Made by a program: the position numbers and the translations under genes. The notes below the pieces were generated by a model, which did not search any database, was not told the origin of the DNA, and saw only the letters and a list, made by a program, of their open reading frames with translations. Source: a virus. From it: a stretch of 64,000 bases of DNA. The stretch covers positions 1 through 64,000 of IMG/VR virus record IMGVR_UViG_3300047491_001293. The stretch is one strand, 5' to 3'. This document shows positions 1 through 64,000 of the stretch, one piece after another (within the stretch, counting starts at the first letter, position 1; each line of letters begins with the position of its first letter).

Positions 1-262
1 GGAACGCATCCTTGTCCTTATCAAATATGTGGTCATACTTGATTGCCACCCACTTGTACTCATCGCCCGGAATACCTGGAGTAATCTGAATTCTCTCTCG
101 CTCAATGATTGGACCGCCATACGACCATTCGGCTGAAAAGTCCCAAATGGCTATCAGGTCCAGGACTGTCAGTTCAGAGGACATATCCAACCTACTCGCC
201 TCGCACTTCGCCACCACCCAATTAAGAACAACACTTGACAATTCACTTGTTTTCATCTTCAT
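1..262 (-). CDS. NinX/DUF2591-like phage protein (runs off window start)
   Basis: Manual translation MKMKTSELSSVVLNWVVAKCE...FSAEWSYGGPIIERERI matches the NinX pattern (KTSEL..LDWAVAK..STDW..GGPIIE.E.I); AAAGGAG SD upstream; not in ORF track. Confidence 0.75.
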   Translation of the reverse strand, partial: MKMKTSELSSVVLNWVVAKCEASRLDMSSELTVLDLIAIWDFSAEWSYGGPIIERERIQITPGIPGDEYKWVAIKYDHIFDKDKDAF

Positions 263-415
263 AGCAAAACTCCTTTAAATTGTTCGTTACACCCACAATA
301 TTCACTTGTGCCCCAAAAAAATCCATTACAGGTTATTCGCCTGGTTGCCATAATGTTTTCACTATATTGATGTTTTTTTGAAACCAGGTTATTACATGTA
401 CAAAAGTACACCAAG

Positions 416-524
416 ATGTAGTACACTCAGCCTGACATGTAGTACACTCAAGCTGAAATGTAGTACACTCAAGCTGAAATGTAGTACACTCAAGTTTCTT
501 AAAGAGAAATGCAGTACACTAACG
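416..524. repeat. 21-bp tandem iteron-like repeat (ATGTAGTACACTCAAGCTGAA), 4 tandem copies plus 1 degenerate
   Basis: Units start at 416, 437, 458, 479; degenerate copy at 509; intergenic, AT-rich flanks. Confidence 0.9.
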
Positions 525-840
525 CCAAGGATCATCCCGAAATTGATTTTAAGATCATAGTACACACAAACAAACCATCCAGGCGCATAATTTTATGCGC
601 CCATCGCATAATACCGCTAATAGTGAACACAATTACACTAAACCTGGTGCTTTTTTCTTACCTAATATGCCAAAGTCCGATAACATAAGTTATGTTTCTT
701 TAAAATTACTGTACAATTGTTCACTTAACACCCATTTTTACACCCTTCACAACCACAAGCCCACCCAATGCCCCTAAAATCGCATTACACGGGACTTCTT
801 TGGCAATGGCCTTCGGCCTGAATGCACAAAAATGTCCCCT

Positions 841-1020
841 CTAATCGCAATTTGAGGGCATAAGAAGGGCAAGAATGATGTACAACAGCACACCAATGCC
901 AAAATGTAGGAACGCAATCACAAAAACCAGGCGAATCCAGAACGGATCACACCCAAAGTGCCTGCCAATACCACTGCACACACCCGCCAAGGTTGCCCTG
1001 CTCTTATCCTTGCACAACAT
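841..1020 (-). CDS. pspC: PspC-domain membrane protein (59 aa)
   Basis: Manual translation MLCKDKSRATLAGVCSGIGRHFGCDPFWIRLVFVIAFLHFGIGVLLYIILALLMPSNCD shows the PspC signature AGVC.G...FG.DP..IRL.F...LLYII...MP; AGGGGG SD; below track cutoff. Confidence 0.85.
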   Translation of the reverse strand: MLCKDKSRATLAGVCSGIGRHFGCDPFWIRLVFVIAFLHFGIGVLLYIILALLMPSNCD

Positions 1021-1057
1021 TCATCCCCCTAAGTAGATATAAAATACTTTCTTTGTC

Positions 1058-1411
1058 TTAAATTTGCGGATCCGGCTTCCTCACCACCAGGTTGCACACC
1101 AAGTGACGCTCCCCAGACGGCGCAATCACAGTCACAGTCGCCGTCGCACCAACAGGATCAACACCATCAACACGCCAATTCGCACTCCCAAGAAGGAAAC
1201 TCCTCGGGTAGGCCCTCTCTATGCGCCTGTACACACCATTCCTGATGCCCCTCTCAAGCGTCAATGCGTTCACGGGACTCCTCAGGTCGTTTATCCTGAG
1301 CTTCTCCCCAGTCGCAACCACCTCCACAAAGTCCTGGTCGATGTCACTCGGCAGCAAAGCCAGGAAAGCCTCACGGCTCGACACCATCCACGGCTGGTAA
1401 TTATCATGCAC
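1058..1411 (-). CDS. hypothetical protein
   Basis: 117-aa ORF, AGGGGTG SD-like site upstream, co-oriented with pspC. Confidence 0.6.
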   Translation of the reverse strand: MHDNYQPWMVSSREAFLALLPSDIDQDFVEVVATGEKLRINDLRSPVNALTLERGIRNGVYRRIERAYPRSFLLGSANWRVDGVDPVGATATVTVIAPSGERHLVCNLVVRKPDPQI

Positions 1412-2350
1412 AACATCACCCCCTTGTCCTATCGCCTATGTATGCAACCCATGGCGCCTTTTGCACACCCTTCCGCACCCTGCAATCGACCCATAATTGC
1501 GCACTTCATAGGTAGGAAATGTCTGCAAAAATGGTGGCGCCCCAAATGGCCTGGGATTTGGCCATCCGGCGCCTCGAGGGGCAATGGGTGGGCGGCTAAA
1601 CACCTGTATACCTGTTTTTCAAATGGAGTTCACATGACTGGGACTTGGTTTCGATGGGAAAAACACGGGGCAAATACATGGATTCACACATTGATCCAGA
1701 AAACAACACAAAATTATGGGCGGTTTCACACTATTTCCCAGCAATTCACGCACCCCCTTTGCCACCCTTGGCCAACCCACAGCCCATTTGATCGAAACCA
1801 GGCCTAATAACAGCCACCCTTGGCTTCACAGACTTGCGCCCATGCACATGCCCCCATAATGGAGAGCTTCACAGCCCCAGGGATGGTTCACAATATGGCA
1901 TTTGAATTTGCCTTGGGGGTGCTGCACAAAAAGAAACGGGATTTCACATTAGGTGCTTCACAGTGGCTGCACACGGAAAAAGGGTGACTATCACGGGACT
2001 ATGCACGGATGGGTTCACAATCACCGTCACAATAGCCTCACGGAAGCTGTGAGTTGTCTGTGGGTTTGCTTCACACTTTGCCCCACAAGTTGGATCAATG
2101 GACAACAAGCCATAGCATGTGCTTCACAGTCTGCCTCACATGGCTTGTGTAAGCGCTTCACAGTCTGCCTCACATGGCTTGTGTAGGTGCTTCACAGTCT
2201 GCCTCACATGGTTTGCGATGATGCTTCACAGTTTGCTTCACATGGCTTGTGTAGGTGCTTCACAGTTTGCTTCACAGTTTGCTTCACATGGCTTGTGTAG
2301 GTGCTTCACAGTTTGTCCGGCAAATGTGAGATTGCGCAGATAGATAGGTC
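1412..2350. other. putative replication origin region
   Basis: About 940 bp without a convincing gene; at least 10 dispersed plus-strand TTCACA motifs plus a tandem array; C>G switches to G>C near 1860. Confidence 0.55.
2121..2316. repeat. 34-bp tandem repeat (GCTTCACAGTCTGCCTCACATGGCTTGTGTAGGT), about 5.5 copies
   Basis: Units at 2121, 2155, 2189, 2223, 2257 (with a 12-bp internal duplication), partial at 2303; no unique spacers. Confidence 0.9.
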
Positions 2351-2842
2351 ATGAAAACATTCAAACAGTTCATGGAGGATGAGGAGAGAAAGCTGGTGGT
2401 CCAGGGTGTTCTGGTCGAAGACATGCAGGACAAGCTCCGAAGACTACTTAGCCAGATAGCCTCAGCGACAACGGCAGCTGGAGTGGTGTCACTGAGCCAA
2501 TCTGCTGGAATAGACCTTGACCAGCTAGACCAAATGGGGATTGGCATAGGCGAAATCATGGAGTTCCTCAAGAGGGCAAGGTTGACGGTTGATCAATTCA
2601 AGATACTGAGCTCCTTGAGGGATGATCTTAAGCTGCGACTCAGAGACCAATGCTTCTCAGACCTTTCAAAGTTCAAAGGCACGACCAGATGGCTGGATGA
2701 AAAGGGAAAGAGCATAGATGCCTGCAAAAAGTATTGCGACATGACCAAGGATGAAAAAGCGTGTAGCAAGTCTGGGAGCACGGTATACAACTTTGGAAGA
2801 TACAAGAGGGTTGCAAGGAACCCATTCGCAAGAAGGTATTAG
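2351..2842 (+). CDS. hypothetical protein with capsid-targeting-like N-terminus (MKTFKQFMEDE)
   Basis: 163-aa ORF; TAGATA-N4-ATG upstream. Confidence 0.75.
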   Translation: MKTFKQFMEDEERKLVVQGVLVEDMQDKLRRLLSQIASATTAAGVVSLSQSAGIDLDQLDQMGIGIGEIMEFLKRARLTVDQFKILSSLRDDLKLRLRDQCFSDLSKFKGTTRWLDEKGKSIDACKKYCDMTKDEKACSKSGSTVYNFGRYKRVARNPFARRY

Positions 2843-2863
2843 CATTAATGCAACCTTTCCAGA

Positions 2864-3041
2864 GAACACATCAAATTGGGCCTCACGCTGGCTGTGAAGG
2901 ATCTCCTAATATATCTCTATTAGGACTTTCTTCACATAATTTGATGGTTCCATCCTCTGAACCAGAGGTAGAGGTGGCGGTAAGCACTACCCGAAGGGTG
3001 GAATCATCAGCTGGTCCACACCTTAAGTGACGGCATGTGGC
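2864..3041 (+). ncRNA. candidate structured RNA (unknown class)
   Basis: Multiple stems by eye: 2864-2877/2938-2950, 2881-2900 hairpin, TCCTAATA/TATTAGGA 2904-2925, CCTCTG/CAGAGG 2954-2968, 2942-2953/2998-3009; G-U wobbles favour the + strand. Confidence 0.4.
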
Positions 3042-3149
3042 CATTGTTGGGCATGGTAAAAAAAAGTTTTTTTAGAATTACAGTAAACTTTCCCCTTCTC
3101 GGGCGAATAAGAATGTGTGATTTGTAAGAAATGACCCAAGGAGTTCCCC

Positions 3150-3620
3150 ATGAGCGAGCCAACTGACTGCCCATCTTGTCCATTCTGCGCCTTCCTCCAG
3201 AGGTTCATCCATGAATTTGAGTTCTGTGGCTTTTACGACACATTCTCCGTGGACGAGAACAACTATTACTGCTTGGATCCAGTCAAGTACCTTTCCGAGG
3301 AGATTGGGGTGTTGCCGACCATCGAAAGCATAGTTGCGGTGCAAAATTACAACCAGTTGCTGATGTGCCATGAGCTGCTGACATGCCATCTGAGGCATGA
3401 CCACAATTACGAATTCCCAGTGGTCTGGATCTGGCGCTTCTCGTCAGACTGGAAGCTTAGGTTGAAGTATTTCCTTGGGGAGATGGAGCTTTTGATGCCG
3501 AGCGTGCATTGCGTGGACAGTGATCTCATCCATATCAACTACGAAAGGTCAAATATAGCCGACTGCAACTACTACATCGAGCCGATAAACCAGGTTGCGG
3601 CAAACTGCGTGATGGTCTGA
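3150..3620 (+). CDS. hypothetical protein
   Basis: 156-aa ORF with AAGGAG SD. Confidence 0.7.
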   Translation: MSEPTDCPSCPFCAFLQRFIHEFEFCGFYDTFSVDENNYYCLDPVKYLSEEIGVLPTIESIVAVQNYNQLLMCHELLTCHLRHDHNYEFPVVWIWRFSSDWKLRLKYFLGEMELLMPSVHCVDSDLIHINYERSNIADCNYYIEPINQVAANCVMV

Positions 3621-3916
3621 GATGGATTCCGCTATACTTCTGGCGGTTTTGGGGTAGGATGCTGCGTGATCCAAGAGGCAAGGAGCATTTATGTGGAATC
3701 TGGCCAACGAGCAGAAGTTCATCAAGGGTCCATTGGCGGAGCTGCTGGTGGAGTCCGCCCACCTGCGACTCAAGCGGATGGTACTCCCAGAGTCTCGGCA
3801 CTTACACATTTTATGGTAAGCCAGCTAAATATTGGGTCGATGAAATTGAATATATAAGTAAGAAGTAGTTGTATCCCATAAGGGTAAAAACCTTATAAAT
3901 CTCCGAGGAATTTGCA

Positions 3917-4285
3917 ATGTTTGTATTTACGGACAATGAACTAAAGAACTGGAAAAAGGAATGCAAGACCAAGATCCGTGAGCTAAAGAGCGAAATTCTT
4001 AAGCTAAGGCATAGGATCATGGAAATACATAGTCAGGAGAGACTGAGAAAGGAAAACAAGCTGACTAGGCGTAATTTGACGCAAGTCTGTAAGAAGTATG
4101 GACTTACGCTAGCCCATGATAGGCAAAGAGATACATACATGGTGGGCATAAGTGATAAGAATATAGCCAAGCATTTTGGTGGGGTTAATCCCCTTACTGA
4201 TATGCTAAGTATCTACTACGACCCCCATATACTACTAAAAGACATAGAGGACAAGGTACTACCACTAGTGTCTAAGAATGTATAG
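3917..4285 (+). CDS. hypothetical protein
   Basis: 122-aa ORF with GAGGA SD; AT-richer than neighbours. Confidence 0.65.
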   Translation: MFVFTDNELKNWKKECKTKIRELKSEILKLRHRIMEIHSQERLRKENKLTRRNLTQVCKKYGLTLAHDRQRDTYMVGISDKNIAKHFGGVNPLTDMLSIYYDPHILLKDIEDKVLPLVSKNV

Positions 4286-4816
4286 TTGGCAGGACGCAGA
4301 ATGTATAGAAATACGCAGTTTTGATGCAAAAATAGCGTAAATATTTGAATAATCGAGTGTTTTTAATTGATTTAACTTGTTATCTGACAAGGATGGGCCG
4401 ATGTAGAATGGCTTGCCGTTGTTCCAATCTGGGCTGTCGGTGAAGTATCCCTTTGGCTGGTAGGTGGCCTTGAGCCCCTGGATTGGGGTGATGAGTGGGT
4501 TCTCGAATGTGTTTGGGAAGCCGAACTGCCTTGCGGTGAAGTCAATTGCGTCATTGTTGACGACTGGCATGATGTGTGCGTCGCCTTGGCCGCCCTTGCC
4601 GCCCATTTCTGGGTGTTTCTTGATCATTTCCGGGCTTGGCGGCACAAGCAGCAGCACCCTTGCCTTGATGCCGTTCTGTCCTGCCCAGTTGATGAATGCC
4701 CTTGTGACGGTCTTGCAGTCCATGTGTGCGACCCTCTTGCCGGCATCGCTGGAAAGGAAGTTGGAGACGGCACTCTGGGTCTCCATGCCCTGCAGGAATT
4801 CCATGAATGTTATCAT
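4265..4816 (-). CDS. transglutaminase/papain-fold protein with capsid-targeting-like N-terminus
   Basis: MITFMEFLQGME tag; candidate triad DC(KTVT)...H(IMPVV)...ID(FTARQF). Confidence 0.6.
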   Translation of the reverse strand: MITFMEFLQGMETQSAVSNFLSSDAGKRVAHMDCKTVTRAFINWAGQNGIKARVLLLVPPSPEMIKKHPEMGGKGGQGDAHIMPVVNNDAIDFTARQFGFPNTFENPLITPIQGLKATYQPKGYFTDSPDWNNGKPFYIGPSLSDNKLNQLKTLDYSNIYAIFASKLRISIHSASCQLYILRH

Positions 4817-6417
4817 TTCTGTTCCTTTCCCAGTAAATCTTGGATTCTTTTGACTAAAGTTTTGAAGTTCATTCGCCCCATGGCCTTGGCAAGTTTGATG
4901 GCCTTGGTGCGGGTGTCCCAGATGCTAACATCCATGAAGGTTCTCCCGTTGTGCTCACTGACTGTGAATAGGCCACTGTCAAGCAACATCTTGAGGGTTA
5001 TGTCACTGAGCTTCTCCTTGGGAATCTCAGATCCTCTCAAGCGGGAAAACATGTCCAAGTTTTTCTCGATCAGCTTGACATTTTGTGCCCAGTAAGAGTC
5101 CCTCAGTATGTTCCTAACCTTTTCATCGGTGATATCTGGTTCAAGTATTGTGGCAATGTTGTACCCACGATCCTCCGACTTCTCGCCTATGACACCGGCA
5201 TCCAAGAGGGCGATGTATTCTGGACTGTCGCTGTATGGGGTTTGGCCATCCTTGAGCATTTTGGTGATTGGGTGTTCGGTCATGGGGACATCCTCGAACT
5301 TGACCCACCTCTTGGAACCTTCTATGTCCTTGCGCATTACCCATGGCTGTATTCTGCCTGGTTGTATTCTGCCACGATAGGCAAGGGTCGAGGATATGTC
5401 AACCGATGCTTGGGCGGTTGGAACCTTAGTGTCCTCATCGGGTGCCAGTTTATCGGGATCCAATCCAGTGGTATCAATCCGAATGATAAGTGGTTCTCCG
5501 CCATGTTTTTTTGCTGCTTGGATGGCCGCCTCACGAGTGGCTGCGTCTGGGTCTGTGGCAAGGTAAACAAGGTCGTCGTGGCTGAGAGCATAGACATTGG
5601 TCGAGCCATATGATCCTGAGGATCCCGTGACACTCCTTGGCTGTAGTCCCTTCTGCTTGATCCCATCATACCAAAGGTTTGTCGATGTGCCGTGGTAGAA
5701 GTGCTTGGGCATCTTGTTGGCAAGTCGGATTTCGGGCCTGCTCATCCAGTATGCCACGGTTCTGTGTTTATTCTTCGCCCCCTTCATGTGGCCTGCTTGG
5801 AAGTAATGCTCCACGGAGTAGCTGTCTATGTCGGTGTACTTGCTCCTGAGGGCATTAATGATCTGACGGAATTCCTTGGATTGTGGGCTGAGCTTTTGTA
5901 GTTGGATGGTTTTCCAACCCAAGACAAAGTGTGGCTTATTGGTCTTATAGTCGTAAGGAACGACATTGCCTTTGTTGTCCAAGGTCAGATGGATGTTTCG
6001 ATTGATATATGGACGACCGTCATCAGTCTTGTACTTTTCAAGGCTGGTGACCTTTGGATCAAGGATTGCCTCCTTGATTTGTAGCCACTCCTTGAACCTC
6101 CAGTACATAGTTTTTGCGGTTGGTGATGACAGGGTGTAGTCCATGTGTCGTCCCTTGTTGTGCACAAAGTCATTCTTGCGATAGAATCGCTCAAGTGCAC
6201 CCTTCTTGCCGGATTCATGCTCTGGACTGAGGACGATTGGCTTGCCAACCTTGGCTGCGTAATCTTTGATCATGCGGATTATATCGGTTCCGACCCCGGC
6301 ATTGCGCTTGTCTGGCTGGACATTGATCTTCCTCAACTCGATGCGGTCTTTGGACTCATGCGCCTCAACCTCGGCTGACTTGTGTTTGGAACGGATCTGG
6401 TCAAGAACTTCTTCCAT
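4813..6417 (-). CDS. GNAT-like plus ADP-ribosyltransferase/Tpt1-like fusion protein
   Basis: N-term INVQPDKRNAGVGT...LERFYRKNDF (GNAT); central FYHGTS..IKQKGLQP..VYLAT..LIIRID..YRGRIQPGRI (ART/KptA fold); internal RFKEWLQIKE tag. Confidence 0.7.
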   Translation of the reverse strand: MEEVLDQIRSKHKSAEVEAHESKDRIELRKINVQPDKRNAGVGTDIIRMIKDYAAKVGKPIVLSPEHESGKKGALERFYRKNDFVHNKGRHMDYTLSSPTAKTMYWRFKEWLQIKEAILDPKVTSLEKYKTDDGRPYINRNIHLTLDNKGNVVPYDYKTNKPHFVLGWKTIQLQKLSPQSKEFRQIINALRSKYTDIDSYSVEHYFQAGHMKGAKNKHRTVAYWMSRPEIRLANKMPKHFYHGTSTNLWYDGIKQKGLQPRSVTGSSGSYGSTNVYALSHDDLVYLATDPDAATREAAIQAAKKHGGEPLIIRIDTTGLDPDKLAPDEDTKVPTAQASVDISSTLAYRGRIQPGRIQPWVMRKDIEGSKRWVKFEDVPMTEHPITKMLKDGQTPYSDSPEYIALLDAGVIGEKSEDRGYNIATILEPDITDEKVRNILRDSYWAQNVKLIEKNLDMFSRLRGSEIPKEKLSDITLKMLLDSGLFTVSEHNGRTFMDVSIWDTRTKAIKLAKAMGRMNFKTLVKRIQDLLGKEQK

Positions 6418-6418
6418 G

Positions 6419-7210
6419 TTATGATCTCTTGTACCTGTAGGTTATGTAGGCGCTTGCGTCGAAGTTGTCATTCCATATCAGCGCATTGACACTCTCCCGT
6501 GTCCTCTCGATTGTGGCCTCGAATGGGATGAACTCCAGGGCCTTTTCCTCGAGGTCCTTGGCCATCTCATGGAGCATGTACTTCGTGTACTTGTCGAATG
6601 TGGGCTTGTCCTTCTCCCAGCCCCTCTGCAGTGGGAAGTACTCTGGGTCGAGCTTCTTGCCATCTGGCCTCTCTGGGTGGTAGTGCTTGTAGTACTCTAC
6701 ATTCTGGCCAAGCATTGATGCCTTGATGTGGTACCACACATAGTCGGACATGTCGCCCTTGTCAAGGGTGTGCCAGAGCTCATCTGGCCTTACGCCAAGT
6801 GGCTTCCAGAGGTCGCTTCCTGACATCTTCAGCGTTGCGTGGATCCTCTCATCGATGGTCTCAACCGGGAGCTTCCACTCGACGCTGATGACAATCTCGC
6901 CTGTTGGGGCGAAGCTGGGATCATCGACCTCCTCATCGGGCAGGTGCTCCTTGAGGTCAATTTCCGGCTTGGTCTTGAATATCATCTCGAATATCTTGTT
7001 CTTTATCTTCCTTGCGAATGGGCTTGTGTTGCACCATTCCGTGAGCTGCCTGTCAAACCTTGACAGCTTGTCCCACTCCCACTCCCCATCGTCATCGCCG
7101 CCACCGCCGTCCCCGGTGTCTATGTCATCGATGCCGCCGCCGCCGGACTTGAGGGTTGGCGTGCCGGCCTTGGTGGCCATGCTCTCCAGGAATTCCTTGA
7201 ATGTGATCAT
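6419..7210 (-). CDS. hypothetical protein with capsid-targeting-like N-terminus (MITFKEFLES) and Gly/Asp linker
   Basis: Start re-called to ATG 7210 behind TAGATA box at 7216-7221. Confidence 0.7.
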   Translation of the reverse strand: MITFKEFLESMATKAGTPTLKSGGGGIDDIDTGDGGGGDDDGEWEWDKLSRFDRQLTEWCNTSPFARKIKNKIFEMIFKTKPEIDLKEHLPDEEVDDPSFAPTGEIVISVEWKLPVETIDERIHATLKMSGSDLWKPLGVRPDELWHTLDKGDMSDYVWYHIKASMLGQNVEYYKHYHPERPDGKKLDPEYFPLQRGWEKDKPTFDKYTKYMLHEMAKDLEEKALEFIPFEATIERTRESVNALIWNDNFDASAYITYRYKRS

Positions 7211-7241
7211 GCTTTTATCTATGGTGAAATCTAGATAATCC
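7211..7241. promoter_or_regulatory. back-to-back late-promoter-like TAGATA boxes
   Basis: TAGATA on - (7216-7221) and + (7232-7237), 5 and 4 nt before the divergent ATGs. Confidence 0.6.
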
Positions 7242-7724
7242 ATGGCGAACATCATTGGTTTTTTTGAGTGGCTTGGTCGCAGGGATGGAGCTCTTCCGCC
7301 CTTGCCTGGTGAGCATCCGATTCCGTCTGGCCATGTGAGGTTGTACCATCAGACCGATCCATCGAATGTGGATTCCATACTTGCGCATGGCTTGGGGAAA
7401 TCGCACTCAAAAGGTGCCAATTTTGATGAGCCATCCGTCATATGGGCTGGCAGGGAGCCGTTCTATGGTGGCGTCTATGGCGATGGTGTCGCAACGGTGG
7501 AGTTTTCGGTTCCGAAGATCCAGTTTGATGCGCCCGACAAGCTCCGTGTTGACACGGTGCCTCCTGAGTCCATCATTGCGGTGCACCTGAACTGGCATGG
7601 GATAGCCCGCCAGTTGATTAGGGACTACCCCGATGATGCCGATTATGTCCGTGGCTTTGCGGACATAGACAACGACCACAGGATGGCGGTCGATGCGTAT
7701 CTGAGGCACATGGGCAAGGCTTGA
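7242..7724 (+). CDS. ADP-ribosyltransferase/Tpt1-like protein
   Basis: RLYHQT..VDSILAHGL..VIWA..TVEF..VPPESI; N-term GFFEWL tag. Confidence 0.55.
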   Translation: MANIIGFFEWLGRRDGALPPLPGEHPIPSGHVRLYHQTDPSNVDSILAHGLGKSHSKGANFDEPSVIWAGREPFYGGVYGDGVATVEFSVPKIQFDAPDKLRVDTVPPESIIAVHLNWHGIARQLIRDYPDDADYVRGFADIDNDHRMAVDAYLRHMGKA

Positions 7725-7997
7725 TTACTTTACTCTTATCACCGAGTCTGTTTCATTTCTCCACTCGTCGCCGACCTCGGCATGTGGTGCCCAGTCCGCC
7801 AGGGTTTTGCCATCATAGTCTGTGTCGTCCGAGAATGAGTTGATGGACAAGAGGTCGCTTAGGCTTCGTTTGGTGGAATAGCCACGGCCTGTCTTGTCCC
7901 TGACCTTGAACATCCTTGAGTTGCCGCTCATCTGGCCAATAACGCTCTCCATCCACTTCTGGTCGCTGATTGGATTCTGGTCTGTGTAGTGTGACAT
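7725..7997 (-). CDS. MSHYT-leader family protein 1
   Basis: Shares 22-aa N-terminus with 8032..8427 and 9108..9491; AAGGAG SD. Confidence 0.8.
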   Translation of the reverse strand: MSHYTDQNPISDQKWMESVIGQMSGNSRMFKVRDKTGRGYSTKRSLSDLLSINSFSDDTDYDGKTLADWAPHAEVGDEWRNETDSVIRVK

Positions 7998-8031
7998 GAT
8001 ATCTCCTTTATGGTTAATCTGGTGTTACTGT

Positions 8032-8427
8032 TTATTCGTAGCCTGGTGGCAGTGGTGGAAGCTGGCCCTTGGGTACGACTGGGTGGTTGTATGGGTTTTC
8101 TGGGTCTTGTTGGCTTTGTTTGGCGCTTGCCGATATCTCTTTATAAAGACCAACAATTTTGCTTCTTGCTTGCGCTGATGTTTTTGGGGCCAGCTTGGCG
8201 AGCATGATGCTGAGCTGGTTCAGGAAGTTCTGCATCCCGGCATGGTCATCTGGCTGGAAGGCATATGCTGTGTAGGCAAGAACCTCCTTCAGCTTGTCAT
8301 GGAACCTCAACTTTGCGTCAAGAATTTCCTCGCCGACACCCTCATTGACCCTTAGGCTTATCTGTCCAAGCAGGCTCTCCATCCACTTATGGTCGCTGAT
8401 CGGCTTCTGGTTTGTGTAGTGTGACAT
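8032..8427 (-). CDS. MSHYT-leader family protein 2
   Basis: Shared N-terminus; TAGATA box and AAAGGA SD upstream. Confidence 0.8.
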   Translation of the reverse strand: MSHYTNQKPISDHKWMESLLGQISLRVNEGVGEEILDAKLRFHDKLKEVLAYTAYAFQPDDHAGMQNFLNQLSIMLAKLAPKTSAQARSKIVGLYKEISASAKQSQQDPENPYNHPVVPKGQLPPLPPGYE

Positions 8428-8483
8428 GCGTTCCTTTCGGTTGTTTACCTATCTAGTGTGACACTTGATATTTTGGGGGTTTT

Positions 8484-9116
8484 ATGATGTCAGTGGTGGT
8501 GCCATACAGGGGAAGGCCGAGCCACCTCGAGAGTTTCCTTGTGGAGATCCAGGCCAAGGGTGGCGTGCCGCTTGCGGTCATGGTCGTGGAGCAGTACGGG
8601 TCTGGCCTGTTCAACAAGGGCAGGCTGTGCAACATCGGCTTCGACATGACAAGGGGTTCGGCGGACTACTTCTGCTTCCACGATGTTGACATGATGCCGG
8701 TGGATGTTGACTACTCGATGCCGGGCTGCGTGATGCACCTTGCCACCAGGGCGTCGCAGTTCTCGTACAAGATGCCTGGGGCGAACTACTTTGGTGGCGT
8801 GAACCTGTTCAGGCGTTGTGACTTCGAGGCTGTGAACGGCTTCAGCAATGGCTATCTTGGATGGGGATGCGAGGATGATGACCTGCGCAAGCGTGTTCTG
8901 CGGCATGGGCTTGTTGTTGGGTCACGGGAGTGTGTGTTTGAGTGCCTCCCCCATGACAGGACAAGGGACGAGGATGCGTACAGGAGGAACTATGAGAGAC
9001 TGTGTCGTGATTATGACTACTCAGCCGATGGTCTGTCATCGCTACGCTATAAGGTTCTTGAAATTAAAGATATCAATGGGTATGCAAAGCTGGCTCTAGT
9101 TGATGGTTTAGACTGA
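8484..9116 (+). CDS. GT7 beta-1,4-galactosyltransferase-like glycosyltransferase
   Basis: VPYR.R, FNKGRLCNIG, FHDVD, YFGGV, GWGCEDDD motifs. Confidence 0.9.
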   Translation: MMSVVVPYRGRPSHLESFLVEIQAKGGVPLAVMVVEQYGSGLFNKGRLCNIGFDMTRGSADYFCFHDVDMMPVDVDYSMPGCVMHLATRASQFSYKMPGANYFGGVNLFRRCDFEAVNGFSNGYLGWGCEDDDLRKRVLRHGLVVGSRECVFECLPHDRTRDEDAYRRNYERLCRDYDYSADGLSSLRYKVLEIKDINGYAKLALVDGLD

Positions 9117-9491
9117 CTCCAGCTCCTTGAGCATTCGTGTGGCAAGGTCTCTTGGCATCTTCTCAGACAAATCCTTGAGATGGCTCAGCATACCCTCTGG
9201 GTCGCCCTCGCCGTGCCATGGCTGGAACTCTGGGACTTCGCTCTCATCTTGGTAATCAGGATGTTTGTATTCGCCCTTGGCTATTCTTTGAGCCATGGTC
9301 GAGAAGTATTTTTTTGCAATCAATATTATCTTCTCTTCCCTCTTCCAGTTTTTCTCAAGCTCATCTGGCTCATCAGTTTCATCGGAGTGGCTCTCAAGGG
9401 TTGGCCTCTGTGGCTTGCCTCCAATTTGCCTCAAGACGCTGTCCATCCAGGCCTGCTCGCTGATCGGGTTTTGGTCTGTGTAATGTGACAT
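9108..9491 (-). CDS. MSHYT-leader family protein 3
   Basis: Shared N-terminus; TATATA box and AGGAG SD upstream. Confidence 0.8.
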   Translation of the reverse strand: MSHYTDQNPISEQAWMDSVLRQIGGKPQRPTLESHSDETDEPDELEKNWKREEKIILIAKKYFSTMAQRIAKGEYKHPDYQDESEVPEFQPWHGEGDPEGMLSHLKDLSEKMPRDLATRMLKELESV

Positions 9492-9533
9492 GGTCTCTCC
9501 TATTTTTTTTTATATATGGCGCCTATCGGTTTT

Positions 9534-9890
9534 TCACCCCAGTTTCTCACGCCATATCTTGGCGTCCTTCCTGACATCCTGGTTGTACTTGCTCCAGTTC
9601 AGGAGGTGGCCGAAGAGGAAGTGGCAGTTGAGTGTCCTGTTCTGGCAGAGCACAATGAAGTTGGTTTCATCCAGTTCCCTTTCGCCATCTACATGCACGG
9701 GTACGACATGGTGCACGGCCAAATTCTCGGTGCTGCCACAAGCTGCGCAGCATGGGTTTGACTCCAGGAAGGCGTCCCTTTTCTTTCTCCACTTGCCGCT
9801 TCTGACGCAGAAGATTGCCCTCCGCTCCTCGGCTGAGAGCAGACCTACGCCTTGGCCTCCAAAGAGCCAGTTCCAGAATTTCCTGATCAT
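9534..9890 (-). CDS. HNH endonuclease
   Basis: CAACG...VHHVVP...N.IVLC...CH..FGH; start re-called to ATG 9890 behind TAAATA (9896-9901). Confidence 0.85.
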   Translation of the reverse strand: MIRKFWNWLFGGQGVGLLSAEERRAIFCVRSGKWRKKRDAFLESNPCCAACGSTENLAVHHVVPVHVDGERELDETNFIVLCQNRTLNCHFLFGHLLNWSKYNQDVRKDAKIWREKLG

Positions 9891-9936
9891 GAGCCTATTT
9901 AGGGTCAATGATCGGAGTTTATGGCATAGATAGGTC

Positions 9937-11076
9937 ATGAGATTCAAAGATTGGATGATATCCGAGAGCTCCAAGGGCATAGTGTCACTGGCCTACCCGG
10001 CGGTTGTCGCAAAGATATTCAACCGCAACCTTGGCAAGCATGCGCAGCTGATGGCGAAGTGGTACCGTGACTACATGTGGCCGAAAGATGAGTTCCCAAG
10101 GAACTGGTGGCACCAGGCTCACTGGTCAGCAAGGGGCAACATCACCATATCTGACTACACGGACCTATACGATGCCGCAACCGACGAGGCATCCTACAAC
10201 AAAATGCTTCGGCAACTGGGGATTGAGTTGGATGGAGGCAGTGAGTTCAACAGCGAGGAAAAGCGCAAGAGAATAGAGATGCTGATCGAGCATGACATCA
10301 TGGGCAGCTCGTTCTTCAACAACAGCCTTGTGCGCAAGATACTATCCGGCGAGATCCGTGACCTGTCGCCATACAAGAACCTTCGCTTTGGCGATGCCCA
10401 GATGAGCCTTGAGAAGAAGATGATGTTCTCCGGCATGAAAACGGTCAAGTCGTACGAGGATGGATACAAGTGGATTGATGTTGGGTCGAAGTGCAGTTAC
10501 ATTGGCAGGGAGATGAGGAACTGCGGCAGGGCCCTCTCAGTCTACGGCGACCAAGACAAGACAATACTTGTGCTTTTCGACGGCAATGAAAAGCCGCACA
10601 TACTGGTCACATATCTCCCCAACGACAGGGTCATAACCGCAGACGAGGGTGTTGGGAGCTCTGAGCCCAAGGAGAAGTACCATGGCTACATACTTGACCT
10701 CGCCAGCCACCTCGGCGCAGAGTATGACATCCACCACGCAAAGTCCAATACCTTGAGGGGCAAGTACCTGCTGTCACGCCTTGGGGCGAATTTTGAGAAG
10801 CTGCCAATCGAGGACACATTTTATGTGTACCATGTTTTTGAGGTTGGTGGCCGCAAGTTTTACACGAACGGATATACTGTCGTGCCCGCCGAGGATGTCG
10901 ACAGGGTTGGGGCAGCCATTGGCGATGGCAGCCTCGTTCTGTCTGGCGTGAAGAAAGGGCGGATTCCACTCAATGAACTGATAAAGCTGGTCATGTCACG
11001 GGCTCACGCCAGAAACCTTGAGGATTTTGGGGTAAGGTACCAATCGCTTGAATCCATGCCAAGGGCTGGGGCTTAG
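9937..11076 (+). CDS. protein with capsid-targeting-like N-terminus (MRFKDWMISES) and PcfJ-like domain
   Basis: W.DV...GREMRNCG...ILVLFD...KPHI pattern; TAGATA-N4-ATG. Confidence 0.6.
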   Translation: MRFKDWMISESSKGIVSLAYPAVVAKIFNRNLGKHAQLMAKWYRDYMWPKDEFPRNWWHQAHWSARGNITISDYTDLYDAATDEASYNKMLRQLGIELDGGSEFNSEEKRKRIEMLIEHDIMGSSFFNNSLVRKILSGEIRDLSPYKNLRFGDAQMSLEKKMMFSGMKTVKSYEDGYKWIDVGSKCSYIGREMRNCGRALSVYGDQDKTILVLFDGNEKPHILVTYLPNDRVITADEGVGSSEPKEKYHGYILDLASHLGAEYDIHHAKSNTLRGKYLLSRLGANFEKLPIEDTFYVYHVFEVGGRKFYTNGYTVVPAEDVDRVGAAIGDGSLVLSGVKKGRIPLNELIKLVMSRAHARNLEDFGVRYQSLESMPRAGA

Positions 11077-11077
11077 A

Positions 11078-11317
11078 TCACTTGAAACCTGCCAGCCCGG
11101 CCTTTATGAGCCCGCCAGCAATGATTAGACCAAGCCCCAGTGGCGCAGACAGCAATCCCCACAGCATGCCAATGGCGGCTGCGCCGCTCCTGTCGCCTCC
11201 AAATAAGGCGATGACCAGAAGTTCATCTGGAACGATCATGAACGGCAGTATCCATAGGATGAGGAAAGCCCCAGAGATGACAAGGATGTTTGCCAGTATG
11301 TTGAGTGCCCTCCTCAT
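11078..11317 (-). CDS. small two-TM membrane protein
   Basis: MRRALNILANILV..., two hydrophobic stretches; ATGA overlap with upstream MTase stop. Confidence 0.65.
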   Translation of the reverse strand: MRRALNILANILVISGAFLILWILPFMIVPDELLVIALFGGDRSGAAAIGMLWGLLSAPLGLGLIIAGGLIKAGLAGFK

Positions 11318-12258
11318 GGCCTGCACTCCATCTGTATCCTCTGTGCGATCCATCGCATGACTGGGACGGCCATTGAGTTGCCGAGTGCCTTGTACCTTGG
11401 GCCATCTGGGCATTTATCCGCCGGCCTTTTCCTGTAGCTTATGCGTGTGTAATCATCAGGGAACCCCTGGAGCCGCTCATACTCGACTGGGGTCATCTTG
11501 CGCACCACCATTGGGAGTGAGCTGTCTGATGGCACGCCGACCACGGTGCACCTGCCATCGCTGAGATCCTGGTTGCCAACGCCCTTGTAGTCCCTTGCCA
11601 TGAGGCAGCCTGCTATTTGCTTTCCGTTGGGTGGCACCCACTTGATGTCTGCTGGCGCAGCGCCGTCAGGAGTGGCTCCTGTATCTGTATGTTTCGCTTT
11701 GCCGCTCTGTCCAGCATCCCCCGGCACGCCTTCTGGCTCAAGTAGTATCTTGCAAGGTGACTTCCAGTCTCCAAGGCATCCGAGAGCAAAGACTCTTCTG
11801 CGCCGCTGGGGAACTCCGAAACCGGAAGCATCCAGCACTCTGTAGGCGACACCATACCCGAGCTGAGCCAGCGACCAGAGGAGGGTTCCAAAATCCCGTC
11901 CTCCACTGCTGGAAAGGGCACCTGGCACATTTTCCCAGAGGACATATCTTGGCCGTTCCCTGGAAACGACCTCAAGAAATCTGAGCATGAGTCCGCCCCT
12001 TGGGTCTGACAGCCCTCTCCTGAGGCCTGCGACTGAAAAAGCCTGACAGGGGGTTCCTGCGACGATGAGGTCTGGCTTGATTGATGGCCATTTTCCGTGT
12101 TCATTGAGGTCTCCTAGGTTTGGCACTGCTGGGTGCCTTTGGGAAAGAAGTTGACAGCAGAATGGGTCAACCTCGGCAACGGCTGCTGTCTCCCAGCCAA
12201 GCGGGTTCCATGCGACGCTTGCGGCCTCGATGCCAGAGCACAAAGATAGGAATCTCAT
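11314..12258 (-). CDS. C5 DNA cytosine methyltransferase, alpha chain, copy 1
   Basis: SLCSGI, GTPCQ, WENVPG, QRRRR, TPVEYERLQGFPD, YKALGNS motifs. Confidence 0.95.
   Translation of the reverse strand: MRFLSLCSGIEAASVAWNPLGWETAAVAEVDPFCCQLLSQRHPAVPNLGDLNEHGKWPSIKPDLIVAGTPCQAFSVAGLRRGLSDPRGGLMLRFLEVVSRERPRYVLWENVPGALSSSGGRDFGTLLWSLAQLGYGVAYRVLDASGFGVPQRRRRVFALGCLGDWKSPCKILLEPEGVPGDAGQSGKAKHTDTGATPDGAAPADIKWVPPNGKQIAGCLMARDYKGVGNQDLSDGRCTVVGVPSDSSLPMVVRKMTPVEYERLQGFPDDYTRISYRKRPADKCPDGPRYKALGNSMAVPVMRWIAQRIQMECRP
11613..12104 (-). CDS. nested +1-frame MTase beta-like chain, copy 1 (EcoHK31I-type)
   Basis: SGMVSPTECW..SEFPS...LSDALETG..ARYYLSQKACRG.L.RA conserved in all three copies in the same frame. 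Confidence 0.8.
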   Translation of the reverse strand: MNTENGHQSSQTSSSQEPPVRLFQSQASGEGCQTQGADSCSDFLRSFPGNGQDMSSGKMCQVPFPAVEDGILEPSSGRWLSSGMVSPTECWMLPVSEFPSGAEESLLSDALETGSHLARYYLSQKACRGMLDRAAKRNIQIQEPLLTALRQQTSSGCHPTESK

Positions 12259-13199
12259 CGCAAGCATCCTCCCTCAAACATGTTGATCCTGTGGGCGATC
12301 CAGTGCATGACCGGCACAGCCATTGAGTTGCCGAGCGCCCTATAGCGAACACCATGAGGGCAGGATTCTGGTGGCCTGCCACGGTAGCTTATCTGTGTGT
12401 AATTGTCTGGCAGCCCCATGAGCCTCTCGCATTCCACTGGTGTGAGCTTTCGTATTGGCCTTGTGGATATGATTGGCTTGTCGCAATTCCTCGTGAGTGA
12501 AGGGCATAGTTCATAGGAGTACTCGGAATTAGCCTGTCCAGTGGCCCGGCATATCAGACCTTTCTTCTTGGTCTTGCGACCTCGAGAAGGGCCTCCTCCA
12601 TTGGCTTTGGTATCCTCTTCCCATGCCTCCCTGCTCGGTTTAAAATCCCCATACATCCCCTCTGGCTCAAGTAGTATTTTTGAGGAATGTCGCCAGTCTC
12701 CAGAATGTCTGAGAGATACACCAAGGACAAAAACCCTCCTCCTTCGCTGGGCCACTCCGAGCCACTGAGAGTCCAACACTCTGTAGGTGACACTATACCC
12801 GAGTTGAGCCAGCGACCAGAGGAGGGTTCCAAAATCCCGTCCTCGGTTAGAGGAAAGAACACCTGGAACATTCTCCCAGAGGACATATCTTGGCCGTTCC
12901 CTGGAAACGACCTCAAGAAATCTGAGCATGAGGCCTCCCCTTGGGTCGGAGAGACCATTCCTGAGCCCTGCGACTGAAAAGGCTTGACAAGGGGTTCCTG
13001 CAACGATGAGGTCTGGCTTGAGTTTCGGCCATTTTTTTTGGCCATTGATGTCTCCTAGGTTTTTTACTGTTGGGTACCTCTGCTCCAGTAGTGCGTTGCA
13101 GAATGGGTCAACCTCGGCAACGGCTGCTGTCTCCCAGCCAAGCGGGTTCCATGCGACGCTTGCAGCCTCGATGCCAGAGCATAGTGATAGGAATATCAT
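12255..13199 (-). CDS. C5 DNA cytosine methyltransferase, alpha chain, copy 2
   Basis: Same motif set; divergent central variable region. Confidence 0.95.
   Translation of the reverse strand: MIFLSLCSGIEAASVAWNPLGWETAAVAEVDPFCNALLEQRYPTVKNLGDINGQKKWPKLKPDLIVAGTPCQAFSVAGLRNGLSDPRGGLMLRFLEVVSRERPRYVLWENVPGVLSSNRGRDFGTLLWSLAQLGYSVTYRVLDSQWLGVAQRRRRVFVLGVSLRHSGDWRHSSKILLEPEGMYGDFKPSREAWEEDTKANGGGPSRGRKTKKKGLICRATGQANSEYSYELCPSLTRNCDKPIISTRPIRKLTPVECERLMGLPDNYTQISYRGRPPESCPHGVRYRALGNSMAVPVMHWIAHRINMFEGGCLR
12554..13045 (-). CDS. nested +1-frame MTase beta-like chain, copy 2
   Basis: ECWTLSGSEWPS...LSDILETGDIPQKYYLSQRGCMGILNRA.RHGKRIP. Confidence 0.8.
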   Translation of the reverse strand: MAKKNGRNSSQTSSLQEPLVKPFQSQGSGMVSPTQGEASCSDFLRSFPGNGQDMSSGRMFQVFFPLTEDGILEPSSGRWLNSGIVSPTECWTLSGSEWPSEGGGFLSLVYLSDILETGDIPQKYYLSQRGCMGILNRAGRHGKRIPKPMEEALLEVARPRRKV

Positions 13200-13200
13200 G

Positions 13201-14166
13201 CTAGATGCTTCCCTCCTCCAGCATCTGTATCCTCTGTGCGATCCAGCGCATGACCGGCACAGCCATTGAGTTGCCGAGAGCCTTGTATCTTGGACCCTCT
13301 GGGCACCTTTCGGATGGCTTCTTCCTGTAGCTTATGCGTGTGTAATCATCAGGGAACCCCTGGAGCCTTTCGCAGTCTATTGGGGTAAGCCTTCGCACGG
13401 CAAGGTTTGATATGTCAATTGAACCGATGGATTTGTCGGAGCTGCCGAGGTGTCCCCTTGGCACAAGTTCTCCATTTGTGAGGCATGGCACAACATGCCC
13501 ATTTGCCATTGTCTGGTGGGTCAGCTTTTGTCCGCCACATTCCGAGTCGAGACATCCTGCAATATCTGGAACAAGGCCGGCGGGAGCTGCCGTGCTCTTT
13601 TTTCCGACCTTCTCAGTATCCCCTGGCATGCCTTCTGGCTCAAAAAGTACTTTGCAAGGTGACTTCCAGTCTCCAAGGCATCCGAGAGCAAAGACTCTTC
13701 TGCGTCGCTGGGGAACTCCGAAGCCTGCAGCGTCAAGCACTCTGTAGGCGACACCATACCCGAGTTGAGCCAGCGACCAGAGGAGGGTTCCAAAATCCCG
13801 TCCTCGGTTAGAGGTAAGGACACCTGCGACATTCTCCCAGAGGACATATCTTGGTCGCTCCCTAGAAATGACCTCAAGAAATCTGAGCATGAGTCCGCCC
13901 CTTGGGTCGGACAGTCCCCTCCTGAGCCCTGCGACTGAAAAGGCTTGACAGGGGGTTCCTGCGACGATGAGGTCTGGCTTGAGTTTCGGCCATTTTTCGT
14001 GCTCATTTAAGTTTCCTAGGTTCTGTGCGCCTGGGTGTCTTTGGGAAAGAAGTTCACAGCAAAATGGCTCGATCTCGGATACTGCGGTCGTCTCCCAGCC
14101 GAGTGGATTCCATGCGACACTTGCAGCCTCGATGCCAGAGCACAAAGATAGGAATCTCATTTTCAT
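13201..14166 (-). CDS. C5 DNA cytosine methyltransferase, alpha chain, copy 3
   Basis: Same motif set; divergent central variable region. Confidence 0.95.
   Translation of the reverse strand: MKMRFLSLCSGIEAASVAWNPLGWETTAVSEIEPFCCELLSQRHPGAQNLGNLNEHEKWPKLKPDLIVAGTPCQAFSVAGLRRGLSDPRGGLMLRFLEVISRERPRYVLWENVAGVLTSNRGRDFGTLLWSLAQLGYGVAYRVLDAAGFGVPQRRRRVFALGCLGDWKSPCKVLFEPEGMPGDTEKVGKKSTAAPAGLVPDIAGCLDSECGGQKLTHQTMANGHVVPCLTNGELVPRGHLGSSDKSIGSIDISNLAVRRLTPIDCERLQGFPDDYTRISYRKKPSERCPEGPRYKALGNSMAVPVMRWIAQRIQMLEEGSI
13521..14006 (-). CDS. nested +1-frame MTase beta-like chain, copy 3
   Basis: ECLTL..SEFPS...LSDALETGSHLAKYFLSQKACQGILRRSEKR..QLP. Confidence 0.8.
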   Translation of the reverse strand: MSTKNGRNSSQTSSSQEPPVKPFQSQGSGGDCPTQGADSCSDFLRSFLGSDQDMSSGRMSQVSLPLTEDGILEPSSGRWLNSGMVSPTECLTLQASEFPSDAEESLLSDALETGSHLAKYFLSQKACQGILRRSEKRARQLPPALFQILQDVSTRNVADKS

Positions 14167-14343
14167 CTAAGTTATTTGAGTGCCATTTTTCAAAAAAACA
14201 TTGATTGACCACAAGTGATAGAAACTTTTAACATGGTTTTCAAGCCATTGTCAAGTGATGATAATTTCACAAAATTTCTTTGTGGTACAAAAAAATAAGC
14301 ATGACATTTGAAAAATTCAATGAATCATTGGATGGCACAAATT

Positions 14344-14445
14344 TTATATGCCGACAGAGTATGTGTTTCCAGATTGCAGTTTTGATTTGCAAATAGTGAA
14401 AGATGAGAACCCAATCAGTGAAATGGAGTTTGTCTTGAATATCAT
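14344..14445 (-). CDS. small peptide, array member (MIFKTNSISLIGFSSFTICKSKLQSGNTYSVGI)
   Basis: Manual translation; ATG abuts previous stop; MI.KTNS start shared with neighbour. Confidence 0.45.
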   Translation of the reverse strand: MIFKTNSISLIGFSSFTICKSKLQSGNTYSVGI

Positions 14446-14628
14446 CTATATTTCCTTATTCCAATTGTCAGAAAAAAATTCAAAATTTAAAGCTGAAAAA
14501 GAAAAAGGTTTATTCATTATCAGTGACCTTACATATGCGTAAGAAGACCAATAACTTTTAGTGCCATAACTATACATATTCAGTGACCAACATTCGGCTC
14601 TAGAAAAACTGTTTGTTTTAAGGATCAT
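14446..14628 (-). CDS. small Ser/Trp-rich peptide, array member (MILKTNSFSRAECWS...)
   Basis: Shared MI.K.NS...ECWS motif with 14986..15198. Confidence 0.55.
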   Translation of the reverse strand: MILKTNSFSRAECWSLNMYSYGTKSYWSSYAYVRSLIMNKPFSFSALNFEFFSDNWNKEI

Positions 14629-14709
14629 GATATTGTCCAACATAATGACCTATGAAAAATCATATTGCCCCATCTATACTAAAAAACAAAAAAACGAGTG
14701 ACTTTAAGG

Positions 14710-14844
14710 TCATGGCTTAGTCCAACATTTACATTTCTTGCTATGTGCAGTAAACAGCAGAGACTTCCTGGCATTCTGCCATTTGGAGAATGAAAACCAT
14801 CTTTCAAAAAGTCTCACTCCTGATTTGCTTATTTTCAAAATCAT
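14710..14844 (-). CDS. small peptide, array member (MILKISKSGVRLFERWFSFSKWQNARKSLLFTAHSKKCKCWTKP)
   Basis: Manual translation; CKCW C-terminus shared with neighbour. Confidence 0.5.
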   Translation of the reverse strand: MILKISKSGVRLFERWFSFSKWQNARKSLLFTAHSKKCKCWTKP

Positions 14845-14848
14845 ACAT

Positions 14849-14989
14849 TCAACTCCAACACTTGCATCTATAACCATTTTTCAAGTTAGATGAATTCCAA
14901 GACAACAATGCGCCATTCCAGCAGTGTGAAAATGAATAAGACCTAGAGAATGAGCCAAAGATGGCAACATCATGATAGAGAACTTTCAT
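14849..14989 (-). CDS. small peptide, array member (MKVLYHDVAIFGSFSRSYSFSHCWNGALLSWNSSNLKNGYRCKCWS)
   Basis: Manual translation; ATGA overlap with upstream gene. Confidence 0.5.
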   Translation of the reverse strand: MKVLYHDVAIFGSFSRSYSFSHCWNGALLSWNSSNLKNGYRCKCWS

Positions 14990-15198
14990 ATGTCATTCAC
15001 CCAATTCCTAGATGCAACAATTGTAAACCTGGAAAAACACTTGGCGTGCGAGATTCCCAAAATCATCGACCTGGACAGCCAGAAGGATGATGTGTGATAA
15101 TTTTGACGCCAATGGTTTGACTTGAAGTTGCCCCAGGAACTTGGGCGCCTGTTAGACCAACACTCTATGTTCGAGTTGCTGTTTGCTTTTGTTATCAT
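14986..15198 (-). CDS. small Ser/Trp-rich peptide, array member (MITKANSNSNIECWS...)
   Basis: ORF track; shared motif. Confidence 0.55.
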   Translation of the reverse strand: MITKANSNSNIECWSNRRPSSWGNFKSNHWRQNYHTSSFWLSRSMILGISHAKCFSRFTIVASRNWVNDI

Positions 15199-15205
15199 TG
15201 GTTGC

Positions 15206-15394
15206 TCACATTAAAACCACCCAGGCAAATGATCTGGAGAAGCCATTTTTCCAGTTTGAACAATGCGATCGGCCGCTTGGCCAGCTCCTTGTGCATTGGT
15301 AGGCCAAGGACTGCGTCCATTGGTGCGAGAATGGCCTCCACCTTTCATCCGACCAACATGATGTGTCATCGGCACGGTTCGTTCTGTGCATCAT
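15206..15394 (-). CDS. small Ser/Trp-rich peptide, array member (MMHRTNRADDTSCWS...)
   Basis: ORF track; CWS motif at equivalent position. Confidence 0.55.
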   Translation of the reverse strand: MMHRTNRADDTSCWSDERWRPFSHQWTQSLAYQCTRSWPSGRSHCSNWKNGFSRSFAWVVLM

Positions 15395-15397
15395 GGG

Positions 15398-15586
15398 TCA
15401 TAAGCCCTCCTTGAAGCAAGCGCTTCTTGTCTTGAAAAAAAGACCAAGGTTTGACTCTTGGCAGCCAAAACTGGACCAGTTGATGCTTTTCTTGCCGCAG
15501 AGTCGGGATAGGAACTCCCTGGCAACGAGGGAATTATTGTAGGATCTTGACCAGGACTGGGAGCCATTATTTTTCCTTGTGATCAT
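15398..15586 (-). CDS. small Ser/Trp-rich peptide, array member (MITRKNNGSQSWSRS...)
   Basis: ORF track; ATGA overlap with upstream gene. Confidence 0.55.
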   Translation of the reverse strand: MITRKNNGSQSWSRSYNNSLVAREFLSRLCGKKSINWSSFGCQESNLGLFFKTRSACFKEGL

Positions 15587-15924
15587 GGCTTCTTCTTCTT
15601 GAGTGGGTTCTTGTTGAAGACATCATACAGCTTCTTGCCAAGCTTGCTTAAGCCCTTCACGGACTTGCAGTGTTCAGTTGTGTCAAATATCTCAATTTCA
15701 GATATTTCATGCCTGATTGTGGGGACAAACCTGTACGCCTTGGCGGCATTTTCCTTAAGGCATGGGTCACAGATGTATATCTCCAGCATGTCGGTTGGGC
15801 TGTCAAAAACCGTGCTGCCATAGTTCCCTGGCGTCTGCCAGGCCGTGGCATTGTCTGGTGGGGACTGGAAGCCCTTGCCCAGTGACTTTAACTTTTTGCC
15901 ACATCGAAAGCACTCTCTCTTCAT
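15583..15924 (-). CDS. CxxC...CxxC zinc-binding hypothetical protein
   Basis: MKRECFRCG...ICDPC; AAAGGAG SD; start re-called. Confidence 0.75.
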   Translation of the reverse strand: MKRECFRCGKKLKSLGKGFQSPPDNATAWQTPGNYGSTVFDSPTDMLEIYICDPCLKENAAKAYRFVPTIRHEISEIEIFDTTEHCKSVKGLSKLGKKLYDVFNKNPLKKKKP

Positions 15925-15942
15925 GATATCTCCTTTCCCTCG

Positions 15943-15972
15943 ATTGTAACATGGATTTGTTGCCAGTGTCAA
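15943..15972 (-). promoter_or_regulatory. sigma70-type promoter TTGACA-N18-TACAAT (extended -10)
   Basis: Direct match upstream of 15924; heads the co-oriented run to 11078. Confidence 0.7.
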
Positions 15973-16000
15973 TTTTGCGGTAAAATTGAATATATAGGCC

Positions 16001-16729
16001 ATGGTGACTTTCTTTGAGTTTGTTGAGATACTGAGGCTTGAGGCCGCCGAAATAGCACGGGATCTTGGCGAGTTCAAGATCATCCATGACGGCATGGGAG
16101 ATTACCACAGCAGCTTCTCCCATGCGTCAACGCCAATAACCGTCTATTTCAAAAAGAAGGCCATGAGGGAGCCATCCTTTTCCAAGGATGAATCTGGCAA
16201 GCCAACACTGGAAAGGCTAAGTGGTTATGAGATAACATTCAAGGGTCTTAAGGACTTTGAGCCGACTGGGGAGGCTGGTGGCGATGCATTCTCCATTTAC
16301 GGCAAGGTGCTCGCTGTGGTGAAGAAATTCTTGGATGAGATGGCAACAAAGAAGCCAAACCCCGTTGAGTTCATCACATTCACTGGGTTTGACCCAAGGA
16401 TGAGCTTGATCTACGAGAGGTTTGTGAGGAAGCACCTTGGCGGGATGTACACCAGAGTTGACCCAGAGCATCTGGTGAGGAATGATGTGGTCAATGCCGC
16501 CAGGTCAATGACGCAGGGTGCGTCTGACAAGGCAATACAAGTTGGTCAAGATAGCCATGTTGGCTACCTTGACCAGATAAGACAGGCCAAGGGGAGCCAG
16601 GCTGCGCTGCAGCTCCTCAAGGCGCCAGAGGCGGAGAAGTCAGTGCCTTGGTATATGGTCAGGACAGCGCAACATCAACAACCAACGAAAGGAAAGAGAA
16701 ATGTACGACAGGAACAACCAGCACTATAA
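16001..16729 (+). CDS. hypothetical protein with capsid-targeting-like N-terminus (MVTFFEFVE)
   Basis: TATATA-N4-ATG; core resembles 40300..40974 and part of 45568..47853. Confidence 0.7.
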   Translation: MVTFFEFVEILRLEAAEIARDLGEFKIIHDGMGDYHSSFSHASTPITVYFKKKAMREPSFSKDESGKPTLERLSGYEITFKGLKDFEPTGEAGGDAFSIYGKVLAVVKKFLDEMATKKPNPVEFITFTGFDPRMSLIYERFVRKHLGGMYTRVDPEHLVRNDVVNAARSMTQGASDKAIQVGQDSHVGYLDQIRQAKGSQAALQLLKAPEAEKSVPWYMVRTAQHQQPTKGKRNVRQEQPAL

Positions 16730-17333
16730 AAGGTATCTCGCCGGGATCATCACTGAGAGCCAGTACTTTGCCATCATCGAGGCAGATGCGGCAGGGGCGG
16801 CTCCAGCTCAGCCTGGTGCGGTTCCAGCTGCGCCAGCGGCTCCAGCTGCGGCTCCAGCCAGCAAGGACATCAACACGGTTGCGGCCTCAATGCAATTTTT
16901 GCCAACAACCAAAAAGAAGCTCACCTACAACTTTGTCGAGAGCGACAGTGAGATGCCAGCCATGACATATGCCGTCGCAAAAGAGAAAAAGCCAGTGGTG
17001 ACAGTAACCGCCGATGGCAAGGAAACACAAAATGTGGCAGAGCCGAATGACATAATCATGAGCGGTCCATCAAGGGAGAACTATGTCGTAAAGGCCGCAA
17101 AGTTCCCAAAGATGTACACAGGGAGCGTTGGAAGCCCAGTTGTCCCAGAGCAGAGCCCAAGAATGGTTTCTGTGTATGCTGGGCAGGAGCCAATTAACTT
17201 CAAGGCCTCCTGGGGTGAAGACATGGTGCTCAAGCCGGGCGACTACTTGGTCAAGGAAGCCGAGGGCAAGTTTTACAGAATTGCCAAGAAGGAATATGAG
17301 ATAACATACAATCCTCCAGGCAAGCAGGGCTAA
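16701..17333 (+). CDS. PGDYG-like protein with LAGIITE N-terminal motif and Ala/Pro linker
   Basis: KPGDYLVK...FYRIAKKEYEITY; duplicated half-domain; GGAAAG SD. Confidence 0.65.
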   Translation: MYDRNNQHYKRYLAGIITESQYFAIIEADAAGAAPAQPGAVPAAPAAPAAAPASKDINTVAASMQFLPTTKKKLTYNFVESDSEMPAMTYAVAKEKKPVVTVTADGKETQNVAEPNDIIMSGPSRENYVVKAAKFPKMYTGSVGSPVVPEQSPRMVSVYAGQEPINFKASWGEDMVLKPGDYLVKEAEGKFYRIAKKEYEITYNPPGKQG

Positions 17334-18037
17334 CCATAGGTTGCGGTCTCTTGCCTCTTGACTGGACATGGGGCAAGAGACTCATTCAATGACTTTAAAG
17401 CAGCCTTCGCATCACACATATCCAAGAAGTTATCATATCCATCGATCAAATCACAATACTTACCCTGCCTGGGGTTGTATTCCTTCCGATATCGAACGCC
17501 TTTTTTCAAGTCCATCACAAAGAACTTGTTGCAAAGAATGGAAAAACCCAAGACAATGGCATTGGAATCAACCAACTTTTTCAATTTGTCATGACGGAAA
17601 TGTATCCTTCCAAGATCCACCCAGTATGAACCCCAGTCGACCATCAACTCAACCGGTCTTTCCAGCAGCTTGAAATCGGTCAGATTGCTTATTTTCCCAG
17701 TCGGCAAAAATTCCCTATCACTGTCCGACCCAGACAACTCCAAGCTAAAAACATCTGCGATCACATCCTCAATGAGCCAGCCAAGCACAAGCTCCGATCC
17801 ATACTCCGATGCAGACCTTTTGTCACGGTGCTTTATGTTCAGCATTTTATTCACATAAGAAAACTCTTCCTCATTGAGGCTGTTGGTCAACAGCCCCCTG
17901 AACAACTTGAACTTGTCTAGGCTTGTGCCAGAGAAGAAACGGCCACGATATCTCACAAAATAGTCCAACAAGTTCAAACCCTCCTTGGCACAAAATCCAT
18001 GGAGCAGTCTCAATTTCTCTTTAATCATGGCAATCAC
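17330..18037 (-). CDS. putative PD-(D/E)XK / restriction endonuclease-like protein
   Basis: GWLIED...TDF.....VEL pattern; downstream of an MTase on the same strand. Confidence 0.4.
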   Translation of the reverse strand: MIAMIKEKLRLLHGFCAKEGLNLLDYFVRYRGRFFSGTSLDKFKLFRGLLTNSLNEEEFSYVNKMLNIKHRDKRSASEYGSELVLGWLIEDVIADVFSLELSGSDSDREFLPTGKISNLTDFKLLERPVELMVDWGSYWVDLGRIHFRHDKLKKLVDSNAIVLGFSILCNKFFVMDLKKGVRYRKEYNPRQGKYCDLIDGYDNFLDMCDAKAALKSLNESLAPCPVKRQETATYG

Positions 18038-18045
18038 CTAAATGG

Positions 18046-18498
18046 TCAACAGCAGCCTCTCCCCTCGCAGCAACTCTTGACGCTGTTGATGCCGCATTTG
18101 TCTGGGGCTAGGCAGTCCGTCTTCTGGTATGCGAGTTCTATATCCAAAAAGCCATCATTGGTGGAGCAGGAAATGGCGTTGAAAATCACGGCATGTGAGC
18201 TTCCATACTCAACATCCACAGCAAGGCAGTCATCGAGTTTTAGATCACCAGACAAAGAGAAAATGTGCAGCAGCTTTGATGCGTCAACCCTGTGGTCATA
18301 GTCATCGGCCACAAAAAGCTGAATCAGGCAACTTTCACGCTTCCTTCTGGTTCCACCACAATCGATGAAGTCCTTTGAGAGCCTGCCTATCTCCGTGACA
18401 TGGAAGTGGCTTTCAACATAGCGCCTTCCAGGCAGCTTTAGTCTGATTTGGGATTTTTCATTGGATCTGAGCAAAGACATCAAGCTTGCTAAATTCAT
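18046..18498 (-). CDS. DUF6428-like Cys-rich protein
   Basis: HFHVTEIG..FIDCGG..IQL..ADD.DHR..TDCLA.DKCG..CC...GCC. Confidence 0.8.
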   Translation of the reverse strand: MNLASLMSLLRSNEKSQIRLKLPGRRYVESHFHVTEIGRLSKDFIDCGGTRRKRESCLIQLFVADDYDHRVDASKLLHIFSLSGDLKLDDCLAVDVEYGSSHAVIFNAISCSTNDGFLDIELAYQKTDCLAPDKCGINSVKSCCEGRGCC

Positions 18499-18546
18499 GT
18501 TGCCTCCAGTTAAATCATTGCAACCACATGAGCTGCATATTCGACA

Positions 18547-18762
18547 TTATAAGTCATTGCTCCAGCTGAAGGACATGCCGATGTCAAGATTTCCAATTCT
18601 TGACGAGCATATGGTCATGTTGCTTGTGAATGGTGCACATCTATGTTTTTGTCCAAAATTAGTGGAGCCAGTGCCGCTACTTTCAAATGTGTAGCTTTTG
18701 AATCTCTCAAACACAATGTCCACCATGAACCTAAAAGCGGCCGATTTCAATGGCATGCTCAC
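18547..18762 (-). CDS. small Ser-rich hypothetical peptide
   Basis: ATGA overlap with MTase stop; ends SFSWSNDL like the 14-15 kb peptides. Confidence 0.45.
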   Translation of the reverse strand: MSMPLKSAAFRFMVDIVFERFKSYTFESSGTGSTNFGQKHRCAPFTSNMTICSSRIGNLDIGMSFSWSNDL

Positions 18763-19736
18763 GATTTAACCCCTAACAGAACAGACAATATGGCCTGGAC
18801 AACAGGAACTGCAATGCTGTTTCCTGCCTGCTTATAAAGCTTGACATCGGTATTGCTGCCAGACCAAACGGCAGCCTCAAAGTCAGAATCATCAAAACCC
18901 ATGAGTCTATAGCACTCCCTTGGGGTGAGCCTCCTGATGTGGCCATCTATGAGGTAGAGGCCAGTCTTGGCGCCCCAGCCGCCACCATTCCCGCATAGGG
19001 TTACCGATGTCCCGTTTTGGCTGTAGACCCTGTCGCACTGCCTGTTCTTGCCAAGGTATCCTATTTGTATAAGTCGGTTTTCTGGCTTTGGTTCATCAAC
19101 ACCGAACCTTGACTCCATGAAGCTGTCAACTTTTGGTGACTTTATCCTGTATCTTTCTGGGGCTTCCTCGAGAAGGTTTGCGAGGCTTGCCATGGATGGC
19201 CTTGGTGGAGGGAAGGAAAAGTCACCACCTCCAAGGCGACTTACTATGAAAACCCTCTCCCTGTTCTGTGGCACACCATAGTCCTTTGCGTTGAGAACCG
19301 CCCAGCTTGATGTGTATCCAAGGTTTGAAAGGTCTGAAAGCAATGTGTCGAACTTGTCCTTGTATTTTTTGCCGACCAAGTTTTTGACATTCTCGATGAT
19401 GGAGTACTTTGGCCTCTTGGCATCAAGGATGCGAAGGCCATGCTGGTACAGCCCTGACCTAGTGCCCTCGCCAAGTCCTTGGTGCTGCCCGGCAACCGAT
19501 ATGTCCTGGCATGGGAAGCCCCATGTCATGAGGTCACAGTCTGGGATGCTGGCAACATTGACGACTGATATGTCACCAATGTTTTTCAGCTTGTCCATGT
19601 TGTGCATGGCACAGTATGCGTTCTCCGCATCTATGTCAATCTCACTGAAGGCCACAGTCTCATGGTCAATCGCAAGATTGCGCATGGCCTTCTCAAAGGC
19701 GCCTATTCCACTGAAAAGACTAAGAAGTTTGATCAC
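18759..19736 (-). CDS. C5 DNA cytosine methyltransferase (single chain)
   Basis: LFSGIG, GFPCQ, ENVK, QNRER, LTPRECYRLMGF, YKQAGNS; probable GTG start at 19736. Confidence 0.95.
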   Translation of the reverse strand: MIKLLSLFSGIGAFEKAMRNLAIDHETVAFSEIDIDAENAYCAMHNMDKLKNIGDISVVNVASIPDCDLMTWGFPCQDISVAGQHQGLGEGTRSGLYQHGLRILDAKRPKYSIIENVKNLVGKKYKDKFDTLLSDLSNLGYTSSWAVLNAKDYGVPQNRERVFIVSRLGGGDFSFPPPRPSMASLANLLEEAPERYRIKSPKVDSFMESRFGVDEPKPENRLIQIGYLGKNRQCDRVYSQNGTSVTLCGNGGGWGAKTGLYLIDGHIRRLTPRECYRLMGFDDSDFEAAVWSGSNTDVKLYKQAGNSIAVPVVQAILSVLLGVKS

Positions 19737-19767
19737 TTGATCATTTTCCCTTGATCTGAAATATCTG

Positions 19768-20325
19768 TCAAACTTTTGACACCAATTTAATCCAACTTCC
19801 ATCTAAGAACTTTTGGTCTGGCGATCCGATCATTTCATCAACTGCCTTTATTACTTCTTCATGGCCACGACTGTAATCATGACCGCCTAAAAAACCGCCA
19901 TTTTTTATCAATGGCAGGTAATTTGAGATGTCTTTTTTTACTTGTTCATATCTGTGAATTCCGTCTATGTAGACAAAATCAAAATGATTTATTTTCAGAG
20001 AAGACACAGCATCGTCAGACTTTTTTCTTACATGACTTATGTTTTTAAACTTGTGTATGTTTGATTTAAACTTTTCATAAACAACAGCCAATGGTGCAAA
20101 TTTGCATGCGCTATCCTTGGGATCATAGTTCTCAATGTATGGATCAATGCTCAAAACGGTCTCAAAATGATCAGCAAAAATCATCGTGCTTTCCCCAGCA
20201 TATGATCCTATTTCAATCATTTTCATTTTCTTTGTGTCAGAATAACCAGATATGTACTTAATCAAATCACGCAAGCCTTCAGTGCCTGGTTTGTTCCTCA
20301 TCTCTCTTATTTTTTCTTTGCTCAT
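19768..20325 (-). CDS. class I SAM-dependent methyltransferase (Methyltransf_24-like)
   Basis: IEIGSYAGES, DFVYIDG.H.Y, GGFLGGHDY. Confidence 0.9.
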   Translation of the reverse strand: MSKEKIREMRNKPGTEGLRDLIKYISGYSDTKKMKMIEIGSYAGESTMIFADHFETVLSIDPYIENYDPKDSACKFAPLAVVYEKFKSNIHKFKNISHVRKKSDDAVSSLKINHFDFVYIDGIHRYEQVKKDISNYLPLIKNGGFLGGHDYSRGHEEVIKAVDEMIGSPDQKFLDGSWIKLVSKV

Positions 20326-20377
20326 TTTTACCTTCGATTGTTTTAATTTGCAGCATTTTCATTGAGTAGATTTATTC

Positions 20378-21190
20378 TCAAATATCCAGATTGACGCCAT
20401 TTAACAAAGCTTCTTCCCTTACCATTTTCAACCATGTCTTGGAATGAATGTGATCATCATATGTTCTCTGCCTGGACATGGTCATATGGCTGATCATCTT
20501 TTTGCCCTTAAATGAATAAAACTCAAATTGTGGATCTTTTGTTCTCATGCTGTCCAACAAAACAGTCCTATATCCATGTTTTGCCATCTCCCGTGGTATC
20601 CTGTATCCAGTTTCCATGTAAACTTTAGATCCAACTGGCTTGTTCCAAATTGAGTTGTTTTCATCTGTTACATCAATCCACTTTCCACCCATTTTTTCAG
20701 GATCTGTGGTTCTGTCATAGGATGCGCCTATTTCTAAGAATTTTTGCTTAGAAAAAACACAAGCCATGCTGCTTGGATAGCCCCTCCACAAATCATCAAT
20801 GACTGGTTCTGAGCCACAGGCAATTGTATCACCATTTATCTGGGCTGACATTGTTTGTGCCCAACCTTGGCACAGAAAAGCAACATCAAGGTCAAAAACC
20901 CCAGTTATTTCTGATTCGGCCGCCATCCACAGCGCATCCAGCATCGCTCCATGCCTTAGGCTAGTGTATCTGTATGTTTTGTAATTTATATCTGTCGGCA
21001 AATTTAAACTTTCAATGATTCTGTATTTTCCAGAAAATGGCTTTAAAGTTTCCATGACTGCGTCAGTGTCAGTCAATGGGTCTAAGATGAATACCCATTT
21101 TATTTTTGGCTCAGTAATCGCCGATGAGTGCAATAAAAGTTTCAGATAACCTTCGCTGCCGGGTCCTATTGGCGCTCCAAATTCAAACAT
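20378..21190 (-). CDS. putative glycosyltransferase-like protein
   Basis: DLDVAF (DxD) motif; context. Confidence 0.45.
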   Translation of the reverse strand: MFEFGAPIGPGSEGYLKLLLHSSAITEPKIKWVFILDPLTDTDAVMETLKPFSGKYRIIESLNLPTDINYKTYRYTSLRHGAMLDALWMAAESEITGVFDLDVAFLCQGWAQTMSAQINGDTIACGSEPVIDDLWRGYPSSMACVFSKQKFLEIGASYDRTTDPEKMGGKWIDVTDENNSIWNKPVGSKVYMETGYRIPREMAKHGYRTVLLDSMRTKDPQFEFYSFKGKKMISHMTMSRQRTYDDHIHSKTWLKMVREEALLNGVNLDI

Positions 21191-21296
21191 GTTTACCTCA
21201 ATTTATATATGTTTTTTGAAACAATTTAACATGAGGCAAATTTCAGCAAATTCAAAGACTCACTGGCGTAAATTTTAAAAGAAAAAACTAAAAAAA

Positions 21297-21323
21297 GGCG
21301 ACTAAGTTCATAACTTAGTCGCC
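21297..21323 (-). terminator. rho-independent terminator
   Basis: GGCGACTAAGTT-CAT-AACTTAGTCGCC perfect stem with T-run on - strand. Confidence 0.85.
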
Positions 21324-21346
21324 AAAAATTCAAAGTTTTGTGAACA

Positions 21347-21649
21347 TCAATCATCAAGTGTGTGGAAAACCCAGTTTGGCTGGTACACCAACTCCACGGC
21401 ATTAAGTGATATTATCACCGATGAGCCAATTGGATCCTCGCTGTTTGGCCTCTCGCTGGAGCTTGCCCCGGATGACTCAACAGCCCGTGCTTGGGCAAGG
21501 ACGACGCAATCGTCACAAACCTTGCTCAGTATGCCACGGTAGTTGAACCGAGCGCACAGTATTGCCACAGGTTGCCCTATGTAATCCTGCATGATCAACG
21601 CCATGTTTGCCCCCGTGGAGTTCTCCGGGGACACTCTCTTCTTCTTCAT
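21347..21649 (-). CDS. Sm/LSm-like small beta-barrel protein (putative)
   Basis: YIGQPVAI.CARFNYRGIL..V.DDCVVL..A..V; AAAGGAAAG SD; start re-called. Confidence 0.5.
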   Translation of the reverse strand: MKKKRVSPENSTGANMALIMQDYIGQPVAILCARFNYRGILSKVCDDCVVLAQARAVESSGASSSERPNSEDPIGSSVIISLNAVELVYQPNWVFHTLDD

Positions 21650-21662
21650 GCTTCTTTCCTTT

Positions 21663-21983
21663 CTAATCCGCCACTCGGCGTTCCCTGTCGGCAGCAAGAG
21701 GGTCATACTCCCTCTGCCTGCTGACACATACCCATTCACCCTGTGGCAACACAATCTGGTCATGCTCGTCATGGCCGATGGTGATGCTTGATTTCATTGA
21801 GCGGACATAGATGTCACCTCTCTCGTCAATCACGCTTTCCATCTCCGATATCGATGGCGACATGATTTTGTGGGAGTGCCCCGTGACCTCGCCATGGGCA
21901 AGGATGTTTGTCTCATGCTTTTTGTGGTTGCGTGGTGGCGACTTCACCGTCTTGAAAAAGATGTCTCCTTGTCTTGCCTGCAT
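21663..21983 (-). CDS. conserved RQGD / GEVTGH.H protein (usual DUF6745 neighbour)
   Basis: MQARQGDI..LAHGEVTGHSH..HDEH..I.LP..RQREYDP..RRVAD; AGGAGG SD. Confidence 0.8.
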   Translation of the reverse strand: MQARQGDIFFKTVKSPPRNHKKHETNILAHGEVTGHSHKIMSPSISEMESVIDERGDIYVRSMKSSITIGHDEHDQIVLPQGEWVCVSRQREYDPLAADRERRVAD

Positions 21984-21995
21984 AAAAACCTCCTT

Positions 21996-22583
21996 TTAGG
22001 TTTCCTGGGTTGGGTTGTAATCGCTCGCATTAAGTCCGAAAGTCCAAGCCACGGCTTGCTTGCACTTTTTCATGTTTGGCGGCACGCATAGGTAGTAGTT
22101 CTTGAAGCTGCCATCTGGTTCCATGGTGCTGTTCACCACCTTGAGATAACTTACGGGCTCGGATAGGCCGCCATCAAACTGGAATAGGACCATGCCCTTG
22201 GATTCATCACTATCTATGATTCTGGTCCTCTTATCCGCCATGACCTTCTCAAGGCCAATGATGCGCATGCCAACATAGCGAACCTCGGCATTGGGGTGTG
22301 AAAGGACATCATCTATGGTAAGGGTCTCTGGCTTTGTGCAGTAGTGCGGTGGAACCCTTATGTTCTCATAGTAGTAGGTTATGGAGCCATGCTTGTCGGC
22401 ATCAATTCCATGCCTCCGCCCATTGATGTAGTGCGCTATCCTCGTGGGCGAAATGTAAGCAGGCCCATCATCACGGTGCAGCCTTCCATCCTCGTTCTTG
22501 AATGTTTGCATCTGGCCAAACGGGAACTCCTTGCTGAAGTAATCCAGACGACTCCGCCAAGCTTCAAACCCCGAGTTCTTCAT
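21996..22583 (-). CDS. DUF6745-like protein
   Basis: LHRDDGPA, NAEVR, VVNSTMEPDG..K.Y.L.VPP, AVAWTFGL..Y.P..ET. Confidence 0.8.
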   Translation of the reverse strand: MKNSGFEAWRSRLDYFSKEFPFGQMQTFKNEDGRLHRDDGPAYISPTRIAHYINGRRHGIDADKHGSITYYYENIRVPPHYCTKPETLTIDDVLSHPNAEVRYVGMRIIGLEKVMADKRTRIIDSDESKGMVLFQFDGGLSEPVSYLKVVNSTMEPDGSFKNYYLCVPPNMKKCKQAVAWTFGLNASDYNPTQET

Positions 22584-22599
22584 TTACGCCTCCAAAAGA

Positions 22600-22627
22600 A
22601 GTATACCACCAATGGCGTAGATGTAAA
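22600..22627 (-). promoter_or_regulatory. sigma70-type promoter TTTACA-N16-TATACT
   Basis: Direct match with A-tract upstream, before GGAGG SD of 22583. Confidence 0.65.
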
Positions 22628-22628
22628 C

Positions 22629-22871
22629 CTATTTTTTTGATCCTGCGATGGCGGACTGCAACTGGAATATCATCTCTTCGGATATTGCATTTTTTCGGCT
22701 GCTCTCGTGCAGATCCTTTTCGAGCGTGAACTTGTCCGAGTAAACCCTGACAAGTTCATCTTCAAGCTTGATGGCCTTCATGTGGTTTCCTAAGGCCACA
22801 AGGGACATGCCAAGAGTGATAGACAGTGAAGCAAGGGCAACATAAATCCTGTAATCAAAAAATCTTTGCAT
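22629..22871 (-). CDS. small membrane-anchored coiled-coil protein
   Basis: MQRFFDY..., one TM; GAGG SD; start re-called. Confidence 0.6.
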   Translation of the reverse strand: MQRFFDYRIYVALASLSITLGMSLVALGNHMKAIKLEDELVRVYSDKFTLEKDLHESSRKNAISEEMIFQLQSAIAGSKK

Positions 22872-22938
22872 GTCAACCTCTTTGAAAAAGGGCATAATAG
22901 AAAAATTGATTAATGGTGTCAATTGCAAATGAAAAAAC

Positions 22939-23796
22939 CTACAACAATGTTTTTCTTGAAAGTCTTTTTTTATACAAATCCTCAAGCTTGCCAATGGCCT
23001 CAATGTTGTTGATCTTCTTTGACTGCAACTCCCTAAAGACATGCTGCGATGCTGGGATGCCAAATATTCTGGTCGCCGTCTCCACATCAAAAAAGCCACT
23101 CTCAAGGTGGCCAAGTATTCTTTGTGGTGTGTCGCAGAGACCATATATGAAACTTGATGGGGCATGTTTAACATTGAGGCACTTGCAATGGTGCTCCATC
23201 AGCCATTCACTTATCCACTTTACATTGTGGACCAACAGGTAGTAGTCCATGAGGTCATAGCACGAGCAAAGCTTGTCCATAGTGGCGGAGTCTGACATGA
23301 AGCAGTTGTCGGTCATCATGGCGTGGAAGCAATTTTTCGGGAAGCAAACATCGCCTGGGCTCATCTTGGCGGGTGAAATTTCAAGTATTCTTGCGTCAGG
23401 TCTGCTCCTGATGACGAGATCGTAAGTCATGAAGTTTTTGTACTCATGCTCCCTCTTGAGGTCGTTTGCCGCACGCATCATGAAGTAGTAGTTGTAGTTG
23501 TCGGCGCCACTTCTGCCCTTGTGGAATCCTGCATCGTAAGGTCTTCTCTGGCGCATGTTGTCGTACTTCATGACATGTGCGCTGTAAACAACATCATAGC
23601 AGTAGACCATGTGCGACTTTGGGTTGAGAACTTCCAGAGCTTCATTTATCCGTGCTGCAGACTTTGAGCCAACATCCTCGTTGTCCCATGTCGCAAGAAA
23701 GCAGTCAGCCTGTACGGTCTCAAAAAATCTCTTGTGGAATGGGGCCATTCTTTGCAACTCACGCAGGTGACCAGACATGCAGATAGCCACTTTCAT
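22939..23796 (-). CDS. putative glycosyltransferase (KVAIC.SG.LR / YD.VIR.RPD family)
   Basis: Motifs typical of large-phage and giant-virus glycan clusters. Confidence 0.7.
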   Translation of the reverse strand: MKVAICMSGHLRELQRMAPFHKRFFETVQADCFLATWDNEDVGSKSAARINEALEVLNPKSHMVYCYDVVYSAHVMKYDNMRQRRPYDAGFHKGRSGADNYNYYFMMRAANDLKREHEYKNFMTYDLVIRSRPDARILEISPAKMSPGDVCFPKNCFHAMMTDNCFMSDSATMDKLCSCYDLMDYYLLVHNVKWISEWLMEHHCKCLNVKHAPSSFIYGLCDTPQRILGHLESGFFDVETATRIFGIPASQHVFRELQSKKINNIEAIGKLEDLYKKRLSRKTLL

Positions 23797-24401
23797 CTTT
23801 TGAACCTCTTCTTGACGATTACCTGTCCATGTGAGATCCTCAGATGGTCAATGCTTGATACCCCCTGGTTGGGAACCCTGTCGTTCCTGCCAGCCTCATC
23901 AACCAGATCCTTGACGAACCCAACCATCCCAGAGTAATGGCCTTTGGAAAATTGTTTTCCATCTATCCAGTTCGGCCAATAACCAGTGCCCCAGTCCTCA
24001 ATTATGTAGAGACCGCCTGGGCTGGTGAAATTGAAAAGAAAGTTGTATGAAAACCTTGCCACTTCACCAATGTGAGCCGCATCATCTATGATGATGTCGA
24101 ATTGCTTGTGATCATCTACGATTCTGCTGAGCACTTTGATGTCAGATTGGTCTCCGTGATAGAAAGCAGACCTATCCTCAAAGCCTTTTAAATTGGCGAT
24201 GTTTAGGTTGTCAAGTCCAACAACAAATGCGTTTGGGAAATATGAAAGCCACATTTTCATGGATGCACCGTCATAGACACCGATCTCAAGAATTCTTACA
24301 CTCTTCTCCCTGAGAGGCTCAAACAAGTCGGCATACACATCAATATACGACGCTATTTTGCCGTAACCATAGACTCTTGCTATGTCATGAAGTTTCTGCA
24401 T
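23793..24401 (-). CDS. SAM-dependent O-methyltransferase (demethylmacrocin/MycE-like)
   Basis: ILEIGV..GAS, GDQSD, FDIIIDD..H, PGGLYIIED. Confidence 0.85.
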   Translation of the reverse strand: MQKLHDIARVYGYGKIASYIDVYADLFEPLREKSVRILEIGVYDGASMKMWLSYFPNAFVVGLDNLNIANLKGFEDRSAFYHGDQSDIKVLSRIVDDHKQFDIIIDDAAHIGEVARFSYNFLFNFTSPGGLYIIEDWGTGYWPNWIDGKQFSKGHYSGMVGFVKDLVDEAGRNDRVPNQGVSSIDHLRISHGQVIVKKRFKR

Positions 24402-24608
24402 GAAATATCTACATTGCCATGTTTATTTTTCATGTTGGATGATTACTTAACCACAAAAATTTCAAAGTAAAACAGCTATGTATAATCGTAAAAATAACAC
24501 CAAAACATGAGGCGTTAGAGCGGTCAGACGACCTTGGGAGCATATATACATCAAGAATTGAATACAAGTGAAATGAAAGATGGGCATCCTTGATCGCAGG
24601 AGGCGAAA

Positions 24609-25214
24609 ATGGCTCTCAGATACTTTCTTTTCGATTTGGATGGCGTTCTCATAAACGCATGCGACTGGCATTATGAGTGCCTCAACATGGCCATGGAGCA
24701 GGTCGTCGGATTCTCCATAAGCAGACAAGACCATGAAACAAAGTTCAATGGGCTTCCATCACAAACCAAGCTGAAAATGCTTGGTGTCATGCCACACCAC
24801 CGAGAGATGATATGCGCCGAGAAAAGGCGGTTCATCCAGAAGAAGATAGACATGTACAAACAAGACCAATCAAAGATTGATCTTTTGAGCCACCTTTCTG
24901 GCATTGGCAAGGTGGCATGCGTGACAAACTCAATAAGAAGCAGTACAATAGCCATGCTTCGTGCGGTGGGTGTTGTGTCCAGCATGTCTCTGCTTGTGAC
25001 AAACGAGGATGTCAAAAACCACAAGCCAAGCCCAGAGCCATACAACATGGCAATGGAAATGCTTGGTGCAAACCCAGAGGAGACCCTTATCGTTGAGGAC
25101 TCTCCATTTGGGTTGCAAGCTGCGGTGTGCAGCCGTGCATCGGTGATCTGGAAGGTCAAAGATGCAAGTGAGGTAAACTTGAATGGATTCAAATCAAGGT
25201 TTGGAGGCCTATGA
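24609..25214 (+). CDS. HAD-family phosphatase
   Basis: FDLDGVL, TNS, KPSPEPY, VEDS..G. Confidence 0.9.
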   Translation: MALRYFLFDLDGVLINACDWHYECLNMAMEQVVGFSISRQDHETKFNGLPSQTKLKMLGVMPHHREMICAEKRRFIQKKIDMYKQDQSKIDLLSHLSGIGKVACVTNSIRSSTIAMLRAVGVVSSMSLLVTNEDVKNHKPSPEPYNMAMEMLGANPEETLIVEDSPFGLQAAVCSRASVIWKVKDASEVNLNGFKSRFGGL

Positions 25215-25939
25215 AACTTGTAATACCAATGGCTGGCGATGGGACCAGGTTCTCCCAATGTGGTTACGATCTGCCAAAGCCTCTGATAGATGCGTGCGGC
25301 AAACCAATCATATCCCATGTTATTGGCAATTTCAACTCATTGGCAATAGACGAGGTGGTGTTCATATGTCGCCAAGAGCATGAGGACAAGTATGGCATCT
25401 CTTCAAGGCTTGAGGTTCTATGCGGCAGGCGCAAGTCAAGATTTGTTTTCGTGAACAAGCTCACTGAGGGGGCTGCCTGCTCCCTGCTGTTAGCCAAGGA
25501 TTACATCGACATTGATGATTCGATCATAATCGCAAACTCAGACCAGTATGTGTCATGGGACATCAACAAGTTCCTGTCCTCATGCCAGGGTCTGGATGGG
25601 TGCATCCTCACATTTAGGTCAAGTGACCCAAAATGGAGCTATGCAAAATTGGGCAGCAACGGCCTGGTCAAGTGTGTTGCTGAGAAGGTCGCCATAAGCG
25701 ACATGGCAACCGTTGGAATATACCACTGGGCTAGGGGCTGTGAGTTCGTCTCATGCGCCGAGCAGATGATAAGGAAGAACATAAGGACAAGGAATGAGTT
25801 CTATCTGTGCCCAGTGTACAATGAGGCGGTTGAGGCTGGTCTTTCGATAGGGATACACGAGATAGACAGCCATGACATGTGGGGGCTGGGAACTCCAGAG
25901 GATCTGGAAAAATTCAAGTCAGGCTTCTGTGGGTCATGA
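25211..25939 (+). CDS. sugar-phosphate nucleotidyltransferase (dTDP-glucose pyrophosphorylase-like)
   Basis: IPMAG.G.RF..GY.LPKPLI, EK..IS..ATVGIY, GLGTPEDL. Confidence 0.9.
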   Translation: MKLVIPMAGDGTRFSQCGYDLPKPLIDACGKPIISHVIGNFNSLAIDEVVFICRQEHEDKYGISSRLEVLCGRRKSRFVFVNKLTEGAACSLLLAKDYIDIDDSIIIANSDQYVSWDINKFLSSCQGLDGCILTFRSSDPKWSYAKLGSNGLVKCVAEKVAISDMATVGIYHWARGCEFVSCAEQMIRKNIRTRNEFYLCPVYNEAVEAGLSIGIHEIDSHDMWGLGTPEDLEKFKSGFCGS

Positions 25940-26765
25940 GGGTAACAATATATGTCATCACCTATAGGAATGACAGGATCCTGAATGAGTGGTTTCTTGC
26001 GTCCCTAGCAAAATCAAGCTACCCAAGGGAAAAGGTATGTTTGCAGATCCAGAACAACTTTTCCGACAAAGTCAGCATTGATGACGCACACAGGACGCTC
26101 ATCAACTACATCCACCACAACACCATGAGGCTGGATAGGTCTACAGGCCACTTGGCCAGAGACTGGAACCATGGTATCATGAATGGAATGGTCGATCTGG
26201 ACAGGCCAAAATCTGATGTGGTGATGCTTCTCCAGAATGACAATAGGCTTGAGCCAGACTGGTATGAGAGGGTTTGCAAGGCCATGTCAGAAAACACATT
26301 CGCCTCCTACGGCGCAGGCGACCAGTGCATGCTTGTCCGCCCAGCTTGCGTCAAGAGGGTTGGCATGTTTGACGAGAGATTCTGTGACATATACCTTCAA
26401 GAGGGTGATTACTTCTTGCGGTGCATATGGCGCATACCAATGCACGCATATCGATCAATGACGACTACCATGGTAGGGTTCACAGGCCATCGCCTGACTT
26501 CTGCCCAGTGGTGCGAACCTTGACTGGATCGCAGAGGCGTGGGGGTTACCACATGGCATCTGTTGGCAACCACCAAGTATCGGTCGGCTTTTGGAGAAAG
26601 AAATGGCCATTCCATGACAGGGGTTGGAGATCAACCTGGAACCTTGCCAAGTCGGTGGCGCACAGTGGAGCCCCATTTGTACTCATGTACATGATGTACC
26701 CATACTTTGAAAGGGCGATTGATCGTAGCGTCTATGAGAAATGGTCGCCCTTCAAGCTGCAATAG
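25936..26765 (+). pseudogene. GT-A glycosyltransferase paralog 1, frameshifted at about 26449
   Basis: Track ORFs 25879..26523 and 26421..26765 jointly align to full-length 26776..27600; extra TA at 26449-26450. Confidence 0.8.
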
Positions 26766-26775
26766 GTAACTAACC

Positions 26776-27600
26776 ATGAACATCACGGTCTATGTCGTAA
26801 CATACAAAAACGACATAATCTTGAATGAATGGCTACTTGCATCACTAGCAGAATCAAGATACCCAAAGGGCAAGGTGCGCCTACACATACAGAACAACTT
26901 TTCTGGCATGGTTGCAATTGACGAGCCATATAGATCACTCATAGATCACATCCACCACAACACCGTCAGGCTCGATCGCTCTCTAGGGCATCTGGCCAGG
27001 GACTGGAACCATGGAATCATGCATGGGTTTGTCGATCTGAAAAATCCAAGGTCAGACATGGTTATGCTTTTACAGAATGACACCAAGCTGACAAGTGACT
27101 GGTATGAAAAGGTGTGCGGTGTCATGCGTGGCAACTATTTCGCATCATACGGGGCTGGTGACCAGTGCGTTCTAATCAGGCCAGAATGCATAAAGAAAGT
27201 TGGCATGTTTGACGAGAGATTCTGTGACATATACCTTCAAGAGGGTGATTACTTCTTGCGGTGCATATGGCGCATACCAATGCACGCATCTATAAATGAT
27301 GATCACCATGTCAGGACGCATAGGCCAATGCCAGATTCATGCCCAGTAGTCAAAACGGAAACTGGCTTGCAGAGGCGTGAGGAGTACCACACATACTCAC
27401 CAGAGAAAAAAATATCAGCTGAATTTTGGAACAAGAAATGGCCTTTTTATGACAGGCCATGGGGGTCAAGCTGGGAATTGGCAAAGTCTGTGTCTCAGAG
27501 CGGTTCGCCACTCGTCCCCATGCACATCATGTACCCATACTTTGAGAGGGACATTGACAAAAATGTTTATGAAAATTGGTCTTCTTTCAAACTACAATAA
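26776..27600 (+). CDS. GT-A glycosyltransferase paralog 2
   Basis: GHLARDWNHGI, LQND, GMFDERF, EGDY motifs (GT2-like). Confidence 0.75.
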   Translation: MNITVYVVTYKNDIILNEWLLASLAESRYPKGKVRLHIQNNFSGMVAIDEPYRSLIDHIHHNTVRLDRSLGHLARDWNHGIMHGFVDLKNPRSDMVMLLQNDTKLTSDWYEKVCGVMRGNYFASYGAGDQCVLIRPECIKKVGMFDERFCDIYLQEGDYFLRCIWRIPMHASINDDHHVRTHRPMPDSCPVVKTETGLQRREEYHTYSPEKKISAEFWNKKWPFYDRPWGSSWELAKSVSQSGSPLVPMHIMYPYFERDIDKNVYENWSSFKLQ

Positions 27601-27611
27601 GTAATTAAATC

Positions 27612-28433
27612 ATGAAAATTACAATTTATGTTATAACTTATAAAAATGACAAAATTTTAAATGAATGGCTCCTTGCATCTTTGGCAAATTCAAACTATCC
27701 AAAAGATAAAATTTGTTTACATATACAGAATAATTTTTCTGATAAAGTTGTTATTGATAAAGAATTTGAAACTTATGTAAATTACATTCACCATAATACA
27801 ATAAGATTAAGTAGATCATTTGGTCATTTATCAAGAGATTGGAATCATGGAATCATGAATGGTTTTGTTGATTTAAACAAACCAAGATCTGACATGGTGA
27901 TGCTTTTGCAAAATGATACAAAATTAACAAGTGATTGGTATGAAAAAACATGTGATGTTATGCAAGATAATTATTTTGTATCTTTTGGAGCTGGCGATCA
28001 GTGCATGATTATTCGTCCAGAGTGTGTTAAAAAAGTTGGAATGTTTGAAGAAAGATTTTGTAGTCTCTCATGGCAAGAATATGATTATTTTTTGCGTTGT
28101 ATTTTAAGAATACCAATGAAAACATCGATAAATGATGAATATCATCAAAGATTGCATAGACCATTAAATTATCTTTGCCCAATTAAAAAAACAGAAACTG
28201 GTATGGAGAGAAAAGAAAATTATTTTTTGGCTGGGACACATTACGAATCTGAAAATTTTTTAAAGAAAAAATGGCCTTGTCGAGATATGTGGGGCGAATC
28301 ATCATGGCTTCTTGCAAAAAAAATTTCTCAAAGCGGGGCGCCACTCGTCCCCATGTACATCATGTATCCATACTTTGAGAAAGACATTGATCAAAGCGTC
28401 TACAAGCAATGGTCACTATTCAGGTTGGCCTAA
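27612..28433 (+). CDS. GT-A glycosyltransferase paralog 3 (AT-rich)
   Basis: Collinear homolog of paralog 2. Confidence 0.75.
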   Translation: MKITIYVITYKNDKILNEWLLASLANSNYPKDKICLHIQNNFSDKVVIDKEFETYVNYIHHNTIRLSRSFGHLSRDWNHGIMNGFVDLNKPRSDMVMLLQNDTKLTSDWYEKTCDVMQDNYFVSFGAGDQCMIIRPECVKKVGMFEERFCSLSWQEYDYFLRCILRIPMKTSINDEYHQRLHRPLNYLCPIKKTETGMERKENYFLAGTHYESENFLKKKWPCRDMWGESSWLLAKKISQSGAPLVPMYIMYPYFEKDIDQSVYKQWSLFRLA

Positions 28434-28846
28434 AGATCCTGCCAATCACCATAGTATAGGACATCACCCTTGAACTCATAGAACCGACCAATCCTAAGGT
28501 TTTTCTCCCTGCTTCCATAGTAAACTATGATGTACGGCTCATCTGTCAGTAAAAGGTCACGCCCATCGGCGACAATGATGTACTCCAGCAGCGATCCATC
28601 CTCAAGTCCCTGGTATTTGGACTCAAAGCTCTCATCGAGCAGTTCCTTGGTGCTGATGTTCATGGGGGCCTGCCACATTAGCCCATCGTGCATCCTGACA
28701 AAACACATGGGCACAAGGGTTTTGTTCTTGGCTAGGTAATTGCAAGCTTGATTCTGTATATTGACCAAGTCCTCCAGAAGTGTCTCTGGGTATGGAAGGT
28801 CGCCCTTGCCATTGCCATCCTTCCTTCCCTCAATTCTCCGTCCCAT
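28430..28846 (-). CDS. hypothetical protein
   Basis: 138-aa ORF, AAGGAAG SD. Confidence 0.65.
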   Translation of the reverse strand: MGRRIEGRKDGNGKGDLPYPETLLEDLVNIQNQACNYLAKNKTLVPMCFVRMHDGLMWQAPMNISTKELLDESFESKYQGLEDGSLLEYIIVADGRDLLLTDEPYIIVYYGSREKNLRIGRFYEFKGDVLYYGDWQDL

Positions 28847-28847
28847 C

Positions 28848-29162
28848 TTAATCTTCCTTGCGAGATATTTTGGGGAAGCTTTTTCCGAGGGCTTGCCACG
28901 CCAAGCTCTTCAAATAATGGACATTCTCCGACTTCTGCTGGAACTCATCTGGGTCAGATTTGGGAAGATTCTTCTGCGCAAATGAGATTGGATCTGCAAT
29001 TTGCTCCAAGGCTGTGCGCAGCCTGGCTATCTCTGCGTACATGGCCTTGATGTCCTGCTCAAGATATTTGACCCTTTGGGACACATCACCATAAATGGTC
29101 ACTTGCCCCCTCAGTTCCATGTAATAATCATCAAAAAACTCACTGACTGATTTTTCAAGCAT
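28848..29162 (-). CDS. hypothetical coiled-coil protein
   Basis: MLEKSV..., GGAGG SD; start re-called. Confidence 0.65.
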   Translation of the reverse strand: MLEKSVSEFFDDYYMELRGQVTIYGDVSQRVKYLEQDIKAMYAEIARLRTALEQIADPISFAQKNLPKSDPDEFQQKSENVHYLKSLAWQALGKSFPKISRKED

Positions 29163-29244
29163 GATCAACCTCCAAATCAAGATTGTAACAAATTTGTGGA
29201 AATAGGCAAACAATTGGTTGCTATATACATTACTGAGGTGAAAC

Positions 29245-29763
29245 ATGGGTGGGATTAGATTCAAGGGTTTTCTGCTACATCAAGAAGTCAAGGCCATTCT
29301 TGAGAATGTCTGGGCAAGCATTCATGACCAGCCGGCTCCAAGCCCGAAGATCCCATTGCAGACACAGATCAAAAATCTACAAGACTTCATTAAGAAGAGG
29401 GAAGAAAACCAGAATCTTCTGAGGCTGCAAATAAAGAGACTGGAGAGATATTCAAGTGAATTTCCTTCGGATAAGCAGTCATCTGATTTGCAGATTGCAG
29501 ACGCCAACAGAACCATAGGTGAATTATACAGCCAAATAACCAAGGCCAAAAAGGAACTTGAGAAGATAAGTTCTGGAGCCGCAACCCCACAACAAAGCGG
29601 TGACTGGACGGCATATGACGACAAAAAGGCAAAAGGCATATTTGGTGACATATCAAGAAATCTTAAGACTGGCGCCTTTGGAAGGACTGAAACTGGCGAG
29701 TACATAACCAAAGCCGACCCTCGTTGGGCAAATTACAACATTGTAAGAGGCAACAAAAGATAG
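29245..29763 (+). CDS. coiled-coil protein with capsid-targeting-like N-terminus (RFKGFLLHQE)
   Basis: TATATA box and GAGGTG SD upstream. Confidence 0.7.
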   Translation: MGGIRFKGFLLHQEVKAILENVWASIHDQPAPSPKIPLQTQIKNLQDFIKKREENQNLLRLQIKRLERYSSEFPSDKQSSDLQIADANRTIGELYSQITKAKKELEKISSGAATPQQSGDWTAYDDKKAKGIFGDISRNLKTGAFGRTETGEYITKADPRWANYNIVRGNKR

Positions 29764-29765
29764 GA

Positions 29766-30437
29766 TCAGATAAGCTTAACCAATGACAGCCACTGTATTG
29801 GCAAATCAATGCCTCCCGGTCTGTTGCTGTAGTCCAAATTTTTCATTGGGTATTTTCTCATGTCAAATCTGACATCATTAAATTGTTTTTTGTTGGCAAG
29901 AGTTATCTCCACAGCAACAGGCACCATGCAATCAACATGACCATAATTGTTTCCATGGACATGAACAACATGGTGCGTTTCAAGCATCTTTTCCATAACT
30001 GAAATTGGAATTCTTTTTGGATTCATGTGAAAGTGCAATTCAAAAGCAAAGCATGAAACATGTTTTGAAAAATGCTCTTGGTCTAGGGTGTCGAAGAAAG
30101 TCCATTCGGATCCTTCGGTGTCTATTTTAAGTATGACATTATTTGATTTTGAAACCTCTTCAAGGCTTGAGAAATCACTATAACATTTCAATGTTTTCTG
30201 CCTTGCCCATGGGATATTGCGTTTGGCATGCATGTCGAAACCTATTACATTTATACCCCTTTTGATGATATCATTCTCAAATGTCACATTGTTGCCGAGA
30301 CCGTATGACACACAAATGTCGGAGTTTTTTAGGCATTTTTCCGGGAAGACATAACCACCATCACAATTGTTTCCAAGACGAACCTTGTTTGTTTTGATTG
30401 GCCTTATGTGTTGCATCATCCATAAAAATCTTTCCAT
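29766..30437 (-). CDS. FkbM/Methyltransf_22-like methyltransferase
   Basis: RLG..CDGGYV, SYGLG..VTFE, LKIDTEGSEW, HVHGNN; start re-called. Confidence 0.8.
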   Translation of the reverse strand: MERFLWMMQHIRPIKTNKVRLGNNCDGGYVFPEKCLKNSDICVSYGLGNNVTFENDIIKRGINVIGFDMHAKRNIPWARQKTLKCYSDFSSLEEVSKSNNVILKIDTEGSEWTFFDTLDQEHFSKHVSCFAFELHFHMNPKRIPISVMEKMLETHHVVHVHGNNYGHVDCMVPVAVEITLANKKQFNDVRFDMRKYPMKNLDYSNRPGGIDLPIQWLSLVKLI

Positions 30438-30515
30438 GGCATCCTCATCCTTAAAAATCAGCCTAACACTATTTAAGGCAGTTTGACACTCTTTTGCATA
30501 GATAAAATGTGAACC

Positions 30516-31382
30516 ATGAAGATAACACTGTTTGTTGTGACATATAAAAATGACAAAGTTTTGAATGAGATGGTGCTCAAGTCTCTGCATGATTCCAAAT
30601 ACCCACATGATCTAGTAAATGTCAAAATACTGAACAATTTTGGAGACAGAATTGAGATAGATGACAAATTCAAGCCACTCATCAATGAGATTCACCACAA
30701 CACCATAAGATTAGACAATTCAACTGGTCACTTGGCGAGAGATTGGAACCATGGCATCATGAATGCATTTGTAAGCCTTAAAAAGCCAAGGTGTGATGCC
30801 GTCATCCTTCTGCAAAATGACACCATCATGAAAGAAGACTGGTACCTCATAGCAAAAAAATGCGTGAATGAATTTTCATATTGCTCCTTTGGATGTGGTG
30901 ACCAGTGCCAGATAGTTAGACCTGACGCAATAGCCAGAATAGGCATGTTTGATGAGAGATTCTGCAACATTGGCTTTCAAGAGTGCGATTATTTCATTCG
31001 TGCAGTATTAAGGGAGAAAGAAAGGTGCTCAATCAATGACCCAAGCCATGGTAGAATTTTCAACCAAAGAAGTGATTTAAACCCAATAGTACCAACAATT
31101 TCAGGTTTTTTAAGAAGAGATTCACACCATATGGAATCCTTTAATTTTCATCATGTTTCCAAAAGTTTTTTGATAGAGAAATGGGGAGCGCCTATAGTTC
31201 CACCATGGGGCAACACAAAGGATCTGGCAAGATTGCTGTTGGAGTCAAAGGCGCCTTTCAGAAAAATGTGGAAAATGTACCCATACTTTGAGAATGACAT
31301 AGATCAAAATGCCTATTTAACCGATAATTATTTCCATGGAAAAAGTATTGAAAACGAAAAGAAAAGAATAAAACTTATATGA
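30516..31382 (+). CDS. GT-A glycosyltransferase paralog 4
   Basis: Same motifs as 26776..27600. Confidence 0.75.
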   Translation: MKITLFVVTYKNDKVLNEMVLKSLHDSKYPHDLVNVKILNNFGDRIEIDDKFKPLINEIHHNTIRLDNSTGHLARDWNHGIMNAFVSLKKPRCDAVILLQNDTIMKEDWYLIAKKCVNEFSYCSFGCGDQCQIVRPDAIARIGMFDERFCNIGFQECDYFIRAVLREKERCSINDPSHGRIFNQRSDLNPIVPTISGFLRRDSHHMESFNFHHVSKSFLIEKWGAPIVPPWGNTKDLARLLLESKAPFRKMWKMYPYFENDIDQNAYLTDNYFHGKSIENEKKRIKLI

Positions 31383-31399
31383 CCACATTAATTTAATTC

Positions 31400-31954
31400 A
31401 TGGAAACACTACTTGGATACGACAGAAGAGACAAACTTAGACTTTACACTCAACTTGCCAATTTTTTACCTGGGAACATTGCAGAGGTTGGCGTTTACAA
31501 GGGTGGAAGTGCCGAGATAATCGCTGAAAAAAAACTACCAAAGAAAAAGCTTTTTCTGTTCGACACCTTCTGTGGCATGCCAGAGACCAGCCCAGAGGAC
31601 AACTATCACAAAAAGGGCAACTTTTCCGATACAAGCTACGAGGCAGTACTCGGTGGCATGAGTAAGTTTGAAAATGTCCATGTCTTCAAGGGTGTCTTCC
31701 CTGAGGAAAACAGCGATGTCGTCGCCTCGGAGTCCTTCTGCATGGTTCATATCGATGTTGACATCTACAAGTCATACATGGAATGCCTCAACTTTTTCTG
31801 GCCTAGGCTCGTCAAGAATGGGATCATGGTCCTCGATGATTATCACGAAAAGAACTGCCTTGGCGCAAAAAAGGCGGTCAATGAGTTCTTTGCCGACAAA
31901 ATAGAGAAGCCAATCTGGCCATGCCATTCGCAGGTTTGCCTGATAAAATCCTAA
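31400..31954 (+). CDS. TylF/MycF-like O-methyltransferase
   Basis: AEVGVYKGGS, FDTF.GMP, HIDVDIY.S, G..VLDDY. Confidence 0.9.
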   Translation: METLLGYDRRDKLRLYTQLANFLPGNIAEVGVYKGGSAEIIAEKKLPKKKLFLFDTFCGMPETSPEDNYHKKGNFSDTSYEAVLGGMSKFENVHVFKGVFPEENSDVVASESFCMVHIDVDIYKSYMECLNFFWPRLVKNGIMVLDDYHEKNCLGAKKAVNEFFADKIEKPIWPCHSQVCLIKS

Positions 31955-31982
31955 TTGATTTAATTTGTGAACTACCCACCCA

Positions 31983-32990
31983 ATGAAAAGACCAACATCA
32001 ATAGATCTGTTCGCTGGCTGTGGCGGTTTGACTCTTGGGTTCGAGATGGCAGGATTTGAGTGCATTGCCTGCAATGAGATTGACAAAAACACCTGTGATA
32101 CCCTTCGTGCGAATCGGCCATCATGCAATCTCATAGATGGCGACATATGCATGGTCAACTTCAAGGAATTTAAAGGTGAGGCTGACATTGTGACTGGGGG
32201 TTTTCCATGCCAATCATTCAGCTCCGCCGGCAAAAGGCTGGGACTCGATGACATCCGTGGCACCATGTTCTACCAGTTTGCCAGGGCCATCGATGAGATA
32301 AGGCCGAGAATGGCAATTGGCGAGAATGTCCGTGGCCTTCTGAGCCATGACAATGGAAAAACCCTTGAGACCATGCTTTCTGTTCTGGACTCGATTGGGT
32401 ATCGGGTTGAACAACCATACCTACTCAAGGCCGTTGATTATGATGTCCCACAGAAGAGGGAGCGCCTATTCATCATCGCCATCAGGAAAGATTTGGACAT
32501 ACAATTCAAGCCTCCACAAAAATCTACAAAAAAATGGACACTGTATGATGCCCTAAGATCAGGGGGGCTTTTCGCAACTGATGTGCCACCATCGGCTGGA
32601 TCCAAATACCCAGAATCAAGAAGAAGTGTCTTGGACATGGTGCCACCTGGTGGCTGCTGGCGTAATCTTCCTCTGGACATACAAAAATCCTACATGAAAG
32701 GTTGTTTCTACAACGATGGTGGCAAGACCGGCATAGCCAGGAGGCTGAGCTGGGATGAGCCAAGCCTAACACTGCTTTGCAGCCCGATTCAGAAACAGAC
32801 AGAGAGATGCCATCCAGATGAAACAAGGCCGTTGACAATAAGGGAATACGCAAGGATACAGACATTCCCGGACAGCTACACATTCTGCGGCCCTAACTCA
32901 AGCCAGTACAAGCAGATTGGCAATGCGGTTCCTGTGAACCTAGCCATGGCCGTTGGCAAGGCGGTTAGATCGTCACTTGGCGTGTTTTAG
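31983..32990 (+). CDS. C5 DNA cytosine methyltransferase, Eco47II/Sau96I/SinI-like (GGNCC/GGWCC group)
   Basis: LFAGCGG, GFPCQ, ENVRG, GGKTGIARRLSWDEPSLTL..P.QKQTERCHP. Confidence 0.9.
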   Translation: MKRPTSIDLFAGCGGLTLGFEMAGFECIACNEIDKNTCDTLRANRPSCNLIDGDICMVNFKEFKGEADIVTGGFPCQSFSSAGKRLGLDDIRGTMFYQFARAIDEIRPRMAIGENVRGLLSHDNGKTLETMLSVLDSIGYRVEQPYLLKAVDYDVPQKRERLFIIAIRKDLDIQFKPPQKSTKKWTLYDALRSGGLFATDVPPSAGSKYPESRRSVLDMVPPGGCWRNLPLDIQKSYMKGCFYNDGGKTGIARRLSWDEPSLTLLCSPIQKQTERCHPDETRPLTIREYARIQTFPDSYTFCGPNSSQYKQIGNAVPVNLAMAVGKAVRSSLGVF

Positions 32991-33017
32991 TTGCCATTGA
33001 AAAGCATAAATAGACAC

Positions 33018-33659
33018 ATGGTCATAAACGACAGCCAAAAACTAATTTTTTTTATGACGCCACGATGCTCGTCCACCACCCTCCATGAACTGATAACAAG
33101 TAATTTCACGGGTTGTAGGACGATAACATCGACCACCAGCGCCGGGGTTGTGCACCACCACACCAGAATGGCTGGCATGTGGGAAAGCAAGTACTACAAA
33201 TACACAGCAGTCGTGCCAACGAGGCCACTGCTGGAATGGGCGGTGTCTTGTTACAACAACTTCGTTGGCAACTTCCCGCACCACAACTTCTCGTCTTCTT
33301 TTGATGACTTTGTTGTCAACATGCGTGGCATCGACACTAGATATGGCGATGAAATGACTGGATTCAACTGGTTCCAGCATTCTCCACAGAACATGATTGC
33401 CCTTGGGCGTGGAAGGCTGCCGAATTTCACGAGAATAGTGACATTAAGGCATGATCACCTTCTGGAGGACATGTGGCAGATCATAGAGAGTGGGTTCCAC
33501 AAGAACATGTTCATTCCCAATGTTCGAAGAAATTCATGCCATCCAGTCGCAAAGGTGAACATATCCGATGATGTCAAAAGAACCATCGTCAAGCTTTGCT
33601 GCCCATTTGGCGAAGACTGGGATGAAAAGCAAAGGGCAAAAATAGCAAAATTACCATGA
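33018..33659 (+). CDS. sulfotransferase-like protein
   Basis: MVIND..KLIF..TPRCSSTT (PAPS-loop-like), RP...AVS.YN; TAAATA-N5-ATG. Confidence 0.55.
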   Translation: MVINDSQKLIFFMTPRCSSTTLHELITSNFTGCRTITSTTSAGVVHHHTRMAGMWESKYYKYTAVVPTRPLLEWAVSCYNNFVGNFPHHNFSSSFDDFVVNMRGIDTRYGDEMTGFNWFQHSPQNMIALGRGRLPNFTRIVTLRHDHLLEDMWQIIESGFHKNMFIPNVRRNSCHPVAKVNISDDVKRTIVKLCCPFGEDWDEKQRAKIAKLP

Positions 33660-33671
33660 GAGGTTCAACCC

Positions 33672-34121
33672 ATGAAAATCATATCTCACAGAGGCAACTT
33701 GATCGGACCAGATCCAAGCACTGAAAACACATTGAGGCAATTTGAGATAGCCATATCAAAAGGGTTTGAGATTGAGATCGATGTCTGGAAAATCGTTGAA
33801 GGAACCGTGTGGATTGGCCATGACCAGGGAGACAGCGTGATGCCAAAATCTTTCCTTGAGGACAACTCAAGCAGAATATGGGTTCATGCCAAAAGCCTAC
33901 AGGCTGTAGAGTCTCTGCGTTTCATGCATGGCATAAACTGGTTCTGGCACGAAAACGACAGAATGACCATCACAAGCAAGGGTTACATATGGTGCTATCC
34001 AGGAACATACATTGATGGCGGCATTAGCGTTGTAAACCAGAAGGATTTCCAGACCGATCATGACATACTTGGCATATGCACTGATTTCCCAGAAAACTTC
34101 AAGAGGTTTCAATCTTTGTGA
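33672..34121 (+). CDS. glycerophosphodiester phosphodiesterase-like protein
   Basis: IISHRGN..EN..EIDVW..GHD..WVHAK..FWHEND..TSKG..GICTD. Confidence 0.85.
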   Translation: MKIISHRGNLIGPDPSTENTLRQFEIAISKGFEIEIDVWKIVEGTVWIGHDQGDSVMPKSFLEDNSSRIWVHAKSLQAVESLRFMHGINWFWHENDRMTITSKGYIWCYPGTYIDGGISVVNQKDFQTDHDILGICTDFPENFKRFQSL

Positions 34122-34414
34122 TTTGATATTTTTTCAACGAACTTGGATATCACAGTATCAAAAAAACCATCACTTACATCCATGTGCATGGCGTGTTTGA
34201 ACTCATCGCTGAGCATCTTCGACAAAACATGCCAGTCATCTTCATATACGCAAATTGGCGGCTTTCTGCTGGACAAGGCATTTTGCAATCTATCACTCAA
34301 CATCCTAAACCCCTCCAAAAGACCATGACAAAGCGACTTAATGTCGCCCTCAAAAACCTCACCTGGGGTAATTTTTTCAAAAAATAATTTGCCCATGCTC
34401 ATGAACGCCAGCAT
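34109..34414 (-). CDS. hypothetical protein
   Basis: ORF with TTGACA-N17-TATGCT promoter-like site at its 5' end; true start may be slightly downstream. Confidence 0.55.
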   Translation of the reverse strand: MLAFMSMGKLFFEKITPGEVFEGDIKSLCHGLLEGFRMLSDRLQNALSSRKPPICVYEDDWHVLSKMLSDEFKHAMHMDVSDGFFDTVISKFVEKISNHKD

Positions 34415-34631
34415 ACGAAAAACGAGTTGCTTGTGTCAACACCTAAGCCTTTTTTTGCAAACGATTTATAACTTTTCTAAATGAAAATATGGGCAAAAAA
34501 ACAAGGTCTTGGATATGTGGGCATTATGGGAAAATAAACTGCGAACAAGGTAAAACAGCTTGTTTTTTTGAAATGGTTAAGACATAGTAAGTTTGAGTTT
34601 TGTTTTTTTTAGCTCACAACAAGGGGAAAAG

Positions 34632-35036
34632 ATGAAGACTAACCTTTCGGTGGAAATGCGTGAGAAGTGCTTTAAGGCGCTTTCTGAACTGCGCTTCAAG
34701 ATGGCTGTGGTGATGGCCTACCCAAACCACAAAAACAATGAGATAAAGCTGATCAGGACAACTGGCAAGTCAATTGACATGCTTGACATAACGGACGATG
34801 AGACATTCTGGGAGGTTGACAAGTACAAGGACTTCTTGCTTGAATGTCTTCCATGCCCATATTACCAGAAGAACAAGGTCATATTCACCGATGAGCACCT
34901 CAGCAAGAATGCCATCTTCTTCCTTGATCACGCCAAGATAGTTTGGAATGTGGTCGACAGGTCAATTACCATGTACGACATGGGAACCAGAGAGACAAAG
35001 GTCATTTATGCCGATCCAGTCAAACTGGAGGCGTAG
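34632..35036 (+). CDS. hypothetical protein
   Basis: MKTNLS..., AGGGG SD. Confidence 0.65.
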   Translation: MKTNLSVEMREKCFKALSELRFKMAVVMAYPNHKNNEIKLIRTTGKSIDMLDITDDETFWEVDKYKDFLLECLPCPYYQKNKVIFTDEHLSKNAIFFLDHAKIVWNVVDRSITMYDMGTRETKVIYADPVKLEA

Positions 35037-35607
35037 GGCTTTTGCATGTTGAAATGGCAATCACCGACTTTGGGTCAAAAACAAAGTGCAGACCCTGCTG
35101 TACGATGGTTCTCGCCCACTTGTCAGAGCTAATGCAATTGGGATGCAAGGGGTAGCGTGCAAAGACATCACGCCTGATGAAACAGAAGTCCATGCAAAAA
35201 TCAAAAGCAGTGGTCTGTTCGCCCCTTAAGTTTTTTACAACCTCGATGCGTTCTGATTCAGAGCTTGAATCGCAGTTCAAGCATGCTCCAGTGACTGCAA
35301 AACATGCGTCATCCTCAAAATGCTTAAGTACAGCGCTCCAGTCGATTCTAACCACATCAAAATCAAAGGATGAGAAGAAGCACAATATGTCAGAGGAACC
35401 GTTTTTTACCGCCATGCCATATTCATGCAATGTCGGCCTTTGACCATGGGGAACGCATGAAGATTTACCCTTTACATTTTCAATCAAATTACACAACAAG
35501 CAAAAAACAAAATCTGTCTCTGTGTCGTTTTTAAAAATGTGAACATCAACGGTGGGCGATTCACCAAGTGTTCTCATCAAGTAAATCCTCCCCATCGTAA
35601 AGCTCAA
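35020..35607 (-). CDS. degenerate GT2-like hypothetical protein
   Basis: DILCF...DFD...FCFIRRDVF; start uncertain. Confidence 0.4.
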   Translation of the reverse strand: MSFTMGRIYLMRTLGESPTVDVHIFKNDTETDFVFCLLCNLIENVKGKSSCVPHGQRPTLHEYGMAVKNGSSDILCFFSSFDFDVVRIDWSAVLKHFEDDACFAVTGACLNCDSSSESERIEVVKNLRGEQTTAFDFCMDFCFIRRDVFARYPLHPNCISSDKWARTIVQQGLHFVFDPKSVIAISTCKSPTPPV

Positions 35608-36220
35608 ACTTGGCTGCTATTGGTATCGAGTCATATGGGACAAACACAAGCACCTTGTAGTAAACGGATGTGTCAGTTCCCTCGTCAATTTTAAACCATG
35701 ACTCGACACCACTATCTGCCCTGTGTATTTTCACAGACCTATTGCGGAACTTCAAAGCTCTTGCGACAAGGTTAGAAACAAATTCTTGTGAGAAGTTGAA
35801 GCTGGACACCTCTTGAGCGGCCATGGATTTGACCACCTTTGTCGGTGCCACTATAACTTTTCGCTTGTCAGAGGAAAGGCAGCAATAATACTGCGATTGC
35901 GTCCTGCAATCCCTGCCATCTATGGTCTCAAACCCGCCAGGTATCGGGTAAAATCTCATGGCCTCAAATATGATGTCTGACCTATTGTCACGGCACTTGA
36001 ACTGCGCCGTCCTATTGTGCTTTGCGCAGCGGAAGTCTATCATCTCCCGCATATCCTCCTCCAGTGAGACCTCCTCAAACTGGTAGCCGAACCTTTTATT
36101 CATGTATCTGGCAAGTGTCGATGCAATTCCATTGCCAAACTTTATTCTGGATGATATTGAGTCGCTTTTCATTTTTGAATCGTAATTCCTTTTTGGAAAA
36201 TTTTCAATAGTTGTTACCAA
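35561..36220 (-). CDS. putative PD-(D/E)XK nuclease-like protein
   Basis: ED..EMIDF.......QFKCR pattern; start uncertain. Confidence 0.45.
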   Translation of the reverse strand: MVTTIENFPKRNYDSKMKSDSISSRIKFGNGIASTLARYMNKRFGYQFEEVSLEEDMREMIDFRCAKHNRTAQFKCRDNRSDIIFEAMRFYPIPGGFETIDGRDCRTQSQYYCCLSSDKRKVIVAPTKVVKSMAAQEVSSFNFSQEFVSNLVARALKFRNRSVKIHRADSGVESWFKIDEGTDTSVYYKVLVFVPYDSIPIAAKFELYDGEDLLDENTW

Positions 36221-36821
36221 GAACCTCTGCTATGTGCTCCCACTTATTTCTGGAGCATATGTGCTCATAGATCTCACCATCGGATTGTTCATAGGTCAAT
36301 GACCAGAAGCCAATGCTTGCCCAGACATCACGGTGAGCGACCATCTGCATTGCGTCTATATTGTATTGCTTTGGTGGAACACCAGCAAAGTAGGCTGGCG
36401 TTTCCATTTTGACGCCACCGGGTTTGTAATGGTTTATGGAAAAAACTACGACATCAGAATTTGTGGCTTCAATCTTTTCATTTATCGTTTCTAGGGCATT
36501 GGGGAAGAGGTAATTGTCTATATTGAAATGGATGTAGTATTCGCAATCGGTGTTGGCATAGGCAAACCGCATGGCAGCATCTCTGGAGCTGTGCCCCCAA
36601 TTTGCCATGCGGACACTTGTGTTCAGAAAGTAAGTATTCATTTTCAAGTCAACACCTGCAAGCTCATCAGAGTATGGTGTTGATTTATAGCCATCATGGC
36701 ATATGAATACATCAAAGCATCTGTAGGTCTGGGCTGATAAAGATTTCAAGCCGTTAACCATGCCATCCCTTGGCACATGGCCTTCGTAGTCAACAGCAAT
36801 TATGCCAAACTTGACGCCCAT
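36204..36821 (-). CDS. GT2-like glycosyltransferase
   Basis: QTY..FDVFICHDG, NWGHSSRD, FNIDN, IDAMQ, SDG. Confidence 0.75.
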   Translation of the reverse strand: MGVKFGIIAVDYEGHVPRDGMVNGLKSLSAQTYRCFDVFICHDGYKSTPYSDELAGVDLKMNTYFLNTSVRMANWGHSSRDAAMRFAYANTDCEYYIHFNIDNYLFPNALETINEKIEATNSDVVVFSINHYKPGGVKMETPAYFAGVPPKQYNIDAMQMVAHRDVWASIGFWSLTYEQSDGEIYEHICSRNKWEHIAEVLGNNY

Positions 36822-37037
36822 AAAATTTATTTCTGAGATAATGAGATAACTTAGTTACTCTCATCTGTTTTTTTGGGTTGTGTTCATTCGGTTCATTTCG
36901 GCCATGATGGATTCCATTTTCTTATTTAGCCCAATGATTTCTTTGAAACTTTTGATGGAAATACTGATTTTTCACTGTTGGTGAGGTGCAAATTTACAAA
37001 AAAATCATTTTCAATATCATGTGATTGGAGGATTGAA

Positions 37038-38195
37038 ATGGCAAGTAAAGAAGAAAAGACAAGGAAGAAGAATGAATCCCAGGTTCTGGGAAGGTATCCA
37101 GGCTTGTCAATTGTTGGTGAAGAGCATGTTGACCAACAGATCATATCCTCAATCAAAAAGGCCTACAAAAGCATCATTCTAACAGTTGACTCAAAAAGGA
37201 AGAGCGAAAGTGAGCTCATCGTCTGTGATTTTCTCAAACACATAAAAAAACATGGTTTCCACAGCCAGCAAAAAAGCAACAATGTGGTAAACAAGTTCTG
37301 GGACATTTACAAGCCGGGGGCTGGTAAACTTTTGAATGACATCTACGAAAGCATCAAGAGTAAGGAGAATGACAAGCTTGGCTTCTTCATATCAGCCGTG
37401 CACTACACAACCACCATATTGACAAACAAGATATTCAAGTGCTGCAAGCTTGAAAGCATACTGCCGGACACATTCATGCTCTGCTCACTGTATAAGGATG
37501 TATTGCTCCTTAGGTTCCACCAAATACCAAGCAGAGCCACGCCATCTGGCAGGGTGTACAAGCACGAAAAAAGCATAGTGGTTGACGGGAAGGAATATGA
37601 AATATGGTTCACCAAGCATGCACTGGAGCGGATCATGCAGAGGGTGGCAAGTTTCGATGTGATGAAAATCATGGGCGAATTCATGTTCCATGCCCATTTT
37701 GAGTTCAGTGGATTCGGAAAGTTCCAGCACCTTCTTTGTGCCTATCTGGCAACAACCATATCTGGAAGTGTGGCACTCACGGATGAGGACGACATACCAA
37801 CCATGAGTGGGCAGAATCCAGTTGACATGATATCCAAGTATTTGTACTTCCCATTTGTTGTCGAGGACAACAGGATCATATGCAAGAGCGGCTTGATACC
37901 TGGATTTTATGGCACCCCAGAGTTTTTGCTCAGGCAGGCCATAGAGAAGAACAATGTCGTGTTTGAAGGCGAGATGGTTGATCTTGACAAACCCATAAAA
38001 ACCAATGGTGGCAAGATGATCACGCCATCGAAGGTTGTCAGGGATTTTTACGAGAAAAACTGCGATGGTCAAATGGTGAACACCAACAACTTCTATTTCA
38101 TATCTTATATTTTCCACAAGCTTGGCATGACGCAGTACTACATGGGCGAGATGGAGAGCTTCTTCCCGATAATATCAAGAAATATCAAGGAATAA
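37038..38195 (+). CDS. hypothetical protein
   Basis: 385 aa; GGAGG SD; contains FTKHALERIMQR motif. Confidence 0.75.
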   Translation: MASKEEKTRKKNESQVLGRYPGLSIVGEEHVDQQIISSIKKAYKSIILTVDSKRKSESELIVCDFLKHIKKHGFHSQQKSNNVVNKFWDIYKPGAGKLLNDIYESIKSKENDKLGFFISAVHYTTTILTNKIFKCCKLESILPDTFMLCSLYKDVLLLRFHQIPSRATPSGRVYKHEKSIVVDGKEYEIWFTKHALERIMQRVASFDVMKIMGEFMFHAHFEFSGFGKFQHLLCAYLATTISGSVALTDEDDIPTMSGQNPVDMISKYLYFPFVVEDNRIICKSGLIPGFYGTPEFLLRQAIEKNNVVFEGEMVDLDKPIKTNGGKMITPSKVVRDFYEKNCDGQMVNTNNFYFISYIFHKLGMTQYYMGEMESFFPIISRNIKE

Positions 38196-38211
38196 TTCAT
38201 GCAATTGAAGA

Positions 38212-38508
38212 TTACATCCAGTCGTACCAAGTCAAACTCTTGCCATCAGCAAGCTTTTGAAGATGACGGATGTCAACATGATTACTATTGAAGTTGGAAA
38301 CACTGGAATTAAAAGAATTTGGATTTTCTTGTTTGAATTTCTCAATTTTTGGCAGCAAGTCAGGGTTCTGGTTCAATATATCGGTAATTATTTTCATGCT
38401 TTGCTGATCTGTAACAGCCGAAAAAAGATCAGGAGGAATTTGTTCATTTAAAACATTGTCCTTAACTATCAAATTTTCACGAATCAAAAAATCATGGAAA
38501 CTTATCAT
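38212..38508 (-). CDS. hypothetical protein with capsid-targeting-like N-terminus (MISFHDFLIRE)
   Basis: GAGG SD before ATG 38508. Confidence 0.65.
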   Translation of the reverse strand: MISFHDFLIRENLIVKDNVLNEQIPPDLFSAVTDQQSMKIITDILNQNPDLLPKIEKFKQENPNSFNSSVSNFNSNHVDIRHLQKLADGKSLTWYDWM

Positions 38509-38531
38509 TTCAACCTCTTTATTCAAATGAA

Positions 38532-39266
38532 TTAATCAGATTTACCACCGTTATTTTTTATTCTCTCGATCCTCTCAATGTGCTTCAGCCCGCTTTTTTT
38601 TATGTGGCCAATTGTATCATCGACCTCTTTATCCGCATTCATTATACTGATTGCCTGCTTGTCCTTGAATGTGTTTATGCCGAAGTTGAAATCCTTGCCC
38701 TTGAGCCTTCCAGTCCTGTCCATCAATATAAAGGTGACAAGGAGCTTTGGCCTCCTCTCATTCCTTATCATGCCCTTGCCATCGTACATGGTGTTGTAGA
38801 GCTTCCTAGGGAATCCACTCTCTGGCTGCAGTGACATGTGGTTGTCTATGACAAAATGCAAGGTTTCCATGTCCTCGGGAGACAAGGATAGGTACATGTC
38901 CTTTATTGGCCCAGTCAGCTTTTCGATCATTGGCATGTAATGCTTTGGAGACTCGTGCCCGTGCGATTTCACCTTTCCGTCATCGCCAAACTTGCTGGCG
39001 CTGGCTTTGCCGATGTCATGGAACCACGCAGCAAGCTTGAGAACCCTAAGGTCTGAATCGGAAAGGTTCATGTCAAGATTTTTGAAAACACTGTCTGGAT
39101 TTTCCTTGTCCCTTGCGATAAAATTCAAGGCCAGTGGGAGCCGGCTACGAACCATCCTGGTGTGCGTGAACACATCGCCCTCGGCGTGATGCTCGGGGTT
39201 CTGTGGCACTGGCTTCAAAATTTGCCTCAAGGAAACTTCTTTAATTAGGAACTGCTTGAAATTCAT
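38532..39266 (-). CDS. HD-domain phosphohydrolase with capsid-targeting-like N-terminus (MNFKQFLIKE)
   Basis: PQNPEHHAEGDVFTHT...AAWFHDIGK...GHE...NHM...D. Confidence 0.85.
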   Translation of the reverse strand: MNFKQFLIKEVSLRQILKPVPQNPEHHAEGDVFTHTRMVRSRLPLALNFIARDKENPDSVFKNLDMNLSDSDLRVLKLAAWFHDIGKASASKFGDDGKVKSHGHESPKHYMPMIEKLTGPIKDMYLSLSPEDMETLHFVIDNHMSLQPESGFPRKLYNTMYDGKGMIRNERRPKLLVTFILMDRTGRLKGKDFNFGINTFKDKQAISIMNADKEVDDTIGHIKKSGLKHIERIERIKNNGGKSD

Positions 39267-39296
39267 GGTAACCTATATATCCAAAGGTGCAACAAT

Positions 39297-39665
39297 ATGA
39301 GCGTTTTTGAATTGATATCCGACATCCAAAAGAAGTTTGAGAACCTTGACAAGACATGGGTTCGATTCGAGTCAAGGGAAAGGAACGCACTTCTATCAGA
39401 GGTGACATCCAAGATATCAATCCTTCAGAAAATCAGCCTTGCCGAGGATAATTGCATTGGTGACCAATCCATCACCATAAGCCCTCAAAACAGCCAGCCA
39501 GTTGCCCACGACCCAGACTCCCAAGTGTTTGATAGGCTCTTGCAATGTGTCAAGATGCTCGCCTACAGTGGCAAGTTCGACCTCAACGCCATAGCAACAT
39601 ACCTTGACATCAATGTGGACAAGGCAAAATTGCTGATGGATCAGTGGAAATCGGAAAAGAATTAG
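39297..39665 (+). CDS. hypothetical protein
   Basis: 122-aa ORF, AAGGTG SD. Confidence 0.65.
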   Translation: MSVFELISDIQKKFENLDKTWVRFESRERNALLSEVTSKISILQKISLAEDNCIGDQSITISPQNSQPVAHDPDSQVFDRLLQCVKMLAYSGKFDLNAIATYLDINVDKAKLLMDQWKSEKN

Positions 39666-40261
39666 CTTGGTAGGCGCAATATCTTCTTGAAGGATTGCGC
39701 CATCTCATCCATGGCAATCTTGCTTGCCTGGCTGGTTGGCATGCCTTGCTGCAGCTCATCAAACCTTGAAACATATCGTGAATATTGTCTCATGATGATT
39801 TGCTTGTCCAGATTGTTGAAATCGGCAAGGTCATTGTCACTGAAATCACAAAGTTTTGTCAATATGGAGTAAACAAGACCAAGTGTGTACTCGCCGCCAT
39901 CTCTTATGACAAGCGATTTACCGATGTCCATGAAAGATATGCTCTCTCGAATTTCATCAATCTGATCCTCAAAAAAACCAAATGTTTCATTTCTCATCGC
40001 AATGAGGACGGTCTCGTTGTGGCCGACATGCTCAAACTTCAAAATCGCAAAACCACTGTCGCTTTTTGTTTTTTTGAAAAACTTGTCAATGAGCATAACC
40101 GTGCGCTCATGGTCTACGCACACATCAACAATCTCTTCGCTTGAGTCATTGAACACACAAACATGCATCATCTCGCCATGGTATCTCTCGAGCACAAAGC
40201 TCTTTGCGTCTGAGCAAGCCTCAGATGGACTGGCATGCTTAATTATTGTCATGTCGCTCAT
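39662..40261 (-). CDS. hypothetical protein
   Basis: 199-aa ORF; TTTACA-N16-TAAACT promoter-like site upstream. Confidence 0.7.
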   Translation of the reverse strand: MSDMTIIKHASPSEACSDAKSFVLERYHGEMMHVCVFNDSSEEIVDVCVDHERTVMLIDKFFKKTKSDSGFAILKFEHVGHNETVLIAMRNETFGFFEDQIDEIRESISFMDIGKSLVIRDGGEYTLGLVYSILTKLCDFSDNDLADFNNLDKQIIMRQYSRYVSRFDELQQGMPTSQASKIAMDEMAQSFKKILRLPS

Positions 40262-40299
40262 AATGGTAGTTTACTTGAAAAATCACTTGTGTAAAGTGA

Positions 40300-40974
40300 T
40301 CACCATGTAAATATGCCTTTTCTGACACTTTGCGGCTTTGTCGCAGTTGATGGACTTTCCCTCTTCTGAGCCTTTAGCTGTTTCTTACGATCAACATCCT
40401 TGGCCGAAAATTTTGACATTTCAAACTCAAACCTTGCCCCCAGAAGCTCTTGCAGCAAGTCGGTGTGGACATAGTAATCCATACCAAGAGAATTTTCAAC
40501 CAGTTGGTAGCCAGCTGGACGCAAGAAAATTGTGTACAGCTTGTGGTATACGGACTTTTGGTCAACTGTCGATCCATAAAACTGTAGGACTTTTGGCCTT
40601 TCAACCTCAATCAAGGTTTTCACGGCACTGATCACCTCGGTTATGACATGGGTCGGACTTGCGCTTTTTCCAGTAGGCAGGTAGGCACGAACTGGGTGTG
40701 AATCGGATTCTTCCTTGAATGAAATGTTGAAACCCTTGACGCTTTTTATTTTTGACAATGCCTCATGGCCACGGATGCCAAGGTCATGACCCAAGTCGGC
40801 AGCCATAAATGCTTTTGGTATTGGCTGGATCATGACCTCAAAATATCCCATCTTGCCAGACTTGCTTGGTGAGCTGAATGTGTGCGTGAGGACATCACCA
40901 TGCCTCTGCAGCGCAACGGGACTGCTGGATGCAATCACCTCGACAATGTGAAAAAACTCAAAGAAACGAATCAT
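40300..40974 (-). CDS. hypothetical protein with capsid-targeting-like N-terminus (MIRFFEFFHIVE)
   Basis: TATATA-N4-ATG; core related to 16001..16729. Confidence 0.7.
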   Translation of the reverse strand: MIRFFEFFHIVEVIASSSPVALQRHGDVLTHTFSSPSKSGKMGYFEVMIQPIPKAFMAADLGHDLGIRGHEALSKIKSVKGFNISFKEESDSHPVRAYLPTGKSASPTHVITEVISAVKTLIEVERPKVLQFYGSTVDQKSVYHKLYTIFLRPAGYQLVENSLGMDYYVHTDLLQELLGARFEFEMSKFSAKDVDRKKQLKAQKRESPSTATKPQSVRKGIFTW

Positions 40975-41025
40975 AATGTATATATGGGGACATAAATATT
41001 TCATCCATTACAGTTAGGGGAAGAT

Positions 41026-41865
41026 ATGAAAGGCTTTACACATTTTATAGAGACACAAGAGTTGGCCCAAGAACTTTTAAAAATGGGACTGAACCCTTCA
41101 AATTATGATTTGGACAGGATGATAAATGAGGTCGACTGGAAAAAAGCCATTGCGACTGGGGTCTTGGCAGTGGCTCCATTCATAAGTGGCGCAAAACACA
41201 AGGATATTCCAGACAAGCAGCCACAGCCATACACATACAACATCCAGAGATCCTACGAGGATGAACTTTCCATAAAGGCAAAGCAGGATGACAAGAAATA
41301 CCTTGCAGCCGGCGGCCCAAGGTTTGAGGGATCGGTTCCAGGCGCCAATCAATTCGTAAAGTTCAGGAAATCAGAGGCTCACCGTGACATTATCGAAAAG
41401 GCCGGTCTTGATGCCGATTACATACCATCAAATGTGAAGGAATTCGTGTTTGGCTCAAAAATCCAAAGCGTGCACAAGCACTCGGAGACAAGCGGGAGGA
41501 TTGAAGATTTCAAGAGCGGAGTGGTCAAGACCCTTGGAAGAGACAGCTTCGTTGAGATAATCAAATCAGAGAAATTGAAAAATGGTGGATCCTTCATATC
41601 CGCCAACATAAGCGGTGTCATCATGGCCATGGACCAGCAGGATGCCGAAAGAAGGGTGGAAAGCCAAATCGAGAACATAATCAGAGCGAATGGATTTGAC
41701 TTGAATGGCATGTCAGTGAAGGTCCATCGTGAATTCAAGCATGTTGAGCCAGCGCCAAGAAGCACCATAGACTACAAACAAGCACGAGAATGGTACACCG
41801 AGTCAAATGGTGTCAACAAGTTCAAATACAATGCAAGTGTGAGTTTCACCATCAAGCCAAACTAA
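41026..41865 (+). CDS. hypothetical protein with capsid-targeting-like N-terminus (MKGFTHFIETQE)
   Basis: TAAATA box upstream; NE-VDWKKAIATGVLAVAP hydrophobic segment. Confidence 0.7.
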   Translation: MKGFTHFIETQELAQELLKMGLNPSNYDLDRMINEVDWKKAIATGVLAVAPFISGAKHKDIPDKQPQPYTYNIQRSYEDELSIKAKQDDKKYLAAGGPRFEGSVPGANQFVKFRKSEAHRDIIEKAGLDADYIPSNVKEFVFGSKIQSVHKHSETSGRIEDFKSGVVKTLGRDSFVEIIKSEKLKNGGSFISANISGVIMAMDQQDAERRVESQIENIIRANGFDLNGMSVKVHREFKHVEPAPRSTIDYKQAREWYTESNGVNKFKYNASVSFTIKPN

Positions 41866-42674
41866 AACATTTTATCAAGCCAGAGCATGGCTGGAAGATA
41901 TTGTTTTGGCCACAGATAATACCCGAATGCATTCAAGAATTCAACTTTTGGATTCCTGGATTTTTTTATTGTGTCTTTTATGTTCTTGAGATTTTCAAAT
42001 TTCAAATATGGATGCCTTTTCAATAGTCTTTCCCAGAAAACATCTGGATCAAATTTATCCTCTGGCATGAAAAGCTTATCTGATTTCTGCCCAGATCCAT
42101 ATTCATTGGCAAATTCATCTGGTGTGATTTTTTTACCTTTAACATAAAAAGCTTTTATTCTACTTGGATTCAAGTCGCCAACAAACAAGGCTTGGTTTTC
42201 CGTGGAAACGAAAAGCAAATAGGCCATGTATGGGTTGTCACTTTCCCTGACAAAGCTAGGCAAATCTTTGTTCTGCTTGAATTCCATCTCAAACTTTTTC
42301 TTTGCTTTTATTCTTTCAATATTGCCCTTGAAAACTTGCACATACTGGCCTTGGATTCCATATGAACCACTTGGCCACACTGGCGGCTCAAGCTCTTCGT
42401 ATTTGGCAACAAACTCAACAACAACACCATCAGAACCAATAAACTTCTCCGCCGTTTTTACATCAAGAGTCACGAAAAGACCTTTGGGGTTGGTGGCCGC
42501 CTCATAAGAGTATCTTCTCTTGGCTCTGACTTTACCTGACAATCCTTGAGTTGCCAAATTGATGGCATCATTGATGTCGTTGAAACCATGATACACAGTC
42601 AGAGTGTCGCCTTTCTTCAAGGGTTCAGTGGAGTCAAGCTGGTGATGGGTTTCAAGCCATAGTTTAAAGTTCAT
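41862..42674 (-). CDS. ADP-ribosyltransferase-like protein with capsid-targeting-like N-terminus (MNFKLWLE)
   Basis: VYHGF..GL..GLFVT....AEKF..VVVEF..ENQALFVGDLNP.RI; TAAATA-N4-ATG. Confidence 0.6.
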   Translation of the reverse strand: MNFKLWLETHHQLDSTEPLKKGDTLTVYHGFNDINDAINLATQGLSGKVRAKRRYSYEAATNPKGLFVTLDVKTAEKFIGSDGVVVEFVAKYEELEPPVWPSGSYGIQGQYVQVFKGNIERIKAKKKFEMEFKQNKDLPSFVRESDNPYMAYLLFVSTENQALFVGDLNPSRIKAFYVKGKKITPDEFANEYGSGQKSDKLFMPEDKFDPDVFWERLLKRHPYLKFENLKNIKDTIKKSRNPKVEFLNAFGYYLWPKQYLPAMLWLDKMF

Positions 42675-42767
42675 GATTTATTTACCCAACAACGGTTAAC
42701 ACCTGAATGTTTTATTGAGGTTTTCACAAAAAAGACGATAAATACCATCAACGACAAAGGAAAAACC

Positions 42768-43541
42768 ATGGCGAACTTTCTGCGAAAAGAATACATCTAT
42801 GATGATGGCTACTTAATGGATGCCGACAGCGACATCGACAAGGGTCATGAGGAGCATGTGATTGATGCCATCTGTAGGATGTATGCCTATGATTTTGCTG
42901 AAATCGCAGAAGAAATATTGGATAAAAAATTCAACAGAGAAGACCTAAGTGGTGATGAAAACAAAATAAAGATGGAAATTGAAGATTACATAAATCAAAT
43001 AAAAGAATACGGGGAAGGACAAGAACCCGGCGCAATATACGGAATTTACAAAATCATAAGATCTATAGAACCAAGACTAGTTTCAAACCCAAAACTGCAG
43101 GAGGCCATGAATGCATTGTACGGCGACTCAAGGATGTTTGGGTGCAAACATCTTGGATACATAATCATCCGTGGCAACAATTTTGAGGTCTGGAGACTTG
43201 ATCCGGGAACATCGAAAAAAATCGTTGATGCCGTTCACGAAATTGCCAATCAGGATGGATATGGGGTCAGTGACGATGAGATTTCAGAACAAGAAATAAA
43301 TGTATACTCATATGAGACAGAAAAATCAAGAACCTACACGGTAGGAGAATTACAAGGGGGCGGCCTTTTAAAGACAGCATCAATACCAAGCACAAAGGCA
43401 AATGTGTACATACCACCGCTCAAAAAGAAACAATCATTCACCACGAAAAGATTGGGCGGAATGCCTCAAAGCATGTATCATAGCATGGTAAGCACGAGCG
43501 AATGGCTATCATTCAAAGAATGGATTTCAAGGTTTGAGTAA
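42768..43541 (+). CDS. hypothetical protein with C-terminal SFKEWISRFE tag
   Basis: 257 aa; TAAATA box and AAGGA SD. Confidence 0.75.
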   Translation: MANFLRKEYIYDDGYLMDADSDIDKGHEEHVIDAICRMYAYDFAEIAEEILDKKFNREDLSGDENKIKMEIEDYINQIKEYGEGQEPGAIYGIYKIIRSIEPRLVSNPKLQEAMNALYGDSRMFGCKHLGYIIIRGNNFEVWRLDPGTSKKIVDAVHEIANQDGYGVSDDEISEQEINVYSYETEKSRTYTVGELQGGGLLKTASIPSTKANVYIPPLKKKQSFTTKRLGGMPQSMYHSMVSTSEWLSFKEWISRFE

Positions 43542-43542
43542 A

Positions 43543-44304
43543 TTACAAACCGTTGCCGCCATTGTTGAAACCACCACCAAAACCGAATTGATTGTTGCCA
43601 AATTGGTTGTTCCCAAACTGGTTATTGCCAAACCCACCATTGTTAAATTGTCCAAATTGACCATATCCAAACTGCCCACCGCCAAATTGTCCACCACTTG
43701 AAAAAGCACTTCCGCTTACTCCGGCGGTAATTCCTTGCATTGCCATCTGATAATATGGATTGTCAAAACCAATTGGCCTTCCACTCATGCCCATGCCATT
43801 TCCTTGAAAAAAACCACCATTGTTTTGATTAAATCCTCCACCAAACTGACCACCTCCAAATACGCCTTGGTTTAATACACCACCAAACTGACCTCCAAAT
43901 CCACCTTGATTGAATCCCCCTCCAAATTGATTGCCTTGATTAAACACGCCTCCAGACTGGACGAATCCAGTAGACAGTGGAATTTGGTAAAGCTGATGTA
44001 TTCTCATGCCAGGCGTGTTGTTTTGTGTGTACTGTATTGTCCCCTGGACACCACCTGAATTTTGGCTAAAAACACCGCCACCAATACCAGTGGAGCCACC
44101 AATTATGCTGTTCCCTGTGTTGAAATTTACATTCTGGTTGGCGATCTGTGGCTGAACTGTGTTGTTTAAAGGCGGTGGCATAAGCGGCGCTGGCGGCAGA
44201 ATCATTCTGTAGCGCTGAGCCAATGTTGCCTTGTTTGTGCCAAACAATAAGGTAAAAAGAACCAAAATTTTCAGTATTGCTTTGATTGTGTTATTTGCAT
44301 GCAT
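43543..44304 (-). CDS. secreted Gly/Phe/Gln/Asn low-complexity protein
   Basis: Signal-peptide-like N-terminus; GGQFGG, GGFNQ, FGNNQ repeats; start re-called. Confidence 0.65.
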   Translation of the reverse strand: MHANNTIKAILKILVLFTLLFGTNKATLAQRYRMILPPAPLMPPPLNNTVQPQIANQNVNFNTGNSIIGGSTGIGGGVFSQNSGGVQGTIQYTQNNTPGMRIHQLYQIPLSTGFVQSGGVFNQGNQFGGGFNQGGFGGQFGGVLNQGVFGGGQFGGGFNQNNGGFFQGNGMGMSGRPIGFDNPYYQMAMQGITAGVSGSAFSSGGQFGGGQFGYGQFGQFNNGGFGNNQFGNNQFGNNQFGFGGGFNNGGNGL

Positions 44305-44333
44305 TTTGCCCCATGTTGCTGTAAATGTGTCTA

Positions 44334-44879
44334 TCACGACCCGAGGCCGCAAAGACTGTAAAGGTTTTCAAAAGCCAATTGGTCTGCATTCTCAATTATG
44401 TGCAGGCCACCACCAATGTATTTACTCAGGAAGCCATCCATCCTCAATCGCAGTTCGTCAAGCTGGGCCTCATTGTGGTGCCTCCCAGAGGCGCTGTACG
44501 AGCTGTTGCTGTTCTTGCGTATGTAAAAATTGACACTGGGAAATGTGGACTCAAAGATTGCATGGAGGTCGATCAGTGGCTCAAGGAATTTACTGTTGTG
44601 AATGTCTGAATAGAATGCGTTCAACAGAATTGGTGAGTCTGTTATCACAAATTCAACCTTATTGCGGTGAAGAAGCGTGTCCTCACGGTGCATCTGGCTG
44701 GCGGTCAAGTATATCTGGTCAAATGACTTTATCTGCCTGTCTGTGTACGCCCAATCCCTTGCAAGCTCAGAAATGAGCTCACAGATGTGCCCATTTGACT
44801 TGCAGAAATGGAAGAAACCCGTGGCCACGGTTGTCTTGCCAACCGATGGAACGCCAAAAAAATTGATGCGCTTAACCAT
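44334..44879 (-). CDS. NadR/AAA_28-like P-loop kinase
   Basis: G.PSVGKTT, ELISE.ARD, ITDSP.LL. Confidence 0.8.
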   Translation of the reverse strand: MVKRINFFGVPSVGKTTVATGFFHFCKSNGHICELISELARDWAYTDRQIKSFDQIYLTASQMHREDTLLHRNKVEFVITDSPILLNAFYSDIHNSKFLEPLIDLHAIFESTFPSVNFYIRKNSNSSYSASGRHHNEAQLDELRLRMDGFLSKYIGGGLHIIENADQLAFENLYSLCGLGS

Positions 44880-45048
44880 TTTAACCGCTCCCCCTTAGAT
44901 GATAACCAGATAATAGCAAAAACTTGCAAAGTCAACAAATGATATAAAAATTTATAAATGAAACATAAATAGGGCAAGGTCTGGACCTGAGTAGGACGGA
45001 CCAACTGGGCGTAAAACGACAGTTTAACCAACAAAAAGGAGGTGCGCA

Positions 45049-45519
45049 ATGCACTTGTTACCGTCACGCCGAGATGATTTTCTTTTCCCAATCGAAGCCC
45101 ACTTCAACAAGATTTTTGACCAGTTCCTCACTGGGAGCAGCCTCAAGGACTCGCTAAAGGCGACACAAGGCTACCCCAAGATGGACATGTATGAGGATGG
45201 CGAATCCCTCACCGTAAAGGTTGCCGTTCCTGGCCTCAAGCTTGAGGATCTATCCGTTGATCTGGACAGGTCAAAGGGTCTGGCTGAGCTAACCATAGCC
45301 GGCAAGCTGTCCGAGGTTTCAAGATCAAAGGCATCGGCATTCTATGTCAAGGAGCTTCGCCAGTCCGCCTTCAAGAGGACGGTGGCGCTGCCAGACTATG
45401 TCAAGGATGACCCAGATGCAATTCTTGAGGATGGTATCCTGACCCTGCGGTGGGATCTGCCAGAGAGGCAAAAAGATGTCGAGGTTAAGAGGATTACCAT
45501 CAAGCAGAAGCCAAAATAG
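45049..45519 (+). CDS. small heat-shock protein Hsp20
   Basis: YPKMD.YE..AVPG...EDL.V..F.R...LP..A.LEDGILT; AGGAGG SD. Confidence 0.95.
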   Translation: MHLLPSRRDDFLFPIEAHFNKIFDQFLTGSSLKDSLKATQGYPKMDMYEDGESLTVKVAVPGLKLEDLSVDLDRSKGLAELTIAGKLSEVSRSKASAFYVKELRQSAFKRTVALPDYVKDDPDAILEDGILTLRWDLPERQKDVEVKRITIKQKPK

Positions 45520-45539
45520 GTTTCATAGTAGAAATTTGC

Positions 45540-45569
45540 ACGGGCGCCAGGATGGTGCCCGTTTTTTTT
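45540..45569 (+). terminator. rho-independent terminator after hsp20
   Basis: ACGGGCGCCA-GGA-TGGTGCCCGT followed by T-run. Confidence 0.85.
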
Positions 45570-47853
45570 ACAATGTAGATCCAATGTTCTGACTGGTGGA
45601 CACGACTGGAATCAGCGTGGACACCTTGGCTGTGAACTGCTGCCCATCATCTGTGGATATCACGGCGGATTGTGCGCCACGGATCATTCTGAATGAAGCG
45701 ATCCTTCCACTTTTTCCATAGTTCAATCCACTGGAAACAAAAACCTTATCGCCAATCCCAAAGTTTCCACCGTCCAAACCTTGCTGCCTCTCACTTGGCT
45801 GGTTTGCAGCACTGGATGTATCCCTCTGAATGTATGTCACTGGCAGCTCAACAGCTCTTGACACACCTGGTCCTGATCTTGCGTTAAGGACCCTCAGCGA
45901 TGCATAAAGAATGTTGTTCTTTATTCTCATGCTGGTAATGACACCCTTCTTCTTGTTGCCAACAGAGAAATGCGAAACTATGAAGTGATCACCAGGCTTT
46001 AACCTCTCCCTATTGTGCGGGTGCGAAAGTATTGCATCAAGGTTTGCCGGGGTTTGAATCTTTATCTCCTCTTTTTCACCGTCATCCATATTTTCAATGT
46101 CGTCCCTCTTGGCTCTCCTATCTTCCTTCTTTTCCTTTCTCAAGAGATCGGCATCGATTTCGGCGTCTGAACTCAAAAACCTTGGCCACATCTTGACAGT
46201 CTCATCATCCCACTGGACCTTGACTCTCAAATCAAACACAATGTCGTCCAGTGAACCAACGCCTCTTGTGCGCAGCGAGAACGACAAAACCTTGCCCCTT
46301 TGCTTCAATTCCCTCCGCATTGGATCAATCGACCCAATCACGGTGTCGCCTTCCTTGTAGTCGATTCCTTCTGACCTCCTCTTCTCCTCAATCTTGCCCT
46401 TGTACCATTTGATGTGATCTCGGACAGAATCAACCTTGGTCAATAGCAACAAATCAACCTGATTGTCAGACTCCTCCTCAATGTCAAACTCGGCGCTGGT
46501 TGGGTTTTTTTGGAACTGCAGTTTGGCCATGACCTGATCTGATCTCTCGTTGATGATTGAAAACCCAAGAACCTTGAAGCACTTCAATGCATATGGGGCG
46601 AACTCACGCCTTATATAGTTGAAACGGGCAATGTCGCCAACCTTGATTCCACTTGGATTGTTGGCTCTGTCCGCAGCAAGCGCATTGGCACGAGCCGCCA
46701 TGCGTTCAGCCCTGTTGCGCCGTGCGACTTGCATTGACCTCTCAATGTCATCGTCAATGTCCTGCATCATATCCGTGCGTATTCTTGAGAGCAATCCAAA
46801 TGGGTTGCTCATGGAGTTTATCTTTTGGCTCAGCACCTCAAATGCCTTTGACTTGACGAAGCCGTCACTGTCTGCGTTGACATCGATGCTGCTGTACACT
46901 GTTTCGCCAGAGTCATTCTTGACTATGTCGCCATCCTTGTTCCTCTTGGGGATCAAGATAGTTTTTGGAACCTCTGGGAAACCTTGAGGTACAAAATTTT
47001 TGTCATACGCATCACGGTTGATCCAATTGCCAAAGATGCCAACAAACTTGTCGGGGAAAAGGTTCTTTATGCTCCATGTCTCATACACATTTTTTCTTGC
47101 CGAAACTGTCTGGCTCCTAAACTTATCAATCTGCTCTGGCGTCCTTTTTATCTTTGCTGCACGCACGGCCCCAGATATGTCGGTCTTTTCGACTGGCGTC
47201 CAAGACATGCTAACAGGTTTCAATGTCTTTATGTACTCACCAACGGCATGCATGACCCCGGCAAAGACACCTGGGCCGATTGGAACCTTTATGGTCTCCA
47301 CGGATCCATCACTCTTCTTTCGGTACATCTTCCTTGTGATCTTCATATCCGTGTATTCACCGCCACGGAAGAATGATATTGACACGACACGCCTTGGGTC
47401 GCCAGATATGTTGACTGAGTAACAGGTGGGATTGTGGCCTCGGTAGCTAAGGCACCGACATGGATTCTCATTTCTTTCACTACATCCATCACCAAGAACA
47501 TTGAACCTATATGTGTAACTGTTACTTGGCACGACCTCACCAGAGTCAATGTCTGATCTTTTTGGCAGTGGCTCCAGCCAGTGTCCATCGTAAAACTTTT
47601 TGTCAAACTCCAGATCGCCAACCTTGGCCATGACGACATCGCCAGAATCCCTGTATACCTCCGCATCGTCACCATCTATGGACTTTATCACCCCATGGAT
47701 CGTCTCGCCATCAGCCTTGGCAATGACATCATCGCCAACCGCAAAGCTGCCAGATTTTTCCTCATGAAGGAGGCGCATCTGGCAATCAATAACTTCGGCA
47801 AGAAAATCAAACTTTGACTCTTCGTTGGCGAGGAATTTCCTGAAATCACGCAT
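45568..47853 (-). CDS. 761-aa multidomain protein, capsid-targeting-like N-terminus (MRDFRKFLANEE), repeated KOW/SH3-like modules
   Basis: FAVGDDV, IKVGDIA, YKEGDTV, LKPGDHF, FGIGDKV...GKSGRI; TATATA-N4-ATG. Confidence 0.75.
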   Translation of the reverse strand: MRDFRKFLANEESKFDFLAEVIDCQMRLLHEEKSGSFAVGDDVIAKADGETIHGVIKSIDGDDAEVYRDSGDVVMAKVGDLEFDKKFYDGHWLEPLPKRSDIDSGEVVPSNSYTYRFNVLGDGCSERNENPCRCLSYRGHNPTCYSVNISGDPRRVVSISFFRGGEYTDMKITRKMYRKKSDGSVETIKVPIGPGVFAGVMHAVGEYIKTLKPVSMSWTPVEKTDISGAVRAAKIKRTPEQIDKFRSQTVSARKNVYETWSIKNLFPDKFVGIFGNWINRDAYDKNFVPQGFPEVPKTILIPKRNKDGDIVKNDSGETVYSSIDVNADSDGFVKSKAFEVLSQKINSMSNPFGLLSRIRTDMMQDIDDDIERSMQVARRNRAERMAARANALAADRANNPSGIKVGDIARFNYIRREFAPYALKCFKVLGFSIINERSDQVMAKLQFQKNPTSAEFDIEEESDNQVDLLLLTKVDSVRDHIKWYKGKIEEKRRSEGIDYKEGDTVIGSIDPMRRELKQRGKVLSFSLRTRGVGSLDDIVFDLRVKVQWDDETVKMWPRFLSSDAEIDADLLRKEKKEDRRAKRDDIENMDDGEKEEIKIQTPANLDAILSHPHNRERLKPGDHFIVSHFSVGNKKKGVITSMRIKNNILYASLRVLNARSGPGVSRAVELPVTYIQRDTSSAANQPSERQQGLDGGNFGIGDKVFVSSGLNYGKSGRIASFRMIRGAQSAVISTDDGQQFTAKVSTLIPVVSTSQNIGSTL

Positions 47854-47856
47854 GAA

Positions 47857-48063
47857 CTATATATTTTTTTTGCCAGAAGATTTGCGAATATATTTGCGAA
47901 GGAAGAAAAATGCCTGGTCAATTGTCATTCTCTCCTCATCTTTTCCAGACCTGTGCTCTGGCATGATTATGTAAAAGCCATCGGAGTCAACCGTGGCGAT
48001 GCCACGGCCAACTAGGAATGAGTCAACCACGCTTTTCCTCACACTGTCAATCATGCTTTCCAT
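47857..48063 (-). CDS. hypothetical protein
   Basis: MESMIDSV...; overlaps upstream gene stop. Confidence 0.5.
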   Translation of the reverse strand: MESMIDSVRKSVVDSFLVGRGIATVDSDGFYIIMPEHRSGKDEERMTIDQAFFFLRKYIRKSSGKKNI

Positions 48064-48286
48064 TGTTGCGCCCACTGAGATCAAATCTGTACTTGTCTGA
48101 GAACACGCTTGGCGCCATTTCCCCAGCATTCTCTATGTCCAATGGGGTCGGGAAATGGCGCAAGGCATCCGCAGCTCTCTTCCTGATCTCCCTTGGAACC
48201 CTTGGAGTGGCCTTGGTGTCAAGAAGCTCAATCAAGAATTGCCTTGCCTTCAATATGCTGTTTGTTCTCTCATGCGGAAGGGTCAT
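48047..48286 (-). CDS. BPSL0761-like protein
   Basis: MTLPHERT.SI..ARQFL.EL...TPRVP.EIR.RA..ALRHFP. Confidence 0.8.
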   Translation of the reverse strand: MTLPHERTNSILKARQFLIELLDTKATPRVPREIRKRAADALRHFPTPLDIENAGEMAPSVFSDKYRFDLSGRNNGKHD

Positions 48287-48289
48287 GCT

Positions 48290-48541
48290 TCACTCCCATA
48301 GCCTGTACTTGTTGTATATGAGTTCCTCGCAATCCATCACAGCGGTTCTTTTTGCGTACTTCACTGGTGTGTAGAATTGCATGCCAGACTCATCGGTGTA
48401 ATCTGGCTTTGTTTCACGCTCATGTATATAAAGTATGTCAATTATCTCAAGAGCAGTTCGCTTCCTAATGTGCGAAAGCTTGTAGAAATGGTATGATATA
48501 AGGCCAAAAACCAGGACACCAAGCGTCACGACCCTGATCAT
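48290..48541 (-). CDS. small membrane-anchored protein
   Basis: MIRVVTLGVLVFGL...; start uncertain. Confidence 0.5.
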   Translation of the reverse strand: MIRVVTLGVLVFGLISYHFYKLSHIRKRTALEIIDILYIHERETKPDYTDESGMQFYTPVKYAKRTAVMDCEELIYNKYRLWE

Positions 48542-48691
48542 GTTACCACCCATCATTCTTGCTGCGAAACCATGTGTTCTGCCTATCGGAGATCCGACGC
48601 AACAGTATGCAGGTTCCAATGAATGCAAAAAAAACAGCACAAGAAGCACCCAGCAAAAAGCCAATGATGAATTCCATGTCATCTCCTCAGA

Positions 48692-48991
48692 TCAAACAAC
48701 CAGACCTTCCATGATTCCATATATTGTTTTGCTATTTAGGAACTTGGGATTTATGTGGCTTGGAATTTTTATGCCACGGAAGAAATACTCCACCTTGCCA
48801 CCCTTTGTCAAATGCAAACCATGTTTGAGTCCGTGGCAATACCAAGTCGCCGTTGTGTCGGTCACAAGTGCTGGCTCTGTGTCGGAATGGAGACGGCCTT
48901 CTTCATCATAAATTTCACGATTCTGGCCAAATGGGTATTCTAGGAAGCATGGGGCTACTCTTTCCTTCCATGACTCAATAATTTCATCCAT
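48692..48991 (-). CDS. hypothetical protein with LH..GPA-like repeat
   Basis: EGRLHSDTEPA..WY.HG.KHG..YFFRGIKIP resembles N-half of 21996..22583; GAGGTG SD. Confidence 0.7.
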   Translation of the reverse strand: MDEIIESWKERVAPCFLEYPFGQNREIYDEEGRLHSDTEPALVTDTTATWYCHGLKHGLHLTKGGKVEYFFRGIKIPSHINPKFLNSKTIYGIMEGLVV

Positions 48992-49055
48992 GATTCACCT
49001 CACTTCACAAAAATTATACTACACAAAGTGAAAATATAAAGTACATGATGGCTCT

Positions 49056-49349
49056 CTAAGCGAAATTGACTTCACCAGACTTTACATTCGCTATCGTGGC
49101 TATCTCTTGAAGCTTGATTTCAAGTACTTGATTTGTTGTCTCAAGGCTGGAAACCTTTTCACGCAATTTTTTGGACTCATTTTGAGATTTTAACACTTGT
49201 TGCTGCAAGTTTCCATTGTCATTGGTCAAAAGATTGATTTCATTCTGCAAATCTAAAATTTGCTTCTCAAGTTTGAAAACCTTGTCTTCAAAATCCAATA
49301 TGACATTGTTTGCTGTGTTTTTTTCAAAAACCTTAAATATGTTGAACAT
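49056..49349 (-). CDS. coiled-coil protein
   Basis: Heptad pattern; AGGGGG SD. Confidence 0.65.
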   Translation of the reverse strand: MFNIFKVFEKNTANNVILDFEDKVFKLEKQILDLQNEINLLTNDNGNLQQQVLKSQNESKKLREKVSSLETTNQVLEIKLQEIATIANVKSGEVNFA

Positions 49350-49365
49350 ACAATCCCCCTTTTAA

Positions 49366-49530
49366 TTAAAGGAGTTTGTCGTCCAAATCTTCCACGATGT
49401 TTTCATCTGAGGCGAACCCATAAGGGCAGTTTTTACAGCCACCATGGCAACACCTTCCCCTGCGGAGGAGGAATTCACTCGTCAAAACCATGAGGCCATC
49501 CTCGTAATAAAAATCAATGCCCTCAACCAT
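49366..49530 (-). CDS. DUF5522-like Cys-rich protein
   Basis: DFYYEDGLMVLT..FLL.RG.CC..GCKNCPY. Confidence 0.85.
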   Translation of the reverse strand: MVEGIDFYYEDGLMVLTSEFLLRRGRCCHGGCKNCPYGFASDENIVEDLDDKLL

Positions 49531-49585
49531 ATTGATTTTCCCATGCGTCAAGAGTATCATGTCCCTAGAAAGAAGGGAGTCTGAC

Positions 49586-49870
49586 ATGTACATTTTTTCG
49601 GCAATTCTTTTCCTTGTTGGCCTATTGAGCGTCCCAATGGCTCTTGCATGCGTTTATGCCTCACATGGTCTCCTTGAGAGGAAAGATGGGAGTTTAAACT
49701 TCACACACATCACAGTGTGGCTCTGTACCACACCACTGCCAGCGATATGCTTCATTGGGATGGCAGAGTGCTTGCTGAACGGGTCTTTCTATGTTGGGTG
49801 CTTTGGGGCCATATTGGCTATAGTTGATGCGGCCATCATAGCGCCACTGTTGATAAGCAAAGAAATGTGA
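49586..49870 (+). CDS. small membrane protein
   Basis: Three hydrophobic segments; GGGAG SD. Confidence 0.65.
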   Translation: MYIFSAILFLVGLLSVPMALACVYASHGLLERKDGSLNFTHITVWLCTTPLPAICFIGMAECLLNGSFYVGCFGAILAIVDAAIIAPLLISKEM

Positions 49871-49897
49871 AACAGCGGGTAAAAACCCGCTGTTTCA
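49868..49897. terminator. terminator hairpin between convergent genes
   Basis: TGAAACAGCGGGT-AAAA-ACCCGCTGTTTCA perfect stem. Confidence 0.85.
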
Positions 49898-49921
49898 AAA
49901 AATAACTGGATAAAATTAAAA

Positions 49922-50362
49922 TTAGGGCTTTACGCCAGATGGATCAAAATCCGCACCAGGTGCTGGTTTGGCAGCCGTGGTCGGTATGGTTCCAGGCATC
50001 TGTTTGTTCTGGACTTGTGATGCTTGGCTTTCCAGTTCCTTGATAGTTTGATCAAGCCATCTGACCATTGGCATTGCTTTAACGCCACCGGCAACACCAG
50101 TGGTGGTTGAATCCTTCCAATTAGGATCTTTACTTATAGCATCCAAGGCCTTTTTCAATGCGTCAACGGCATTGTCATATTTCACCTTGGGGCCAGCCAC
50201 TTGGCTATAGGCAGCTTGGCTGCCCTGCTTAACACCTTGCCAAAGCTGCTTTGCGCCCTGCCAAAGGTTTTTGCCAAAGTCCATGAGTCCAGCCTCATCA
50301 ATGCCAATGCTTTCATACAACTTCGGATCACGATGTTCAAGATATTCACTAAATTTGTACAT
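49922..50362 (-). CDS. hypothetical protein with capsid-targeting-like N-terminus (MYKFSEYLE)
   Basis: DE-AGLMDFGKNLWQGAK amphipathic helix; GGAG SD. Confidence 0.75.
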   Translation of the reverse strand: MYKFSEYLEHRDPKLYESIGIDEAGLMDFGKNLWQGAKQLWQGVKQGSQAAYSQVAGPKVKYDNAVDALKKALDAISKDPNWKDSTTTGVAGGVKAMPMVRWLDQTIKELESQASQVQNKQMPGTIPTTAAKPAPGADFDPSGVKP

Positions 50363-50493
50363 GTTATTTCTCCAATTCTTGGAACTAAAGCTAGTTATGG
50401 TTCCTCACGCAAAAATAGTTTAATTTATAAAAAAATATCACTTGATTTTTGACCCAAAAAGAATTTTGATGAAGTGGCATATTTCATCAATCC

Positions 50494-51315
50494 ATGGAGG
50501 TCAATGTCATGAAAAGAGGATATGTGCGTGAAGATGGAATGGTGTACGCAAGGATGCTCGATGGTAAACCTCTCTGGCTCACAAGAGAGCAGTACGACAA
50601 GAGAGAGGTGGCCAGAAAGAAGTATGTCAAGGAATGTTTCGCCATGTACAAGAGGAGAAGGCAGTGCGTCAGGAAGATAGGCGAGTATGATCACAGGAGG
50701 AACCTCTATTTTGTTGGGGTGTCATCCTCTGGCAAAGAGGTTTGGAGGGGTCGTGCCTTTTACGAGAGATTTCTTGACAAGGTCAAGAGAAGCAAGTCAA
50801 GGTACAACCAGAGGTGCAAGGATCTGCCACCAACAGACCTTGTCATAGGTTCGCCACACCCAACAAAACCGGGCATTTTCGTTACAAACAAGGTTGGGAA
50901 CAAATGCTTCTTCGGCAACAAGGCAAAACTGCAGAAGCGCCTTGAGAGCATTAGGATGGCATACACAAAGAGGCACTACAAGGCCAAGAAGCGCCGTGCT
51001 CTGGCCCTTGAGGGAATAGTCAGAAAAAGGCGTGGTGAGACTCGATTAGAGGACAGCAAGATTTTCTTCGAGTATGACAGGATCGGCAAGGAGATATGGC
51101 TTGACCCAGTGGAATTCCACAGAAGAAGAAACAAGGACTGTGAGCGTCGAAGGCAATATCGTAAATTGCGGAAGCAGAAAACATGCCAGGAATCGAACTC
51201 CCAAGCATCATCACCCCTCCATTCAGTGGATTTGCTGTCTCCAAGCACAACGGGCAGCTCATGTTTGTCGAAGGAAGAAACTATGAGCAGCGCAACCAGT
51301 GCACAAGGCAGCTGA
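50494..51315 (+). CDS. basic repeat protein, probable nucleic-acid binding
   Basis: Repeats of G..RED...F...GK..W. Confidence 0.65.
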   Translation: MEVNVMKRGYVREDGMVYARMLDGKPLWLTREQYDKREVARKKYVKECFAMYKRRRQCVRKIGEYDHRRNLYFVGVSSSGKEVWRGRAFYERFLDKVKRSKSRYNQRCKDLPPTDLVIGSPHPTKPGIFVTNKVGNKCFFGNKAKLQKRLESIRMAYTKRHYKAKKRRALALEGIVRKRRGETRLEDSKIFFEYDRIGKEIWLDPVEFHRRRNKDCERRRQYRKLRKQKTCQESNSQASSPLHSVDLLSPSTTGSSCLSKEETMSSATSAQGS

Positions 51316-52037
51316 TCGCAGATGTAGTTTCCAAGTTCCAAGTGCCAGACTTCGGGTGGACAATAGTCAACACCGATGACATGGACCTCTACAAGACCTA
51401 CTTTGGCTACAGGGTCTTGTGCTTCTCGACATTCAATGGTGACTTCAGCCAGACCGTCCCGGACTTCACATATGGTGGGTGGCCAGAGGTTGGCATAGAC
51501 AGCTTTGAGGGAACCTGCGCCAGCATGGAGGCCGGTGGCATGGATCCATATGCAATGAACGCAATCGGCTGGCGTGGGGCTCTTACACATTACAACAGGC
51601 GCCTAATTGTCCAGATGCACGATGGAGCAAACATAGACGCCATCTGGATCGAGTGGGACACGACAAACCCAGAGAGGCTGGTGTGCAGGAACAACTTTGT
51701 CAGCCTCCCAGACCACCCAAGGCGCTGGAGGTTCCTCATCGATGTTGAGGCGCATGGTTGGAGTGGCAGGCTAAAGTTCTTTTTCTTTGCCAACAGGCCA
51801 GTGTTTATACAGGACAGGCCGTACAAAGAGTGGTACTTCCAGCACTTGAAGCCATGGGTGCACTATGTGCCAGTTGCAAGGGACATGTCAGACTTGCGTG
51901 CCAACATGGAAAGGGTCAGAGCAGACCATGCCCTTGAGATGTCACTACGCCGCAACGCCCTTGAGTTCGCCAAAACAAGACTGTCACGGGATGCTGCACA
52001 TGAGCGATGGGCAGAGGCCCTAAGGTCACTTGCTTAA
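51183..52037 (+). CDS. GT90 (CAP10/POGLUT-like) glycosyltransferase
   Basis: VPDF...GWPEVG, WRG, FLIDVE..GWSGRLK, LKPWVHYVPV..D.SDL. Confidence 0.85.
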   Translation: MPGIELPSIITPPFSGFAVSKHNGQLMFVEGRNYEQRNQCTRQLIADVVSKFQVPDFGWTIVNTDDMDLYKTYFGYRVLCFSTFNGDFSQTVPDFTYGGWPEVGIDSFEGTCASMEAGGMDPYAMNAIGWRGALTHYNRRLIVQMHDGANIDAIWIEWDTTNPERLVCRNNFVSLPDHPRRWRFLIDVEAHGWSGRLKFFFFANRPVFIQDRPYKEWYFQHLKPWVHYVPVARDMSDLRANMERVRADHALEMSLRRNALEFAKTRLSRDAAHERWAEALRSLA

Positions 52038-52210
52038 TTGAAATATTTAAACAATTTTTGCTAGAATAATATCAACTTCAAACTTAACGATCATTGTTTC
52101 ACATAAATTTGCCTTATGTTAAATTTGAGAAGTAAATTCAATTGTTGAAACCAAACCATTCAGAGATTGATTTTTAGCATCGTTCATATAAATAAAAAGA
52201 GGAGATAATC

Positions 52211-53854
52211 ATGTCAAATGGAATAACAAGTCAATCTGGACCAGCATATAAATCAGTTGTAGTTGAATACAAAGACGGGGCATCCAACATAACCGTAACT
52301 CCAGAAACACCCTTGCCAGTTACTGGGACTATTACAACTGGAGATTCTGGTTTACCAGAAGCAGATCCGCTTCCAGTATTTCAACCAGTTTCACAAGGAG
52401 CTTTTGGTGATCAAATAGTAGCAAATCTAAGTCAAGAAATTTCATTAATGTTTAATTATCATGTAGATTCAGATGTGTTAAGCACTTTAACACAGAGCAG
52501 TGCCAGTGTAACCACAGCTAATTCAAAAATGATTTTAGCAACTGGTGGTGTTATGGGGTCTTTAGCCGTTGTAAAAAGCAAAGATTATTTAAGATACAGA
52601 CCCGGATATGGTGGACTGGCTAGATTTACTTTGGGAGTAACAACAGGATACACTGGCACCGAACAAACTGCTGGAGTTGGAAATGAAGAGGATGGCTTTT
52701 TTTTCAGCTACAGAGATCATGATGAGTCTGGAAATCCAGATATGTGTATTGTAAGAAGATCTTTTGGTGCAAGAGAAATAAGATACCTTACGATAACAAA
52801 TGGATCAAGCTCCGCTGCCAACACAACAATTACTCTTAATAGTGTTGCTGTAACCGTTGCTGTAAGCAACAATTCTAATGCAGTAAATCAAACTGCAACC
52901 AATATAGCAAATAATTTTACCTCTACTGACTGGACAGCTTCAGCACATGGCAACATAGTTGTGTTTCGTGCTGTGCATGCTGGTGTAAAAAGTGGAACAT
53001 ATAGCTTTTCCGCTGGCACATCTGGAATTACCACAAGTCCATCTGGAGAACTCACTCAAAAAGTAGCTGGTGTCAACAAAAACGAAGAAGTCATTTCAAG
53101 TGCCAACTGGAATTATGATAAAGCTGATGGTACGGGAACTTTGCCAGATTTAGATTGGAGCAAAGGAAATGTGTACCAGATCAAATATCAGTGGTTGGGA
53201 TATGGTATGATTCAGTTTTATATTGAAGATCCAACTTTGGGAAGATTTATTAGAGTTCACGCTATAGAATATGCAAATACAAGCACCATTCCAACCGTGG
53301 GCAATCCCACATTTCCATTTTACTTTCACGCAAGTAATTCCAATTCAGTACAAAATATAAGCATGTTTACTTCATCATGTGGTGGTTTTGTGGAAGGAAA
53401 TACTGGCAGAAGCACTGGAGGAAATCAAAAAACATATACTGTATCAGATAGTTGTGGAGATTCTGGGACCCTAATAGCAACTCTGTTTAATCCAAATAAC
53501 TTTAAAAGTAAAAATTCCAGAGTTCAAGTGTCCATTTCTGATATTTCTGCTTCGGCTGCCTCGCCAGTAACATTTAGATTTTACAGAAATGCAGCTTTGA
53601 CTGGGACAGCAAGTTGGACTTCTATAGGAACCAACAGTTGCATGTATTATGACGAGGGATCTACAAGTTTTTCTGGTGGTGATTTAGCCTGTGCGATACG
53701 AGTAGAACATCAATCAAACAATAATTTAACTGCCAGAGACATTAGCGATGGCATTTTAACATTACATCCGGGTGACACATTAAGCATTGTCGCCACTTCA
53801 GATTCTGGCACCGTTAAAGTTGGATGTTCAATCAACTGGGTTGAATACTTATAA
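52211..53854 (+). CDS. putative virion structural protein (Ser/Thr/Gly-rich beta protein)
   Basis: 547 aa, YLRYRPG, YQWLG.G.I, terminal INWVE; AT-rich; TAAATA box and GAGGAG SD. Confidence 0.55.
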   Translation: MSNGITSQSGPAYKSVVVEYKDGASNITVTPETPLPVTGTITTGDSGLPEADPLPVFQPVSQGAFGDQIVANLSQEISLMFNYHVDSDVLSTLTQSSASVTTANSKMILATGGVMGSLAVVKSKDYLRYRPGYGGLARFTLGVTTGYTGTEQTAGVGNEEDGFFFSYRDHDESGNPDMCIVRRSFGAREIRYLTITNGSSSAANTTITLNSVAVTVAVSNNSNAVNQTATNIANNFTSTDWTASAHGNIVVFRAVHAGVKSGTYSFSAGTSGITTSPSGELTQKVAGVNKNEEVISSANWNYDKADGTGTLPDLDWSKGNVYQIKYQWLGYGMIQFYIEDPTLGRFIRVHAIEYANTSTIPTVGNPTFPFYFHASNSNSVQNISMFTSSCGGFVEGNTGRSTGGNQKTYTVSDSCGDSGTLIATLFNPNNFKSKNSRVQVSISDISASAASPVTFRFYRNAALTGTASWTSIGTNSCMYYDEGSTSFSGGDLACAIRVEHQSNNNLTARDISDGILTLHPGDTLSIVATSDSGTVKVGCSINWVEYL

Positions 53855-54631
53855 AAGTTTTATCGGCCTTGCGGGTATCTCGGCGACAATTCCACGCTTG
53901 TGCATCCTGAAATTTGGGTACATGAACTTGTAAGCGACCTCGACGCTGTCGCTGAACTGGTTTGTGGTGGCCTGTATGATTATATCGCCATCAACACCAA
54001 GAGTTCCACTAAGGTGCGACATTCCAGAGTCTATCCCAAAGAATGACTTACAAGAAAGAAGGAATTTTGCTTGCTCATAAAGTGTAGTGAAGTTAACTGG
54101 CATGTCGGGAAAGAAATTCCTGCTTCCAGGTCCGCCAATTGCATAGGTGTTGCCTCCACTGAACTTTTTTATGGCCCTCTCCATCTCTTGTAGTGTGAAC
54201 CTTGGCTTGTCATGCCTGGGTGAATGACCATTCAATTGGAAGCATTTGTGCCCCCTTTTTTCTGGCATTGGAATGCGTGGCCTTGGAAGCGAAAATGTTT
54301 CCAGCGGGTCTGGCCTGCATGATGAGTGCCCGAAATTTAGTGCGCACCAATAGGCAGTTCCAAGGCGGCCAAGGTTGAGCATCCTGCCAAATCTAAAGTC
54401 ATGCTTCAAACCATCGACCTTCGTTACTGGCTCTATGTAACCCTCATAGTCAAATATGCTCATTATCTGTCTGCCGATCTCTTGCCTTACGAAGTGTATC
54501 TTGGCCTTGAAGCCATCCCTCTTTGCGCAGTTGTAGACAATGTTGGTGAACACCTGGATGTCGCCATAGTGGACGGGCTCTATCTTGAACATTTCAACTC
54601 TGTCGCACTGCAAATCGATGTCTTGGTTCAT
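53849..54631 (-). CDS. GT9-like (heptosyltransferase-fold) protein
   Basis: H.GD near N-term; FFGIDSGMSHL...LGV. Confidence 0.65.
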   Translation of the reverse strand: MNQDIDLQCDRVEMFKIEPVHYGDIQVFTNIVYNCAKRDGFKAKIHFVRQEIGRQIMSIFDYEGYIEPVTKVDGLKHDFRFGRMLNLGRLGTAYWCALNFGHSSCRPDPLETFSLPRPRIPMPEKRGHKCFQLNGHSPRHDKPRFTLQEMERAIKKFSGGNTYAIGGPGSRNFFPDMPVNFTTLYEQAKFLLSCKSFFGIDSGMSHLSGTLGVDGDIIIQATTNQFSDSVEVAYKFMYPNFRMHKRGIVAEIPARPIKLL

Positions 54632-54652
54632 AGATATTCCGAAGGATTAAAA

Positions 54653-54964
54653 ATGAGCGCCCGTGAAAACACATTTTTTTGGCTTGTATTCACCATCGTA
54701 CTAAGTGTAAGCACAGTAGACCTGTATCTCCTGATCAGGTTCCAAAATGTCATAGCCGAGGAGGAGAAGAACATAGTCGGACTGTGGCTGATCCACCTAG
54801 ATAGTGGTTCAACCGCTCTATTTTCAGCCGTCAAGATGTTTGGGACATGCCTCAGCCTCATGCTCTTGAAGAAGATATTTCTGGCGCACCGAAGGATTGG
54901 CTATATTGTCGGGAGCCTCATGGCCACCTTCCAGATCTGCCTGATCATATACCTTCTGAGTTGA
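54653..54964 (+). CDS. membrane protein (DUF5658-like)
   Basis: D.YL......E.N..G..LI..F..VK; three TMs; start re-called. Confidence 0.6.
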   Translation: MSARENTFFWLVFTIVLSVSTVDLYLLIRFQNVIAEEEKNIVGLWLIHLDSGSTALFSAVKMFGTCLSLMLLKKIFLAHRRIGYIVGSLMATFQICLIIYLLS

Positions 54965-54966
54965 TG

Positions 54967-55290
54967 TCATTTTCCAGAAAACTTTATCATGCAAAAGCCG
55001 ACAAATATGACGGCCATGCCGGCGATCTGAAGTGCTGTCAGTCTAAAGCCAAATATGGCCATCGGCAGTATGTAGCCTATGAACATGATCATCATGTCCC
55101 AGTATGCGCTATTCAAGAGGACGGCCTCCTTGTCTGGGAGGCTTTTTGCAAGTGTGTACCAGAGAAGGCATGCGACTATGTTGCATGCAGTGCTTGCTGG
55201 TATGTAATAGTTCGATGACCTAGCCGTGTCAAGGAAGGTCAACATCATGATAACCAGATATAGCATGGCAGCCGTGATGTAGAAACTCAT
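54967..55290 (-). CDS. SMR/EamA-like four-TM protein
   Basis: FG.RLT..QIAGM..IFVG; TAGATA-N4-ATG. Confidence 0.6.
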   Translation of the reverse strand: MSFYITAAMLYLVIMMLTFLDTARSSNYYIPASTACNIVACLLWYTLAKSLPDKEAVLLNSAYWDMMIMFIGYILPMAIFGFRLTALQIAGMAVIFVGFCMIKFSGK

Positions 55291-55305
55291 GCCATATCTA
55301 TGGCA

Positions 55306-56379
55306 TCAGACTCCTATATCGAGCCTATGCCTCGCTTGCTCAAGTGTGTCACCCTGTGATTTAAACTCGGATATCCTCAAGAGCTGGTCGAGGTTCACGC
55401 CATCAAGCGATTGCGCCCATGAGCCAACAATTGATTCACGCATGACAATGTCTGGGTTGTCAAAGTTCCTGACAAACTTGAACCTGCTTGGCCTCTGCTT
55501 GAGGGCTATGTCAACCTTGCCTATGTCATTGGCCGTCAAGAAGAAGGCGACCTTGTTGTAACTGTTGTAAACCCCATCAAGGCAATTCAATATGCTGTCA
55601 AATGTGAACTTGATTCCCATGTTGTTGGTGCCACCTGGGCTCTCGCCGATGATGCAGCGCCGACAGCAAAAGTAGTTGTCAAAGTCCTCCAGAAGGACAA
55701 TGCACCTCTCAGGAACATTGGAGAACATGAACATGATGTCCATGTTGGAAAACTCTGGCGAAAATGTGATTATGACAATTGGAACCTTGTGCTTGACAGC
55801 AAGGTACCTTATCAACGATGTCTTGCCGTTGCCTGGCTTTCCATAGAGTATAGCACCAGTTCTTGGCTTCTTGCCGTCCATGACCATGGAAACATCCATT
55901 TCTATGTCGTTCCACAGTGACTTGTCAAGGATGGGATCATCGGCACCCTTGATGGATCCTATCTTGTCGGTGTGCCATGGCGTCGCAACAAGGACTGGTA
56001 TGCCAAATTTCTCAAGTTGAACGGCGTGCAACTGGTTGACAAGAAATGATTTTATCGATTTGTATGACCATCGGAAGCAAATTATGACCGTGGTGAAGTC
56101 CTTGCCCTGGAATCCAGCTTGAAGCATGCGCTCTTGATGAGCCAAATAAAACAATGGTGTGCCATCATACTTGCAAAAAGCCTTGTAAACCACTGGGTGC
56201 CTTGATTCCGTGAAAAACTCCTCCTCCATGACAAACTTGGTCACATCATCAAGCGTCTCATAGATCGTCCTAAATGTATTCTGGTCAACCCTAAGATCAA
56301 CAAGGATGACGAACCGCAATACAGCCCATATGCCGACCAAAGTTCCACCAACAGCAAGCAAACCAGTAATCCAAGACAT
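55306..56379 (-). CDS. BCS1-like membrane-anchored AAA+ ATPase
   Basis: N-term TM; LYGKPGNGKTS, LLEDFD, ILNCLDG, TAN, ALKQRPSR; start re-called. Confidence 0.85.
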   Translation of the reverse strand: MSWITGLLAVGGTLVGIWAVLRFVILVDLRVDQNTFRTIYETLDDVTKFVMEEEFFTESRHPVVYKAFCKYDGTPLFYLAHQERMLQAGFQGKDFTTVIICFRWSYKSIKSFLVNQLHAVQLEKFGIPVLVATPWHTDKIGSIKGADDPILDKSLWNDIEMDVSMVMDGKKPRTGAILYGKPGNGKTSLIRYLAVKHKVPIVIITFSPEFSNMDIMFMFSNVPERCIVLLEDFDNYFCCRRCIIGESPGGTNNMGIKFTFDSILNCLDGVYNSYNKVAFFLTANDIGKVDIALKQRPSRFKFVRNFDNPDIVMRESIVGSWAQSLDGVNLDQLLRISEFKSQGDTLEQARHRLDIGV

Positions 56380-56425
56380 TAAAATTCCTCTCAAAATGAC
56401 ACTAGATAATGTAAGAGGTGAACAA

Positions 56426-56815
56426 ATGAGAAGTATAAATGAATTCAAGGCTGGCAACAAGATTAAAGGTTTTTTAAACAAGCTTTTTGAGGCTCGACAA
56501 GTGGCGCATATAGCCCACCTTCAAACCAAGAGTTATGCCGAGCACAAGGCTTTGAACTCATTCTATGACAGCATCTTGGATCTCACTGATGGTTTCATTG
56601 AGGCCTACCAGGGGCAATATGGCATCGTGACTGGGTATGAATCCATATCATCAACAGCGCCAGATTCGATAGACAAATACATCTCAGATTTTGCCGACGA
56701 TGTCAAGGCCGCAAGAAAAAATCTTGATGAAAATGACACTCATCTCCAGAACATGCTTGACGAGATTATCAGCCTTGCCTATTCAACAGTTTACAAATTA
56801 AGGTATTTGAAATAA
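56426..56815 (+). CDS. DUF5856 / Dps-like ferritin-fold protein
   Basis: AHIAHLQTKSYAEHKAL..FYD..D.FIEAYQG.YG..LQN.LDEI..YKL; TAGATA and GAGGTG upstream. Confidence 0.85.
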   Translation: MRSINEFKAGNKIKGFLNKLFEARQVAHIAHLQTKSYAEHKALNSFYDSILDLTDGFIEAYQGQYGIVTGYESISSTAPDSIDKYISDFADDVKAARKNLDENDTHLQNMLDEIISLAYSTVYKLRYLK

Positions 56816-57507
56816 TGTCCTATGATGACCTCATTGCCGAGATTGGCATAGGACATCCTTGCCAAAAATTCAATGATGCCTGGTCTAGGGTGGAGATGGC
56901 GCTTAGCCAACATTATGTGAAAACCTTGACCCAAGAAGAGGCTGCTATAGCTTGGTTGGTGGTCATGCGTGTCCGACCAAAACTTTTTGTAGAGCTTGGA
57001 GGACAGCATGGCCACTCCAGCATGATATTCTCGGAGGCCATGAAGGTTGTTGGCGGCAGGTTCATTAGTGTCGAGCTTGGCATTTCCCCAGAAAACAAGT
57101 ACCCACCAGAGGTCTGCGGAACCTTGAAATTTTTGCCAGAGGAAGGCCATGTCACAAAGATATTTGGCAATGCCGAGGTTGAGCTCCCAAGGATTTTGGA
57201 AAACAACAAGGTTGACATGGTGTTCCACGATTGCGCCCACACATGGGACCATGTGGAATTCTGCCTAAATGCCGCAGAGAGGTCAAACCCAGATGTCGTT
57301 CAGATGTGCCATGATTGCGCAAGCTTCATGTGGAACCCAGAGAGGGAAACACAGTATGGGGTCATCTGCGCTGAGAGGCCTGTCTTTGACAAGCACTTCC
57401 TCAACAACGATAGATACATGTACCGTGTCTATGAGGGCAAGTATGGGTTAGGATTTGCCATACCGAAAACTAGATTAGTTAATGATTGTGCCACCAAAAA
57501 GGATTGA
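56815..57507 (+). CDS. class I SAM methyltransferase (Methyltransf_24-like)
   Basis: RPKLFVELG...GHSS, DMVFHD..H, HD. Confidence 0.75.
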   Translation: MSYDDLIAEIGIGHPCQKFNDAWSRVEMALSQHYVKTLTQEEAAIAWLVVMRVRPKLFVELGGQHGHSSMIFSEAMKVVGGRFISVELGISPENKYPPEVCGTLKFLPEEGHVTKIFGNAEVELPRILENNKVDMVFHDCAHTWDHVEFCLNAAERSNPDVVQMCHDCASFMWNPERETQYGVICAERPVFDKHFLNNDRYMYRVYEGKYGLGFAIPKTRLVNDCATKKD

Positions 57508-58333
57508 TTGGAAGATACATGTGCCCGTGCCAGATGGCATAGGAAATGCAGATTTCACGCCGCCATCACTTAGATCACAGCCAAAAGTGAATTTCATAAT
57601 ATCAACTTGCGACAGGCCAGCGGCATATATCCACAAAATGCTTGCGACAATGTTCATGGGTGGATTCCCAATTGAATACAAACTAAACCTTGTCGTATCT
57701 GGAGACGAAACAAAATACCTTGACTGCTACAAGCACATGCCAAACATCAGGATATACAAGTGGAACTCGGATGAATGGGGCAGAGTTAAGTCGTTGCCGG
57801 TAAAGTTCAGGGCGAGCTACAACTACCTGCAGTGCTTAGGCATAAACGATTACGAGAACAGCTTGATATTTGAGGATGACTTGGTTTTCCAGCACAATTG
57901 GCTTGGCAAGCTATTCAAGTGCATCACTGCCGCAGAGATTGATGGATACGACAATTACATGATGACACTGTTCTGCCAAAACAAATGCAGAACCACAAAA
58001 TTATACGCAAAGGTTCCACGCATAACATGGGCTGGAACACAGGCAATGTACTACCCAGAGAAAGTGCTGCGGGTCATAAGGCCATTCGTGCAGCAAGTCA
58101 CTGAAATTGTTTCAAAGGTCCAGTCTGAGCCCAGCAACCCACTCTACCTCAACGCATACGACATGCTTGTTAAGGAGTGCGCCATAATGGATGGTGTTGA
58201 CATACTTGCCCCATGCGAGTCTCTGGTGCAACACATAGGCTCACAAACAGCGGGCGGCACTGGCCAAGATATAATGAAAAGCCCAATTTTCCATTCATGC
58301 AAGCTTGATGGTGTCGGTGGCGATGCCCCTTGA
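57482..58333 (+). CDS. GT-A glycosyltransferase-like protein
   Basis: LIFEDD, GTQAM.Y, SLVQHIG. Confidence 0.7.
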   Translation: MIVPPKRIDWKIHVPVPDGIGNADFTPPSLRSQPKVNFIISTCDRPAAYIHKMLATMFMGGFPIEYKLNLVVSGDETKYLDCYKHMPNIRIYKWNSDEWGRVKSLPVKFRASYNYLQCLGINDYENSLIFEDDLVFQHNWLGKLFKCITAAEIDGYDNYMMTLFCQNKCRTTKLYAKVPRITWAGTQAMYYPEKVLRVIRPFVQQVTEIVSKVQSEPSNPLYLNAYDMLVKECAIMDGVDILAPCESLVQHIGSQTAGGTGQDIMKSPIFHSCKLDGVGGDAP

Positions 58334-59197
58334 CCATTGAAAGCTCTTGAAGCTTACTGGTGGGTTGCTTCTGTTGACAAAACCAAAAGGCTTCTTCTCA
58401 TAGTACAGCCATGCTGGATTCTCTTTTGATTTCTGGCTCGTCACAAAATGAAAACCCTCCATTTCGTCTGTTCTTTCTTTTATTCTGTAAATGTGCTCTG
58501 GATACTTTGAGAAATATGTGGTCAATATGCCTGGTTCAGAGTTGTGATAGTTGAAGATTACGGGATCTGGTATGACATAGTGATCTATTGTCATTACAAG
58601 TCTTGCCGTAAGACCCTGCTCATCAAACCAATTGTCCCAGTTGTTGGAGTTCTCAATGATAGCACCAGTTATGTCATAATTTGGAGGAAAGCCAAAAATC
58701 CCTGCATTGATCGGTTGCATAGGGATATTTTTTTTTATCATGTCCAAGGTGTTGGATCCAAGACTCGTGTTGATTCCCCTATTTGCAAAAGCCTTGTTTG
58801 AGGAAAAAAACTTGTTGATATGGCTTCCACGAGCCAGAAGAACAAGGTCTGAGTCAATGTAAACCTCATGGCTCTGCATGCGAAGTCTGGGTGGGTAAAA
58901 TTTCCATCCCGTATTCTTTGGAGCTAGTGGAAGGCTGCCAGTGTCTGCAGCAACACAAGAAACTCCATACTTACCAAGCTCATCTTGGAACCTTGCAAGC
59001 GCATCTGGCCTAAAGCAAGTGTTGAATACAGCGACACCGTCGGCGATGTCGCCGTAAAGAACGCTGAATGTTCGGCAGCTTTCAAATAATATTTTGTTTC
59101 CAAATGGACTTGGTCCAACCGTCCACCTAAAAAGAGGTCTATTGTTGCCCTTGTTTTTTTCTATGAACTCTGATGCCGAAAATTTATGTGGCATCAA
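58295..59197 (-). CDS. GT-A glycosyltransferase-like protein
   Basis: WKFYPPRLR, IDSDLV, INAGIFG.PP, DEQG. Confidence 0.65.
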   Translation of the reverse strand: MMPHKFSASEFIEKNKGNNRPLFRWTVGPSPFGNKILFESCRTFSVLYGDIADGVAVFNTCFRPDALARFQDELGKYGVSCVAADTGSLPLAPKNTGWKFYPPRLRMQSHEVYIDSDLVLLARGSHINKFFSSNKAFANRGINTSLGSNTLDMIKKNIPMQPINAGIFGFPPNYDITGAIIENSNNWDNWFDEQGLTARLVMTIDHYVIPDPVIFNYHNSEPGILTTYFSKYPEHIYRIKERTDEMEGFHFVTSQKSKENPAWLYYEKKPFGFVNRSNPPVSFKSFQWSRGIATDTIKLA

Positions 59198-59644
59198 CTA
59201 TTTAGATTCTATGTTGTACTTTTCCTTGAGATAGGAAATTAAGACTTTTTGTTCAGTGTCCATGTCCTTGTGTTGATCATAAAGATCTTGGTATCTTTTT
59301 TGCAAGTTGTCCATTTTCTCCCTCTGCTTCCTCAGTGGGAATTCAGTCTTAAAAAAATCATCCGAACCAATCTTTATTGACTCAAGAAAATCGGCATACT
59401 CAGTTGCCAGCTTGATCCGCTTCTCACTGTACATCAACACAAGGGAATCAACATTTTTTGTTGACATTGATCGTATTTTTGCGATGGCATTCTTTATTTC
59501 CATAGATGCCATTGATGGCTTAGAATTAACCGCTGTGTTGAACTTGTGTATTATGTCATTTAGGCCAATCCAGTACCTTTTTGTGGCTATCTCTTGCTCT
59601 GGCGTAATTGCAAACATCACCAATTGAAACAATAAAACTGTCAT
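59198..59644 (-). CDS. hypothetical exported protein
   Basis: Hydrophobic N-terminus; GGGAGG SD. Confidence 0.6.
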   Translation of the reverse strand: MTVLLFQLVMFAITPEQEIATKRYWIGLNDIIHKFNTAVNSKPSMASMEIKNAIAKIRSMSTKNVDSLVLMYSEKRIKLATEYADFLESIKIGSDDFFKTEFPLRKQREKMDNLQKRYQDLYDQHKDMDTEQKVLISYLKEKYNIESK

Positions 59645-59781
59645 TTTATGATCCTCCCTATAGATAATACTTGGATCTTAGCATGAATTGCTAAAAAAAA
59701 TCAATAGCGATATCACCATCAATATGCCTTATCAAATGGGAGGCATGGATAATATATAATGAACGAACCATGAGGTGAAAA

Positions 59782-60330
59782 ATGAAATTTGAAGAATATG
59801 CTGCCATGAGGGAGGCGACCACTCCCATGATCCTAAAAGAAAGTACAAATGGCCTTTCAGAGAACATAAAATACCATCTGGAAAACAATTTGTCTCTTTC
59901 GGACAGTGTATTTAGAATTGGTTCCACCGCATACTTAGATCTTGTCAATGAGGTGCGTGACTTGCACCTTGATGGCAAACTGGAACTCAATGAAAATGAT
60001 CTATTCATCATCATGACTGAGGCTGGGCGTACTGGCGTATATCAAGGAAAACAAGTTCCACTCGACAGCCCAAAAAGAGGCGGATCAAAGAAATTCTATG
60101 TTTTTGTCAATAGCGGCAGAAAAAACGCAGATGGCCGTGTTGTGGCCAAAAAAGTCAGTTGGGGAGACCGAAAACTTTCAGTCAAAAACCAAAGCGACAA
60201 GGCCAGAAAGAGCTTTTTGGCACGGCACAAATGCTCACAGAAATCAGATAGGAAAACCGCTGGATGGTGGGCATGCAATGTAAACAGATATGCCAAACAG
60301 CTCGGTCTTGTAAGCACAAAAAAATGGTGA
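59782..60330 (+). CDS. conserved T4-like phage protein (DUF6321-like) with capsid-targeting-like N-terminus
   Basis: MKFEEY..; SPKRGGSKKFYV..KKVSWGD..RKSFLARHKC..AGWWAC. Confidence 0.7.
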   Translation: MKFEEYAAMREATTPMILKESTNGLSENIKYHLENNLSLSDSVFRIGSTAYLDLVNEVRDLHLDGKLELNENDLFIIMTEAGRTGVYQGKQVPLDSPKRGGSKKFYVFVNSGRKNADGRVVAKKVSWGDRKLSVKNQSDKARKSFLARHKCSQKSDRKTAGWWACNVNRYAKQLGLVSTKKW

Positions 60331-60334
60331 TCAA

Positions 60335-60607
60335 ATGCTGCCATTCAAGCAAAAGAAAGTTTCCAGTGATAAGGTCATAAGGACATTCAGCCAGGACACA
60401 CCCAGCGAGGAATTCAAGTGGCATAGAGATGCCGAAGACAGGATCATAAAACCACTGCAGGAAACAGATTGGAAAATTCAAATTGACAATCAATTGCCAG
60501 TGGCCATCAAAGGCATCATGGAAATACCAGCGGGTGTATATCATAGGGTCATCAAGGGCACTGGAAACCTGCACCTTGAGATAGAAATGAATCCAAAAGA
60601 GGTTTGA
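60335..60607 (+). CDS. small cupin-fold protein
   Basis: WHRDAEDR...IPAGVYHRVIKG. Confidence 0.8.
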   Translation: MLPFKQKKVSSDKVIRTFSQDTPSEEFKWHRDAEDRIIKPLQETDWKIQIDNQLPVAIKGIMEIPAGVYHRVIKGTGNLHLEIEMNPKEV

Positions 60608-61275
60608 TGTTCAAGCCTGGGCCGCTCTACAACAAGCGATACCACATCATGGAGCGACTGAGAAAAGTTTCGCTTGAGACTGGCGATGTCTTTTACAATG
60701 GCTCAAATGTCCGTGGGCCACTTGGAATTCCATTTGGTGGTCTCATACAGTTGTTCACAAAATCCGTCTACAGCCACGCAACAGTAGCTCTTGTTGAAGA
60801 GGGTGAATACTACGCCATAGATGTCTCAGATTATGGGTGCAGGAAGTTACGCATCATTGACTGGTTTGACAACTGGGGGGTTGAGGACTTTTGTGTGGTT
60901 CGTTTGAAGGAAAAAAAGACTGATGATGAGGAAAGATTTAAAGTCGCCATCAAGAAATTTCTTGATGAAGACCCAAGCTATGATTTCACCTTCAACGACC
61001 CAAAAGCATACTACTGCACCGAGTCGGTCAAGCGCATATATGGCGAGCTTGGCTATGATCTTGGAGGTAGCTATCTCATCAAAGACATAGTTCCATGGTG
61101 GTTCTACCCGCTGTTGCGAATTGGCTCAGTGATGACAAAAATTGCAAGCGGTGCATCGCTGCCAACCGATGTCAAAATATCGATAGTCGGCAATGAAGAA
61201 AAAGGCATGCTCGCAAGTACGCTTACTAGGAAACTGATCGCATATGATGGCAAAGATTTCACTTATTTTTCTTAG
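60607..61275 (+). CDS. permuted papain-like amidase (YiiX/YebB, NlpC/P60)
   Basis: GDVF..YSHA..YDFTF..YYCTE. Confidence 0.8.
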   Translation: MFKPGPLYNKRYHIMERLRKVSLETGDVFYNGSNVRGPLGIPFGGLIQLFTKSVYSHATVALVEEGEYYAIDVSDYGCRKLRIIDWFDNWGVEDFCVVRLKEKKTDDEERFKVAIKKFLDEDPSYDFTFNDPKAYYCTESVKRIYGELGYDLGGSYLIKDIVPWWFYPLLRIGSVMTKIASGASLPTDVKISIVGNEEKGMLASTLTRKLIAYDGKDFTYFS

Positions 61276-61729
61276 TGCCATGCTGGCAGCTGGCTGCCCG
61301 AGTCACCAAGACACTAGCTGGAAAGACATCAAGCCTTGGGACGAAAGCGCACCAGGCCACGATGATGCGGCCAAGGATGGCACAAGTTCCAAGCTTTTGT
61401 CACTTCACAACAAGCAGAGGGAATTGCGTGGCAGGACAGGACTTGCAATCGACAGCTACCTTGAGAAATATGCGCAAAAGCACGCAGAGTGGATGGCAAA
61501 CAAGCATAACCTACAGCATTCTGACATATCGGTTCTGATGGGGAGATACCACACAGCCGGTGAAAACATAGCTTGGAACCAAGAGGATGAGCTGGAAGTT
61601 GTCAACGCATGGATGAAATCGCCTGGCCACAGGGATAACATTATGAATAGGCAGTTCAGCAAGGTTGGTTTCGGTGTGGCGCAAGCTGGCGATGGAAGCC
61701 TATTCTGGTGTACGGTATTCGGAGACTGA
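61244..61729 (+). CDS. CAP/SCP-domain lipoprotein
   Basis: Lipobox LAAGC; HN..R, AQKHA, GENIA, WM.SPGHR.NI. Confidence 0.9.
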   Translation: MMAKISLIFLSAMLAAGCPSHQDTSWKDIKPWDESAPGHDDAAKDGTSSKLLSLHNKQRELRGRTGLAIDSYLEKYAQKHAEWMANKHNLQHSDISVLMGRYHTAGENIAWNQEDELEVVNAWMKSPGHRDNIMNRQFSKVGFGVAQAGDGSLFWCTVFGD

Positions 61730-62167
61730 AACCATCTGCAAGTAGAGCGTGCTTGGTGGCTCTGGGTAGTAAAACCGTATGTAGGGACAAAGCCATGTCT
61801 GTTGGCCTGGCATAACGCCAGAAAGGTTCTCGGAGTGGACATCATAGATCCACCCGTCATAGAGCGGCTCCTTGTAGGTTATCCTGACATCACATCCAGG
61901 GAAATACCCATCAGACACCAGCAGCACAAAGCCCTTTTCATAGTTCTCTATGCTTTTAATTTTACAACCGTGATTAATGAGCCTATCGGCGCCAATGATG
62001 ACAGGGCTCAGTGCCGCATCTGTCATCCCGGCTGGCGCAAAATCATAAAGCTCATCCTCATGCTCAAAGACCCATCTGTCCTTGGATTTGAGGACAAAGA
62101 AAGGCTTTATTCCCATTTTCTCATAGTCGCTGCGTGTGTCTGAATTTTCAAAGAATCCCATATTCAC
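61700..62167 (-). CDS. DUF6717-like protein
   Basis: WVF..GAD.LI..GF.L..S..FPG..G..Y..WLCP..YY..PP..LY. Confidence 0.7.
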   Translation of the reverse strand: MNMGFFENSDTRSDYEKMGIKPFFVLKSKDRWVFEHEDELYDFAPAGMTDAALSPVIIGADRLINHGCKIKSIENYEKGFVLLVSDGYFPGCDVRITYKEPLYDGWIYDVHSENLSGVMPGQQTWLCPYIRFYYPEPPSTLYLQMVSVSEYRTPE

Positions 62168-62580
62168 ACCTTGCCATGGTTTTTGCTTTTTATTTTCATA
62201 GACATTGTCATTGCCTTAACAGGGGCGGTGAACAAGTGAAGCAGCATGTTTGACCTGCCATTCTTGATCTCAAATGCAATGGCCGGGCACTCAAATTGGT
62301 TCTTGCCACGACTTAGCAGAACAATGTCCTTAACAATTATTCCTTTAGACTTGCACGCCTTTGTGAACTTATTGATCCCAAACAGAAATGAGAAATACCC
62401 AGTCTTTCCATCCTTGGGACCGCCAACAATCTCATGCCTCATTGGGCAAACAAAAATGTGTGTAAGCCCATCAAACGACTGGACTGAATGTGGCAGAAAG
62501 TTTACTTTTTTTTCCCTTTTTGTAAACCAACACTCAGACAGTGTTGACAAAATTGCCTTTATCGCTTGTTTCTTTTTCAT
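62164..62580 (-). CDS. hypothetical protein
   Basis: 138-aa ORF in operon. Confidence 0.65.
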   Translation of the reverse strand: MKKKQAIKAILSTLSECWFTKREKKVNFLPHSVQSFDGLTHIFVCPMRHEIVGGPKDGKTGYFSFLFGINKFTKACKSKGIIVKDIVLLSRGKNQFECPAIAFEIKNGRSNMLLHLFTAPVKAMTMSMKIKSKNHGKV

Positions 62581-62591
62581 TTATGCATTCC

Positions 62592-62825
62592 CTAAAATGG
62601 TAGTTCTGGGTCTTGTATATCGTAAATAATTGGGGCAGCAACCTTATAGTCACGGCCTATCGCCTCAACAATCTTTTGTTTCTCATGGTCATCAACTTGC
62701 TCCAAAGCGACAATGAACATGTCCAAAATGGCGTTTTTCTCATCCTCTGGATATGTCGAAGCGCTTTTGGCAACCTTTGAAAGAAATTCAATCAAAATCT
62801 TTTTGTGTCGCAGAGAAACTTTCAT
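62592..62825 (-). CDS. hypothetical protein
   Basis: MKVSLRH...; AGGGG SD; TG-C-TATAAT upstream. Confidence 0.6.
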   Translation of the reverse strand: MKVSLRHKKILIEFLSKVAKSASTYPEDEKNAILDMFIVALEQVDDHEKQKIVEAIGRDYKVAAPIIYDIQDPELPF

Positions 62826-62891
62826 AGGCGGTGCCCCTTCGGACACATTATAGCATCAATTGCAAATTGCTAAAGTACATTTGGAAAAAAC

Positions 62892-63728
62892 TCACCAAAC
62901 AATTGATTCGCCCTTGCAAAGGTCATGTTTGTAGTCAAATATCTTACGGTGCAAAAGTTCGGCAAAAACAGCCGGGTTCACAAATTCATTCATATTGCAC
63001 TGTTTTGAATTCTCTGCGATAAGACTCTCAACTTGATGGATGAAGCTTGTCTTGCCGAGAAAACTCTGTGTGGATATCAATCTGCCATGCAAGTCATTGT
63101 TTATCCATTTTTTTCTCAACAAATCATCACAAATCATTACGAGTTTTTCACTTGCATCAACCCATTCTGGATGCATTGGCGAAATAAGGTCAATGACATA
63201 AATTTCTGGATTTTTTTCAAGATAAGAAAAGACAAATCTCAAACTGTGAAAATAATTTCTTTGCTGGGTAAAACCAAGGCTCTTGCCAATGTCCTCTATC
63301 TCATCCATCTGCGGGTTCGTGTGGAGAATGACTTGGTATTTGGCCCACGGTGAGCAATCAAGAACCTCATGCTCTTGCCCCCACTCCAACTGCCCAGGAT
63401 CCACAAATGAATATGGGAAAATCCTTAACTCAAGTGATTCTGGCTGTACCTTGAGAACCGAAAGGCTTTCGCCGGCACAGTTTGTCCTAATGTCTCCATC
63501 AACACCAATCGCAAATGATTTAATGCCAGCACCAGTGCGCAAAGCCCTGGCTGTTGTCTCAATTAAATCATTTGATTTCAAAAGAATTATCGCATTGCAA
63601 ACACCTTCTGATGTGATCAAGATGAAGGAAGGAATAATCTTGCTGCCAGAGTGCTCACTCCAGTAGACCTTGAATAATCTGGAAAACTCAAAAACATCCT
63701 TTTCTAACTTATCACGAAGACGAAACAT
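62892..63728 (-). CDS. hypothetical protein
   Basis: MFRLRDK...; AAGGAAGGA SD. Confidence 0.7.
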   Translation of the reverse strand: MFRLRDKLEKDVFEFSRLFKVYWSEHSGSKIIPSFILITSEGVCNAIILLKSNDLIETTARALRTGAGIKSFAIGVDGDIRTNCAGESLSVLKVQPESLELRIFPYSFVDPGQLEWGQEHEVLDCSPWAKYQVILHTNPQMDEIEDIGKSLGFTQQRNYFHSLRFVFSYLEKNPEIYVIDLISPMHPEWVDASEKLVMICDDLLRKKWINNDLHGRLISTQSFLGKTSFIHQVESLIAENSKQCNMNEFVNPAVFAELLHRKIFDYKHDLCKGESIVW

Positions 63729-63770
63729 AGATTCCTTCCTTGGTAGTGCACCCAAGGAATTATAAAGGTT

Positions 63771-63998
63771 TTATCGCATTTGTACATAGATCATTTGTGG
63801 CCACATGCCAAATTTCTTCAAAAAATTAATTGGCATGAAAAACTTATCGCTTGGCTTTCCACCAAGTATACTATATTCATTGTCAGCATCATGTTTCTCG
63901 AGCACAAAATCAGTGCTGGGTAATTTTCCAGCACTTACCACCATGCAGCCTCGATTATCGCAACCATTGATTAATTTAGCCAAGTTTTTTGGCACAAT
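63771..63998 (-). CDS. hypothetical protein, 3' part (probably starts beyond window)
   Basis: Frame open to window edge. Confidence 0.5.
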   Translation of the reverse strand: MVPKNLAKLINGCDNRGCMVVSAGKLPSTDFVLEKHDADNEYSILGGKPSDKFFMPINFLKKFGMWPQMIYVQMR

Positions 63999-64000
63999 TG

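What the first reader, a model, noticed from the sequence alone, without database searches (positions are those of the whole stretch)
11314..14166. Three tandem C5 methyltransferases, each hiding a conserved second gene in the +1 frame
Seen: nested ORFs 11613..12104, 12554..13045 and 13521..14006 are all offset +1, about 162 aa, and conserve ECW..SE.PS...LSD.LETG....YYLS.K.C.G.L.R. They stay open through regions where the main frames diverge. The single-chain MTase at 18759 carries the comparable segment (LANLLEEAPERYRI) in its main frame. Known: M.EcoHK31I is an alpha/beta heterodimer with beta encoded in an alternative frame inside alpha. Inference: six genes in 2.9 kb; triplication could allow alpha/beta mixing among copies. 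Standard annotation would miss the beta genes.
Basis: partly seen in the sequence, partly recalled or inferred. Interest (0 to 1): 0.75.

Follow-up and report, generated by a model that had tools for sequence, protein, structure and literature searches.

The report
Three methylases, each with nested gene
A large freshwater phage carries three side-by-side DNA cytosine methyltransferase genes, and each contains a second, evolutionarily conserved protein gene read one base out of step, most likely a small partner subunit that routine annotation misses.

Summary
Three tandem minus-strand C5-MTase genes (Pfam PF00145, E 1e-52 to 4e-55) each contain a same-strand +1 ORF of 161-163 aa.

The nested frame is a real gene. 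All 84 alpha copies examined carry it at the same offset (81 copies in 80 IMG/VR loci plus the 3 here). So do 80 of 80 bacterial loci picked by the beta motif. Downstream of alpha motif VIII the beta frame is the better conserved one: 0.58 mean pairwise identity, against 0.36 for alpha and 0.33 for the third frame.

The conserved beta module aligns with the segment that single-chain C5-MTases carry after motif VIII (hhalign E 3e-4). It also occurs naturally fused to TRD-IX-X.

The architecture matches published M.EcoHK31I (PMC2836561). Only 1 of 6 phage genomes checked annotates the nested gene (MM1).

One point is specific to this window. Copy 3's beta keeps 19 of 19 family-conserved residues, while copies 1 and 2 keep 15 and 14. 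This hints at a shared beta.

The scan has found this nested gene before on other DNA. I class it as a new member of a known kind.

The parts
13201..14166 (-). alpha-3: C5 cytosine methyltransferase, 321 aa, first gene of the array
   Evidence: ORF. PF00145 E 3.8e-55, matched in two stretches. phrog_116 E 5.8e-84. TIGR00675 E 1.7e-52.
13521..14006 (-). beta-3: nested +1 ORF, 161 aa, with the canonical beta module
   Evidence: ORF. Offset 1. 19 of 19 family-conserved residues. phrog_16143 E 3.3e-10.
13557..13718 (-). Conserved C-terminal module of beta-3, about residues 97-150 (coordinates computed from the ORF start)
   Evidence: Column conservation of 0.9 or more at L107, L111, E112, L122, S123, A126, C127, G129, I130, L131, R132, R133, R137, L141, P142, L145 and L149. 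hhalign to the post-motif-VIII segment of single-chain MTases, E 3.2e-4.
14012..14016 (-). GGAAA, a Shine-Dalgarno-like site upstream of the beta-3 ATG
   Evidence: Sequence context printed; coordinates computed from it.
12255..13199 (-). alpha-2: C5 cytosine methyltransferase, 314 aa
   Evidence: ORF. PF00145 E 7.2e-52.
12554..13045 (-). beta-2: nested +1 ORF, 163 aa, with a 4-residue insertion and 14 of 19 conserved residues
13051..13055 (-). GGAGA, a Shine-Dalgarno-like site upstream of the beta-2 ATG
   Evidence: coordinates computed.
11314..12267 (-). alpha-1: C5 cytosine methyltransferase, 317 aa. Its start overlaps the end of alpha-2 by 13 nt.
   Evidence: ORF. PF00145 E 1e-52. GAGGGAGG lies directly before its ATG.
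11613..12104 (-). beta-1: nested +1 ORF, 163 aa, with 15 of 19 conserved residues
12110..12114 (-). GGAGA, a Shine-Dalgarno-like site upstream of the beta-1 ATG
   Evidence: coordinates computed.
11503..11700 (-). Variable target-recognition region of alpha-1 (approximate)
   Evidence: Alignment columns 601-790 are only 37-45% identical between copies, with many gaps. The unique piece 11445-11779 was recovered in 3 of 4 laid runs.
12444..12617 (-). Variable target-recognition region of alpha-2 (approximate)
   Evidence: The unique piece 12306-12824 is present in 4 of 4 laid runs.
13396..13599 (-). Variable target-recognition region of alpha-3 (approximate)
   Evidence: A unique piece starting at 13338 is present in 4 of 4 laid runs.

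Best explanation
The stretch holds three two-subunit DNA (cytosine-5) methyltransferases of the M.EcoHK31I type, six genes in 2.85 kb.

Each alpha chain (314-321 aa) carries the AdoMet-binding and catalytic blocks, its own variable target-recognition region, and the C-terminal RxLTPxExERLQGFPD and GNS blocks.

Each beta chain (161-163 aa) is translated from an internal ATG about 53 codons into alpha, in the +1 frame, behind a GGAGA/GGAAA ribosome-binding site made from alpha's conserved Gly-Asp codons.

Only the last third of beta, about residues 97-150, is conserved in its own right. That module corresponds to the segment which ordinary single-chain C5-MTases carry in their main chain between motif VIII and the target-recognition region. 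Alpha appears to lack that segment. Beta therefore most likely supplies it in trans and completes the DNA-binding small domain.

The first two thirds of beta are kept open but are otherwise shaped by alpha's motifs IV-VIII.

The three alphas differ in their recognition regions, so the array probably methylates three different sequences. That would protect the phage genome from several host restriction systems.

Shown here: the ORFs, their family-wide conservation, the switch of constraint between frames, and the natural fusions.
Inferred: translation of beta, alpha-beta binding, the need for beta, and the anti-restriction role.
For: (1) ORFs and domains.

(2) The nested gene is universal in the family.
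- The beta HMM hits the +1 frame inside alpha in 81 of 81 alpha copies in 80 IMG/VR loci (the best 80 of 569 relatives, 36-63% identical to alpha-3). With the window that is 84 of 84 at offset 1.
- 80 of 80 bacterial or MAG loci picked by the beta motif (the best 80 of 499) have beta nested at +1 in an alpha homologue. None stands alone.
- 6188 cluster representatives match the beta profile at E<=1e-3.

(3) Constraint switches between frames. In 65 non-redundant pairs, mean pairwise identity is as follows:
- beta 105-150: beta frame 0.58, alpha frame 0.36, third frame 0.33, with 138 stops in the third frame.
- Upstream: alpha 0.45-0.65, beta 0.25-0.44, third frame 0.23-0.39.

(4) Start signal. 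GGAGA or GGAAA precedes all 3 beta ATGs. An SD-like motif lies upstream of the first beta-frame ATG in 36 of 65 loci, against an 18% background.

(5) Link to the canonical enzyme.
- hhalign of the beta profile against a profile of single-chain relatives aligns beta 97-136 with their post-motif-VIII segment (E 3.2e-4, probability 38.7%).
- The alpha profile shows a 23-column gap opposite that segment (low confidence in that part).
- 3 of 80 single-chain loci give weak in-frame beta hits at that spot (E about 0.003).

(6) Natural fusions put the beta module directly before TRD-IX-X in one chain. This is seen in 6 of the 9 long representatives fetched.

(7) Published M.EcoHK31I has the same layout. 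Silent removal of the beta start codons abolished methylation, and beta supplied in trans restored it. N-terminal deletions of beta of 42-67 residues weakened activity but did not abolish it (PMC2836561, passages read). That fits the unconstrained beta N-terminus seen here.

(8) Streptococcus phage MM1 annotates its nested ORF14 as 'DNA methyltransferase; DNA methylation'.
Against: - No direct evidence that beta is translated in this phage.
- The M.EcoHK31I sequence could not be obtained. PMC306636 is not held and blastn against E. coli genomes found nothing like it. Homology to the prototype is therefore untested.
- The published description places motif IX in beta and not in alpha (PMC2836561, PMC3404938). 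Here alpha itself carries the RxLTPxExERLQGFPD block that I recall as motif IX. Either the prototype differs or the motif was assigned differently.
- The link to the canonical segment is modest (probability 38.7%) and not significant against a single sequence (E 0.42).
- Beta has no match in PDB sequences, Pfam or NCBIfam.
- Beta-1 and beta-2 depart from 4 and 5 of the 19 most conserved positions, so they may be decaying.
- Population variants in the module are too few to judge: 3 sites, of which 1 is beta-synonymous and 2 change variable beta positions.
Confidence: 0.7

Rival explanations
1. Beta is a real, separately made protein, but it is not a structural subunit of the methylase. It could be a regulator, an inhibitor or timer of methylation, or an unrelated phage function that merely shares DNA with alpha.
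For: No binding or activity test was possible. Beta has no family name anywhere. Two thirds of it are not conserved in their own right.
Against: It is never found outside an alpha gene (0 of 80). Its module aligns with a canonical MTase segment. It occurs fused in frame to TRD-IX-X (6 of 9 fetched). M.EcoHK31I beta is required for methylation.
Confidence: 0.14
2. The +1 frame is read only after a ribosomal frameshift from alpha. The product would be a trans-frame protein, alpha motifs I-VI followed by the beta module, and not a free beta chain.
For: Natural one-frame versions of exactly this join exist: P0040 (209 aa), P0015 (230 aa) and P0087 (218 aa; a cluster of 80 members, one named DNA cytosine methyltransferase of Collinsella).
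Against: The +1 frame is open far upstream of that join in 84 of 84 copies, and in the window it begins with an ATG behind an SD-like site. I noticed no slippery heptamer at the join when reading the window sequence, but I made no systematic search. M.EcoHK31I beta works when expressed alone from a second plasmid.
Confidence: 0.1
3. The nested frame is not translated. Its openness and conservation are by-products of constraint on alpha or on the nucleic acid.
For: In its first 100 codons the beta frame is no better conserved than the untranslated third frame (0.25 against 0.23, and 0.44 against 0.39). The three window copies are 84-89% identical in DNA there.
Against: Beyond motif VIII the beta frame is far better conserved than alpha (0.58 against 0.36). 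The third frame carries 138 stops there and beta carries none. The indel in copy 2 is a multiple of three. The control family has median +1 open stretches of 56 codons.
Confidence: 0.04

Closest known systems
M.EcoHK31I (E. coli HK31, YGGCCR), the alpha/beta C5-methyltransferase of Lee, Kam & Shaw 1995, known here only through PMC2836561 and PMC3404938
   Same: Beta is encoded entirely inside alpha in another reading frame. Alpha holds the catalytic motifs and the TRD. The sizes are of the same order, by my recollection of about 309 and 176 aa. The N-terminal part of beta is partly dispensable, which fits the unconstrained N-terminus here.
   Different: The papers say motif IX sits only in beta. 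Here alpha has the RxLTPxExERLQGFPD block, and beta instead holds a segment like the one after motif VIII of single-chain enzymes. M.EcoHK31I belongs to a restriction-modification system, whereas these are three tandem phage copies with no nuclease seen beside them in the ORF list. Sequence similarity was not tested.
Streptococcus phage MM1 ORF13/ORF14 (NC_003050) and PHROG phrog_16143
   Same: ORF14 is nested at +1 in methyltransferase ORF13 and ends in the same module. It is the only record of the six genomes checked that annotates the nested gene. phrog_16143 matches beta-3 at E 3.3e-10.
   Different: The MM1 alpha belongs to the FxGxGG/GFPCQ branch, nearer to the window's single-chain MTase. 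It is a single copy. I read no functional study of it.
Phage P1 Dmt, Burkholderia phage Bcep22 gp25, Roseobacter phage CRP-821 gp12, Pseudanabaena phage Pan4 gp35
   Same: All have the same alpha family (37-59% identity) and the same unannotated +1 ORF with the module.
   Different: All are single copies. P1 Dmt is fused to an N6-adenine methylase domain, according to the annotation and my recollection.
M.AquI, the natural split C5-methyltransferase (as described in PMC3404938)
   Same: It is also a two-polypeptide C5-MTase.
   Different: M.AquI is cut end to end between motif VIII/half the variable region and the rest, and the genes are not overprinted. Here alpha is full length and the second chain overlaps it. 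Mycobacterium phage NihilNomen combines both: alpha is split into gp123 and gp124, and a nested beta is present as well.

Membership tests
C-5 cytosine DNA methyltransferase (PF00145 / TIGR00675) | Match above the curated cut-off to the family model, including the catalytic PCQ and ENV blocks | tested here: met
   E 1e-52, 7.2e-52 and 3.8e-55 against a cut-off of 22 bits. TIGR00675 gives 179 bits against a cut-off of 100.65. GTPCQ, WENV and QRRRR are invariant in the alignment.
M.EcoHK31I-type alpha/beta C5-methyltransferase | Beta ORF lies wholly inside the alpha gene, on the same strand, in another frame | tested here: met
   3 of 3 copies, offset +1.
M.EcoHK31I-type alpha/beta C5-methyltransferase | Alpha carries motifs I-VIII, X and the TRD | tested here: met
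   The Pfam match covers profile positions 1-165 plus a C-terminal stretch. The global profile alignment to single-chain MTases has E 5.3e-55. The motif numbering is recalled.
M.EcoHK31I-type alpha/beta C5-methyltransferase | Motif IX is supplied by beta and absent from alpha (PMC2836561, PMC3404938) | tested here: inconclusive
   Alpha here has VRR/KLTPxExERLQGFPD directly before GNS, which I recall as motif IX. Beta has a different conserved block. The 1995 paper that made the assignment could not be read.
M.EcoHK31I-type alpha/beta C5-methyltransferase | Sequence similarity of beta to M.EcoHK31I beta | not testable with these tools
   No tool returned the sequence. blastn of alpha-3 against 5426 E. 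coli genomes hit only 4 Dam-family fusion genes.
M.EcoHK31I-type alpha/beta C5-methyltransferase | Both polypeptides are needed for methylation | not testable with these tools
   This needs an experiment.
Overlapping (overprinted) protein-coding gene pair | Both frames are under amino-acid-level purifying selection, and the alternative frame is stop-free across divergent homologues | tested here: met
   84 of 84 and 80 of 80 copies are open. Identity is 0.58 for beta against 0.36 for alpha in the module, and the order is reversed upstream.
M.AquI-type end-to-end split C5-methyltransferase | The enzyme is cut into consecutive, non-overlapping N- and C-terminal polypeptides | tested here: not met
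   Each alpha is one uninterrupted ORF running from motif I to GNS.

The most novel reading that the evidence does not exclude
The array may work as one adaptor serving several readers. Beta is a generic, specificity-blind module, so a single canonical beta can complete all three alpha enzymes. The candidate is copy 3, the first gene of the operon, with 19 of 19 conserved residues. The beta frames of copies 1 and 2 (15 and 14 of 19) would then be under relaxed selection and kept open mainly by alpha's own constraint.

More broadly, this very large and almost entirely unannotated family, which includes P1 dmt, may have arisen when the canonical post-motif-VIII segment was moved into an overprinted frame. 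Natural re-fusions (alpha-N::beta and beta::TRD-IX-X) would then mark a modular route by which C5-methylases split, swap recognition regions and re-join.
Probability: 0.3. Interest if true: 0.65.

Novelty: new member of a known kind. Interest (0 to 1): 0.55.

Why it matters
Long same-strand overlapping genes under dual selection are rare in bacteria and phages and are still debated. This is a clean, very large example. 6188 cluster representatives match the beta profile, yet Pfam and NCBIfam have no model for it, and only 1 of the 6 phage genomes I checked annotates it.

If beta is an obligatory subunit, phage methylases of this family that are cloned as 'alpha only' with altered codons would fail. 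That matters for methylome prediction, for phage engineering and for anti-restriction studies, including work on P1 Dmt.

The triple array gives a natural 3 x 3 test of whether the small subunit is interchangeable.

Tried and rejected
I therefore could not inspect the gene layout around the database beta proteins directly, and used the search for related loci instead.
- There are no structural models and no fold searches.
- Paper reading of PMC306636, the 1995 M.EcoHK31I paper, failed because it is not held.
- The PDB sequence search with the beta profile gave only two chance-level rows (E 0.12 and 1.3).
- hhalign of the beta profile against the single 18759 sequence was not significant (E 0.42). 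It became E 3.2e-4 only when a profile of 80 relatives was used.
- The promoter and terminator scan gave nothing usable on the minus strand upstream of copy 3.
- The ESM Atlas does not hold the window's beta. For the stored homologue P0048 it returned 30 unnamed clusters and has no structure.
- blastn of alpha-3 against E. coli genomes found no EcoHK31I-like gene (4 short hits under Dam-family genes).
- Literature searches for a description of the nested gene as a general feature of phage C5-methylases found none in the held library. That library lacks most subscription journals, and supplements were closed.
- Laid contigs are broken at the paralogous parts, so no contig bridges two copies. 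Three low-depth joints (depth 2.4-5.7, one contig each) were ignored.
- Population variants within the beta module were too few (3) to test selection.
- I considered programmed frameshifting and rate it unlikely (see rival explanations).


Full report
WHAT IS THERE

The window is part of an IMG/VR virus record of 84,311 bases, rated 19% complete. It is therefore a fragment of a very large phage.

On the minus strand lie three abutting ORFs of 321, 314 and 317 aa: 13201-14166, 12255-13199 and 11314-12267. One base separates the first two. The last two overlap by 13 nt, and GAGGGAGG lies directly before the ATG of the third. All three match PF00145 at E 1e-52 to 3.8e-55, in two stretches that leave the middle of the profile unmatched.

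The copies are 65-76% identical as proteins. In DNA:
- 84-89% identical across motifs IV-VIII
- 56-78% in the next 120 columns
- 37-45%, with many gaps, in the recognition region
- 70-81% in the C-terminal part

This agrees with another first-stage note on mosaic identity (e1-6126752).

IS THE NESTED FRAME A GENE?

I collected relatives of alpha from IMG/VR: 569 confirmed, best 80 kept, 36-63% identical. I built a beta HMM from the window's three ORFs plus database hits of 140-180 aa. I then searched every stop-to-stop frame of these loci.

All 81 alpha copies in the 80 loci carry a beta match (E 2e-21 to 3e-81) inside alpha. With the window, 84 of 84 sit at offset +1. The open stretch is 135-244 codons, median 165.

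Stop counts put this in context:
- The +2 frame has 571 stops in 14,146 codons over the same codons.
- Outside the beta region the +1 frame has 929 stops in 20,453 codons.

As a control I used 80 relatives of the window's single-chain MTase at 18759-19802. Their longest +1 open stretch has a median of 56 codons.

The reverse test used bacterial genome contigs picked by the beta motif: 499 confirmed, best 80 kept, from Proteobacteria, Acidobacteriota, Nitrospirota, Planctomycetota, Bacillota and others. Beta was nested at +1 in an alpha homologue in 80 of 80. Alpha was full length in 64. In the other 16 it was cut by a contig end or broken. Beta never stood alone.

The decisive result is the switch of constraint. 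I kept 82 of the 84 pairs, dropping two with alpha shorter than 280 aa, and reduced them to 65 pairs below 80% alpha identity. Columns were then scored in both frames.
- From alpha codon 54 to about 160, alpha is highly conserved (GTPCQ, ENV and QRRRR at 1.00) and beta is not.
- From about 160 to 205 the order reverses. Beta positions L107, L111, E112, L122, S123, A126, C127, G129, I130, L131, R132, R133, R137, L141, P142, L145 and L149 are at 0.91-0.98. Alpha lies mostly at 0.2-0.7, except for a VLFE block.

Mean pairwise identities:

| Beta residues | Beta frame | Alpha frame | Third frame | Third-frame stops |
|---|---|---|---|---|
| 105-150 | 0.58 | 0.36 | 0.33 | 138 |
| 57-104 | 0.44 | 0.65 | 0.39 | 71 |
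| 17-56 | 0.25 | 0.45 | 0.23 | 113 |

So the C-terminal third of beta is under its own purifying selection. The N-terminal two thirds are only kept open. The few population variants seen in laid contigs fit this. Many alpha-synonymous changes alter the beta N-part. Three sites fall in the module, of which one is beta-synonymous and two lie at variable positions. The numbers are too small to weigh.

HOW IS BETA MADE?

In all three copies the beta ATG is preceded, 5 nt upstream, by GGAGA (copies 1 and 2) or GGAAA (copy 3). These bases come from alpha's conserved Gly-Asp codons. Across the 65 loci an SD-like motif of 4 nt or more lies upstream of the first beta-frame ATG in 36, against 18% at random positions in the same genes.

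Natural one-frame joins of alpha motifs I-VI to the beta module exist: P0040, P0015, and P0087 with 80 cluster members. A trans-frame product therefore cannot be excluded. However, the long open frame upstream with its own start argues for separate initiation.

WHAT DOES BETA DO?

Beta has no Pfam or NCBIfam match. It has a weak match to phrog_16143, 'DNA methyltransferase' (E 3.3e-10). It has no PDB sequence relative and only unnamed look-alike clusters in the ESM Atlas.

Three observations place its module in the enzyme.

1. Profile-profile comparison aligns beta 97-136 with positions 195-234 of a profile of single-chain relatives. That is the FP...L.DILE..V.EKYYL segment just after motif VIII (E 3.2e-4, probability 38.7%). 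Against the single sequence the same alignment appears but is not significant.
2. In a global profile alignment, alpha has a 23-column gap opposite that segment. Confidence in that part of the alignment is low.
3. Among the long representatives found with the beta profile (6188 at E<=1e-3; 150 listed; 9 fetched), six are single chains with beta at the N-terminus. In these the module is followed by a recognition region, RRLTPxECERLQGFPD and GNS. This is the order seen in ordinary enzymes.

In addition, 3 of 80 single-chain loci give weak in-frame beta hits at that spot, and 8 of 80 carry a beta-like +1 ORF.

The simplest reading is that beta supplies in trans the first piece of the small, DNA-binding domain that alpha lacks.

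This fits what is published for M.EcoHK31I. Beta lies entirely within alpha in another frame. Silent removal of its start codons abolishes methylation, and beta from a second plasmid restores it. N-terminal deletions of 42-67 residues weaken but do not kill activity (PMC2836561, passages read; PMC3404938, passage read).

One discrepancy remains. Both papers say that motif IX lies only in beta, whereas alpha here carries the block I recall as motif IX. I could not read the 1995 paper or obtain the sequence. Membership by sequence is therefore untested, and I file this under the architecture only.

HOW WIDESPREAD, AND IS IT ANNOTATED?

tblastn of beta-3 finds 165 phage records, and in every row shown the match lies under a methyltransferase-type or hypothetical CDS. 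I read ORFs in six phage genomes: CRP-821, Bcep22, Pan4, P1, NihilNomen and MM1. All six have the nested ORF. Only MM1 annotates it, as ORF14. In NihilNomen alpha is additionally split into two genes. Earlier follow-ups in this scan reached the same general conclusion on other genomes (e1-5887465, e1-5835216). I saw them only after my own tests.

WHAT IS SPECIFIC TO THIS WINDOW?

Tandem arrays are uncommon in my sample. 1 of 80 IMG/VR loci had two copies (L035), whereas this phage has three.

At the 19 beta positions conserved at 0.9 or more, copy 3 keeps 19. Copy 1 keeps 15 (I130M, R132D, L141I, P142Q). Copy 2 keeps 14 and has a 4-residue insertion. Among 64 other non-redundant family members, 54 keep 18 or 19 and only 7 keep 15 or fewer.

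This hints that one canonical beta may serve all three alphas while the other two drift. With n = 2, co-adaptation to their own alphas is an equally open reading.

The unique recognition-region pieces of copies 2 and 3 are present in four metagenome runs from four studies (lake and estuary), and that of copy 1 in three of the four; they show 0 differences in the two lake runs. No contig bridges two copies.

VERDICT

This is a triplicated member of the M.EcoHK31I-type overprinted alpha/beta C5-methyltransferases. The family is far larger and far less annotated than the literature I could search suggests. Translation of beta, binding and requirement remain inferred.

Noticed in passing
window 11078-11413 (-): An ORF directly downstream of alpha-1 overlaps alpha-1's 3' end. 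From an internal Met near 11317 it would encode a small protein of about 79 aa with two hydrophobic stretches, probably a membrane protein translationally coupled to the array.
   Followed up: no
window 9500-14200 versus 14000-15000: The methylase block has 52-59% G+C. The adjoining stretch 14000-15000 has 31-41%. The cassette may have been acquired from a donor of higher G+C.
   Followed up: no
L088 (Mycobacterium phage NihilNomen) 1230-2350: Alpha is split into two annotated genes: gp123 with motifs I-VIII and gp124 with the C-terminal blocks. An unannotated nested beta lies at 1402-1881. This would be a three-polypeptide version.
   Followed up: partly
P0226, P0242, P0203, P0187, P0200, P0236; P0040, P0087, P0015: Natural one-frame fusions occur in both directions: beta followed by TRD-IX-X, and alpha motifs I-VI followed by the beta module. 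I could not tell whether they are functional re-wirings, pseudogenes or assembly indels.
   Followed up: partly
L210, L228, L205, L234, L241, L242, L248, L232: 8 of 80 relatives of the window's single-chain MTase (18759-19802) also carry a beta-like +1 ORF (E 1e-12 to 2e-17). The nested gene is therefore not confined to the GTPCQAF/QRRRR branch.
   Followed up: partly
L035 1471-4324: This IMG/VR contig has two tandem alpha/beta pairs, with betas keeping 19 and 18 of 19 conserved residues.
   Followed up: partly
L120 1560-3222: In this bacterial locus, beta and the ORF holding alpha's C-terminal half are in the same frame and separated by a single stop codon. Alpha's N-half ends shortly after.
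   Followed up: no
P0002 (163 aa, ENA contig of 672 nt): This is a close variant of the window's beta that looks like a mix of copies 1 and 3. It has a further change at the 0.98-conserved Arg133 position but is still open to the same stop.
   Followed up: no
window 11314-14166: 17 public runs hold half or more of the sampled words of this stretch; by their labels most are freshwater, lake-water or estuary metagenomes, one is labelled only 'metagenome'. All 20 runs that hold any part of it come from 14 studies. The phage appears to be a recurrent freshwater or estuarine one.
   Followed up: partly
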